Origin: Terriglobia bacterium
Lineage (GTDB): Bacteria; Acidobacteriota; Terriglobia; JAJPHL01; JAPKYU01
Length of the DNA: 64,000 nucleotides
Assembly (NCBI GenBank): GCA_965223005.1
Contig: CBDCVK010000008.1
Location: 160,001-224,000 of the forward strand
Direction of reading: 5' to 3'
Below the pieces are notes generated by a model. That model had not been told where the DNA came from. It searched no databases and was given only the letters and a program-made list of their open reading frames with translations. Positions 1 to 64,000 of the stretch are shown in pieces. Numbering within the stretch: position 1 is the first letter of the stretch; each line of letters begins with the position of its first letter. A program made the translations under genes and the position numbers.

Positions 1-22076: not shown

Positions 22077-22628
22077 ATGCGGTTGTTCGTGGCCCTGGAG
22101 TTGGATGAGGCTGTCCGCTCGCGGATTACCGCCCTGCTGCGCCAACTGGAGCCGGCGGTTCGCCAAGTCAAGTGGGTGAAGCCGCAATCGCTGCACCTGA
22201 CGCTCAAGTTCATTGGCGAGCAACCGGAAGACAGATTGCCAGCCCTGGTCGAAGCGCTGGCGGGCGTGCCCGCGCCCGGGCCGCTGGAACTCGGTTTCCG
22301 CGGGTTGGGCTGTTTTCCCAATGAGCGCCACCCCCGTGTCTTCTGGGTGGGCGTGCTGGCGCCGCCGGCCTTGGGCCAACTCGCCGCCGGGGTCGAGCGG
22401 GCCTTGGCGCCGCTGGGGATTGACCCCGAGCAGCGTCCATTCTCTCCTCACCTGACCCTGGGCCGGCTGAGGCAGGGCAGCCGTCTTCCAGTCTTGCCGC
22501 CGGAATGGGAAGTCCACCGCTCCGAGGATCTCGGCCGCTACACGGCAACGGAACTGTTCCTCTATCAGAGTCGGCTTTTTCCTCACGGTGCTGAATACGT
22601 CAAGCTGAAGCATTTCCCCTTGGAATAA
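22077..22628 (+). CDS. thpR: RNA 2',3'-cyclic phosphodiesterase (2H family)
   Basis: MRLFVA, two HxT motifs (LHLTLKF, PHLTLGR); follows cinA. Confidence 0.93.
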   Translation: MRLFVALELDEAVRSRITALLRQLEPAVRQVKWVKPQSLHLTLKFIGEQPEDRLPALVEALAGVPAPGPLELGFRGLGCFPNERHPRVFWVGVLAPPALGQLAAGVERALAPLGIDPEQRPFSPHLTLGRLRQGSRLPVLPPEWEVHRSEDLGRYTATELFLYQSRLFPHGAEYVKLKHFPLE

Positions 22629-22882
22629 CCACTGGCCAATCTGTTTCTCGTTGCGGTGCCAACCCCGGAAGGATTTCCCCGCCCGGTGTTCCGCCAAGGC
22701 GTCCTACCGGCAAGACGTCCCGGAGGACACGCTTTGCTCTCCGACAGTTCACCGGAGAACCGTCCTGCCGCCTGCCGGGACCCGCCTGGTAGGCGCTTGC
22801 TCAATAGCCCAAAGGTACCAAGCAGAATGTAACTGTTCTCCTATTGGCTGCTTGCTGTCGCTGCGTTTAACTAGACACTGTT

Positions 22883-23059
22883 ATGAAGGCAACAAAGACC
22901 CAAGCCATGGCGGCGCTGTTCTGTGCGGTTGTTGCTGCACGGAAGAGCCGCAGAAGTCTGCCGGAGTTCTTACGGATTCTCCCGTTGAGTCCGGAGATGA
23001 AATCTATGGCGCTGAAGAGCTATCGAGGCGTATTTGAATCAGCTGGATTGGAGCCATGA
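22883..23059 (+). CDS. Unannotated 58-aa small protein, coupled by ATGA overlap to the REC-PilZ-GGDEF gene
   Basis: MKATKTQAMAALFCAVVAARKSRRSLPEFLRILPLSPEMKSMALKSYRGVFESAGLEP*; paralog at 24932; differences between copies include synonymous changes. Confidence 0.65.
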   Translation: MKATKTQAMAALFCAVVAARKSRRSLPEFLRILPLSPEMKSMALKSYRGVFESAGLEP

Positions 23060-24690
23060 GCGGCACGAAACAACCCAAAGTCCTCGTCATTGACGATGAC
23101 GAGCAGATGCTGACCATCGTCCGGAAAATACTGGAAGGTGAGGGCTTGGCCGTTGACGTGGCGCAGTCGGCCCGTGAAGCGTTGGACCGCTTGCCTGAAA
23201 ATGGCTACAACGCCATCCTCTGCGACATGTTGATGCCGGGGATGTCGGGCGCAGAGTTCTACCAGCAGGTGAAAAAGGAATTCCCAGAGTACAAGCGCCG
23301 GATTGTGTTCCTGACGGGCGATATCGCCTCGGAAGCTACCTGGGAGTTTATTGAGCAAAGGCATTTGCCTTACGTTTCGAAGCCCTTCGGAGCTCGCGAG
23401 TTGCACCAGAAGCTGCGGGAGTTGGTCGGAGAGCCGGCTTCTGCAGCCAGCTCGCCCGAGAAGCCGAAGAACACCCGGCGGCATCGGCGGATTGCGATCA
23501 AGGCTGCCATTCGGGTGCGCAAGAAGAGATGGGCCACCGACGGCCCCGAGATTACCGTGGCCACCAACGTCAGTAAAGAAGGCGCTTACTTCCTCAGCAA
23601 CCGGCAATACCGGGTCGGCACCGAGGTGCTGGTTTCGTTTCCCTACACCGGCCCGCAGGATGCCGAGCAGGAAGGCTGCGTGGTGCGGGCGGACGAAGAT
23701 GGGGAAGGCCGATGGGGTGTGGCCATCGCCCTGGGTCCTGCGGCCCTGGCCTTCCGCTCCGGACTGGCTGGCGGGCCCGAAGAGCGCCGGCGCCACCGCA
23801 TCCTGGCCATGGCCGACCTGTCTGGCCAGAGGCCCCTTCCCCGCGCTGGCAATGAGAAAGAGGCCGACCTTGCTGACCTGGAACGGACGGTGGAACGCGA
23901 GCGGGAAGAGGCTCGCCGCCTCGCCGAGCAGCTCACCGACGTGAACGCCAGCCACGAGCGTGTGGCTGCCCAGCGCGATCACCTGGCCGCCGAGGAGACG
24001 CGCCTCAACCTGCAGTTGCGTGAGCTCACGGCCGCCAAAGCCACGCTGGGTCAGGTGACCGAAGAGCTCAAGCAGCAGATGGAGACGCTGCAAAAGCAGC
24101 TGGCGGTCAGCGAAGGTTACCGCTTCCAGGCCACGCACGATTCTCTCACCGGGGTTTGGAACCGCGCAGCGATCCTGGACATTCTGGGCGGGGAACTGGA
24201 GCGCGCCAAGCGCGAGGGAATCCCTGTAGGGGTTGTGCTGGCCAACCTAGACCATTTCAAGGCTATCAACGACACATACGGGCATCTGGCCGGCGATGCG
24301 GTGTTACGGGAAACTGGCCGCAGAATGGCTTCCTCCGTACGGCTGTATGACTCGGTCGGCCGCTATGGAGGAGAAGAGTTCCTGATTGTCCTCCCAGACT
24401 GCGATGCCACCAGCACGCTGAACCAGGCCGAGAGAATTCGAGCCTGCCTCAGCAACGAACCCGTGCACACCCGGGAGGGTCAGATCTCCAGCACCATGAG
24501 TTTGGGGGTGGCCGTCGGAAGCGAGGAGGACGAGATGGAAACCCTCCTGCGCGCTGCCGATGCCGCGTTGTACCGGGCCAAGCGTGCAGGCCGCAACCGT
24601 GCCGAGGCGGCCACGGCTATGGAAGCCGCTGCGCCACATTTGCTTGCAAGTGAGGCCCCCCAGGGGGTGAGCAAGGATGGACAGGCCTGA
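23056..24690 (+). CDS. Response regulator-PilZ-coiled coil-GGDEF diguanylate cyclase
   Basis: REC (VIDDD, CDMLMP, SKPF); PilZ RRHRR and NVSKEG; DSLTG..NR, NDTYGHLAGD, RLYD I-site, RYGGEEF. Confidence 0.9.
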   Translation: MSGTKQPKVLVIDDDEQMLTIVRKILEGEGLAVDVAQSAREALDRLPENGYNAILCDMLMPGMSGAEFYQQVKKEFPEYKRRIVFLTGDIASEATWEFIEQRHLPYVSKPFGARELHQKLRELVGEPASAASSPEKPKNTRRHRRIAIKAAIRVRKKRWATDGPEITVATNVSKEGAYFLSNRQYRVGTEVLVSFPYTGPQDAEQEGCVVRADEDGEGRWGVAIALGPAALAFRSGLAGGPEERRRHRILAMADLSGQRPLPRAGNEKEADLADLERTVEREREEARRLAEQLTDVNASHERVAAQRDHLAAEETRLNLQLRELTAAKATLGQVTEELKQQMETLQKQLAVSEGYRFQATHDSLTGVWNRAAILDILGGELERAKREGIPVGVVLANLDHFKAINDTYGHLAGDAVLRETGRRMASSVRLYDSVGRYGGEEFLIVLPDCDATSTLNQAERIRACLSNEPVHTREGQISSTMSLGVAVGSEEDEMETLLRAADAALYRAKRAGRNRAEAATAMEAAAPHLLASEAPQGVSKDGQA

Positions 24691-24931
24691 CTTCATGAAG
24701 ACGCAATCCCATCTCGATCATGTTCTTTGCCGTGCCGGCACCCGCGAGCCTGGCCAAGCTGCGCCACCGATCCCCCGGTAGCGTAGCCCTGCTCGCATGG
24801 TGGAGACCCGCCACCAGCCAGCCATAATTCCCACCTGCTGGGCGCGCGCCCGCTAGTCCGAAAGTACCAAGCAAAATGTAACTGTGGGGCTATTGGCCAT
24901 TTGCTGCGGCTCCGCTTAACTAGGCACTGTT

Positions 24932-25102
24932 ATGGACAGCACAAGAACTCAAACGACCCAGACCATGGCGGCGCTGTTTTGCGCGATGGTTGCGGCACAG
25001 AAGACCCGCAGACCCCTCCCGGAGTTTCTGCGGATTCTCCCGGTGAGGTGCGCGATCAAGTCCATGGCACTGAAATCTACGCCAATGAGGTTTACGTTAT
25101 GA
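24932..25102 (+). CDS. Unannotated 56-aa small protein, paralog of 22883..23059
   Basis: MDSTRTQTTQTMAALFCAMVAAQKTRRPLPEFLRILPVRCAIKSMALKSTPMRFTL*; TGA overlaps ATG 25099. Confidence 0.6.
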   Translation: MDSTRTQTTQTMAALFCAMVAAQKTRRPLPEFLRILPVRCAIKSMALKSTPMRFTL

Positions 25103-26505
25103 GCCATGCGAACCCAATGTCGAACTTGAGTACCCTGCCGGCCACCGAGGCCGGTCTGGTTGAAGGAGCTACTATGAGCCTAGTCACTACTGACGTGGTG
25201 TCCCCTGCGAACCCTGCCTCATTTCCACAGGAGGCTTTCGCTCAGTTTGCCCCCCGGCCCCAGGGGGCCGAAGGCGAGCCATCGGAGTCGGATCAGCATT
25301 TGTCTCCTCTGGATGCCATTGCTGGCCTGTCGGCGATTCAAGACAGGTTGCAGCAACTGGAACGGAGAGATTGGCGGGTCTGGTCAGCGGCCCTCGCGGT
25401 GCTGCTGCTGATGGGGACCGTGCTTGCACTCTCCTCAGCGCCCTTCTGGACACAGTTTTCCATCGTGCTGCTTTTCAGCGGCTATGCCGTAGCCCAGCAG
25501 CTGGTGAGCAGACGAATCCGGCATGAGCTGTCCCGGCAGGTTGATTCGATGTTGCTGTCCCAGCAGATTGACTCGGTCTTCAACCTGAAATTCCGGACCG
25601 AGGATTCTCACCAGCTGGCGATGCTGGATCCCGTCACCGGACTGTACAACCGCAGCTTCCTCGAGGAGCACCTATCTACCGAGCTGGCCCGATCCCAGAG
25701 GGAGGAAAATTCACTCGCCGTGGTGGCGCTGCATCTGAAGGACTTCGCGCAGATCATCGACTCCTACGGACGCTCGGCCGGCGATCTGGTGCTGAAGCAT
25801 TTTGGCGCACAACTCAAGAAAGCGATCCGAAACTCGGATTTTGCCGCGCGCACAGGCCAGGATGAGTTCATGGTGTTGTTCCCCGAAGGCAGACCCGAGC
25901 AGGTGCCGGTCACGCTTCCCCGCATGGCGGATCTGGAAGTGGACTTTCGTGCGGAGAAGATTCCAGTCAGCTTTGTTTCTGGGTGGACCGCCTATCAACC
26001 TGGCGACTCCCCCGGCCAGCTCTTGGATCGTGCCGAGCAGGCGGTTCTTGCCGACAAGCCAACCGGGCCGGCCGAGCCGGAGACCCTGGTGGCCCTAAGC
26101 GCAACCGCTCCTGCTGAAGAAGAGGGAGTCGCTGAGGCGCCTGGTATGCAGGCTGGCCCACAACCTGAACCAACTGCTGATACTGAGCAAGCCGAGCAGA
26201 CGGTTTTGGCCTACAAGCCACCCAGCGAGGCCGAGCCGGAGGTCCTGGTGGGCCTAAACGCAGTTTCTTCCGCTGCCAAAGATGAAGTCGCTGGGACACC
26301 TGGCATGCAGGCTGACCCACAACCTGAACCAGCTGCTGACGCTGGTCAAAGGGTACGCCGAGCTAGTGCCAGATCAGCTAAGCCGGGCCGCTCCGCTACG
26401 CGGCGACGTAGAGTAGTACCTGCGACCGCTCCGGTAGGTGAATTCGCTGCTCTGGCGGCTGCTGCTCTAAAGCCGGGGCCCAGCGATGAACCTCAAAGTG
26501 CTTGA
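25099..26505 (+). CDS. Membrane-anchored degenerate GGDEF protein with repeated acidic tail
   Basis: Two TM segments, DPVTGLYNR, IDSYGRSAGD, degenerate RTGQDEF; start chosen at the ATG overlapping the small ORF. Confidence 0.75.
   Translation: MSHANPMSNLSTLPATEAGLVEGATMSLVTTDVVSPANPASFPQEAFAQFAPRPQGAEGEPSESDQHLSPLDAIAGLSAIQDRLQQLERRDWRVWSAALAVLLLMGTVLALSSAPFWTQFSIVLLFSGYAVAQQLVSRRIRHELSRQVDSMLLSQQIDSVFNLKFRTEDSHQLAMLDPVTGLYNRSFLEEHLSTELARSQREENSLAVVALHLKDFAQIIDSYGRSAGDLVLKHFGAQLKKAIRNSDFAARTGQDEFMVLFPEGRPEQVPVTLPRMADLEVDFRAEKIPVSFVSGWTAYQPGDSPGQLLDRAEQAVLADKPTGPAEPETLVALSATAPAEEEGVAEAPGMQAGPQPEPTADTEQAEQTVLAYKPPSEAEPEVLVGLNAVSSAAKDEVAGTPGMQADPQPEPAADAGQRVRRASARSAKPGRSATRRRRVVPATAPVGEFAALAAAALKPGPSDEPQSA
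26032..26349 (+). repeat. Two diverged 159-bp (53-aa) in-frame tandem repeats
   Basis: AEQAVLADKP...PGMQAGPQPEPTADTEQ and AEQTVLAYKP...PGMQADPQPEPAADAGQ; units start at 26032 and 26191. Confidence 0.85.
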
Positions 26506-26633
26506 CCTGAACGGTCGGCCGGACGAGATGGAGCCGGAGCCGGGAGAGGCTGTAGAGGCAGCCTCATAGGCGGTTGAAAAAAGTCCCCACGCCTCATAAA
26601 GCCACCCTCGCCGGCGCCGCGTGGGACGCCCGG

Positions 26634-27560
26634 CTAGTGGAACGCCCCGGATTCCACCCGGTCCCAACCCAGCTTGTTGAGAAGCTGGGTCAGCCGTCCC
26701 TGCACCCAGGCCTGAGGCCCCATCAAGTCGGCCAGCTCGCCGTAGACTCGTGCGGCTTCATCCACCATTCCGTTCTCTTCGTATAGGAACGCAAGTAGGA
26801 AGCGGGGCCCGTTGTCGGACGGATTGTCCTGCAGGAGTTGGTGCAGGCTGTCCTCGGTAGCACGGACCTGCTCGGCCTTCTCGTTGGGTAGCACCTGAAA
26901 GAAGGAGACAGCTTCCACCAGCGTGTCTTCACCTTCACGAGCAGTCACCCGCCACCCAATATTTCTTGCCCCACTTCAGCGCCTGGGTCTCGGCCGGATA
27001 CCGCAGCTCGGTCGCCGCAACCGTCTGGCGCCACAAAATCCGCTCTTCCCGATTCATCAGTTTGACCTCGTAGACCTCGGCGTTGTCCACCGGAGCCCAG
27101 AGGAAACGGGCTCCAGCGTGGCGACCCGTGTGCGGGGTGGAGAACGCAGCAATAGGTTGGCACCGCGCAGGCGCATCATGCCCGATTGCATCCTGCTCGC
27201 GCTGGCCAGAACCAAGTTGCTGGGCAGGCGGCAGGAGGGTACCTTGCGCTCGGCGTTGAGGTTGCCCTTCAGCACCTTCAAGGCCTCGGCGTCAAACTGC
27301 ACCTCGGCGCCGGCCGGAATCTTGGCGGCCCGGGACTCGGGACAGTACAAGAAGGCGGCCTCGGAATTCTTGCCAGTCAGGATACGGTCGCCGGGGGCAA
27401 TCAGGTCCGCCGTGCGGGCCGGAACGGGGGTCTTCTGGCCGGACCGGAGAATCCTCACGTTGCCCGAGACCATGGAGAGCAGGCCGACTGGGGCCGCGCC
27501 CTGCGCGGCCACTGCCAGTAACAGCATTGCGATTACGGTCCAATGCATCTTACGAGTCAT
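26634..27560 (-). pseudogene. Exported FecR-like/beta-sandwich/TPR-like protein with one -1 frameshift (probably one gene)
   Basis: Signal peptide, VSGNVRILRSG...GDRILTGKNS (FecR-like). Adding one C to the run at 27108-27110 gives EPRFLWAPVDNAEVYEVKL...KKYWWRVTAR, continuing into ORF 26634..26948. Confidence 0.7.
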
Positions 27561-29473
27561 GCGTCACCACCTTTTAACTCCAGGATTTTATATACCGCCA
27601 TGGGTTCGGCCACCCCCTTCAACTTGGCGTGCCCCGCCAGTTCCGCCACCACGTCCTGGCGGACCTCCTCGTAGGTGGCCTCGCTGACCAGAAGCTGGGA
27701 ATGGAACGTCTTGTTTTCTCCTTCGATGCGCGAGGCCACATTCACCGTGTCCCCGATAGCCGTGTATTCCATCTTCTCCGGCGCACCGATGTTGCCCACC
27801 ACGGCGTCGCCGGTGTGCAGTCCGATGCCAACAACGAGCTCCCTCAGGCCGCGTTCGGTGCGGCTCCGGTTGTATTCCTGGTTGCGCTTCACCATGCCCA
27901 AGGCGCTGCGCACAGCTCGCCGGGCGTCATCAGGATGGGGGACGGGCGCGCCAAACAGGGCCATGATCCCGTCCCCAATGAATTTGTTGATCATGCCGCC
28001 ATGCGCCTTGATTTCCGCGGTCATCTCCGCAAACAACTCGTTTAGCTCCTCCACCACCAGACGGGGGTCGCGGCCCTGACAGTAGCCGGTGTAGTTGCGG
28101 ATGTCCGAGAACATCACCGTGACCCGCTGGTAGCTGCCGCCCAGGGGGATTTCACCCTGTTCCATCACTTCGCGCGCTACCTCGCTGGAGACGTAGCGGC
28201 CGAAGACCTCCTGCAACAGACGGCGCTGGCGGTCTTCGGTGCGCGAATAGGCGCCGTAAGAAGCCAGCCCGCTCACTGCGACGGCCAGCACCGGCGGAAC
28301 CACCGGCAACACCAGGTCGTATTGCAAGCTGACCATCGTCGCCACCAGGTAAACGGCGACGGCGCCCAACAGGGTCAGCGGCGCCCAGGGGAACCCGATC
28401 CGGAAAATGCACAAGCTGGCCAGCGCGGCCCCCGCCAGCACCAGCGCCAGGGTCGCCGCCGGCGAAGCCTCCCGCAGGAAGCGCTTCTCCAGCAAGGTGC
28501 CCAGGGCGTTGGCGTGAATCTCCACCCCGGGGGTGAGACTCTGTCCGCCGCCAGCCAGGTAGAACGGTGAGGGCCGCCGATCGGTGGGATCCAGCGTGCC
28601 AACCAACAACGTCTTGCCATCAAACCACTGCTTCAGTTTCTCCGTCTGGCCCTGCCTCGCGGCAGCCAGCACGTCGGCCATGGATACGGCCGGGAAGGTG
28701 CCGCCCGGCCCCCAGTAGTGGATCAGAAGAAAGCCGGAAGAATCGAGCGGCACTGCGTGGTCGCCAAAGCGGATTGAGCTGTTCTGCTCATCGAGGACTC
28801 CACGTTCCTGCCCAAGAACCTGAGAGGCGAGCCGGGTGGCAAACGATTCCGGGGCATCCGGACCTTGGCTCTGTAATTCCTGCCGGCGAATGAAGCCGTC
28901 GGTATCGAAGGTGACGTTGGCAAAGCCCATCGCTCCCTGAGCGCCGGCGAACATGTAGAGGGGGAGCGATTCCGGAGGCGGGTGCAAGGTGTCATAGGCC
29001 AGCACGATGGGCATCGAGGCAGAAGCTTCCATAAAGGCCGCGGCCAGTTCGCGATCCAGGTCCGGAGCCCAAGGCTCCACTGAAATGGCAAAGAACGCGT
29101 CCAGGCCAAGGGCGCGCGCCCCGCCCGCGGCAGCCGCGCGAAACAATGCCGCATAGTGCGGATGCCAGAAAATTTTCGGCTCCGGTAGAGCGTCCTCGGT
29201 CTTCTCGTCTATAGTCACCAGCACGATGTTCGGCGGCGGCGGCTGTTTCCCGCGCAACACAAAGCGCAGATCGTAGGTTTTCAGTTCTAGCAACTGCAGG
29301 GGGGAAGTCGCGCTCAGAGCCCAGGCCAGAGCCGCCGACGCGATGGCCGTGCCCGTTGCCAGGGCCAGCGTCCTCCACCGGCGGTCGCGAGCTTTCTTGC
29401 CCGGCTTCGGCGGGATAGGCGGCCCGCCGGCCTCCGTCCCCTCCCGCAGGGATGTTGATGCAGGTGTGGCCAA
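27557..29473 (-). CDS. CHASE2-domain class III adenylate/guanylate cyclase
   Basis: LELKTYDLRF, IVLVTIDE, DTDGFIRR, PGVEIHA, three TM helices, FSDIRNYT, KFIGDGIMALFG, YTAIGDTVNVASRIE. Confidence 0.93.
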   Translation of the reverse strand: MATPASTSLREGTEAGGPPIPPKPGKKARDRRWRTLALATGTAIASAALAWALSATSPLQLLELKTYDLRFVLRGKQPPPPNIVLVTIDEKTEDALPEPKIFWHPHYAALFRAAAAGGARALGLDAFFAISVEPWAPDLDRELAAAFMEASASMPIVLAYDTLHPPPESLPLYMFAGAQGAMGFANVTFDTDGFIRRQELQSQGPDAPESFATRLASQVLGQERGVLDEQNSSIRFGDHAVPLDSSGFLLIHYWGPGGTFPAVSMADVLAAARQGQTEKLKQWFDGKTLLVGTLDPTDRRPSPFYLAGGGQSLTPGVEIHANALGTLLEKRFLREASPAATLALVLAGAALASLCIFRIGFPWAPLTLLGAVAVYLVATMVSLQYDLVLPVVPPVLAVAVSGLASYGAYSRTEDRQRRLLQEVFGRYVSSEVAREVMEQGEIPLGGSYQRVTVMFSDIRNYTGYCQGRDPRLVVEELNELFAEMTAEIKAHGGMINKFIGDGIMALFGAPVPHPDDARRAVRSALGMVKRNQEYNRSRTERGLRELVVGIGLHTGDAVVGNIGAPEKMEYTAIGDTVNVASRIEGENKTFHSQLLVSEATYEEVRQDVVAELAGHAKLKGVAEPMAVYKILELKGGDA

Positions 29474-29585
29474 CGTGCCCCCTCTGATTGACCTGGCCCT
29501 AAAGCGAATTATACACTAGTTGGAGGCTCTGCCCGGCCCACGCGGCGGTGATTTGGTTGCGGGGCGGTCGGGACAGGACTACTCA

Positions 29586-31685
29586 GTGCGCCATTCTCGA
29601 CTGGTTCTGCTCCTTCTGTTGCTGACCTGGACTGCGCCGCTCTTCTTGCTGGCGCAGGAGGAGCAGCCGAATTTTTATGCAGTCATCATTGGAGTTTCCG
29701 AGTTCGAATACCTCCCCAAGGAGGAGTGGCTGGATTTCGCCGACGACGATGCTCGGGATTTTTACAAGGTCATTACCAGCCCCCGCGGCCGGGCCTTTCC
29801 ACCGGAGAACGTCTTTCTGTTGACGGACCAGAAGGCCAGCTTCTACGCCATCCGAAAGAAGCTGGGCAGCACCCTGGCCAAAAAGGTCAAGCGGGGCGAC
29901 ACCGTCTACATCTTCATTGCTACGCACGGCATGGTGGAGAAAGAAGTCTCCCGGGAGGGATATCTGCTGGCGCATGACTCGGACCGGGAAGATCTCTACA
30001 TCAGCGCGCTGGCGATGAAAGACCTGGGCAATATCATGCAGAGTCGGCTGCGGAAGGCAAGACGCGTCTTCCTGTTTGCCGACGCCTGCCGGGCGGGAAA
30101 ACTAGGTCAGGTACAGGGCAGGATCAATCGCTACATTGAAGACGTCAGCAAGAGCGAAGGAGAAACTCTGGGCTTGCTGGCCAGCCGTCCCAACGAATTT
30201 TCCCGCGAAGGGCCGCAGTTTGGTGGTGGCCACGGCGTCTTCACCTACTATCTGCTCAAAGGCATGATGGGGGCAGCTGACGTCGATGGCGACGAGACGG
30301 TGAACGCGACCGAGCTGGTGGATTATCTAGATGAGAAGGTCGAAGAGGCCACCGATAGGCAACAGCACGTTCGGGAATTTGGAACATTTGAAGCCGAAAC
30401 TCCCATTACCTTCATTGACAAACCGGGTCCGGAAGACCTGCAATTGGGCCAGTCGCCCCGCCCCAGAGGGACCGAAATCGCCTCGGTGCAGGTCATCTCG
30501 CCAGAAAGTAGCGAAGTTCGCATCGCCTTGCGGCAGGCTCTGCGGGAAGGGCGCTTGCTGGCCCCGTCCGAGGACAACGCCTGGGACCTGTATCAACGTT
30601 ACACCCAACTCTCTGTTCCCGAATCTGAGAAAGAAGACGTGCAGGATGACTTGTTTATCGCGCTGGCCACCGCAGGAGACAGAGTGCTGTCGGCCTACCG
30701 GCGTGGCGATCAAGTCATCCGGCTGGATGCGGCGAAGTATAACGAAGGGGCGCAGCTGTACGACCGCGCTCTGGAGCTTGACCCGGAGGATTTCACGCTT
30801 CCTCCCAAGGCCAAATTCATGGCCGGGCGCGCCTTGGTGGAGAGTGGCCGCTACAGAGAGGGAATTTCGGTGCTGCGTGCGGCCATCCAACTGGACCCGG
30901 AAGCGGCGCATTCCTACAACGCGCTCGGCATCGCACATATGAAGCTGGGACAGTGGGATGATGCTCTGGCCAACTTCCTTGCAGCTTCGGAGCGCGCCGA
31001 GAAGTGGGTCTATCCTCATTACAACACAGCCCTGGTTCACATCGCTCGGCGGGGTTGTGGTGACGCGGAACGGGAATTTCACAAAGGAATCGAGCTGGGG
31101 ACCGAGCTGGGCCTGAAGTACTCCTATTTGCATTACAATCTGGGGATTCTGTATCTGGAACAGGGCCGTTATAAGGGAGCCGAGCAGCAGTTCCGGCGCG
31201 CCATCGAAATGGTGCCGGATGACGCGCTGAGCTACTACAACCTGGGACTGCTGTTCGAGCAGCGAGGCGAGATGCGCCAGGCTGAGGCGTACTTCCGCAC
31301 GTCAGCAGACCTGGATGCCCGGCTGGTGGAGCCGCGCTTGAAGCTGGCGGAGATTTACCGCAAGCAACGCCGCCGGGAGTTGCAGGAGTCCATGCTGCGT
31401 CAGGCCGTGGCTGGCGATCCCCGCAGCGTGCGGGCCCTGGAGGCGCTCGGCCAATTCCTCCTGGAAGGCAAGAGGCTGGAGGAGGCCGAGCAGGTATTCA
31501 TGCAGATGATGGTGAACAATCCGGCCGCGGCGGCGTCCTACTCCTGGCTGGGCGATGTGCACGCCGCCCAGCGAAACTTCCAGCAAGCCGCCGAAGATTA
31601 CCGCCAGGGCATGGCCCGCACCCGCGATCCGAAACTCCTCCGTGAGTTGCAAAGAAAATTGCGCTCCGTGGAGAGGAAGAAATGA
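29586..31685 (+). CDS. Secreted caspase-like (peptidase C14) protease with TPR repeats
   Basis: Signal peptide; YAVIIGVSEF..L.FADDDA, ATHG and DACRAG (His-Cys dyad), GHGVFTYYLLKG, EF-hand-like DVDGDETVNATE; multiple TPRs (YNALG, YNLG). Confidence 0.88.
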   Translation: MRHSRLVLLLLLLTWTAPLFLLAQEEQPNFYAVIIGVSEFEYLPKEEWLDFADDDARDFYKVITSPRGRAFPPENVFLLTDQKASFYAIRKKLGSTLAKKVKRGDTVYIFIATHGMVEKEVSREGYLLAHDSDREDLYISALAMKDLGNIMQSRLRKARRVFLFADACRAGKLGQVQGRINRYIEDVSKSEGETLGLLASRPNEFSREGPQFGGGHGVFTYYLLKGMMGAADVDGDETVNATELVDYLDEKVEEATDRQQHVREFGTFEAETPITFIDKPGPEDLQLGQSPRPRGTEIASVQVISPESSEVRIALRQALREGRLLAPSEDNAWDLYQRYTQLSVPESEKEDVQDDLFIALATAGDRVLSAYRRGDQVIRLDAAKYNEGAQLYDRALELDPEDFTLPPKAKFMAGRALVESGRYREGISVLRAAIQLDPEAAHSYNALGIAHMKLGQWDDALANFLAASERAEKWVYPHYNTALVHIARRGCGDAEREFHKGIELGTELGLKYSYLHYNLGILYLEQGRYKGAEQQFRRAIEMVPDDALSYYNLGLLFEQRGEMRQAEAYFRTSADLDARLVEPRLKLAEIYRKQRRRELQESMLRQAVAGDPRSVRALEALGQFLLEGKRLEEAEQVFMQMMVNNPAAAASYSWLGDVHAAQRNFQQAAEDYRQGMARTRDPKLLRELQRKLRSVERKK

Positions 31686-34600
31686 GCCGATGCCCCGGAA
31701 AACTGTTCCGGATTGTGGTGCTCGGCTTTTTGGTTTGGTTGTCCCCGGATGCAGCGTGGGCCCAATCTTCCCAGGCGATGCTGCTCGGACGGGTGAGCCA
31801 GGAGACCACCGGCGAGCCGGTCGCCAAGGCGCTGGTGATCCAGCGCAATCTCCAGACCAACGTCCAATCCTACCGGTACACGAACGAGCAAGGGCTGTAT
31901 TCCTTCCCCACGCTGCAGCCCGGGACCTATAGCGTCCGGGTGGATGCCCTGGGATTCCGGCCGGAGGAGCGCTCGCCCGTCGAGCTCCCGGTGGGAGCGC
32001 GCCTCGAGTTGAATTTTGCCGTGAAGGGGGGGCGCGGCTCCGCCCACGGCGCCAGCCACGCCGGCAGCGGCCCCTGCCGGAGCCACCCCAAGCAAGATCC
32101 TGGCGCTCATGTACGGGGCCGATGCCGCCGTGCCGCAGGCGGTGATGATCAGCCTGCCGGCGCAGGCCACCGAAACGCTGGTGGCCACGGTGTCTAGCCT
32201 GATTGATGAGCGGAAGATCCTGGAGTTGCCGCTCTCCGGCCGTGACGTCTACACCCTCCTGGCGCTGCAGCCCGGCGTGACGTCCGACAGTGCAACCTCG
32301 CGCGGCTTGGGCTTTTCCGTGCATGGGCAGCGCGTCGCCAGTTCTAATTTCCTGCTGGATGGCGTGGACAACAACGACCTGCTGGTGACCGGTCCGTCGG
32401 CCAGCGTCTCGGCTGACGCGGTGAAGGAATACCGCATGGCCACCAACAACTTCGCGGCGGAGTACGGCCGCTCCTCGGGCTTCATCGCCAACGCCATCAC
32501 CCGCAGCGGAACCAACAGTCTGCACGGGAGCTTGTACGAGTTTTTCCAGCACGACCGGCTAAACGCCAATTCCTTCGTTAAACAACCTCGATGGACTGCC
32601 ACGCGAGCTGTTTCGGCAGAACCAGTTCGGGGCCTCTGTAGGTGGCCCGCTGCGGCGCGACCGCCTGTTTTTCTTCGGCAACTTTGAGCGTATCCAGTTT
32701 TCCAGCCGAACCCAGCCGTTCGATCTGTTCCTGCCCAGCCCCCAGTTTGTTGACTCGCTGTTCGAGGGCAGCATGGCCAAGCAGTTGCTGACTCAGTTTC
32801 CGCCGCCGCCGGGTGAGCCCATCCCGGGCATCGGATTCGCCGTCAGGCAACAGTTTGCCTTTCCCTCCCCGCAGCGAAACACTTTCGCCCTGGGACGACT
32901 GGACTACAGTTCTGCCGACGGACGGCAACGCCTCAGTGGGCGCTACGCCTTTTCCCAGCAGACGAACGAGGATTTCGTCACCAGCCCCTATCCGGACCTG
33001 AATTCCCCGCTGGTCGTACGAGGGCAAAATTTCGTCACCAACTACACCAGGGAACTGGCCGGCGGCTCTAACGAGCTGAAGTTCGGGTTCAACCGCAAGA
33101 GCGTGCGGACGCTGCGTCCCCACCCGGAGATTCCCACCATCGGCTCCGGGGACGGCATCGCGCTGCCGGGCAGCGAATCCGCATTGGACTATTTCGTTCG
33201 CGACGCCGTCTTTCATGTGGTGAATAACTACAGCCGACTGAGCGGCAGGCACGCGCTGGGGCTGGGCTTTGAGGTGCGACCGACCCGGCACGAGTCGCTG
33301 CTTTCGACGGCACGCGACGGCTTCTACATTTTCAACAATATTTTCAGCTTCCTGTTTGACGATCCCTCGTTTCTGCTGATCACGCTGAACCGGCAGACCG
33401 GTCAGGTGGCCCCCGACGACGACTACCGTCGCTTCTACAGCCAGAGGGACTTTGCCGCGTTCTTCCAGGACAACTGGAAGTTGACGCGCCGGTTAACGCT
33501 TAACCTGGGGCTGCGCTACGAGTATTTTGGTGTGCCGGTGCCCCGGGAGAACACGCGCGATTTCAACTTCGCGTTTGGGAACGGGCAGAATATCGGCGAG
33601 CGCATCGCCAACGGCCAGCTCGAAACCGGCCCGGTATTCCATCCCGACCGCAATAATTTTGCCCCCCGCTTCGGCTTCGCCCTCGACCTGTTCGGCAACG
33701 GCAAGAGCGTGCTGCGCGGCGGCTACGGTCTGTTTTACGATCGGGTGTTCAATAACTTCTGGCTAGACGTCCGCAGCAACACCCTCGATCTCCACACCCT
33801 GGCGAACCTGCCCGGGCTGCCCTTGCAGTTCGAGTACACCTTTCCAGCGGGGGATGGAGTGCGCGAGCCTGGAATGCCCTCGCAGGGGGTAAACGTTGTC
33901 GCGGTGGACCGCGATCTCCGCACGGCATACAGCCAGAGCTGGTTTCTTGGCTTCCAACGGGAGCTGACGCCGAACCTGCTGCTGGAAGTGAACCAGGCCG
34001 GTTCGCTCGGCCGCAAGCTGGCCACCGCGGACGTCATCAACCGAATCTTTTCAATTCCATTGACGGAAGGGAACTTCACTGGCCGCTACAATCCCGACTT
34101 GCCGGACATCACCTACCGCGCCAACCAGGGCCATTCCGATTACGTGGCTCTGGAAGTGGGGCTGACCCGCCGCTGGAGCAAAGGGGTGCAGTTTCAGGGT
34201 TCCTACACTTACAGCCGCACTAGGGACGTGCAGAGCGATCCCCAGGGGCGGGTCGCTCTCGCTCAAAGGGGCCGACGTCAGCTCCTTTCTGACCCCTTCT
34301 CTACACTTCAGGGCGGTTTCTTCACCCGGCAGTTTGACTCGAGCGCCGACTATGGGCTTTCCGATTTCGACCAGAGGCACAACCTGGCGATCAATTTCGT
34401 CGCCGAGGCTCCCAAATTCCGCGGCTGGCGGCGCGTGTTCGGCCGCTGGCAGGCGGCCGCCCTGGCTGGCTTCCGTTCCGGGTTTCCTTTCTCCGTCCTC
34501 AGTACCGAACTATTCATTCCCCAAAGCGGCGGCCTGCTCCTCTTGAACCGCGCCGATTTCCTGGGCCAGGACCACGACGAAGCCATTCTTTCCAACCCTC

Positions 34601-34963
34601 CTCAGATTCGGGGCGGGGTGGTTCTGCTCGACAAGTCCAAATTCCGCGCGCCCACCGACGGCGCAATCGGTAGCGCTCCGCGCAACGCGTTTCGCGGCCC
34701 CGGCTTTTGGAACGTGGATTTCGCTCTCAGCCGCAGCTTTGCTCTGCCCCCCCCTGGGGGAACAGGGGCGGCTGCAGTTTCGCGCCGAGTTCTTCAATCT
34801 GTTCAACCATACCAACCTGAACAATCCCAACGCCGTCCTGCAATCCTCTACGTTTGGCGAGGCCACCTTTGGCCGGCAGGGATTTGGCTCTGTGCTGCCG
34901 AGTGTTTCTCCGCTCAGCGAGCAACCGCGCCGCATCCAGTTCGGCGTGAAGATCTATTTCTAG
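31682..34963 (+). pseudogene. Oar-type TonB-dependent receptor with carboxypeptidase-regulatory-like N-domain, three +1 frameshifts
   Basis: TNEQGLYSFPTLQPGTYSV; LPLSGRD, NFLLDGVDNND, AEYGRSSG, TRSGTN..HGS; FQDNWK..LTLNLGLRYE, NNFAPRFG, RGGYG; FRAEFFNLFNHTN...PRRIQFGVKIYF. Shifts at G7 (32026-32), A-run (~32581) and C8 (34747-54). Confidence 0.88.
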
Positions 34964-35025
34964 CCGCCTGCTGGTCAGGGGTATCCGGCCCCAGTTCAAT
35001 CAGGTTGGTTCTCGTTCAAGGCAGG

Positions 35026-36417
35026 TTACTGCGACCCAGAGTCTTCGGAACTTGCGTGGGAGACCGGCAGCGCAAAAATGTCCTGGTTGCAGGAACAGGG
35101 AGTATCAGGACCGTTGCCGGTCCAGGCGATGTGGGTCACGGGGGTCGTGGAGGCGACTCCAATGTAGTCGCCGATAAAGGCGGTGCCGCCCGGCGTGGTC
35201 TGGCTTTCTCCGTCAAACGGGGTGTCGGTTACGTTCAGCGACTCCCAGCTTGCGCCGCCATCGCCGCTCCAGGAGTAAGTAACAAAGTTGAGGTGGTTGC
35301 CGGGGTCGCGGCTGCGGTCGTAAAACACCAGGTCCAGCCGGCCATCGGGGCTGGCCGAAATAGCTGGGAAGAACTGCTCGCCTGTGCTGGTCGCCGTCAC
35401 CTGCGCCGGCTCCGACCAACGGTCGGTCTCCCCGAGGGCGGCCGTAGAGACTAGCATGGTCGAAACGCCGTCCCGGCGATCGTTCCACACCACCACCAGC
35501 CGATTGTGCACTGGAGCGAACAGACCCACAGGAAAGCTGACGACGCGGTAGGTGGTGTTCGGCAATTGCCCGGTGACCGGATTCTGAAACAGCGCCACCC
35601 GGCGTGGCTCACCAAAACTGCGGCCGCCGTCGCGGGATTCCGCCAGGTAGATGCCGCTAGAGGTCATTCCGGGCTCTTGAGCGACGAAGGTGACGTAGAG
35701 CGTCCCGCCCGGTCCGGTGAACGGCACCGCATTCTGAGTGAAGCCTGCCGGCCAGTTGGTTACCATCGTCGGCGGGGAAAAGCTGTCAGCCTCCGGTCGC
35801 AGATAAGTGAGCAAGACCGAGGGTGTCTCGCTGTTCTCCTGCTCCTGCCCCCAGGCAACATACAGCGTGCCGAAGTGCGGGCTGGCGGGGCGGGAATCGG
35901 TAGTCACAGCCGCGCGGTCCGGCACGTGCCGGTGCGCGGGGCGGTCCCGCTCTTCGCGGTGGCCTCGATAGCCCACCAGCAACCGGGGCCAGCTCTGGCC
36001 GCCATCTTGGGAGACGGCTACCAGTAGGGACGCCTCAAAGGGCGCGGTGATGTTGAAGGCCTGCACAACCGCATAGGCTGTGCCATCCGGGCCAAAATGG
36101 AACGCAGGATCCCCGGCGACCTGGAACGGCCCCTCGCTTCCCACCACGCCCGGGATCAGCGCCGGCGGCGACCAGGTGCGGCCGCCATCAAAGGAATAGC
36201 TGTAGCCGACCCCCTGCTGCTCTTCCCAATCGTTCCAGCCAGCCAGCAGGTTCAACGGATTGGTGGGGTTGACGACCAGGCTGACCTCGTTGTCCGTCAG
36301 TTGGTCGGCCGAGACGTTGACCACTTCTCCGACACGCGGTGGTGGGGCCGCTGCCACATGGGCCACCAACAGCCCGAAGGCCAACAGCCATGCGCCGAGG
36401 ATGCGCCGTCGTTTCAA
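35026..36417 (-). CDS. Secreted BNR/Asp-box (sialidase-like) beta-propeller protein
   Basis: Signal peptide; SFDGGRTW, SQDGGQSW, SRDGGRSF, SGDGGASW Asp-boxes; QFFP; FIGDYIG. Confidence 0.85.
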   Translation of the reverse strand: MKRRRILGAWLLAFGLLVAHVAAAPPPRVGEVVNVSADQLTDNEVSLVVNPTNPLNLLAGWNDWEEQQGVGYSYSFDGGRTWSPPALIPGVVGSEGPFQVAGDPAFHFGPDGTAYAVVQAFNITAPFEASLLVAVSQDGGQSWPRLLVGYRGHREERDRPAHRHVPDRAAVTTDSRPASPHFGTLYVAWGQEQENSETPSVLLTYLRPEADSFSPPTMVTNWPAGFTQNAVPFTGPGGTLYVTFVAQEPGMTSSGIYLAESRDGGRSFGEPRRVALFQNPVTGQLPNTTYRVVSFPVGLFAPVHNRLVVVWNDRRDGVSTMLVSTAALGETDRWSEPAQVTATSTGEQFFPAISASPDGRLDLVFYDRSRDPGNHLNFVTYSWSGDGGASWESLNVTDTPFDGESQTTPGGTAFIGDYIGVASTTPVTHIAWTGNGPDTPCSCNQDIFALPVSHASSEDSGSQ

Positions 36418-37796
36418 GGTCTCAGGTCTCTCGCCTTGGCAACGGCAGCCAGGAACCGCGCTACCGTCTCCGCGCCGCGGAAAAAATTCGACAGGGTGAA
36501 CTTCTCGTTGGGGGCGTGCAGGTTGTCATCCGGCAAGCCAAAACCCATCATCACCGTCGGAATCTTCAGGTGCTCGCCGAACAGTGCCACCACCGGGATG
36601 GAGCCCCCCGACCGCACGAACACCGTCTTGCGCCCATACACCTTGGCGAAGACCCTCGCCGCGTGCTTCAGGTAGGGGTTGTCCGGGTTGATAAGCAGCG
36701 GCCGCGCATCGTTCAGGACACGGAGCTTGAGCTTGACTCCCGGAGGCGCCAGTTCCGCCACCCGCCGCTCCAGCGCCGCAATGACCTCTTGCGGTTCCTG
36801 GTTGGGCACCAGGCGAATGCTGAACTTGGCGGTGGCTCGGGCGGGTATCACGGTCTTGGCGCCGGGGGCCACGTAGCCGCCCACGATGCCGTGAATGTCC
36901 ATGGTGGGACGGGCCCACATGCGCTCCAGCGGGTCGCGCTTCTCTCCGACCAGCGCCGTCGAGCCGATCTCCTCGGTGCGCATTCGGTCGGCATCAAAGG
37001 GCAGCCTGCGCCAGCTGGCGCGCTCGCTGCGCGCCGGCGGCTGGATGCTGTCGTACAAGCCCGGAATGCGGATCTTGCCGTCCGCGGTTTTCAACTCCGA
37101 CAGAACCCAGCAGAGCGCGTTGAACGGATTGGGTGCCACGCCGCCGTACAGCCCGGAGTGCAGGTCGTGCGCCGCCCCTTCCGCCTCCAGCTCGGCATAC
37201 ACCAGGCCGCGCAACCCGATGCACAGCGTGGGCAGGTCCGGGGCGAACAGCTCGGTATCGGAAACCAGCGCGGCGTCAGCTTGCAGCTTCTCGGCTGATC
37301 GGGCCACGTAGTCGCTGATGGCGGCGCCACCTGTCTCCTCTTCGCCTTCCAGGATGAATTTCAGGTTCAGCGGCAGCCGGCCTGCGGTGGCCAGCAGCGC
37401 TTCGACCGCTTTGAGCTGGATCATCACCTGGCCCTTGTCGTCGGCGGCCCCACGGGCGTAGATGTTCCCGTTGCGAATGGCCGGCTCAAACGGCGGCGAG
37501 TTCCATTCATCCAGCGGGTCGGGTGGCTGCACGTCGTAGTGGCCGTAGCAGAGGATGGTGGGCGCACCCTCGACCCCACTATGCTCCCCATAGACCAGCG
37601 GATGGCCGCTGGTCTCGATCAGCTCCGCGTGCTCGATTCCCGCCTTCTTGAGTGCCTGGGCGACAAACTCGGCGCCCCGCCGCACTTCGGCCTTGTACTC
37701 AGGATTCGTGCTGATGCTGGGGATGCGCAGGAATTCAGTGAGTTCCTGCAGCCAGGCATCGCGTTTTCGTTCGATGTATTGTTGCAGCGAGTCCAT
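36414..37796 (-). CDS. M20 family dipeptidase
   Basis: YGHYDVQP, ARGAADDKGQ, EGEEE, DLHSG.YGG, GGSIP, HAPNEKF; RBS AAGGAG. Confidence 0.93.
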   Translation of the reverse strand: MDSLQQYIERKRDAWLQELTEFLRIPSISTNPEYKAEVRRGAEFVAQALKKAGIEHAELIETSGHPLVYGEHSGVEGAPTILCYGHYDVQPPDPLDEWNSPPFEPAIRNGNIYARGAADDKGQVMIQLKAVEALLATAGRLPLNLKFILEGEEETGGAAISDYVARSAEKLQADAALVSDTELFAPDLPTLCIGLRGLVYAELEAEGAAHDLHSGLYGGVAPNPFNALCWVLSELKTADGKIRIPGLYDSIQPPARSERASWRRLPFDADRMRTEEIGSTALVGEKRDPLERMWARPTMDIHGIVGGYVAPGAKTVIPARATAKFSIRLVPNQEPQEVIAALERRVAELAPPGVKLKLRVLNDARPLLINPDNPYLKHAARVFAKVYGRKTVFVRSGGSIPVVALFGEHLKIPTVMMGFGLPDDNLHAPNEKFTLSNFFRGAETVARFLAAVAKARDLRP

Positions 37797-38060
37797 CCCG
37801 CTCCTTTGACGTCAGCATGAAGTTCGGATATTGGCAATCTTCCGCAAACTTCCAGTATACATCCGTCCAGCTTCATTCACCGGCTCAGGCGCCCGCCCCG
37901 AGGGCCTCCCAACCATGCCGCGCCTCGTGCAGCGGCACAAGAGCCTTTTCGCTCCTGCCAGTTCACTTTCTGGTTCCCTGGCTGGCTTCGAGGGGGTCCA
38001 GAGCATGATTTGGACTGTGTCCACTCTGGATGGGAAGGCCCGGCTTGCGCCGGAGCAGCC

Positions 38061-38618
38061 TCAGCGCTTCGAGCGCGATCGCCCAGGCTTTCGGGCTCGC
38101 TGCCAGAGCTGTTCGCGACACGATTCCAGCTCCTGCTCGGTGACCGCTTTCTCTCGCTCCAGAAACTGAACCAATGCCAGCAGGTAGTTGCCCAACTTCT
38201 GGCGTCCGTCCAGCAGGCCGTTGGCAGCATTCTTCACGTCGGCTGCCGACTGCGGCCCCTGGTAGCGCCGCGCGCCATTGGCCATGGAATTCAGGCTCAT
38301 TTCCAGGTGTTGTATCGCAAGGTACATGTGGAGGGCGGCGCTGAGCCGTATGGGCTCGTCAACCAGGCGCTTCAAGACCGGCTCAATATCTGTTATCTGT
38401 CGCCGGGTGGAAGCCGCCACCGCCAGAAAGTTCGACGACCCGGGCCCGCGCCAGGCTGGGACCTCAAGCTGGTACAGCGCCGCGCCCGAGTTATTTAACT
38501 CAGCCAGCAGCTGTTCCAGCGCCTGCCGGGCTTCCTGGGGGGCCGGTGCGCTGGAGCCGGCCGGCTCCTGCGGCGGCGCTCCCAAAACCATTGCTAGAAG
38601 TAGAATTGTGCCGGTCAT
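38061..38618 (-). CDS. Hypothetical exported helical protein
   Basis: MTGTILLLAMVLGA signal-like N-terminus followed by coiled-coil-like helices; start inferred. Confidence 0.6.
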   Translation of the reverse strand: MTGTILLLAMVLGAPPQEPAGSSAPAPQEARQALEQLLAELNNSGAALYQLEVPAWRGPGSSNFLAVAASTRRQITDIEPVLKRLVDEPIRLSAALHMYLAIQHLEMSLNSMANGARRYQGPQSAADVKNAANGLLDGRQKLGNYLLALVQFLEREKAVTEQELESCREQLWQRARKPGRSRSKR

Positions 38619-38730
38619 CGTGGGTAGTAAGCGTAGCATTACTCTGCCCGGTTCCAACAAGCCCAACATGGCGCAAACGCGGATTGGGCTGCTGAACCCA
38701 CTAAGTACCGTGTGTTGTCCGCTTACTGGG

Positions 38731-38759
38731 TTGACAACGGCGCCTGGATTGCCTAACCT
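38731..38759 (+). promoter_or_regulatory. his operon sigma70 promoter
   Basis: TTGACA, 17-nt spacer, TAACCT. Confidence 0.75.
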
Positions 38760-38768
38760 AAACAGGTT

Positions 38769-38837
38769 GTGGCTATCCTGGTCCATCACGCGCATCGGAC
38801 GCATCACCACCCCACGTGTGTGAGCCGGGACGCCTAG
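38769..38837 (+). CDS. hisL: His-rich leader peptide of the his attenuator
   Basis: GTG-initiated MAILVHHAHRTHHHPTCVSRDA*, 6 His codons, between promoter and terminator upstream of hisI. Confidence 0.8.
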   Translation: MAILVHHAHRTHHHPTCVSRDA

Positions 38838-38861
38838 CAGAAGCAATTTTTCGAAAAGCAG

Positions 38862-38898
38862 AAGAGGCCCGGCGGCAATAACGTCGGGCCTTTTTGTT
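38862..38898 (+). terminator. Attenuator terminator hairpin
   Basis: AAGAGGCCCGGCG-GCAATAA-CGTCGGGCC-TTTTTGTT immediately upstream of hisI. Confidence 0.8.
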
Positions 38899-38909
38899 GG
38901 ATACGGAAC

Positions 38910-39311
38910 ATGAACCTAGACTTTTCCAAGCTGGACGGACTGGTGGCGGCCGTGGTCCAAGACAGCGCCTCCCGCGACGTGCTGATGGTGGGCTTCATGA
39001 ATGCGGAAGCTTTCCAGCGCACACGCCAGACCGGGTTTGTCACCTTCTACAGCCGCACCCGGCGCTGCCTGTGGACCAAAGGCGAAACCTCCGGCCACCG
39101 CCTCGCGGTCGACGAGATTCGAGTGGACTGCGACCAGGACACCGTAGTGGTGCTGGCTCGCCAGACCGGCACCGCCACCTGCCACCTGGGCTACCGCAGC
39201 TGTTTCTTCCGACGCCTGGATGGCGAGGCGCTGCTGGAGATTGAGCGCCCGGTGATTCCCTCCAACGCGCCGGCAGCTTCGGACCCGAAGACAGGAGAAG
39301 TACGCTCATGA
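38910..39311 (+). CDS. hisI: Phosphoribosyl-AMP cyclohydrolase
   Basis: [37 protein letters not shown]; no HisE domain. Confidence 0.95.
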
Positions 39312-40177
39312 AACTGCGGCTGGGCATTCCCAAGGGCAGCCTGCGAGAGGCCACCGTGGACCTGTTCGGCCGCGCCGGCTACCGGATCCAGGTCAACCCG
39401 CGCTCCTACTTCCCATCGGTGGACGATCCGGAGCTGGAGCTGATGCTCATCCGCGCCCAAGAGATGTCGCGCTATGTGGAAGACGGCGTCCTGGACGCCG
39501 GCCTGACCGGGCACGACTGGATCCTGGAGAACGAGTCCGACGTGGTCAAGATCGCAGACCTGATTTACGCCAAGCAAAGCTTCGGCAAGGTGCGCTGGGT
39601 GCTGGCCGTTCCGGAAGCTTCCGCGGTCAGGGACCCGCGCGACCTGGAAGGCAAGATTGTCGCCACCGAACTGGTCCGCGGCACCGAGCGCTACCTGGCC
39701 TCCCACGGCGTGAAGGCGAAGGTGGAATTTTCCTGGGGCGCCACCGAGGTGAAACCCCCGGTGCTGGCCGACGCCATCGTCGAAGTCACCGAGACCGGTT
39801 CGTCTTTAAAGGCCAACAACCTGAGGATCGTGGATACGGTGCTGGAATCGAACACTCAACTTATCGCCAACCGGCTGTCGTGCGCCGATGCCTGGAAGCA
39901 GGGGAAGCTGGAGAGCATCCGGATGCTGCTGGAGGGGGCCATCGAAGCCTACGGCAAAGTGGGGCTAATGCTCAACGTGCAGCAGCAAGACCTGGAGACC
40001 GTGTTGACACTGCTGCCATCGCTGCGCGGGCCCAGCGTCTCGCCGCTGAGCGAAACGGGGTGGGTGGCGATCAACACAGTCCTCGATGAGCGGGTAGCCC
40101 GCGACATCATCCCCAAGCTGCGACAGGCCGGGGCGCAGGGGATTGTCGAGTACCCGCTGAACAAGATCATCGAGTAG
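39308..40177 (+). CDS. hisG: ATP phosphoribosyltransferase (long form)
   Basis: [39 protein letters not shown]-terminal regulatory domain. Confidence 0.95.
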
Positions 40178-40183
40178 GTGGAA

Positions 40184-40211
40184 ATCCGCAGATTGCGAGA
40201 AATCTGCGGAT
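40184..40211. repeat. Intergenic palindromic REP-like element, CCGCAGAT family, copy 1
   Basis: ATCCGCAGATT-gcgaga-AATCTGCGGAT. Confidence 0.8.
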
Positions 40212-40230
40212 CTAAGAATTCCTTGAGCCA

Positions 40231-41454
40231 ATGCGCATTCTTTCGCAGTCCCGCGACATTGAGCGCTTCCTGGCCAGCCGGCGCTTGGCACTGGCTCGCG
40301 CCGAGGCGGTGGCCCGCCCGATCCTGGAGGCGGTGCGACGGCGAGGCGACCGCGCCCTGGCCGCCTACACCCGGCGCCTGGACGGCTACCGCGGACCGCT
40401 GCGCCTGAATTCCGCTTCGTTGACACGGGCCTGGAGACAGACGCCACCGGAGTTGCGGCGCGCCCTGCGGCAGGCAGAACAAAATATCGCCCGCTTCGCC
40501 CGCCTGCAAATGCCGAGCCAGTGGCGCCGCCGGGTGGGCCGGGGCAGCTTCGCCGGGCAATTGGTACGGCCGCTGGCGAGCGTGGGCTGCTACGTTCCCG
40601 GCGGGCGCTTCCCCTTGTTCTCGACCGCGCTGATGACGGCTGTTCCTGCCCGTGTGGCCGGCGTCGAGCGCGTTTACGTCGCCTCGCCCCGCGCGGCTCC
40701 GCTGGTGCAGGCGGCCGCACATGTGGCCGGCGTCACAACTGTCTTGGCCGTGGGTGGCGTGCAGGCCATTGCCGCGCTTGCCTACGGCACCGAGACCGTG
40801 CCTCGGGTGGACAAGATTGTCGGCCCAGGCAACCTCTACGTCACCGCCGCCAAGAAGCTGCTGGCCGGCGAGGTGGCGATTGAGTTTCTGGCCGGACCGA
40901 CCGAGGTGGTGCTGGTGGCCCGGGACGGCAACCCCGCCTGGCTGGCCGCCGACCTGATGGCGCAGGCCGAACACGATCCCCAGGCGGCAGCGATTCTGGT
41001 GACTCCCTCGCGCGCTCTGGCTAAAGCTGTGACACGGAAGATCCCGCCGCGCTGGAAGAACTGCACGGCGCTGCTGGCCGGCAGCCTCACGCAGGCGCTG
41101 GATCTGGCCAACCGCATCGCTCCGGAACACCTCTCGCTGGCCGACCCCCGCTGGGTGAAGCAGGTACGCAATGCCGGCAGCGTATTCCTGGGGCCGTTCA
41201 GCCCGGAAGCCGCCGGCGACTACGCCACCGGGCCGAACCACGTGCTGCCAACGGTCGGGGCGGCGCGCATCCGCGGAGGGTTGTCGGTGCTGGATTTCGT
41301 TAAGATCATCACCGTGCAGCAACTGACACCCGCCGGCCTGCGCGCCCTGGCACCCACGATCACGACACTGGCGCGCGCCGAAGGGCTGGAGTGGCACGCG
41401 CGCTCCGTGGAGGTTCGCTTTGCGAATGCCGGGCGGCGAGGAGGCGGGCGATGA
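40231..41454 (+). CDS. hisD: Histidinol dehydrogenase
   Basis: GCYVPGG, GGVQAIAALAYGT, GPGNLYVTAAK, AQAEHD, APEHL, GDYATGPNHVLPT. Confidence 0.95.
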   Translation: MRILSQSRDIERFLASRRLALARAEAVARPILEAVRRRGDRALAAYTRRLDGYRGPLRLNSASLTRAWRQTPPELRRALRQAEQNIARFARLQMPSQWRRRVGRGSFAGQLVRPLASVGCYVPGGRFPLFSTALMTAVPARVAGVERVYVASPRAAPLVQAAAHVAGVTTVLAVGGVQAIAALAYGTETVPRVDKIVGPGNLYVTAAKKLLAGEVAIEFLAGPTEVVLVARDGNPAWLAADLMAQAEHDPQAAAILVTPSRALAKAVTRKIPPRWKNCTALLAGSLTQALDLANRIAPEHLSLADPRWVKQVRNAGSVFLGPFSPEAAGDYATGPNHVLPTVGAARIRGGLSVLDFVKIITVQQLTPAGLRALAPTITTLARAEGLEWHARSVEVRFANAGRRGGGR

Positions 41455-42494
41455 AGCCCCGCGACGCCGTGCTGCGCATGCGGCCCTACTCGCCCCCTTC
41501 GGCCGGGCGCGAAGGCCACCTGCGTCTGGACTTCAATGAGAACACGGTGGGCTGCTCGCCGCGCGTGCTCCGCTTGCTCCGCCGGCACCTGAGCCGCGAG
41601 CGGCTGGCCACCTACCCCGAGTACGAGTCGGCCCGCGGCCGGCTGGCTGCCGCATTCGAGCGTGCCCCCGAGGAGACCCTCATCACCAATGGCACCGACG
41701 AAGCCATTCAACTTGCCCTCTCAACCTTTGTGGATGCGGGTCGGCGAGTGATCGTGGCCGAACCGACCTTCGCCATCTATCGGTTTTACGGTTCACTGTC
41801 CGGAGCTGAGGTTGTGGACGTGCATTGTGGTGAAGACCTTGTGTTCCCGGTCGACGCAGTAAGGGAAGAAGCGCGGCGCAACCCGGTCCGGGCCATCTTC
41901 ATTGCTAATCCGAACAACCCGACGGGCACGGCGGTGACCCCGGAAGCGATTGAATCGCTGGCGGCGGAATTTCCCGAGACGCTGGCGCTGGTGGACGAAG
42001 CCTACTTCGAGTTTTACGGACGCACAGTGCTGCCGCTAGTGGAGCGCTACCGGAACCTGCTGGTGTCGCGCACTTTTTCCAAGGCCTACGGGCTGGCCGC
42101 GCTGCGGATCGGGTGCCTGTTCGCTCACCCTGAAACCGCAGCCTCGATGGCCAAAGCGCAGTCGCCCTATAGTGTCAACTCGCCGGCGCTGGCGGCGGCG
42201 CTGGAAGCGGTCTCGGACCGCGAATACGTGCAGAAATATGTTGCAGGAGTGCTGCGCTCCCGCGCGATGTTGGAGCGCGAGTTCCACCGCCGTGGCATTT
42301 CCTACGTGCCTAGCCAGGCCAACTTCATCCTGGCCCGGCTGGGCGAGCGCGCCCGTGCCATCCGCGACGCCCTGCGGACGCGCGGGATCCTGACGCGCGA
42401 CCGTGGCTACGAGCTGCCCGGCAGCCTCCGCTTTACCCTGGGCACCCAGGCGCAAACGCGCCGGCTCATCCAGGCGCTGCGGGATCTGCTCTGA
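41451..42494 (+). CDS. hisC: Histidinol-phosphate aminotransferase
   Basis: LDFNEN, NGTDEAI, NPNNPTG, VDEAYFEF, SRTFSKAYGLAALRIG; RBS GAGGAGG. Confidence 0.95.
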   Translation: MKPRDAVLRMRPYSPPSAGREGHLRLDFNENTVGCSPRVLRLLRRHLSRERLATYPEYESARGRLAAAFERAPEETLITNGTDEAIQLALSTFVDAGRRVIVAEPTFAIYRFYGSLSGAEVVDVHCGEDLVFPVDAVREEARRNPVRAIFIANPNNPTGTAVTPEAIESLAAEFPETLALVDEAYFEFYGRTVLPLVERYRNLLVSRTFSKAYGLAALRIGCLFAHPETAASMAKAQSPYSVNSPALAAALEAVSDREYVQKYVAGVLRSRAMLEREFHRRGISYVPSQANFILARLGERARAIRDALRTRGILTRDRGYELPGSLRFTLGTQAQTRRLIQALRDLL

Positions 42495-42498
42495 GGAG

Positions 42499-42520
42499 GG
42501 ACAGGCATCCTTGCCTGTCC
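42499..42520. repeat. Short intergenic palindrome, REP-like
   Basis: GGACAGGCA-TCCT-TGCCTGTCC between hisC and hisB, no U-tract. Confidence 0.6.
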
Positions 42521-42527
42521 AGAGTTT

Positions 42528-43121
42528 ATGAAGAGACGCTCTGCCAAAGTCGAGCGCAACACGACGGAAACGCAAATCCGCGCGCGGCTGGTGCTGGACG
42601 GTCGCGGGCGAGCCCGCGTCCGCACCGGCGTGCGCTTCCTGGACCACATGCTGGAGCTGTTTGCCAAGCACGGCGGCTTCGATCTCGACCTGCAGGCCAC
42701 CGGCGACCTGGACGTGGACCAGCACCATACCGTCGAGGACGTGGGCATCGTGCTCGGCCAGTGCTTCGACCGCGCTCTGGGCGACCGCCGCGGCATCAAC
42801 CGCGCCGGCTATTTCCTGATGCCCATGGACGAAACGCTGGCTTTGGCGGTGGTGGATTTGAGCGGGCGGCCTGTGTTGGTGTATCACGCACCACTGCGCG
42901 TGCGGCGGGTGGGCGACCTTCAGGCCGAACTGCTGGAGGACTTTTTCAGCGGCCTTGCCACTCATGTTCGAGCCAACCTGCACCTGAAGCTGCTCTATGG
43001 CCGCTCTTCCCACCACAAGGTTGAGGGGCTGTTCAAGGCGCTGGCCCGCGCCCTGCGCGTGGCCTGCTCGCGCGACCGCCGCTTGGCCCGCGAGCTGCCC
43101 AGCACCAAAGGCCTGTTGTGA
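42528..43121 (+). CDS. hisB: Imidazoleglycerol-phosphate dehydratase
   Basis: [41 protein letters not shown]. Confidence 0.96.
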
Positions 43122-43159
43122 AGAGACAACGCAAAGTCGCAAAGACATCTAGGAACGCT

Positions 43160-43792
43160 ATGATCGCTGTCATTGATTACGGGGCAGGGAATTTGCGCTC
43201 GGTGTCGAATGCGCTGGCAGTGCTGGACGCCGAGTTCTTGGTCACCAAGGAACCGTCGGGGCTGGAGCAGGCCTCGGCCATCATTCTGCCCGGCGTGGGG
43301 CACTTCGGGCAGATGATGGAGGCGTTGGAAGCCGCCCGACTGGCCGCCCCGTTGCGCCAGAGGCTCGAGTCCGGTACGCCCTACCTGGGCATCTGCCTGG
43401 GAATGCAGGCGCTATTTGAATCAAGCGAAGAGGCACCGGGGCTACGCGGCCTGGCTCTGCTTCCGGGCCAAGTCCGGCGCTTCCCCACTGGCCAGAAAGT
43501 GCCGCACATGGGCTGGGCCGAAGTCGAGCCTGGCAGCGCCAAAGCAGGGGCGTTCCTTGCCCAAGTATGCGGCCGCATGTATTACTTCGCCCATTCCTAC
43601 TACGTGCCCGCCGATGCAGAGGGCTCCGCGGCTACCGCGCGGCACGGGTTGCCGTTCACTGCGGTGCTGCGCCGCGCTAACCTGGTCGGCTCACAGTTCC
43701 ATCCTGAAAAGTCGGGGCCGGCCGGACTCAATTTCCTGCGCACCTGGGTTGAGCAATGCCAGCAAAACGCATCATCGCCTGCCTCGACGTGA
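43160..43792 (+). CDS. hisH: Imidazole glycerol phosphate synthase, glutaminase subunit
   Basis: [37 protein letters not shown]. Confidence 0.95.
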
Positions 43793-44517
43793 AGGACGGG
43801 CGCGTGGTCAAAGGCGTCCGCTTCGTCAACCTGCGGGACGCCGGCGATCCGCCCGACCTGGCGGCCGCCTACAGCGAAGTGGGCATTGACGAGGTGGTAT
43901 TTCTGGACATCACCGCGTCGGCCGAAGGACGCGGGCTGATGGTCGGGATCGTGGAGCGCACAGCGCAGAAGGTGTTCATCCCGCTGGCGGTGGGCGGCGG
44001 CGTGCGCAACGTGGAGGACGCGCGGCGCCTGCTCCGCGCCGGCGCCGACAAGGTTTCGGTAAACACGGCAGCGGTGGAGCGCCCGGCATTGCTCACCGAG
44101 ATGTCCCGCGAGTTTGGCGCGCAGGCGGTGGTACTGGCCATAGACGCAAAGCGTGAGGGGAATGGCTGGCGCGTCCACACCTACGGCGGGCGCCGTCCGG
44201 TTGAGCGGGACGCGGTAGCCTGGGCCGCGGAGGGGGAGCGGCTGGGTGCGGGGGAAATCCTGCTGACCTCGATGGATTGCGACGGCACCAAGGCTGGCTT
44301 TGATTGCGAGCTGACCCGGGCGGTGGCCCGCGCGGTGGGCATCCCCGTCATCGCCTCCGGCGGTGGAGGTGAGCCGGCGCATTTCTATGACGTGCTGACC
44401 GCAGGGCAGGCCGACGCGGCGCTGGCCGCCTCCATCTTCCACTACGCCGAGATTCCCGTCAGCGACCTGAAGCGCTACCTCGACCAGCGCGGTGTCCCCA
44501 TGCGCATGATCGAATAG
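43756..44517 (+). CDS. hisF: Imidazole glycerol phosphate synthase, cyclase subunit
   Basis: [54 protein letters not shown]. Confidence 0.96.
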
Positions 44518-44528
44518 GAATTTAATGA

Positions 44529-44591
44529 ATCCGCAGATTGCGCAGATTTTCACAGATTTCTTTTTCTGCGGAATCTGCGAAATCCGCGGAT
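44529..44591. repeat. REP-like element, CCGCAGAT family, copy 2
   Basis: ATCCGCAGATTGCGCAGATTTTCACAGAT...TCTGCGGAATCTGCGAAATCCGCGGAT. Confidence 0.8.
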
Positions 44592-45309
44592 GTTTCCCAT
44601 GATTATTCCGTGCATTGACTTGATGGAAGGCAAGGCGGTGCAACTGGTGCGCGGCCAGACGAAGGCCCTGGAGCGCGCCGACGTTCTGGGGCAACTGGAG
44701 GAGTTCGCCGGCTTTCCTGAAATCCAGGTCATTGACCTGGATGCCGCCATGGGCAGAGGAAGCAACGACCCTCTGGTGCGCCAGCTCTGTGCCCGCGCGC
44801 GCTGCCGCGTGGGCGGCGGCGTGCGCACTACGGCCCGCGCCGAGCAGTTGCTCGGTGCGGGGGCGAGCAAGCTGATTGTCGGCACCTCCGCTTTTCACAG
44901 CCAGGGGATCAACGCGCCGTTCCTGGAGTCGCTGCGGGACGCCTCCGGCGCTGCATGCATCATCCTGGCGCTGGACTCCCACCATGGCCGCATTGTGGTG
45001 CGGGGCTGGCGCGAGTCCACCGGGCTGGCGGCTGAGCAGATCGTGCGCGAGCTAGAGCCTTACTGTGGCGAGTTCCTGTGCACCTTTGTGGATAACGAAG
45101 GCACCATGACCGGCACGGACCTGGAGTGGTTCCGGCGGCTCCGCCAGGCCACCGCGAGGCCCATCACGGCTGCCGGTGGCATCGCCACCCTGGAAGAGAT
45201 CGCTGCCCTCGATGAGCTGGGGATCCATGCCGCGCTGGGCATGGCGGTCTATACCGGCCGCCTGCGCCTGGAGGATCTGCGCGCCTTTCGCCCACGGACT
45301 GCCGGATGA
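44590..45309 (+). CDS. hisA: ProFAR isomerase
   Basis: IIPCIDLMEGKAVQLVRG, IDLDAA, VGGGVR, EGTMTG; start may be the ATG at 44599. Confidence 0.9.
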   Translation: MFPMIIPCIDLMEGKAVQLVRGQTKALERADVLGQLEEFAGFPEIQVIDLDAAMGRGSNDPLVRQLCARARCRVGGGVRTTARAEQLLGAGASKLIVGTSAFHSQGINAPFLESLRDASGAACIILALDSHHGRIVVRGWRESTGLAAEQIVRELEPYCGEFLCTFVDNEGTMTGTDLEWFRRLRQATARPITAAGGIATLEEIAALDELGIHAALGMAVYTGRLRLEDLRAFRPRTAG

Positions 45310-45362
45310 GCGCCTTTGTGCTAGAATCCGCTCGACAGGCTAAACCCGGAGGAGGTGGAGCT

Positions 45363-45677
45363 ATGACCAGGCTAGGAAGCTTGTTTGGCATTGGGCTGTT
45401 GCTGATGGGGCCGCTGGTTGCCGCGCAGCACGCCGTGGCCGGCAAGGAGAAGACTGTCTCGCTCGCAATCAGCGGCATGACCTGAAACGCCTGCGCCAGC
45501 ACAGTGCGGTCTGCACTGCAAGAGGTGAAGGGCGTCAAGGAAGCCAAGGTCTCACTGGCGGACAACGAGGCCGTCGTGAAATACGACCCCGAGGTCTGCA
45601 AAGTCGACGACCTCATCCAAGCGGTGAAGAAGGCGCGCGGGATGAGCCGGTACGACGCCAAGGTCAAAAAGAAGTAG
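45363..45677 (+). CDS. Exported heavy-metal-associated (MerP/CopZ-like) selenoprotein with UxxC motif; absent from the ORF track
   Basis: GGAGGAGG RBS, ATG 45363, signal peptide, KTVSLAISGMT-TGA(45483-85)-NACASTVRSALQEVKGVKEAKVSL...AVVKYDP...DDLIQAVKK; frame open to TAG 45677 (104 aa). Confidence 0.85.
45486..45518 (+). promoter_or_regulatory. Putative bacterial SECIS element
   Basis: CAGTGC-GGTCT-GCACTG hairpin; loop begins 22 nt after the UGA and resembles the E. coli fdhF SECIS tip (UGCAGGUCUGCA). Confidence 0.75.
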
Positions 45678-45695
45678 TTTGCCGTTGGTTGATTC

Positions 45696-45758
45696 GTAGC
45701 GGCGCTTTTAAAGCGCCACGGCCAGCCGCCAGGGTGGGAGGCTGAAGTGTGCCGCTGC
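45696..45758. repeat. GTAG-type REP-like element
   Basis: GTAGCGGCGCTTTTAAAGCGCC...GCTGAAGTGTGCCGCTGC: GTAG foot, internal palindrome and inverted partner. Confidence 0.55.
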
Positions 45759-45867
45759 CGCCTGAGCCAGGGCTATTCGCCTGGCATTTTCTAGGACTCA
45801 GGACAGAACTTCCTGAGCAAACTCAAATGATTGTAAATAAATGGCTTCTTTGCCGGAAGCTCGCCTA

Positions 45868-45896
45868 TTGACTTTCGCTTTTAATTCGCCTACCAT
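45868..45896 (+). promoter_or_regulatory. Promoter of the PolB2 cassette with direct-repeat operator candidate
   Basis: TTGACT, 17-nt spacer, TACCAT; spacer contains TTCGC-N6-TTCGC (45874-45889). Confidence 0.65.
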
Positions 45897-45955
45897 GAAT
45901 TTGCTAGCGATTGCTGAGTGGCTGCCCGCAACGCCCCGAGTGCGGCTTGGCCTCT

Positions 45956-46573
45956 ATGAGTTTGGTGCCTGCAACCCCGAGCCTTCGTCTCCCTGTGGCA
46001 GGGCAACCCTGGCGGCTGCCCGCGCAGGGGTTAGCAGTCTTTCAGGGGGAGGGTTGCGCGGCGCGGCTTTCTCACTATTTCCTTCCGCGGGTCTTTCTCG
46101 CCGGCAAGCATGTCCTGTACCTGGACGGCGCCAACCGGGTGGACCCTCTGCTGATCGCGCGCTTTGCGCGGCAGCGCGGACGTGAGCCGGCGGAGTTCAA
46201 TCGCCGCATAAAAGTCGCCCGCGCCTTCACCTGTTTCCAGCTTACCGAATTGCTGGCCCGGGTGCCGCGGGCGCTTCGAGCCTTTCCGGCGGACATTCTG
46301 ATCGTCACTGCCTTCCCGGATTTGTATTTCGATGAAGACGTGCCCGATGGTGCCGCGTACGCCTCCTTCGGTCAGGCCCTCCAGCACTTGAAGCGACTGC
46401 GCGCGTCGCTGCCGGTGGCGGTGTTCTCTGACGCTGCCTCCTTCACCACGCCGCGAAGAAGATTGTTCGACCGGGTGGTCGCCGGGGCGGACCAGGTATG
46501 GAGGTTCACGCTGCAGGCGGACGGAAAACCGCAACTGCTCTGCGAACGCTCCTGCCTGCGGTTACCTGCTTGA
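45956..46573 (+). CDS. Inactivated RadA/RecA-like protein (iRadA, ImuA-analogous)
   Basis: RecA-fold remnants VLYLDGANRVDP, IKVARAFTCFQL, ILIVT; Walker A eroded (FQGEGCA, no GKT). Confidence 0.75.
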   Translation: MSLVPATPSLRLPVAGQPWRLPAQGLAVFQGEGCAARLSHYFLPRVFLAGKHVLYLDGANRVDPLLIARFARQRGREPAEFNRRIKVARAFTCFQLTELLARVPRALRAFPADILIVTAFPDLYFDEDVPDGAAYASFGQALQHLKRLRASLPVAVFSDAASFTTPRRRLFDRVVAGADQVWRFTLQADGKPQLLCERSCLRLPA

Positions 46574-46580
46574 GAGCGCT

Positions 46581-46949
46581 ATGGGTCGCACCGTTCCAAC
46601 CTTTCGCCAGCTGATTGATCAGGCGGTAGAGCGCTGGGCGAAGTTCCGCCGGGCGCTGCGGCGGGAGGATCAGGAGCATTTCGACCGCCTGTTCCTGCGC
46701 GTCCGCTCCTACACGCAGGCGGCGACCTACCAGGCGAGCGACAATCCGATGGAAGCCATCCTGCTGTCCATCGCGCTGGACCAGGAGAAGCGATTGCGGG
46801 CACTCGAGCGGCGCCTGTGGCAAGCGGAGGGAGGGCATGCGACTACAAGGATGGCTCCTGGACCTCTATCCCAGCCCGCAGGGGATGACCCTGTGGTTGA
46901 TCGAAGAGGGCCAGACGCGCCACCGCCAGAGACACCATCGGCTGATTGA
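46581..46949 (+). CDS. Small helical PolB2-associated protein (arCOG07300/PPB2-like)
   Basis: MGRTVPTFR...W.KFRRALRREDQ.HFD.LF...PMEAILLSI.L signature; overlaps the polB start. Confidence 0.8.
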   Translation: MGRTVPTFRQLIDQAVERWAKFRRALRREDQEHFDRLFLRVRSYTQAATYQASDNPMEAILLSIALDQEKRLRALERRLWQAEGGHATTRMAPGPLSQPAGDDPVVDRRGPDAPPPETPSAD

Positions 46950-49119
46950 TCCGTTTACGCCCGCCTTCTTCGCACACGGTGCCCCGACCCGGCTGCGGCG
47001 GCTTCAGGAGGCCCTCGGGCGGCGAACTCCCCTGAGGTGCCAACTGACCGAGCGCGCCGATCTGTGGCAGCCAACACCGCTCCAGGTGCTGGAGGTCACT
47101 GTCCCGTACCCCACCGCGTTTGCCTCCTGGGTGCGCTGGGTTCATCGGTTCGATCCCGACCTACGGCTCTACAACAGCGACCTCATGCTTGCCCCCCTCT
47201 ATTGCTGGGAGAAGCGGGTGTTCCCCTTCGCCCGAGTGGAGGTGGAGGTGGACGACAAGGGGCAGGTGCGTGCTCTCCAGTGCCAGGACAGCGAGTGGGC
47301 GCTGGACTACCCGCTGCCGCCGCTCCAGGTGATGCACCTGCGGCTGGAGGGGCTGTCGGCGGTCAACCCCCGGCACGGACGGCGCGGCGCGCTGGAGGTG
47401 GAGGTGGACGGCGAGTGCTCGGTCATCGAAGAATCCGCCGAGCCTGCGGTGGTCACAGTGCAGCACCTTGTGGAGCGGCACGACCCGGATCTGATCCTCT
47501 CGGAGTGGGGCGACTCCACCATCTTTCCGCTCCTGCGCCAGCAAGCCCAGCGGTTGAACCTTCCCCTGCCGCTCAACCGGGATGCCAGCCTGCCGGTGCA
47601 CCAGAGCCGCGCCCGAAGCTTTATGAGCTACGGGCGGATTCTGTTCAAGGACAGCGCAACCACGCTCTACGGGCGGCTGCACGTGGATCTGAGCAATTCC
47701 TTCATCGCCGATCATTGCCAGCAGGACGGGCTGTGGGAGCTGGCCCGGCTCACCAAGCTGCCGGTGCAGTATGCCGCCCGCACGACCACCGGCACGGGCA
47801 TCTCTTACATGCAGATGGAGGTGGCCTACCGCGACGGCATCCTCATCCCGGAGCAAAAGAGTGAGCCAGAGGACTTCAAGCACCCCGACCAGCTTCTGAT
47901 CGCCGACCGCGGCGGGCTGGTCTTCCCACCCATCCTGGGGTTCCACGAGAACGTGGCCGAGCTGGACTTCCCCTCCCAGTTCCCCAGCATCATGGTGCAC
48001 TTCAATGTGTCCTCGGAGACGGTGAATTGCCGCTGCTGCCCGGAGAGTCCCCCCATTCCCGAGGTGGGCTACCGCATCTGCCGCAAGCGGCAAGGAGTGG
48101 TGGGACGCACCGTCGCCCCGCTGATTGAAAAACGGCAGCAGTACAAAGAGCACATGCGGCAAACCGCAGACGCCGCCTTGCTGGAGACCTACCGGCGCCG
48201 CCGGGAGGCGCAGAAGTGGCTGCTGGTCTGCTGCTTCGGCTATTTGGGGTACAAGAACGCCCGGCTGGGCAAGATTGAGGCTCACGAGAGCATCAATGCC
48301 ATCGGGCGCGAGCAGCTTCTGGTGGCCAAGGAAACGGCCGAGCAGCGCGGGTTCCGCGTCCTGCACGCCATCGTGGACAGCATGTACGTGCAGAAACCGC
48401 AGGCCGTCCGGGAAGACTATCTGGCGCTGGCCGAGGAGATTGGCGAGCGGGCCGGCTTGCCTATTGCGCTGGAGGCCCTGTATCGCTACATCGTGTTCCT
48501 GCCTTCCAAGCAATTTGCCGGCGTCCCGGTGCCCAACCGCTTCTTCGCCGTCAGCGAGGAAGCCGAGTTGAAGGTGCGGGGCCTGGAGTGTCGCCGCCAC
48601 GACACTCCGCCCCTGGTCGCCCGGATGCAGAAGCAAATCCTCGCTATCCTGGCCGAAGCGTGCGACCGCCAGAGTTATCGCCAGAAGCTGGAGGAAGCCC
48701 GCGGTGTGCTGGAGCGCTACCTGGAGCGGCTGGAGAGTGGCATGGTGGCGGTGGAGGATTTGGTGATCAGCAAGCGTCTCACCCGTCCGCCGCGCGACTA
48801 TCAGAAGGCCAGCCTGACGGCCATCGCCGCCCAGCAACTGTTCGGGCGAGGCGTGCAGCTCCGTCCGGGGCAGACGGTGGAGTACGTCATCACCGACGCG
48901 GCGGCCGCGCTCCCCAATGACCGCGTCCGCGCCTATGCCCTGTGGGAAGGCTGGCACGGCTATGACCGCAAGAAATACCGCGACCTGTTACTGGAAGCTT
49001 TTCACACCCTGGAAAGCCCCTTCCGCGCCTCTCTGCCAACGTCCGCCCAACCAAGGTTGACCGTCTCGTCTTCCAGCGTCGCGCAGCCTCCCGTAGAAAC
49101 CAGCGGTTTACCGCGCTAG
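46837..49119 (+). CDS. Family B DNA polymerase, PolB2 group, with altered catalytic motifs
   Basis: DRGGLVFPP..GFHENV.ELDFPSQFPSIM..NVS.ET, KWLLVCCFGYLGYKNAR.GKIEAHE.INA..R, HAIVDS, KVRGLE.RR.DTP; GGAGGG RBS. Confidence 0.9.
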   Translation: MRLQGWLLDLYPSPQGMTLWLIEEGQTRHRQRHHRLIDPFTPAFFAHGAPTRLRRLQEALGRRTPLRCQLTERADLWQPTPLQVLEVTVPYPTAFASWVRWVHRFDPDLRLYNSDLMLAPLYCWEKRVFPFARVEVEVDDKGQVRALQCQDSEWALDYPLPPLQVMHLRLEGLSAVNPRHGRRGALEVEVDGECSVIEESAEPAVVTVQHLVERHDPDLILSEWGDSTIFPLLRQQAQRLNLPLPLNRDASLPVHQSRARSFMSYGRILFKDSATTLYGRLHVDLSNSFIADHCQQDGLWELARLTKLPVQYAARTTTGTGISYMQMEVAYRDGILIPEQKSEPEDFKHPDQLLIADRGGLVFPPILGFHENVAELDFPSQFPSIMVHFNVSSETVNCRCCPESPPIPEVGYRICRKRQGVVGRTVAPLIEKRQQYKEHMRQTADAALLETYRRRREAQKWLLVCCFGYLGYKNARLGKIEAHESINAIGREQLLVAKETAEQRGFRVLHAIVDSMYVQKPQAVREDYLALAEEIGERAGLPIALEALYRYIVFLPSKQFAGVPVPNRFFAVSEEAELKVRGLECRRHDTPPLVARMQKQILAILAEACDRQSYRQKLEEARGVLERYLERLESGMVAVEDLVISKRLTRPPRDYQKASLTAIAAQQLFGRGVQLRPGQTVEYVITDAAAALPNDRVRAYALWEGWHGYDRKKYRDLLLEAFHTLESPFRASLPTSAQPRLTVSSSSVAQPPVETSGLPR

Positions 49120-50018
49120 CTGGTGGTGGGTTCTTCGATGGCGCCGGAGCGGCGGACCACCTCCAGGAAGGCGCGGGCCGCGTGGGAAAGATGGCGGCGG
49201 CCGGGGTGCAGCAGGCGGATCTTGCGCTCCACGCGCAGCTCCTTGATGGGCACCTCGACCAGCGTGCCCGCCTCCAGCTCCTGCTCCACCACCATCCGCG
49301 GCAGAAAGGCCACCCCCATCCGCGACTGCACCGCCTTCTTGATGGCCTCCAGCGTGGGCATCTCCACCTCCATATTGAGCGGCACTTTGTGCTTCTGGAA
49401 AGCGCGCAGCACGGTTTGCCGGTAGGGGGAAATGACGTTGTGGGCGATAAAGATCTCGATCCCCAGGTCCCGGATCTTGACTGTCTGCTTCCCCCCAAGG
49501 CGGTGTCCCGGATAGACCACAAAGGCCAGATGGTCGGTGTAGATGATCATGGACCGAAGGTTGCGGTCCGCAGGCTCGTAGGAGATGACGCCCAGTTCCA
49601 CCGAATTCTCCAGCACGTCCTGCGGGATGCGGCTGGAGAGGCTGCGGCGCACCTCCACCTTCAGCCGCGGGTAGAGGGCGCGGAAGTTGTGAACGTGGCG
49701 CAGCAGGTAGATGACGCCGCTCTCGTTGGCGCCGATGGTGAGCCGTCCGGTGCTGTTGTCGCGCAGCTCCACCAGCGCGTTGTTCAGGTCGCGGCGCAGG
49801 TTCTCAAACTTTTGCGCGTACTCCAGCACGATGCGCCCGGCGTCGGTGAGCGTGCCGTCTTTCAGCGAGCGGTCCACCAGCGTCTCGCCTAATTCCGCCT
49901 CCAGCTTTTGCAGCGCTAGGCTGACGGCGGGCTGGGTCCGCAACAGCCGCTGGGCGGCCCGGGAGAAGCTTTTTTCGGTGGCCACGGCCAGGAAGACTTC
50001 CAGTTGGCTGAGTTCCAT
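49116..50018 (-). CDS. LysR-family transcriptional regulator
   Basis: SFSRAAQRLLRTQPAVS..LQKLEAELG HTH, GRLTIGA, EAIKKAVQ..MGVAFLP; divergent from leuA. Confidence 0.95.
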   Translation of the reverse strand: MELSQLEVFLAVATEKSFSRAAQRLLRTQPAVSLALQKLEAELGETLVDRSLKDGTLTDAGRIVLEYAQKFENLRRDLNNALVELRDNSTGRLTIGANESGVIYLLRHVHNFRALYPRLKVEVRRSLSSRIPQDVLENSVELGVISYEPADRNLRSMIIYTDHLAFVVYPGHRLGGKQTVKIRDLGIEIFIAHNVISPYRQTVLRAFQKHKVPLNMEVEMPTLEAIKKAVQSRMGVAFLPRMVVEQELEAGTLVEVPIKELRVERKIRLLHPGRRHLSHAARAFLEVVRRSGAIEEPTTS

Positions 50019-50028
50019 GGCGGTGAGT

Positions 50029-50043
50029 ATAACAGAAGCTTAT
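50029..50043. promoter_or_regulatory. LysR binding site (T-N11-A dyad)
   Basis: ATAA-CAGAAGC-TTAT in the AT-rich lysR/leuA spacer. Confidence 0.65.
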
Positions 50044-50131
50044 CTTCCTACAAGAATTATAAATTTGCGTTATCCAGCCAGGTCCGGCATGCTAGGACTT
50101 TCGGCACTGAGCGTCAGCCCCGGAGGTTTCG

Positions 50132-51706
<1,575 letters not shown>

Positions 51707-51708
51707 TA

Positions 51709-51802
51709 ATCCGCAGATTGCGCAGATTTCGCAGATGCTGAGGCTCGACCCGGAGAGTCCCGGCTGGCCGCCCATGTGTGCCAATCTGCGACATCTGCGG
51801 AT
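51709..51802. repeat. REP-like element, CCGCAGAT family, copy 3
   Basis: ATCCGCAGATTGCGCAGATTTCGCAGAT...AATCTGCGACATCTGCGGAT between leuA and leuB. Confidence 0.8.
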
Positions 51803-51894
51803 AGAAAAATGCTTCCATTTTCTTCCCGCATACGAATACTTTCGTGAGGGGAGAAGTTGAGCGTTTCATGCTAAGAGAGGTTCACTAAAAATTC

Positions 51895-52944
51895 ATGCGC
51901 TTAAAAATTGCGGTTTTGCCCGGGGACGGAATCGGCGTCGAAGTGACCTGCGAAGCGATGAAGGTCATCGAGCGAGTGGCCAAACTTTTCGGCCACGACG
52001 TAGAAACCTGTCAAGGATTGGTGGGCGGCGCGGCCATTCACGCCACAGGCGACCCGCTGCCCCCGGAAACGTTGGAGGCGGCGCGGGACTGTGCCGCCAT
52101 CTTGTTTGGCGCGGCTGGCGCGCCGGAATTCGACAACTGGCCCGCCGAGAAGCGCCCGGAACGCGGCCTGCTCCGCCTGCGCAAGGAGTTGGACCTGTTC
52201 GCCAACCTGCGCCCGGCGCGCATCCTCCCGGGGCTGGAGAGATTTTCTCCACTACGGGCCGAGGTGGTGCAAGGCACCGACCTGTTGATGGTCCGCGAGC
52301 TCTCGAGCGGCATCTACTACGGCACGCCGCGCGAGCTGGCCGCCGACCACGGGCTGAACACCCTGCTCTACACGCGGCAGGAAGTCGATCGAGTCGCGCG
52401 CACCGCCTTTGAACTGGCCCGAGGGCGCCGCAAGAAGCTGACCTCGGTGGACAAGGCCAACGTTCTGGAAACGTCGCAGTTCTGGCGGGGAGTGGTCAAC
52501 GAAGTCGCCGCTGAATTTCCCGACGTCGAGCTGGAGCATGCCCTGGTAGATAGCTGCGCGATGAGGCTGGTGACGGATCCGCGCACCTTCGACGTGTTGC
52601 TGACCGAGAACATGTTCGGCGACATCCTCAGCGACGAAGCGGCCGTACTGGCCGGCTCCCTCGGCATGCTGGCCTCGGCCTCGCTGGGCAGCGGTCCCGG
52701 GCTCTACGAGCCGGTGCACGGCAGCGCGCCGGACATCGCCGGTCAGGACGCCGCCAACCCGCTAGGCGCGATCGGGTCGGCGGCCCTGATGCTTCGCCAT
52801 TCGTTCAAGCTGGAGCGCGAGGCGTCGGCGATTGAAGCGGCCGTGGAGCAGGTGGTGGCTTCCGGAATGCGGACGCCCGACTTGGGCGGCCGGGCCGGCA
52901 CCCGCCAGGTGGGCGATGCCCTCTGCCAGGCGCTGCGCTCCTGA
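51895..52944 (+). CDS. leuB: 3-isopropylmalate dehydrogenase
   Basis: [46 protein letters not shown]. Confidence 0.96.
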
Positions 52945-53022
52945 CCGCAGCCGCGTCTGGGGCACGACATCTGGGGACTCAGACTATTTTTGCGGATGAT
53001 GGGGGTTGCTGAAAGGTGAAGG

Positions 53023-55125
53023 TCAGAAGAATCGAATCCGATACGTAAAGCGAATTCCACGCCCAATTTCCGGCGCGAAGTTCTTGATGAAAGAGGTGTG
53101 ATTTCGATAGAGCCGATCGGCGATATTGAAGACGTTCACCGCGAACTGATGCACAATACGCCTTCGTGCAATCGTGTAGGAGGCCTTCAGGTTGACCACG
53201 GTGTAGCCGGGCGTCCGCTCCTCTCCGCTAAAGGTTTGGTGCTGGCCATTGGCTAGGATCACTTCCGGCCTTACACTCAGGTCCCGATAGCGGAAGTCAA
53301 AACCCACCCTGCCGCGAAGCGGCGGGATGCGTGGCAGGGGGTTGTGATTGACTGTTTCCTGCGCGTCTACAAAATCCATCCCCAGGTTCAGCCATAGGTT
53401 GTTGTGAAGTCCAAAGTCCAAGTTCGCCTCCGCTCCCAGGAAGCGGCTATCGAGCTGGGTGAACTTGATGACGCGCAGACCCTCCCTGACCTCACCGGTG
53501 GCGAACGGAAAAACGAAGTTGTCGAAGTTGTAATGGAAAGAGTTCAGTTCGCCCCGCAACTTGCTGCCCCTCTGGCGAAGCGAGACCTCCACACCGTTGC
53601 CGATCTCGGTCTCGAGATCTGGATCGCCGATTTCAAAGGAGAGGGTGCCAACGTGGGGACCGAAGTTGTAGAGCTCTTCCAGAGCCGGCGCGCGGGACGA
53701 ATGGGCATAGTTGACTACCAGGGCGCCGTCCCGCCATAAGCCGAGGTGGACGCCGGCCGCCGCCGAAGCTCCGGTGAACGTGCGCTTCGGCAATCCAAAT
53801 GCACGTGGGTCGCCCACCAGCGCCTTTGGTTGATAGCTGGTCCTCTCCAGTCGGCCGCCGAACTGGAGCTTGACGCGTTCGAACTCGAGTTCCTCGAGCC
53901 CGAACACAGCAAACGCGTTCTGGTCCACCGGAGGGGAAAGCGCTTCTTCCCCTCGGACGTCGTAATCGCGCGCAAGGCCCCAGAAGCCAAACCGCCCGGT
54001 GAGCGGACCGACCTTGGATTGCTCAAAAGAACCCCGGTAAACAAATTGCTCCTGGTTGAAGTTGGTTCCCGCCTCGCGCCCGCCATCGGTGAAAATCCCA
54101 ATCTCGTCGTGTTCCCACTGGGTGAAATTCAGCTTCAGGGCAAAGTTGTCGATTGCCGAACCCAGCTTGCGAAGGCGCCAGTTGAACTGATAGGACTGGC
54201 GCTGCGAGTCCAGCTCGATTCTCTCAACTTCTCTTTCTTTGGGGTCCTCGCTTTCCTCCTCCTGGGTCCCGAACTGTTCAGCAAACGGCACACCGTAAAC
54301 GCCGTCATCTACGTGGATGCCAAAGCTGAGGAAGTTCCTGTTTCCATACCAGCCAACACCGCCGTAGGCATTGGCCACGCGGGTTCCGGAGTTAAAGACT
54401 TTGCCTTCCGGAGTGCTGTAGTCGCCACTTCGCTGGCCGCCTCCACCGCCCCAGATCATCCATTTACCGATCCCATACTCGAAACCACCCGTGCTGCCGC
54501 CAAACGCGTTGGCCGAGCCCCCAGTGCCGGAAACGTGGCCTCGCAACCCTGCGTGTGGGTGTTGGTGCACCGCGTGATGGCGTGTGATGGCGTTGACGAC
54601 GCCTCCCAAAGCGTTGCTGCCGTAAAGCAGAGTCGCAGGCCCCTTCACGATTTCCACCCGGTCCAGAGCCGCCGTATTCATCAGCTCTCCGTGATCGCCC
54701 GACTGCGAGGAAAGAGTTCCGGTACGAATCCCATCTTGCATAATCAGCACGCGGTCCCCGTCAAATCCGCGCACGATGGGCCGCGAGTTCCCCGGACCAA
54801 AGCTGCGTGCGGCAACGCCGTTGCCGGGCCGGCTAGCCAGGACCTCGCCGATCCCCGGCGCGATTGAGTCGGCCAGGTCAAACGAAGTCTGCAAGGTGAC
54901 GCTCTGAAAGGATTCAAAGGCTGTTTCCTTGCGTCCGCTGGCAGTGACCGTGAGTTCATACCGCTCGGGGGCGACCTCAAGCGCGAAATTCGCCGTGACT
55001 ACCAGGTTGAAATCGTCATCATGAAATAGGCCGGGCGAGAAGGCAGCGGTGGTGATGACGAGCAACGCCAACCCAGCCATAAGAGTGGCCACCTTCATAG
55101 CGGTCCGGGTTACGTTGGTCTTCAT
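53023..55125 (-). CDS. TonB-dependent receptor, ZnuD-like metal uptake type
   Basis: RSFGPGNSRPIVRGFDGDRV, SQSGDHG, EIVKGPATLLYGSNALGGVVN, GPHVGT..FEIG, YRNHTSFIK, C-terminal Phe. Confidence 0.88.
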   Translation of the reverse strand: MKTNVTRTAMKVATLMAGLALLVITTAAFSPGLFHDDDFNLVVTANFALEVAPERYELTVTASGRKETAFESFQSVTLQTSFDLADSIAPGIGEVLASRPGNGVAARSFGPGNSRPIVRGFDGDRVLIMQDGIRTGTLSSQSGDHGELMNTAALDRVEIVKGPATLLYGSNALGGVVNAITRHHAVHQHPHAGLRGHVSGTGGSANAFGGSTGGFEYGIGKWMIWGGGGGQRSGDYSTPEGKVFNSGTRVANAYGGVGWYGNRNFLSFGIHVDDGVYGVPFAEQFGTQEEESEDPKEREVERIELDSQRQSYQFNWRLRKLGSAIDNFALKLNFTQWEHDEIGIFTDGGREAGTNFNQEQFVYRGSFEQSKVGPLTGRFGFWGLARDYDVRGEEALSPPVDQNAFAVFGLEELEFERVKLQFGGRLERTSYQPKALVGDPRAFGLPKRTFTGASAAAGVHLGLWRDGALVVNYAHSSRAPALEELYNFGPHVGTLSFEIGDPDLETEIGNGVEVSLRQRGSKLRGELNSFHYNFDNFVFPFATGEVREGLRVIKFTQLDSRFLGAEANLDFGLHNNLWLNLGMDFVDAQETVNHNPLPRIPPLRGRVGFDFRYRDLSVRPEVILANGQHQTFSGEERTPGYTVVNLKASYTIARRRIVHQFAVNVFNIADRLYRNHTSFIKNFAPEIGRGIRFTYRIRFF

Positions 55126-55205
55126 GACGAGAGTGGCTAACTCAGCCCTGAGGAGCGACGCCGACAAACCAGCCCGGGCGTCCCTGAGGACGACGCTTAT
55201 AAGTT

Positions 55206-55234
55206 ATTCTATCATGGGGACTTCTGCCTGTCAA
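55206..55234 (-). promoter_or_regulatory. sigma70 promoter of the TonB receptor
   Basis: Minus strand TTGACA, 17-nt spacer, TAGAAT with extended TG. Confidence 0.75.
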
Positions 55235-55295
55235 GCAACATCGCGCGCCGTCAAGCGTTGCGTGGCTTGAAGCCTTTGCCGGATCTGCGGAGGAA

Positions 55296-56099
55296 TCAGT
55301 ACAGGACCTGGTCCTCGCCCTTCTGAGCGATGAGGTTATCGAAGCGAGCCACGATTTTGTCGCGCCGCTTCATCAGGGCTTTGACTTCCGATGCGTTCAG
55401 GTGAGGCTGCGTCTTCTCCCGAACCTCGGCCGCGCTCAACTGCTGCAGCTTCTCGAGCAACTGCCGGTCGCACTTAACTAAACCCTTGGGGCTCCGCAGC
55501 TCGTGATGCCAGCGGAAGGCGCGCGTAAAGTCAATCATCCAGACCTTCCAGTCCTCAGTGATCAGCAGGTTTCCCAGGTTGCGGTCGGTGTCATGGACAA
55601 GCTGGGAGAACACCCGCACCCTGTGGATCTGTCGGTTCCAGGCTTCCGGGTCGGGCGGCTGTAGCTTTTTCAGAAAGCGATCCCGCTCGTGCCACTTAAA
55701 GGTGACCCACCAGCTCAGCGCGCCGGTCTTGCCAGCCCATTTACGCGCCACTGTCACCGGCATCATGTGCGTCAGGCCGAGTAGCCCGGCTAGCTCGTAG
55801 GCGGCAATGTTGAAGTGGTAGGAGTCGCGGAAGTTTGGCTCAGCGTGACCGGCGGGCCTGCGTTCGTCAATGGACTGGAAGGCGGCGTCGTGCGTCAGCG
55901 TGCCGTCCGTCAGCGTCAGCCGCCATGGAGCGGTGACGCCTCGGCTGAGCTGTCGGCTGCGGATCACTTTGGCCGTCAGCAGGAATTGTTGTGTTCGCTC
56001 TGGTGTAAGGTTCGGCTCTTCCGCAGCAACCAGGAAGCCGGCGGCGACCAGGCCGGCCAGCGCGGCCCCGAGCAACGCTCCTGAAGGACGGCACGACAT
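55296..56099 (-). CDS. Secreted atypical kinase-like protein (PI3/4-kinase/HipA-like fold)
   Basis: Signal peptide; NIAAYEL..LLG...PVTV.R, DTDRNLGNLL, WMIDFTRAF. Confidence 0.7.
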   Translation of the reverse strand: MSCRPSGALLGAALAGLVAAGFLVAAEEPNLTPERTQQFLLTAKVIRSRQLSRGVTAPWRLTLTDGTLTHDAAFQSIDERRPAGHAEPNFRDSYHFNIAAYELAGLLGLTHMMPVTVARKWAGKTGALSWWVTFKWHERDRFLKKLQPPDPEAWNRQIHRVRVFSQLVHDTDRNLGNLLITEDWKVWMIDFTRAFRWHHELRSPKGLVKCDRQLLEKLQQLSAAEVREKTQPHLNASEVKALMKRRDKIVARFDNLIAQKGEDQVLY

Positions 56100-56393
56100 C
56101 GAGCTCTCCCTGCTGCGCAGGTCTGTCTGCTGGGATGAACTTTACTCGCCTTTGGCGTCGTCCGCTGAACCGATTCCGTGTCGCCGGTCGCTCCCCCGTG
56201 GCCGTCAGCAGGAATTGTTGTGTTCGCTCTGGTGTAAGGTTCGGCTCTTCCGCAGCAACCAGGAAGCCGGCGGCGACCAGGCCGGCCAGCGCGGCCCCGA
56301 GCAACGCTCCTGAAGGACGGCACGACATCGAGCTCTCCCTGCTGCGCAGGTCTGTCTGCTGGGATGAACTTTACTCGCCTTTGGCGTCGTCCG
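55970..56393. repeat. Exact 195-bp direct repeat (55970-56164 and 56199-56393) separated by a 34-bp unique spacer
   Basis: Copies read identical by eye; period 229 bp matches the ORF starts at 56099 and 56328. Confidence 0.9.
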
Positions 56394-56592
56394 GCAACGC
56401 TAGACCTCTACCTGGCTTAGCGGCACCGGCGAAAGCTGCCAGCCGAAGTGGCAACTTGGACTCAGGATACACTTGCAATCCAAAAGGGAGCAGATTAGAT
56501 TGACGCCGACACCACGAACGGGCCTCTATTGTGGTAAAGCGTCCATTCCGGATTTCCACCACCGCGGCCCGGCCTTGCGCCTCCCGACGGTC

Positions 56593-59394
56593 ATGATCGG
56601 CTACCTTGAAAAAGCGCTGAACGTGCGCCGCCACGAGTTCGTGCCGGCCCTGCTGCTGTTCCTCTACCTGTTTCTGGTGATCGCCTTCTACATGATGGGC
56701 CAGTCGGCGGGCGACGCCCTGTTCCTGAACGCCTTTCCCAATCATCTGCCCCACGCGATTATGGGTACGGCGCTGTCGAGCGGCCTCTTCGTTTGGGTCT
56801 ACATCCGCCTGTCGAACCGGCTACGGCTGGAACGGTTGATCACCGGATCGCTTCTGTTCTTTTCCCTGTCTTTTCTCCTGTTTTGGTGGCTGACGCACCT
56901 GCCCGGCAAGTTCGTTTACGCGCTGATTTACCTTTGGGTGTACACGGCGGCGGTGGTGGGCACGGCGACGGGATGGACGATGGCCAACTACGTGCTGACC
57001 ACGCGGCAAGCCCGGAGAGTCTTTGGCTTCATCGGCGCCGGCGCCATCCTGGGCGGGATTTTCGGCGGCTTCTTTACCAATGCGGCGACGCGTTACATGG
57101 CGACGCGGGACATGCCCTCAGAGACGTTGCTGCTGGCCATGGCCATTTCGCTGGGGATGTGCGTGCCGCTGGTCAAACTGCTGTTCTGGCGCACGCGGGA
57201 GCGGCTGGCCGAGCTGAATCTGACCCCGAGCGCGGGCGAGCAGTCCCCCAAGAACCTCCTCGAGAGCCTGGCGCTGCTTCGTGGCTCCAGCTATTTGCTG
57301 CTGATTACTGCGCTGATCGTGATTGGCTCGGTGTCCACCACCATCATTGGCTATCAATTCAAGGTCATTGCCAAGGCCCATTACGGGACGGACAAGGCTG
57401 CGCTGACCGCTTTCTTCGGCCAATTCTACGGCTACATGGGCCTGGCTTCCTTCTTGCTGCAACTGATTCTGACCGGACGTTTGCTACGCTCCCTGGGCAT
57501 CCGGGTCACCCTGCTGATCCTGCCTTTCGTGTATTTGGCGGGAAGCATGCTCGTGTTGCTGGTTCCCACCCTGGTTTCGGTAGTGGTGCTCCGCGGCAGC
57601 CACAATCTGCTGCGCTACTCCCTGGACCGCTCCAGCACCGAACTGCTCTACCTGCCCATGGCGCCCGACATCAAGAGCCAGATCAAGTCGATTCTCGACA
57701 TTTTTATGTACCGGGTCGCCGATGGGGCAGCGGGCCTGGTGCTGTGGGTTTTCGCCAACCTGCTGCACTTCAGCCCCGGCCGCATCAGCCTGGTGAACTT
57801 TGTCTTCCTGGGGGGCTGGATCGGCATCGCGTACGGTGTCCGGCGAGAATACCTGAACGTGCTGCGGCGGGCCATCCAGCGCCACGCTTTGGATCCGGAA
57901 CGCACCGCGACCGGCATACTGGACGCCACCACGACCGGAGTGCTAGCGCTGGCACTGGAGCAGGGCGACGAGCAGCAAATCTTGTACGGGCTGAGCCTGT
58001 TTGAGGTGGGAGGCCAGCCCGGCCACCACCCCATGCTCCGCGACTTACTGGGACATCCCTCCCCTGCCGTTCGCCAGCGCGCTCTGCACCTGTTGAGCGA
58101 TACCGGCGACTTGGAAATCCTGCCCCAGGTGGAAATGATGCTGGCCGACGAATCGATTGAAGTGCGGACCGAGGCAATGCATTACCTTGTGGCGCACACC
58201 CAGATCGATCCCCTCAGCCTGCTAGGCAAGGAGACCGAACTTCCCGACTACTCGCTTCAGGGTTCTGTGGCGGCCTACCTGGCGCGGACGGAGGACCCGG
58301 AAAACTTGCAGGCGGCGCAGATCATTCTCCAGGACATGTTGAGTGGGACCGGCCCGGAGGCGGCGCGCGCGCGCACCGAAGCTGCCCGCGTGCTGGGGAC
58401 AATTCCGGCGCCCTCTCCGCTTCACTCCGAGCTATTGAACCTGTTGCGCGATGACGACCCTGATGTGGCCGGGCACGCTCTGCTGAGCGCCGGCAACATC
58501 CAGCGCCTCGAGTACCTGCCGCTGATCATTGAGAAGCTGGGACGGCGCCGCCTGGCCCCCGCCGCCCGCGCTGCTCTGGCTCAGTACGGCGAGCGCGCTG
58601 TGGGCACCTTGCAGGACTACCTCAACGACGAGGACGTCCCGCTGCCCGTCCGCAAGCAAATCCCTGGCGTGTTGGCCAGCATCCCCAGCCAGCAGTCGGC
58701 CGCGGTGCTGGCCAGCAGCCTCATCCAAGGCGAGCCCGGGCTGCGCTATGACGTGCTGAAAGCCATGAATAAACTTCGCCGCTCGCATCCGGCGCTGTTG
58801 GTGCCCAACGCGGAGCGCGAAGACGTGCTGCGGGCCGAGCTGATGGGCTACTACCGCTCCTTCCAGATCCTGGCCGCTGTGGACCCCCGCGCCAGCACGG
58901 CATCGCGGGCCCCGGGCAGCGAACCGTTGCTCTCCCGAGCTTTGCGCGAGCGCATGGATCACGAACTGGAGCGCATCTTCCGCCTGCTGGCTCTGCTGTA
59001 TCCGCCACGCGACATCCACAACGCCTTTGTCGGGTTGGCCTCCCCGCGCCCCCAGCTCCAAGCCAACGCCCTGGAGGTGCTGGAGAACCTGCTCCGCAAC
59101 GACCTCTACCGCCTTCTGGCCTACGTGCTGGATCCGGAGATGACCCTGCAGCAGAAGCTTGGCTTTGCCCGTCGGCTCGTCCACACTAGCGTGGACTCAC
59201 CAGCCGAGGCTCTGCGCATCCTGCTGCACTCGGAGGACCGCTGGCTGCGCGCCTGCGCCCTGCACGCGGTCGGCGAAGCTCGCCTGGTTGAGCTGTCCGC
59301 CGACCTACCCCACGTCTCCCGCGCCGGCGATGCGTTGCTCGAAGAGACCTGGCACTGGACCAACGCCCGGCTGGCTCCTGCTGCTACTAGCTGA
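56593..59394 (+). CDS. NTT/TLC-like (Npt1/Npt2) MFS transporter fused to HEAT repeats
   Basis: About 12 TM helices with DALFL, W..ANYVLTTRQARRVFGFIGAGAILGG, LRYSLDRSSTELLYLP; helical HEAT-like C-terminal half. Confidence 0.82.
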   Translation: MIGYLEKALNVRRHEFVPALLLFLYLFLVIAFYMMGQSAGDALFLNAFPNHLPHAIMGTALSSGLFVWVYIRLSNRLRLERLITGSLLFFSLSFLLFWWLTHLPGKFVYALIYLWVYTAAVVGTATGWTMANYVLTTRQARRVFGFIGAGAILGGIFGGFFTNAATRYMATRDMPSETLLLAMAISLGMCVPLVKLLFWRTRERLAELNLTPSAGEQSPKNLLESLALLRGSSYLLLITALIVIGSVSTTIIGYQFKVIAKAHYGTDKAALTAFFGQFYGYMGLASFLLQLILTGRLLRSLGIRVTLLILPFVYLAGSMLVLLVPTLVSVVVLRGSHNLLRYSLDRSSTELLYLPMAPDIKSQIKSILDIFMYRVADGAAGLVLWVFANLLHFSPGRISLVNFVFLGGWIGIAYGVRREYLNVLRRAIQRHALDPERTATGILDATTTGVLALALEQGDEQQILYGLSLFEVGGQPGHHPMLRDLLGHPSPAVRQRALHLLSDTGDLEILPQVEMMLADESIEVRTEAMHYLVAHTQIDPLSLLGKETELPDYSLQGSVAAYLARTEDPENLQAAQIILQDMLSGTGPEAARARTEAARVLGTIPAPSPLHSELLNLLRDDDPDVAGHALLSAGNIQRLEYLPLIIEKLGRRRLAPAARAALAQYGERAVGTLQDYLNDEDVPLPVRKQIPGVLASIPSQQSAAVLASSLIQGEPGLRYDVLKAMNKLRRSHPALLVPNAEREDVLRAELMGYYRSFQILAAVDPRASTASRAPGSEPLLSRALRERMDHELERIFRLLALLYPPRDIHNAFVGLASPRPQLQANALEVLENLLRNDLYRLLAYVLDPEMTLQQKLGFARRLVHTSVDSPAEALRILLHSEDRWLRACALHAVGEARLVELSADLPHVSRAGDALLEETWHWTNARLAPAATS

Positions 59395-59412
59395 GGCCAC
59401 TTAAGGATCGCC

Positions 59413-59823
59413 ATGCTGACTGTCCTCGAGAAGGTGAATATCCTGCAGAAGGCCCCCCTCTTCCATGAAGTCCCCACCGAAAGCCTGGCCCGGCTGGCAG
59501 CTTTGGCCCAAGAGGTTCGCTATGAGGCGGGCAGTCTGCTGTACCGGGAGAACGACGCCGCCGACAGCATGTTTGCTCTGATGGAGGGCGAAGTGGTCCT
59601 GCTGCGGAATGGACAGGAGACGGAAAAGCTGGCCCCCCCTTCTGAGGTGGGGGCACTCACCCTGCTGGCCGACCAGCCCCAGCCGGACTCGGCCAGGGCC
59701 ACCCAGCCGACCCTCGCGCTGCAACTGGACCAGCAGGAGTTCTACGACGCCATGGCCGAGGACTTCAACCTCACCCGCGGCATCCTGCGTGCGCTGGCCC
59801 GGTCGGCGGCCACTGCCTCCTAA
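59413..59823 (+). CDS. Stand-alone cyclic nucleotide-binding domain protein
   Basis: LEKVNILQKAPLF, YREND.ADSMF..MEGEV; degenerate phosphate-binding cassette (VGALTLL...QPDSA). Confidence 0.82.
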   Translation: MLTVLEKVNILQKAPLFHEVPTESLARLAALAQEVRYEAGSLLYRENDAADSMFALMEGEVVLLRNGQETEKLAPPSEVGALTLLADQPQPDSARATQPTLALQLDQQEFYDAMAEDFNLTRGILRALARSAATAS

Positions 59824-59982
59824 CGTGGAAGGCGGCGGGGAGAGAGAGCAGGGGACCCGGACGCCCGAGAGCGCCGGGGATGCTTGCCGGCAAACATGCG
59901 TTGATCGGACTCGGCTACTGTAGCGCGGCGGTGGCTCGGCCCGTAGCCTGGATGCCGTTTACGGAGAGCCTACCATGCCAGC

Positions 59983-62412
59983 CTAAAGATATCCTTGGCG
60001 CTTTGTTCGCACGATCCAACAGAAAGCCAGAAAAGCGACCAAGTACCACGCGAAGCCGCTCCAGTAAGCCTTGGAAATGCCGAACTGCAATGCGATCACG
60101 ACCGCAAGCACCGAGGCACATACCGAGGTAGCTCCGTTGATCCCCCACAGCCAGGGTGTCAACTCGGCATACCCTTTGGACGCTGCCTTCATTCCGAGAG
60201 GGAAGGCCATCCCCATGAACAGTCCAATCGGGCAGAGGATTGCTGTCGCCACCAGAATTCGGACTGGCGTGACGGAGTCGTGGAAAAGGCGAATGAATTG
60301 CGGCGTGAGCAACCCAAAAAGCACCAGAGTGCAGAGCAGCAAGAGAAGCCGGCGCTGCCCTGATTTTTCCAAATCTGCGTTGTGGAGCTTTCCCGTAAGG
60401 AAGCTACCCACGCCACTGGACAAAAGCAAGGTGAAAAGGACAACGGAAAGACTGTAGGTCGGATGTCCCAGGTAAACAATTAGCCTCTGAAGTTGTGAAA
60501 TTTCCACCAACATGTAGCCAAATCCAATAGCGCCGAAGAACAGAAGCAGTGGAATCGCATCCTTGAGTGGCGCCCGCCCGCGGGCTAGCCAAAGCGGGAC
60601 AAAAATCGCAAGACAAGTCAGCACCAGCACGGTGATGAGCAGAATTCCCAGGATCAGCGTTCCTGCGGTCAGATACAGCGACGGGTTCAGCTGCCGCAGC
60701 TTCAAGTTGCCAACATCACGAAGCCGCGACACTTGAAAGAAGAAAGGGCTATCATCGGTGGGCGGCGCGACATTGAAAGGGAAAGTGGCAGTCAACTGAT
60801 CCAGTCCTTTTCCTGTAGCCAGTGTTGAAAAGGTGGTGTCGAGAGAGAATCTCGGACTGAGAACCACCTCGAACCGGAGCTTCCGAGAGACATCTTCGAT
60901 CGTCTCCAGGTCTTCCGGAGTAAATGGCACCTTGCTCACCAGCATCGTGCCGATTCCGGCCTCCATTTGGGCCGCGGGGAGATGCCTTACGATGACAATG
61001 TGCTTCTGGGGATCCTCCACTCCGGTTTGCGCCAATGACGCAGAGGCCAAGGAGGTGAGTCGATACAGCTCAACTGGATAATCACGATGATACCAGCGGG
61101 AGAAGCTGAGAACTCCACGGCTGGTCGTGCGGTCGAGGAAAAGTTTCCAAGCCTCGACAGTATAAAGCGAATTTTCGGTTAGCACGAAAGCGCCGGCAGC
61201 CGTTGCCGCCCAGGTGTCAGTCAGGGAAGCTTGAATAATATCAAACTGTTCCTGGTGCCTGGCAATGTAGCTTCGGGCCTCATCGTTGACGAACGTGACG
61301 CGGGGAATCCGGTCGAGATGACCGGTGAAGTCCCCGAACCGACCATTCACTGCGTCAATAATGTCCTCGTTGATCTCGACGGCTAAAACCGACTTCTGCC
61401 CGAACACCAGGGCCGAGAGGATGTCTCTTCCGCCCCCCGCGCCCACAACAAACACTCTGGACTCCGGCCTGATGTAGTGCACAAAATTAGTGACGTCATA
61501 CCGAAGATAATCTAGCTGGTCGAAATTACCGTCAAACGCGGTCAGAGTGGTTAAAGCGTTCGCGTCGATTGTTAAATAAAGTTGTCTCACCCGACGGCGA
61601 GTGGGATAAGCGGGACTCGGTCCCGTGAGGAACGGTTCCTCATAACCGTGGGGATCACCGGTCACAGTGATGCGCGAAAACGAATTCCACTTTTCATACA
61701 GTGGTGCAAAGTCTGCCAAGCCCTTCACTTGTTGCAGGTGCACCAAGGGACGGTGCTTCCACACCAGGATCGTGTTGACAATCGTAAAGGCAGCAAAAAC
61801 AATGCTGAAGATAACGGCCAACCTGAACAGTCCGCGACTGCCGGGTTGTCGCGCGAAGCAGGTAGCGCTTAACGAAGCCAAAAGCGCGACAACGAAGACC
61901 GCCGTCGGGCCGTCTGTAATCCGAAGAGTGTAGATGAACACAATGCAGCCGGCCGCCGCCCCCGCCAGGTCGACTGCGTAAAGTTTACTGATCTGCGCCG
62001 GAAATTTTGTCAGCGCCACGCTCACGCTGATGCCGCTGAATACGAACGGCACGGCGATGACGGCGTAGGAAACCGCTATGGAGAGGAGTTGGTAAAGGGA
62101 CGTAGGCGTGTTGAACGGCAAGCCGACGTGAATGAAAAAACTGACGATGGCGAGGATGCCGAAAATCAACGAGCCTCCCGCCAGATGCAAATGGGCCCGC
62201 CCGGGCGTAAAGTAGTTCGGCCGCAAGTAGACCAGGAGTCCGCCCACCGTCATACCGAACATGGCCAGCGAAACAGCCATAAAGGCGAAGTGGTACCACA
62301 TCGTGACACTGAAAATCCGTGTCAGCAGCACTTCGTAGAGCAAGGTGGCGAGCGTCACAAGGAAAAGGCCTGCGTAGGTTCCTGGGCTCGCTTCTGGTAC
62401 GGAGGTGCTCAT
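59983..62412 (-). CDS. Multi-pass membrane protein with spermidine-synthase-like SAM-binding domain
   Basis: TLLYEVLLTRIFS, LYAVDLAGAAAG, KWNSFSRI, VVGAGGGRD, AVEIN, DEARSYI, ENSLYTVEA, PTDDSPFFF, WLWGING. Confidence 0.82.
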   Translation of the reverse strand: MSTSVPEASPGTYAGLFLVTLATLLYEVLLTRIFSVTMWYHFAFMAVSLAMFGMTVGGLLVYLRPNYFTPGRAHLHLAGGSLIFGILAIVSFFIHVGLPFNTPTSLYQLLSIAVSYAVIAVPFVFSGISVSVALTKFPAQISKLYAVDLAGAAAGCIVFIYTLRITDGPTAVFVVALLASLSATCFARQPGSRGLFRLAVIFSIVFAAFTIVNTILVWKHRPLVHLQQVKGLADFAPLYEKWNSFSRITVTGDPHGYEEPFLTGPSPAYPTRRRVRQLYLTIDANALTTLTAFDGNFDQLDYLRYDVTNFVHYIRPESRVFVVGAGGGRDILSALVFGQKSVLAVEINEDIIDAVNGRFGDFTGHLDRIPRVTFVNDEARSYIARHQEQFDIIQASLTDTWAATAAGAFVLTENSLYTVEAWKLFLDRTTSRGVLSFSRWYHRDYPVELYRLTSLASASLAQTGVEDPQKHIVIVRHLPAAQMEAGIGTMLVSKVPFTPEDLETIEDVSRKLRFEVVLSPRFSLDTTFSTLATGKGLDQLTATFPFNVAPPTDDSPFFFQVSRLRDVGNLKLRQLNPSLYLTAGTLILGILLITVLVLTCLAIFVPLWLARGRAPLKDAIPLLLFFGAIGFGYMLVEISQLQRLIVYLGHPTYSLSVVLFTLLLSSGVGSFLTGKLHNADLEKSGQRRLLLLLCTLVLFGLLTPQFIRLFHDSVTPVRILVATAILCPIGLFMGMAFPLGMKAASKGYAELTPWLWGINGATSVCASVLAVVIALQFGISKAYWSGFAWYLVAFLAFCWIVRTKRQGYL

Positions 62413-62420
62413 CACGGAGG

Positions 62421-63680
62421 TCAACGGCGCTCCAGGCGGGTCAGGTCTTCGTAGGTTTCGCGTTCCCGCACCACGCGAAAGGTCTTGCCACCCACCAGCA
62501 CTTCCGGGATACGGGGGCGCGAGTTGTAGTTGGAGGCCAGCGAGGCGACGTAGGCACCAGTGGTGAACACCGCCAGCAGCTCTCCGGGACGCGCAGCCGG
62601 GAGGTGGCGGTCCTGGGCGAAAAAGTCTCCGGTCTCGCACACCGGGCCAACCACGTCACTCACCAGTTCGCGGCGGGTGTTCTTCACGACTGGTCGGATT
62701 TCGTGGTAAGAGCCGTAGAGGGCGGGCCGCAGCAGGTCGTTCATCGCCGCATCCACGACAAGGAAATTTTTCTCCCCGTTGCGTTTTCGGTAGAGCACTC
62801 GGGTAAGCAAGACGCCGGCCTCTCCCACGATGGAGCGTCCCGGGGCCACAAGGATGTGATAGCGGTCGCGGCCTGCCGAGCGAATCAGTTCCACCACCCG
62901 GCGGGCAAATTCGGCCACGTCCGGACCGGTTTCCCCGAGCCGGTAAGGGACGCCCAGACCGCCGCCCAGATCCAGATAGCGAATGCCGAGCCCATGACGG
63001 CGTAGCCGTTCGGCCAGCTCCAGCAGCTTCTCCAGCGCCTCCAGGAACGGGGACACGTCCAGAATTTGCGAGCCGATGTGGCAGCTGATTCCGGCCACCT
63101 CCAGCGCGGCCAGTTTTGCGGCCCGCAGGTAGATGGCTTCGGCACGAGCAAACTCAACGCCAAACTTGTGCCGGCGCAGCCCGGTAGCGATGTAGGGATG
63201 GGTTGCCGCGTCCACGTCCGGGTTCACGCGCAGCCCGACCCTCGCCCGGCGCTTGGACTGCCGGGCGCGTCTCGCGAGTCGCTTCAGCTCGTCTTCCGAC
63301 TCGGCGTTAAACAGATGGATGCCCGCTTCCAGCGCCGCGTCCATCTCCGCCTCCGTCTTGCCGACGCCGGAGAAGACCACGCCGCGCGGATCGCCGCCGG
63401 CGCGCAGCACACGATGCAGCTCGCCCGCCGAGACGATGTCAAAGCCGGCGCCCAGCCGGGCCAACAGTGCAAGAACCGCCAGGTTGGAATTGGCCTTGAC
63501 CGAATAGCAGACACGATGAGGATAGTCGGCGAAGGCGCGGTCAAAGCGGCGAAAGTTGTGCTCGATGGCGGCGCGGCTGTACACATAGGCGGGCGTGCCC
63601 ACGGCTGCGGCAATTTGCTCGGCCGGCACGCCCTCGCAGTGGAGCCGGCCAGCGCGGTAAGGGAAGTGGGTCAGGCGCAT
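62421..63680 (-). CDS. lysA: Diaminopimelate decarboxylase
   Basis: GTPAYVYS, YSVKANSN, DIVSAGEL, KFG, CHIGSQI, LDLGGG, GPVCETGD, ASNYN. Confidence 0.96.
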   Translation of the reverse strand: MRLTHFPYRAGRLHCEGVPAEQIAAAVGTPAYVYSRAAIEHNFRRFDRAFADYPHRVCYSVKANSNLAVLALLARLGAGFDIVSAGELHRVLRAGGDPRGVVFSGVGKTEAEMDAALEAGIHLFNAESEDELKRLARRARQSKRRARVGLRVNPDVDAATHPYIATGLRRHKFGVEFARAEAIYLRAAKLAALEVAGISCHIGSQILDVSPFLEALEKLLELAERLRRHGLGIRYLDLGGGLGVPYRLGETGPDVAEFARRVVELIRSAGRDRYHILVAPGRSIVGEAGVLLTRVLYRKRNGEKNFLVVDAAMNDLLRPALYGSYHEIRPVVKNTRRELVSDVVGPVCETGDFFAQDRHLPAARPGELLAVFTTGAYVASLASNYNSRPRIPEVLVGGKTFRVVRERETYEDLTRLERR

Positions 63681-64000
63681 GGGGCCGCTCCCTCGGGGTT
63701 GTTCTCGCCGACCTTCAGCACGACCACGGTGCGGTCGTCTGCCGGCTCCTGCCACGCCGCCCAGCGGTGCGCCTCCTCGAAAATTCTCTCCACCAGTTCC
63801 TCGGCGCTTGCTGTGCAATAACGGCAGACCAGCTCCTGGAGACGGTGCCGACCGAATTCCTCGCCGGCGCGGTTCAGGTTCTCCGTGATGCCGTCGGAGT
63901 AAAAGACGGCGATATCGCCGGGGCGCAACTGGAACGCGTCCGCCTGATACTCGACATTCTCCAGCAGTCCCAGCGGCACGCCCTCCACGCGGACCGGCAG
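63671..64000 (-). CDS. PP2C/SpoIIE (RsbU-like) phosphatase, C-terminal part; runs off the window
   Basis: GVPLGL, FYSDGITE..N..GEEFG..RL, DDRTVVVLK. Confidence 0.88.
   Translation of the reverse strand: MPVRVEGVPLGLLENVEYQADAFQLRPGDIAVFYSDGITENLNRAGEEFGRHRLQELVCRYCTASAEELVERIFEEAHRWAAWQEPADDRTVVVLKVGENNPEGAAPCA

What the first reader, a model, noticed from the sequence alone, without database searches (positions are those of the whole stretch)
45868..49119. Archaeal-type iRadA + small helical partner + PolB2 cassette: candidate DNA damage-tolerance system in an acidobacterium
Seen: three tightly coupled genes behind one sigma70 promoter. They encode a RecA/RadA-fold protein without Walker A, a MGRTVP...FRRALR helical protein, and a B-family polymerase. 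The polymerase motifs are rewritten: A = DFPSQFP (vs DFxSLYP), B = KWLLVCCFG (vs KxxxNSxYG), C = AIVDS (vs YGDTDS), and no clear Exo motifs are visible. Established: archaeal PolB2 genes co-occur with an arCOG07300-type small protein and an inactivated RadA. Inference: this is a proofreading-deficient polymerase complex analogous to ImuA-ImuB-DnaE2 but built on PolB. The two key Asp (motif A and the last of motif C) are kept, so it may be active. I know of no experimental characterisation in bacteria.
Basis: partly seen in the sequence, partly recalled or inferred. Interest (0 to 1): 0.82.

Follow-up and report, generated by a model that had tools for sequence, protein, structure and literature searches.

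The report
SOS-controlled bacterial PolB2 mutasome operon
This is an ordinary member of an already described three-gene operon (inactive RadA, small helical PPB2, proofreading-less B-family polymerase PolB2) that bacteria took from archaea for damage-tolerant DNA synthesis; here its promoter carries the same operator as the genome's own lexA gene.

Summary
Three same-strand genes lie behind one promoter: iRadA (45956-46573), PPB2 (46581-46949) and PolB2 (46837-49119).

Makarova 2014 (PMC4104785) describes the operon in archaea and several bacteria. Timinskas 2025 (PMC11791011) models the PolB2-PPB2x3-iRadA "mutasome". That paper states that bacteria hold only the order iRadA-PPB2-PolB2.

Most sequence hallmarks are met:
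- PPB2 starts MGRT, with Arg3 and Arg9.
- iRadA has a RadA/Rad51 core without Walker A or B residues.
- PolB2 keeps D377, K460 and D514 but reads IVD where other B-family polymerases read DxD.
- No exonuclease domain is detected.
- A complex model supports PolB2-iRadA contact through the loop before the D(K/R) motif (ipSAE 0.84, best control 0.00).

What I add is the operator. A 17-nt direct repeat (TTCGC-N6-TTCGCC) fills the promoter spacer. Only three exact copies exist in the 3.24-Mb genome: here, at lexA, and beside a radical-SAM gene. It recurs (2 or fewer mismatches) at 32 of 33 Acidobacteriota-labelled cassettes and (3 or fewer) at lexA promoters of five relatives.

This predicts LexA (SOS) control. 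Nothing here is experimental. I score it as a new member of a known kind, of modest interest.

The parts
45766..45785 (+). Terminator-like hairpin followed by a T-rich run. It probably ends the upstream unit, so the cassette would be its own transcription unit.
   Evidence: consensus scan only
45868..45873 (+). -35 hexamer TTGACT
   Evidence: TTGAC(T/A) is conserved at the same place in relatives' cassettes
45874..45890 (+). Predicted LexA operator TTCGCTTTTAATTCGCC, a direct repeat TTCGC-N6-TTCGC. It fills the 17-nt promoter spacer exactly.
   Evidence: There are 3 exact matches to TTCGCTTTWWATTCGCC in the 3.24-Mb genome against 0.0005 expected, and one of them is in the lexA promoter. It is conserved at 32 of 33 Acidobacteriota-labelled cassettes and at lexA promoters of five relatives.
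45891..45896 (+). -10 hexamer TACCAT
   Evidence: TA-rich hexamers lie at the same place in relatives
45956..46573 (+). iRadA: a RadA/Rad51-core protein of 205 aa with no N-terminal domain and no Walker A or B residues. An upstream TTG at 45911 would give 220 aa.
   Evidence: model pLDDT 86.8; Foldseek top hits are RadA/Rad51, E 8.6e-10, TM 0.65
46581..46949 (+). PPB2 (formerly arCOG07300): N-terminal MGRT arm with R3 and R9, three helices (8-25, 28-51, 56-89), and a disordered tail (86-122) encoded in overlap with polB2.
   Evidence: the motif is as defined in PMC11791011
46826..46835 (+). Shine-Dalgarno-like GGAGGGAGGG for polB2, inside the PPB2 reading frame
   Evidence: read from the sequence
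46837..49119 (+). PolB2: a B-family polymerase of 760 aa. Motif A has D377, motif B has K460, and motif C reads I512-V513-D514. The exonuclease domain is degenerate.
47854..47898 (+). PolB2 residues 340-354 (QKSEPEDFKHPDQLL): the loop predicted to dock on iRadA. It is followed by D357-R358, my assignment of the published D(K/R) motif.
   Evidence: interface list; conservation; for the published description

Best explanation
The locus is a three-gene operon for a bacterial PolB2 'mutasome'. PolB2 is the catalytic subunit, a B-family polymerase that keeps the two metal-binding Asp and the motif-B Lys but has lost proofreading. iRadA, a RadA/Rad51 core that can no longer bind ATP, is predicted to dock on a PolB2 loop in the way Rad51 subunits dock on each other. 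PPB2 is a three-helix protein said in the literature to form a trimer. Its conserved MGRT arm is said to reach into the cleft between PolB2 and iRadA, near the DNA.

The promoter's 17-nt spacer is a direct-repeat operator identical in type to the one in the promoter of the genome's own lexA. In undamaged cells LexA would therefore sit between the -35 and -10 hexamers and block transcription. After DNA damage LexA cleavage would release the operon. The complex would then extend primer ends past lesions at the price of mutations, as Sulfolobus Dpo2 does.

Shown here: gene anatomy, family hallmarks, conserved neighbourhood, shared operator, and a supportive interface model.

Inferred: LexA binding, damage induction, polymerase activity, the PPB2 trimer, and the translesion role.
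For: Identity:
- PF00136 E 1.9e-32. The best NCBIfam model is an archaeal-type 'type B polymerase', NF004416, at 369 bits, against 59.9 bits for a Pol II model.
- The best PDB sequence matches are Thermococcales PolB, E 1.6e-51.
- The alignment puts IVD opposite DTD, the same change as the 401-IID-403 of active S. islandicus Dpo2. D377, K460 and D514 are invariant in A3.
- PPB2 starts MGRTVPTFR. M1, G2, R3 and T4 are invariant in 13 of 13 aligned sequences. The model has three helices.
- The iRadA model has pLDDT 86.8, and RadA/Rad51 cores are the top Foldseek hits.

Neighbourhood:
- Among 12 loci from relatives (own locus included), tblastn found PPB2 in 11 and iRadA in 10. The misses are a contig-end locus and one locus with an inserted ORF.
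- Of the 80 best of 564 related loci in species genomes, both partners lie upstream in order in 33 of 33 Acidobacteriota-labelled loci, 2 of 2 oddly labelled loci and 32 of 34 other loci that have at least 1300 nt of flank.

Binding: for PolB2 with iRadA the ipSAE is 0.84 in three runs, with a best control of 0.00. That mark was reached by 58 of 80 solved complexes and 2 of 110 mismatched pairs, roughly applicable because my own alignments were used. The runs share at least 89% of contacts and the partner pLDDT is at least 83. The PolB2 side is residues 340-354, just before D357-R358. This matches the published mode.

Regulation:
- The operator has 3 exact copies in the genome against 0.0005 expected: lexA, this cassette, and a site abutting a PA0069/Rv2578c-family radical-SAM gene.
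- A PWM built only from other genomes' sites ranks these three first, at 36.6, 34.9 and 24.2 bits.
- lexA promoters of five relatives carry it with 0-3 mismatches, between the -35 and -10 hexamers.
- In 17 of 41 loci of other phyla lexA itself lies within 3 kb upstream, as reported.

Function by homology: Dpo2 is damage-induced and solely responsible for targeted mutagenesis (abstract). It is an active, exonuclease-free mismatch and lesion extender (abstract).

Genome context: there is one Pol IV, which has no operator hit, and one DnaE. I found no second Y-family or DnaE2 gene.
Against: - No experiment on any bacterial member was found, so activity and induction rest on archaeal relatives.
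- Motif B has lost the N, S and Y of KxxxNSxYG (alignment). The first metal-site Asp is lost. NF004416 is matched below its cut-off (369 against 516 bits).
- No archaeal PolB2 sequence could be fetched, so placement inside the PolB2 clade is indirect.
- recA has no such operator. The predicted regulon is unusually small for an SOS system, and the factor that binds the operator is inferred, not shown.
- Neither iRadA nor PolB2 ends in a canonical QLxLF clamp motif; iRadA ends CLRLPA.
- The PPB2 monomer model is only of middling confidence (pLDDT 66). The trimer and pentamer were not modelled.
- No RNA run was available.
Confidence: 0.8

Rival explanations
1. The complex is catalytically dead.
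For: The first Asp of DxD is lost, motif B is heavily rewritten, and no exonuclease domain is detected. Makarova 2014 proposed inactivation and a regulatory or repair role.
Against: S. islandicus Dpo2 has the same IxD change and is a robust polymerase. D377, K460 and D514 and long stretches of palm, fingers and thumb are invariant across phyla. That degree of conservation is what an active site under selection would show.
Confidence: 0.08
2. The operon is a PolB2 mutasome, but the shared 17-nt repeat is the site of another regulator, or merely a lineage-specific promoter element. Expression would then not be LexA- or damage-controlled.
For: LexA binding was not tested. recA and dinB lack the site. 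Only three sites exist. The motif differs at its outer bases from the GTTC-N7-GTTC box seen for Caulobacter; that the same box holds for Acidobacterium capsulatum is recalled from Mazon 2006, of which only the title was seen.
Against: The site sits in the lexA promoter of six genomes from four genera, and autoregulation is the usual LexA arrangement. In other phyla lexA is physically joined to the same cassette. Direct-repeat LexA boxes are documented, and a radical-SAM gene belongs to another phylum's LexA regulon (PMC7739468 passages).
Confidence: 0.1
3. The polymerase belongs to a mobile element, a phage, or the E. coli Pol II group, and the neighbours are incidental.
For: JGI annotations of homologs read 'DNA polymerase II'. 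The cassette is patchy: 12 of 41 relatives and 3 full-length hits in 401 genomes of the phylum.
Against: The flanks read as his and leu biosynthesis genes, by eye, and GC is even across the region. In a quick tree the window lies in a 19-row clade of operon-type polymerases (SH-aLRT 99), apart from E. coli Pol II and nine other B-family polymerases of the phylum. Pol II NCBIfam models score 60 bits or less against cut-offs of 570 or more. I recognised no Pol II, RB69 or phi29 chain among the 56 PDB matches (entry codes recalled). The partners are conserved neighbours.
Confidence: 0.02

Closest known systems
Bacterial PolB2 operons / PolB2 mutasome (Makarova 2014, PMC4104785; Timinskas 2025, PMC11791011)
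   Same: The same three proteins occur in the only order reported for bacteria (iRadA-PPB2-PolB2). It has the MGRT arm with R3 and R9, a RadA core without ATPase residues, IxD in place of DxD, and no exonuclease site. A loop before D(K/R) is predicted to bind iRadA. It is linked to LexA.
   Different: lexA is not adjacent here. Instead, the promoter carries the operator of the distant lexA gene. PPB2 runs 113 nt into polB2 (98 nt in most Acidobacteriota-labelled loci). There is no canonical clamp-binding motif. Whether the papers' supplementary lists already hold this lineage could not be checked, because supplements are closed.
Sulfolobus islandicus / S. solfataricus Dpo2 (archaeal PolB2; PMC7390963, PMC8764526)
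   Same: The polymerase group is the same by its hallmarks, the partner genes are the same, and expression is damage-inducible. It is the only member with genetics and biochemistry.
   Different: The archaeal host uses PCNA rather than the beta clamp, and regulation goes through Orc1/Cdc6-type factors rather than LexA. I made no direct sequence comparison because no archaeal sequence was available.
E. coli Pol V mutasome (UmuD'2C-RecA)
   Same: It is an SOS-controlled, multi-subunit, error-prone polymerase that uses a RecA-family partner bound through an oligomerisation-like motif, plus a small subunit with an inserted N-terminal arm (parallels drawn).
   Different: Its catalytic subunit is Y-family, RecA is active and shared with recombination, and its small subunit is unrelated.
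ImuA-ImuB-DnaE2 cassette
   Same: It is a LexA-regulated three-gene mutagenesis cassette with an inactive RecA-like protein and an accessory subunit. This description is recalled, not tested here.
   Different: Its polymerase is C-family. This genome shows a single DnaE-type gene, so the resemblance is functional only.
E. coli Pol II
   Same: B-family, SOS-induced, described as an extender.
   Different: It is a single subunit with active proofreading. It is distant in sequence and separate in the tree.

Membership tests
PolB2 mutasome operon | B-family polymerase domain | tested here: met
   PF00136 E 1.9e-32, 113 bits against a cut-off of 23
PolB2 mutasome operon | First Asp of the DxD motif replaced and the second kept. 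Most PolB2 show this; all bacterial ones do, by Fig. 1 as described. | tested here: met
   I512-V513-D514 aligns with D-T-D of P. abyssi PolB. D514 is invariant in 16 of 16 sequences.
PolB2 mutasome operon | Exonuclease domain without an active site | tested here: met
   There is no PF03104 hit at E<=1. The Exo II-like segment reads WGDSTIF against NGDNFAF of the P. abyssi chain; which residue is catalytic there is recalled. Exo I and Exo III positions were not aligned.
PolB2 mutasome operon | PPB2: a small three-helix protein with N-terminal MGRT and Arg at positions 3 and 9 | tested here: met
   The sequence starts MGRTVPTFR. M1, G2, R3 and T4 are invariant in A1. Helices are at 8-25, 28-51 and 56-89. 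MGR- is at the start in 35 of 35 Acidobacteriota-labelled and 34 of 34 other loci.
PolB2 mutasome operon | iRadA: a RadA/Rad51 ATPase core lacking the N-terminal domain and the ATPase residues | tested here: met
   Foldseek top hits are RadA/Rad51. The core starts at residue 26 of 205. GEGCAARL stands where a P-loop would be, and LIVTA aligns with LIVDS.
PolB2 mutasome operon | Gene order iRadA-PPB2-PolB2 on one strand | tested here: met
PolB2 mutasome operon | PolB2 binds iRadA through the loop preceding the D(K/R) motif | tested here: met
   The model supports binding but does not show it. ipSAE is 0.84 against a best control of 0.00 (mark reached by 58 of 80 solved complexes and 2 of 110 mismatched pairs). 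The runs share at least 89% of contacts and the partner pLDDT is at least 83. The interface is residues 340-354, before D357-R358.
PolB2 mutasome operon | PPB2 homotrimer and 1:1:3 heteropentamer | not tested
PolB2 mutasome operon | Beta-clamp motif (QLxLF-like) at the C terminus of iRadA or PolB2. This is present in only a fraction of members. | tested here: inconclusive
   iRadA ends CLRLPA. Relatives end QLRLSV... (P0354) or ...QLRLFQ (L010). No clamp model was run.
PolB2 mutasome operon | Phylogenetic position within PolB2, as a sister of or derived from the archaeal clade | tested here: inconclusive
   The window groups with operon-type polymerases of Nitrospirota, Chloroflexota and other phyla (SH-aLRT 99), apart from Pol II. 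No archaeal rows could be obtained.
PolB2 mutasome operon | DNA-damage-inducible expression | not testable with these tools
   It is predicted from the operator only. No RNA holder was listed.
LexA (SOS) regulon | An operator of the same type as in the lexA promoter, placed so as to block RNA polymerase | tested here: met
LexA (SOS) regulon | LexA binds the site and damage de-represses the operon | not testable with these tools
   This needs a gel shift or expression data.
E. coli-type DNA polymerase II | Matches the Pol II family models, and is a single subunit with an intact DEDDy exonuclease | tested here: not met
   NF004421 scores 59.9 bits against a cut-off of 570. No exonuclease domain is found. 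It lies on a separate branch.
ImuA-ImuB-DnaE2 | C-family DnaE2 polymerase with ImuB (Y-family-like) | tested here: not met
   The polymerase is B-family. The genome has one PF07733 match and one PF00817 match, the latter being Pol IV.

The most novel reading that the evidence does not exclude
In this acidobacterial lineage the SOS regulon may have shrunk to little more than lexA, a radical-SAM gene and this archaeal-derived cassette. The PolB2 mutasome would then be the cell's only damage-induced mutagenic polymerase, standing in for Pol V or ImuABC. The fixed 98-113-nt overlap of PPB2 with polB2, which has its own ribosome-binding site inside the PPB2 frame, might help set the unequal subunit ratio.
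Probability: 0.3. Interest if true: 0.5.

Novelty: new member of a known kind. Interest (0 to 1): 0.3.

Why it matters
Bacterial PolB2 operons are widespread. The scan found 564 related loci in species genomes and thousands of metagenomic proteins. Even so, every functional statement about them still rests on Sulfolobus.

This locus adds no new kind of system. It does give a clean, testable regulatory prediction for soil Acidobacteriota: a defined 17-nt operator inside a conserved promoter, shared with lexA.

It also suggests that an archaeal-type B-family complex, rather than Pol V or ImuABC, supplies SOS mutagenesis there. That bears on how mutation supply under stress is organised in an abundant but little-studied soil phylum.

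Tried and rejected
- **Archaeal reference sequences for a full PolB tree.** None could be reached. The genome-contig scan returned only bacterial MAGs among its best 80. The control genomes of the genome search give no loci. NF004416 did not discriminate: it rang in all five PolB-bearing controls and passed its cut-off in none.
- **PPB2 fold search** (pdb_via_wide). The best Z was 6.8, with only generic helical matches, and no sigma-factor domain in the 50 rows shown. For a helical model of pLDDT 66 this is uninformative. It neither confirms nor contradicts the published sigma-factor likeness.
- **PF26485.** This is the precomputed Pfam label on PPB2 homologs. It is not in the local Pfam copy, so its name is unknown to me, and my own Pfam scan of PPB2 was blank.
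- **RNA evidence.** No RNA holder was listed, and read laying was not used.
- **Weaker operator candidates.** The next two PWM hits (21.9 and 20.2 bits) lie inside reading frames, and I treated them as chance. recA and dinB upstream regions show no site.
- **Mobile-element reading.** Rejected; see the rival explanations.
- **Mazon 2006.** The paper is not held. Only its title was seen in reference lists, so the A. capsulatum box sequence is recalled.
- **Tree row L018.** It had an aberrant branch (4.14), perhaps from my ORF extraction. I draw nothing from it.
- **Not modelled.** The PPB2 trimer, the full pentamer and clamp binding.
- **Supplements.** The supplements of PMC11791011 (operon lists, taxa, clamp motifs) are closed. 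They may already list this lineage and its lexA context.

Full report
**Anatomy.** The window region 45868-49119 holds three + strand genes.
- The first gene runs from ATG 45956 to 46573 (205 aa). An upstream TTG at 45911 would give 220 aa, but the database gene call for this very sequence (P0241, 205 aa) and most homologs begin at the ATG.
- The second gene (46581-46949, 122 aa) follows after 7 nt.
- The third gene (46837-49119, 760 aa) starts 113 nt before the second ends. Its ATG is preceded by GGAGGGAGGG at 46826-46835. Its first residues align with position 2 of the best NCBIfam model and with relatives, so the overlap is real.
- A terminator-like hairpin (45766-45785) precedes the unit. 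A single promoter-like site, TTGACT-17-TACCAT (45868-45896), is the only one in 4.4 kb.
- By eye the flanks are histidine-biosynthesis genes, a small metal-binding-domain ORF, a convergent LysR-type gene (49116-50018, minus strand) and leuA/leuB. I did not test these identifications. GC is even across the region.

**The three proteins.**

*Gene 3* is a B-family polymerase.
- Pfam DNA_pol_B gives E 1.9e-32, with no exonuclease-domain hit.
- Its best NCBIfam model is the archaeal-type NF004416 (E 4.5e-110, 369 bits, below the 516-bit cut-off). E. coli-type Pol II models reach at most 59.9 bits.
- Against PDB sequences the best matches are Thermococcales PolB (E 1.6e-51), then Pol alpha and S. 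solfataricus Dpo1. I recognised no Pol II, RB69 or phi29 chain among the 56 matches (entry codes recalled).
- The alignment puts LDFPSQFPS opposite LDFRSLYPS, KWLLVCCFGYLGY opposite KILANSYYGYYGY, and HAIVDS opposite YIDTDG.
- So the motif-A Asp (D377), the motif-B Lys (K460) and the second motif-C Asp (D514) are kept, and the first motif-C Asp is Ile. All three kept residues are invariant in 16 of 16 aligned homologs down to 43% identity.
- The Exo II-like stretch reads WGDSTIF.

*Gene 2* starts MGRTVPTFR.
- In 13 aligned homologs M1, G2, R3 and T4 are invariant.
- The model shows three helices and a disordered tail from residue 86, pLDDT 66.

*Gene 1* is a RadA/Rad51 core.
- By sequence it matches Rad51/RadA only weakly (Pfam E 0.008; PDB E 0.007).
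- Its model (pLDDT 86.8, pTM 0.83) has RadA/Rad51 ATPase cores as its top Foldseek hits (E 8.6e-10, TM 0.65, rmsd 3.3 over 197 columns).
- It has no N-terminal domain.
- GEGCAARL stands where the P-loop would be, and LIVTA aligns with the Walker B LIVDS.

**What is known.** This is the PolB2 operon.
- Makarova et al. 2014 (PMC4104785, passages read) linked PolB2, arCOG07300 and inactivated RadA in archaea and in "several bacterial genomes", sometimes with lexA.
- Timinskas et al. 2025 (PMC11791011, sections 3.1-3.3 and Discussion read) named the partners PPB2 and iRadA. They proposed one transfer from archaea to bacteria and found only the order iRadA-PPB2-PolB2 in bacteria.
- From structure models they described a PolB2:iRadA:PPB2x3 pentamer, the MGRT arm with Arg3 and Arg9, a PolB2 loop before a D(K/R) motif that binds iRadA like a Rad51 oligomerisation motif, and clamp motifs in some members.
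- S. islandicus Dpo2 has IID at the active site. It is damage-induced and solely responsible for targeted mutagenesis (abstract). It is an active, exonuclease-free extender of mismatched and lesion-opposed termini (abstract).
- A 2026 survey lists G2/PolB2 as a standard bacterial group and cites only archaeal experiments (passages).
- Two literature searches listed no experimental study of a bacterial member.

**Membership tests.**
- The sequence hallmarks are met, as set out above.
- The neighbourhood is conserved. In 12 loci from 41 related genomes (12 of the 41 have the polymerase), tblastn found PPB2 in 11 and iRadA in 10. The misses are a locus that begins inside polB2 and one in which a 233-aa repetitive ORF separates the genes.
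- A scan of one genome per species found 564 related stretches among 597 pattern matches, and the best 80 were kept. They come from MAGs labelled Acidobacteriota, Nitrospirota, Chloroflexota, Armatimonadota, Bacteroidota/Ignavibacteriales, Thermodesulfobacteriota and others.
- I grouped the 80 loci by record title and searched them with profile HMMs of my alignments. Both partners lie upstream in order in 33 of 33 Acidobacteriota-labelled, 2 of 2 oddly labelled and 32 of 34 other loci that have at least 1300 nt of flank.
- Across a 401-genome sample of the phylum only 3 genomes have a full-length relative; 15 have any B-family hit at E<=1e-20. The cassette is therefore patchy.
- A quick maximum-likelihood tree had 29 rows: the window, 17 of the 80 loci chosen by label, 10 of the 13 other loci (truncated L023, L025 and L027 left out) and E. 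coli Pol II as outgroup. Support is SH-aLRT only, and there are no archaeal or phage rows.
- The tree puts the window in a 5-row clade with Acidobacteriota-labelled loci (100), inside a 19-row clade of operon-type polymerases (99). That clade is apart from Pol II and from nine other polymerases of the phylum.

**Binding.** One complex job was run, PolB2 with iRadA, using my own alignments.
- It gave ipSAE 0.84 in all three runs, with a best control of 0.00.
- The mark was reached by 58 of 80 solved complexes and 2 of 110 mismatched pairs in calibration. These counts hold only roughly here.
- The runs share at least 89% of contacts and the partner pLDDT is at least 83.
- The model supports binding but does not show it.
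- The PolB2 contacts are residues 340-354 (QKSEPEDFKHPDQLL, F347 central). They lie immediately before the invariant D357 and near-invariant R358, which I take to be the published D(K/R) motif. The interface is thus where the paper places it.

**Regulation (my addition).** The 17-nt spacer of the promoter reads TTCGCTTTTAATTCGCC. The promoter of the genome's only lexA reads TTTACA-TTCGCTTTATATTCGCC-TAGACT.
- The pattern TTCGCTTTWWATTCGCC has three exact matches in the 3.24-Mb genome, against 0.0005 expected from base composition. Only four sites have 2 or fewer mismatches.
- The third exact site abuts the start of a PA0069/Rv2578c-family radical-SAM gene.
- A weight matrix built from 39 sites of other genomes only ranks the cassette (36.6 bits), lexA (34.9) and the radical-SAM site (24.2) first. 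The next two hits lie inside reading frames.
- The site recurs with 2 or fewer mismatches upstream of iRadA in 32 of 33 Acidobacteriota-labelled loci, 2 of 2 oddly labelled loci and 0 of 33 loci of other phyla. Wherever I printed the flanks, it lies between a TTGAC-type -35 and a TA-rich -10.
- It also lies in the lexA promoters of five relatives from four genera, with 0, 1, 2, 2 and 3 mismatches.
- In the other phyla lexA itself lies within 3 kb upstream on the same strand in 17 of 41 loci, against 0 of 35 Acidobacteriota-labelled loci.
- Direct-repeat LexA boxes are documented. The literature cites Acidobacterium capsulatum among such cases, and a radical-SAM gene is in another phylum's LexA regulon (PMC7739468 passages). 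The Caulobacter box is GTTC-N7-GTTC.
- The simplest reading is that LexA occludes this promoter and that the operon is SOS-induced.
- recA and the single Pol IV gene lack the site. The genome shows one DnaE-type gene and no second Y-family gene. The cassette is therefore the only polymerase locus that carries the operator.

**Limits.**
- There are no expression data.
- LexA binding, polymerase activity, the PPB2 trimer and clamp use are inferred or untested.
- iRadA ends CLRLPA, not a canonical QLxLF. A more distant relative ends ...QLRLFQ.
- No archaeal sequences were available for the tree.
- The PPB2 fold search was uninformative.

**Verdict.** The system is a further member of a kind already described in print for bacteria. 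The shared lexA-type operator and the small predicted regulon are a modest, testable addition. Interest 0.3.

Noticed in passing
window 46837-46949; loci L031-L110: The PPB2 reading frame ends 113 nt inside polB2 here. It ends 98 nt inside in most of the 33 of 35 Acidobacteriota-labelled loci that overlap by 20 nt or more, and 26 nt inside in 14 of 36 loci of other phyla. The overlapped tail is predicted to be disordered and holds polB2's ribosome-binding site. I did not test whether the tail has a role or is a by-product of the overlap.
   Followed up: partly
G000:C10:365733-366768 (own genome, outside the window): The third exact operator copy abuts the start of a PA0069/Rv2578c-family radical-SAM gene. 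This gene is a likely second member of the predicted LexA regulon.
   Followed up: partly
L017 about 1370-1400 (recA upstream, own genome): recA lacks the TTCGC operator but has a different direct repeat (GTAGTAT ... GTAGTATAA) upstream. This hints at separate control of recA.
   Followed up: no
L009 3950-4651 (minus strand): In one related genome a 233-aa ORF made of RKPEAG-like repeats sits between PPB2 and polB2.
   Followed up: no
L042, L050, L055, L057: Contigs labelled Verrucomicrobiia, Dormiibacterota and Xenobia carry a polB2 that is 55-67% identical to the window's. L042 and L055 also carry the same operator; the other two are truncated upstream. The cause may be mis-binning or recent transfer.
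   Followed up: no
L069, L106: Two polB2 relatives have no iRadA or PPB2 in the 3 kb upstream.
   Followed up: no
window 47965-47990 (PolB2 motif A): The Tyr of the S-x-Y-P-S stretch (the steric-gate position, by recall) is Phe (SQFPS) in the window and a few close relatives. It is Tyr (SEYPS) in most homologs.
   Followed up: no
window 42528-45677 and 49116-52944: By eye from the translations, the flanks are hisB/H/F/A-like genes, a small heavy-metal-associated-domain ORF, a convergent LysR-type regulator overlapping the polB2 stop by 4 nt, and leuA and leuB. No tool was used to check them.
   Followed up: no
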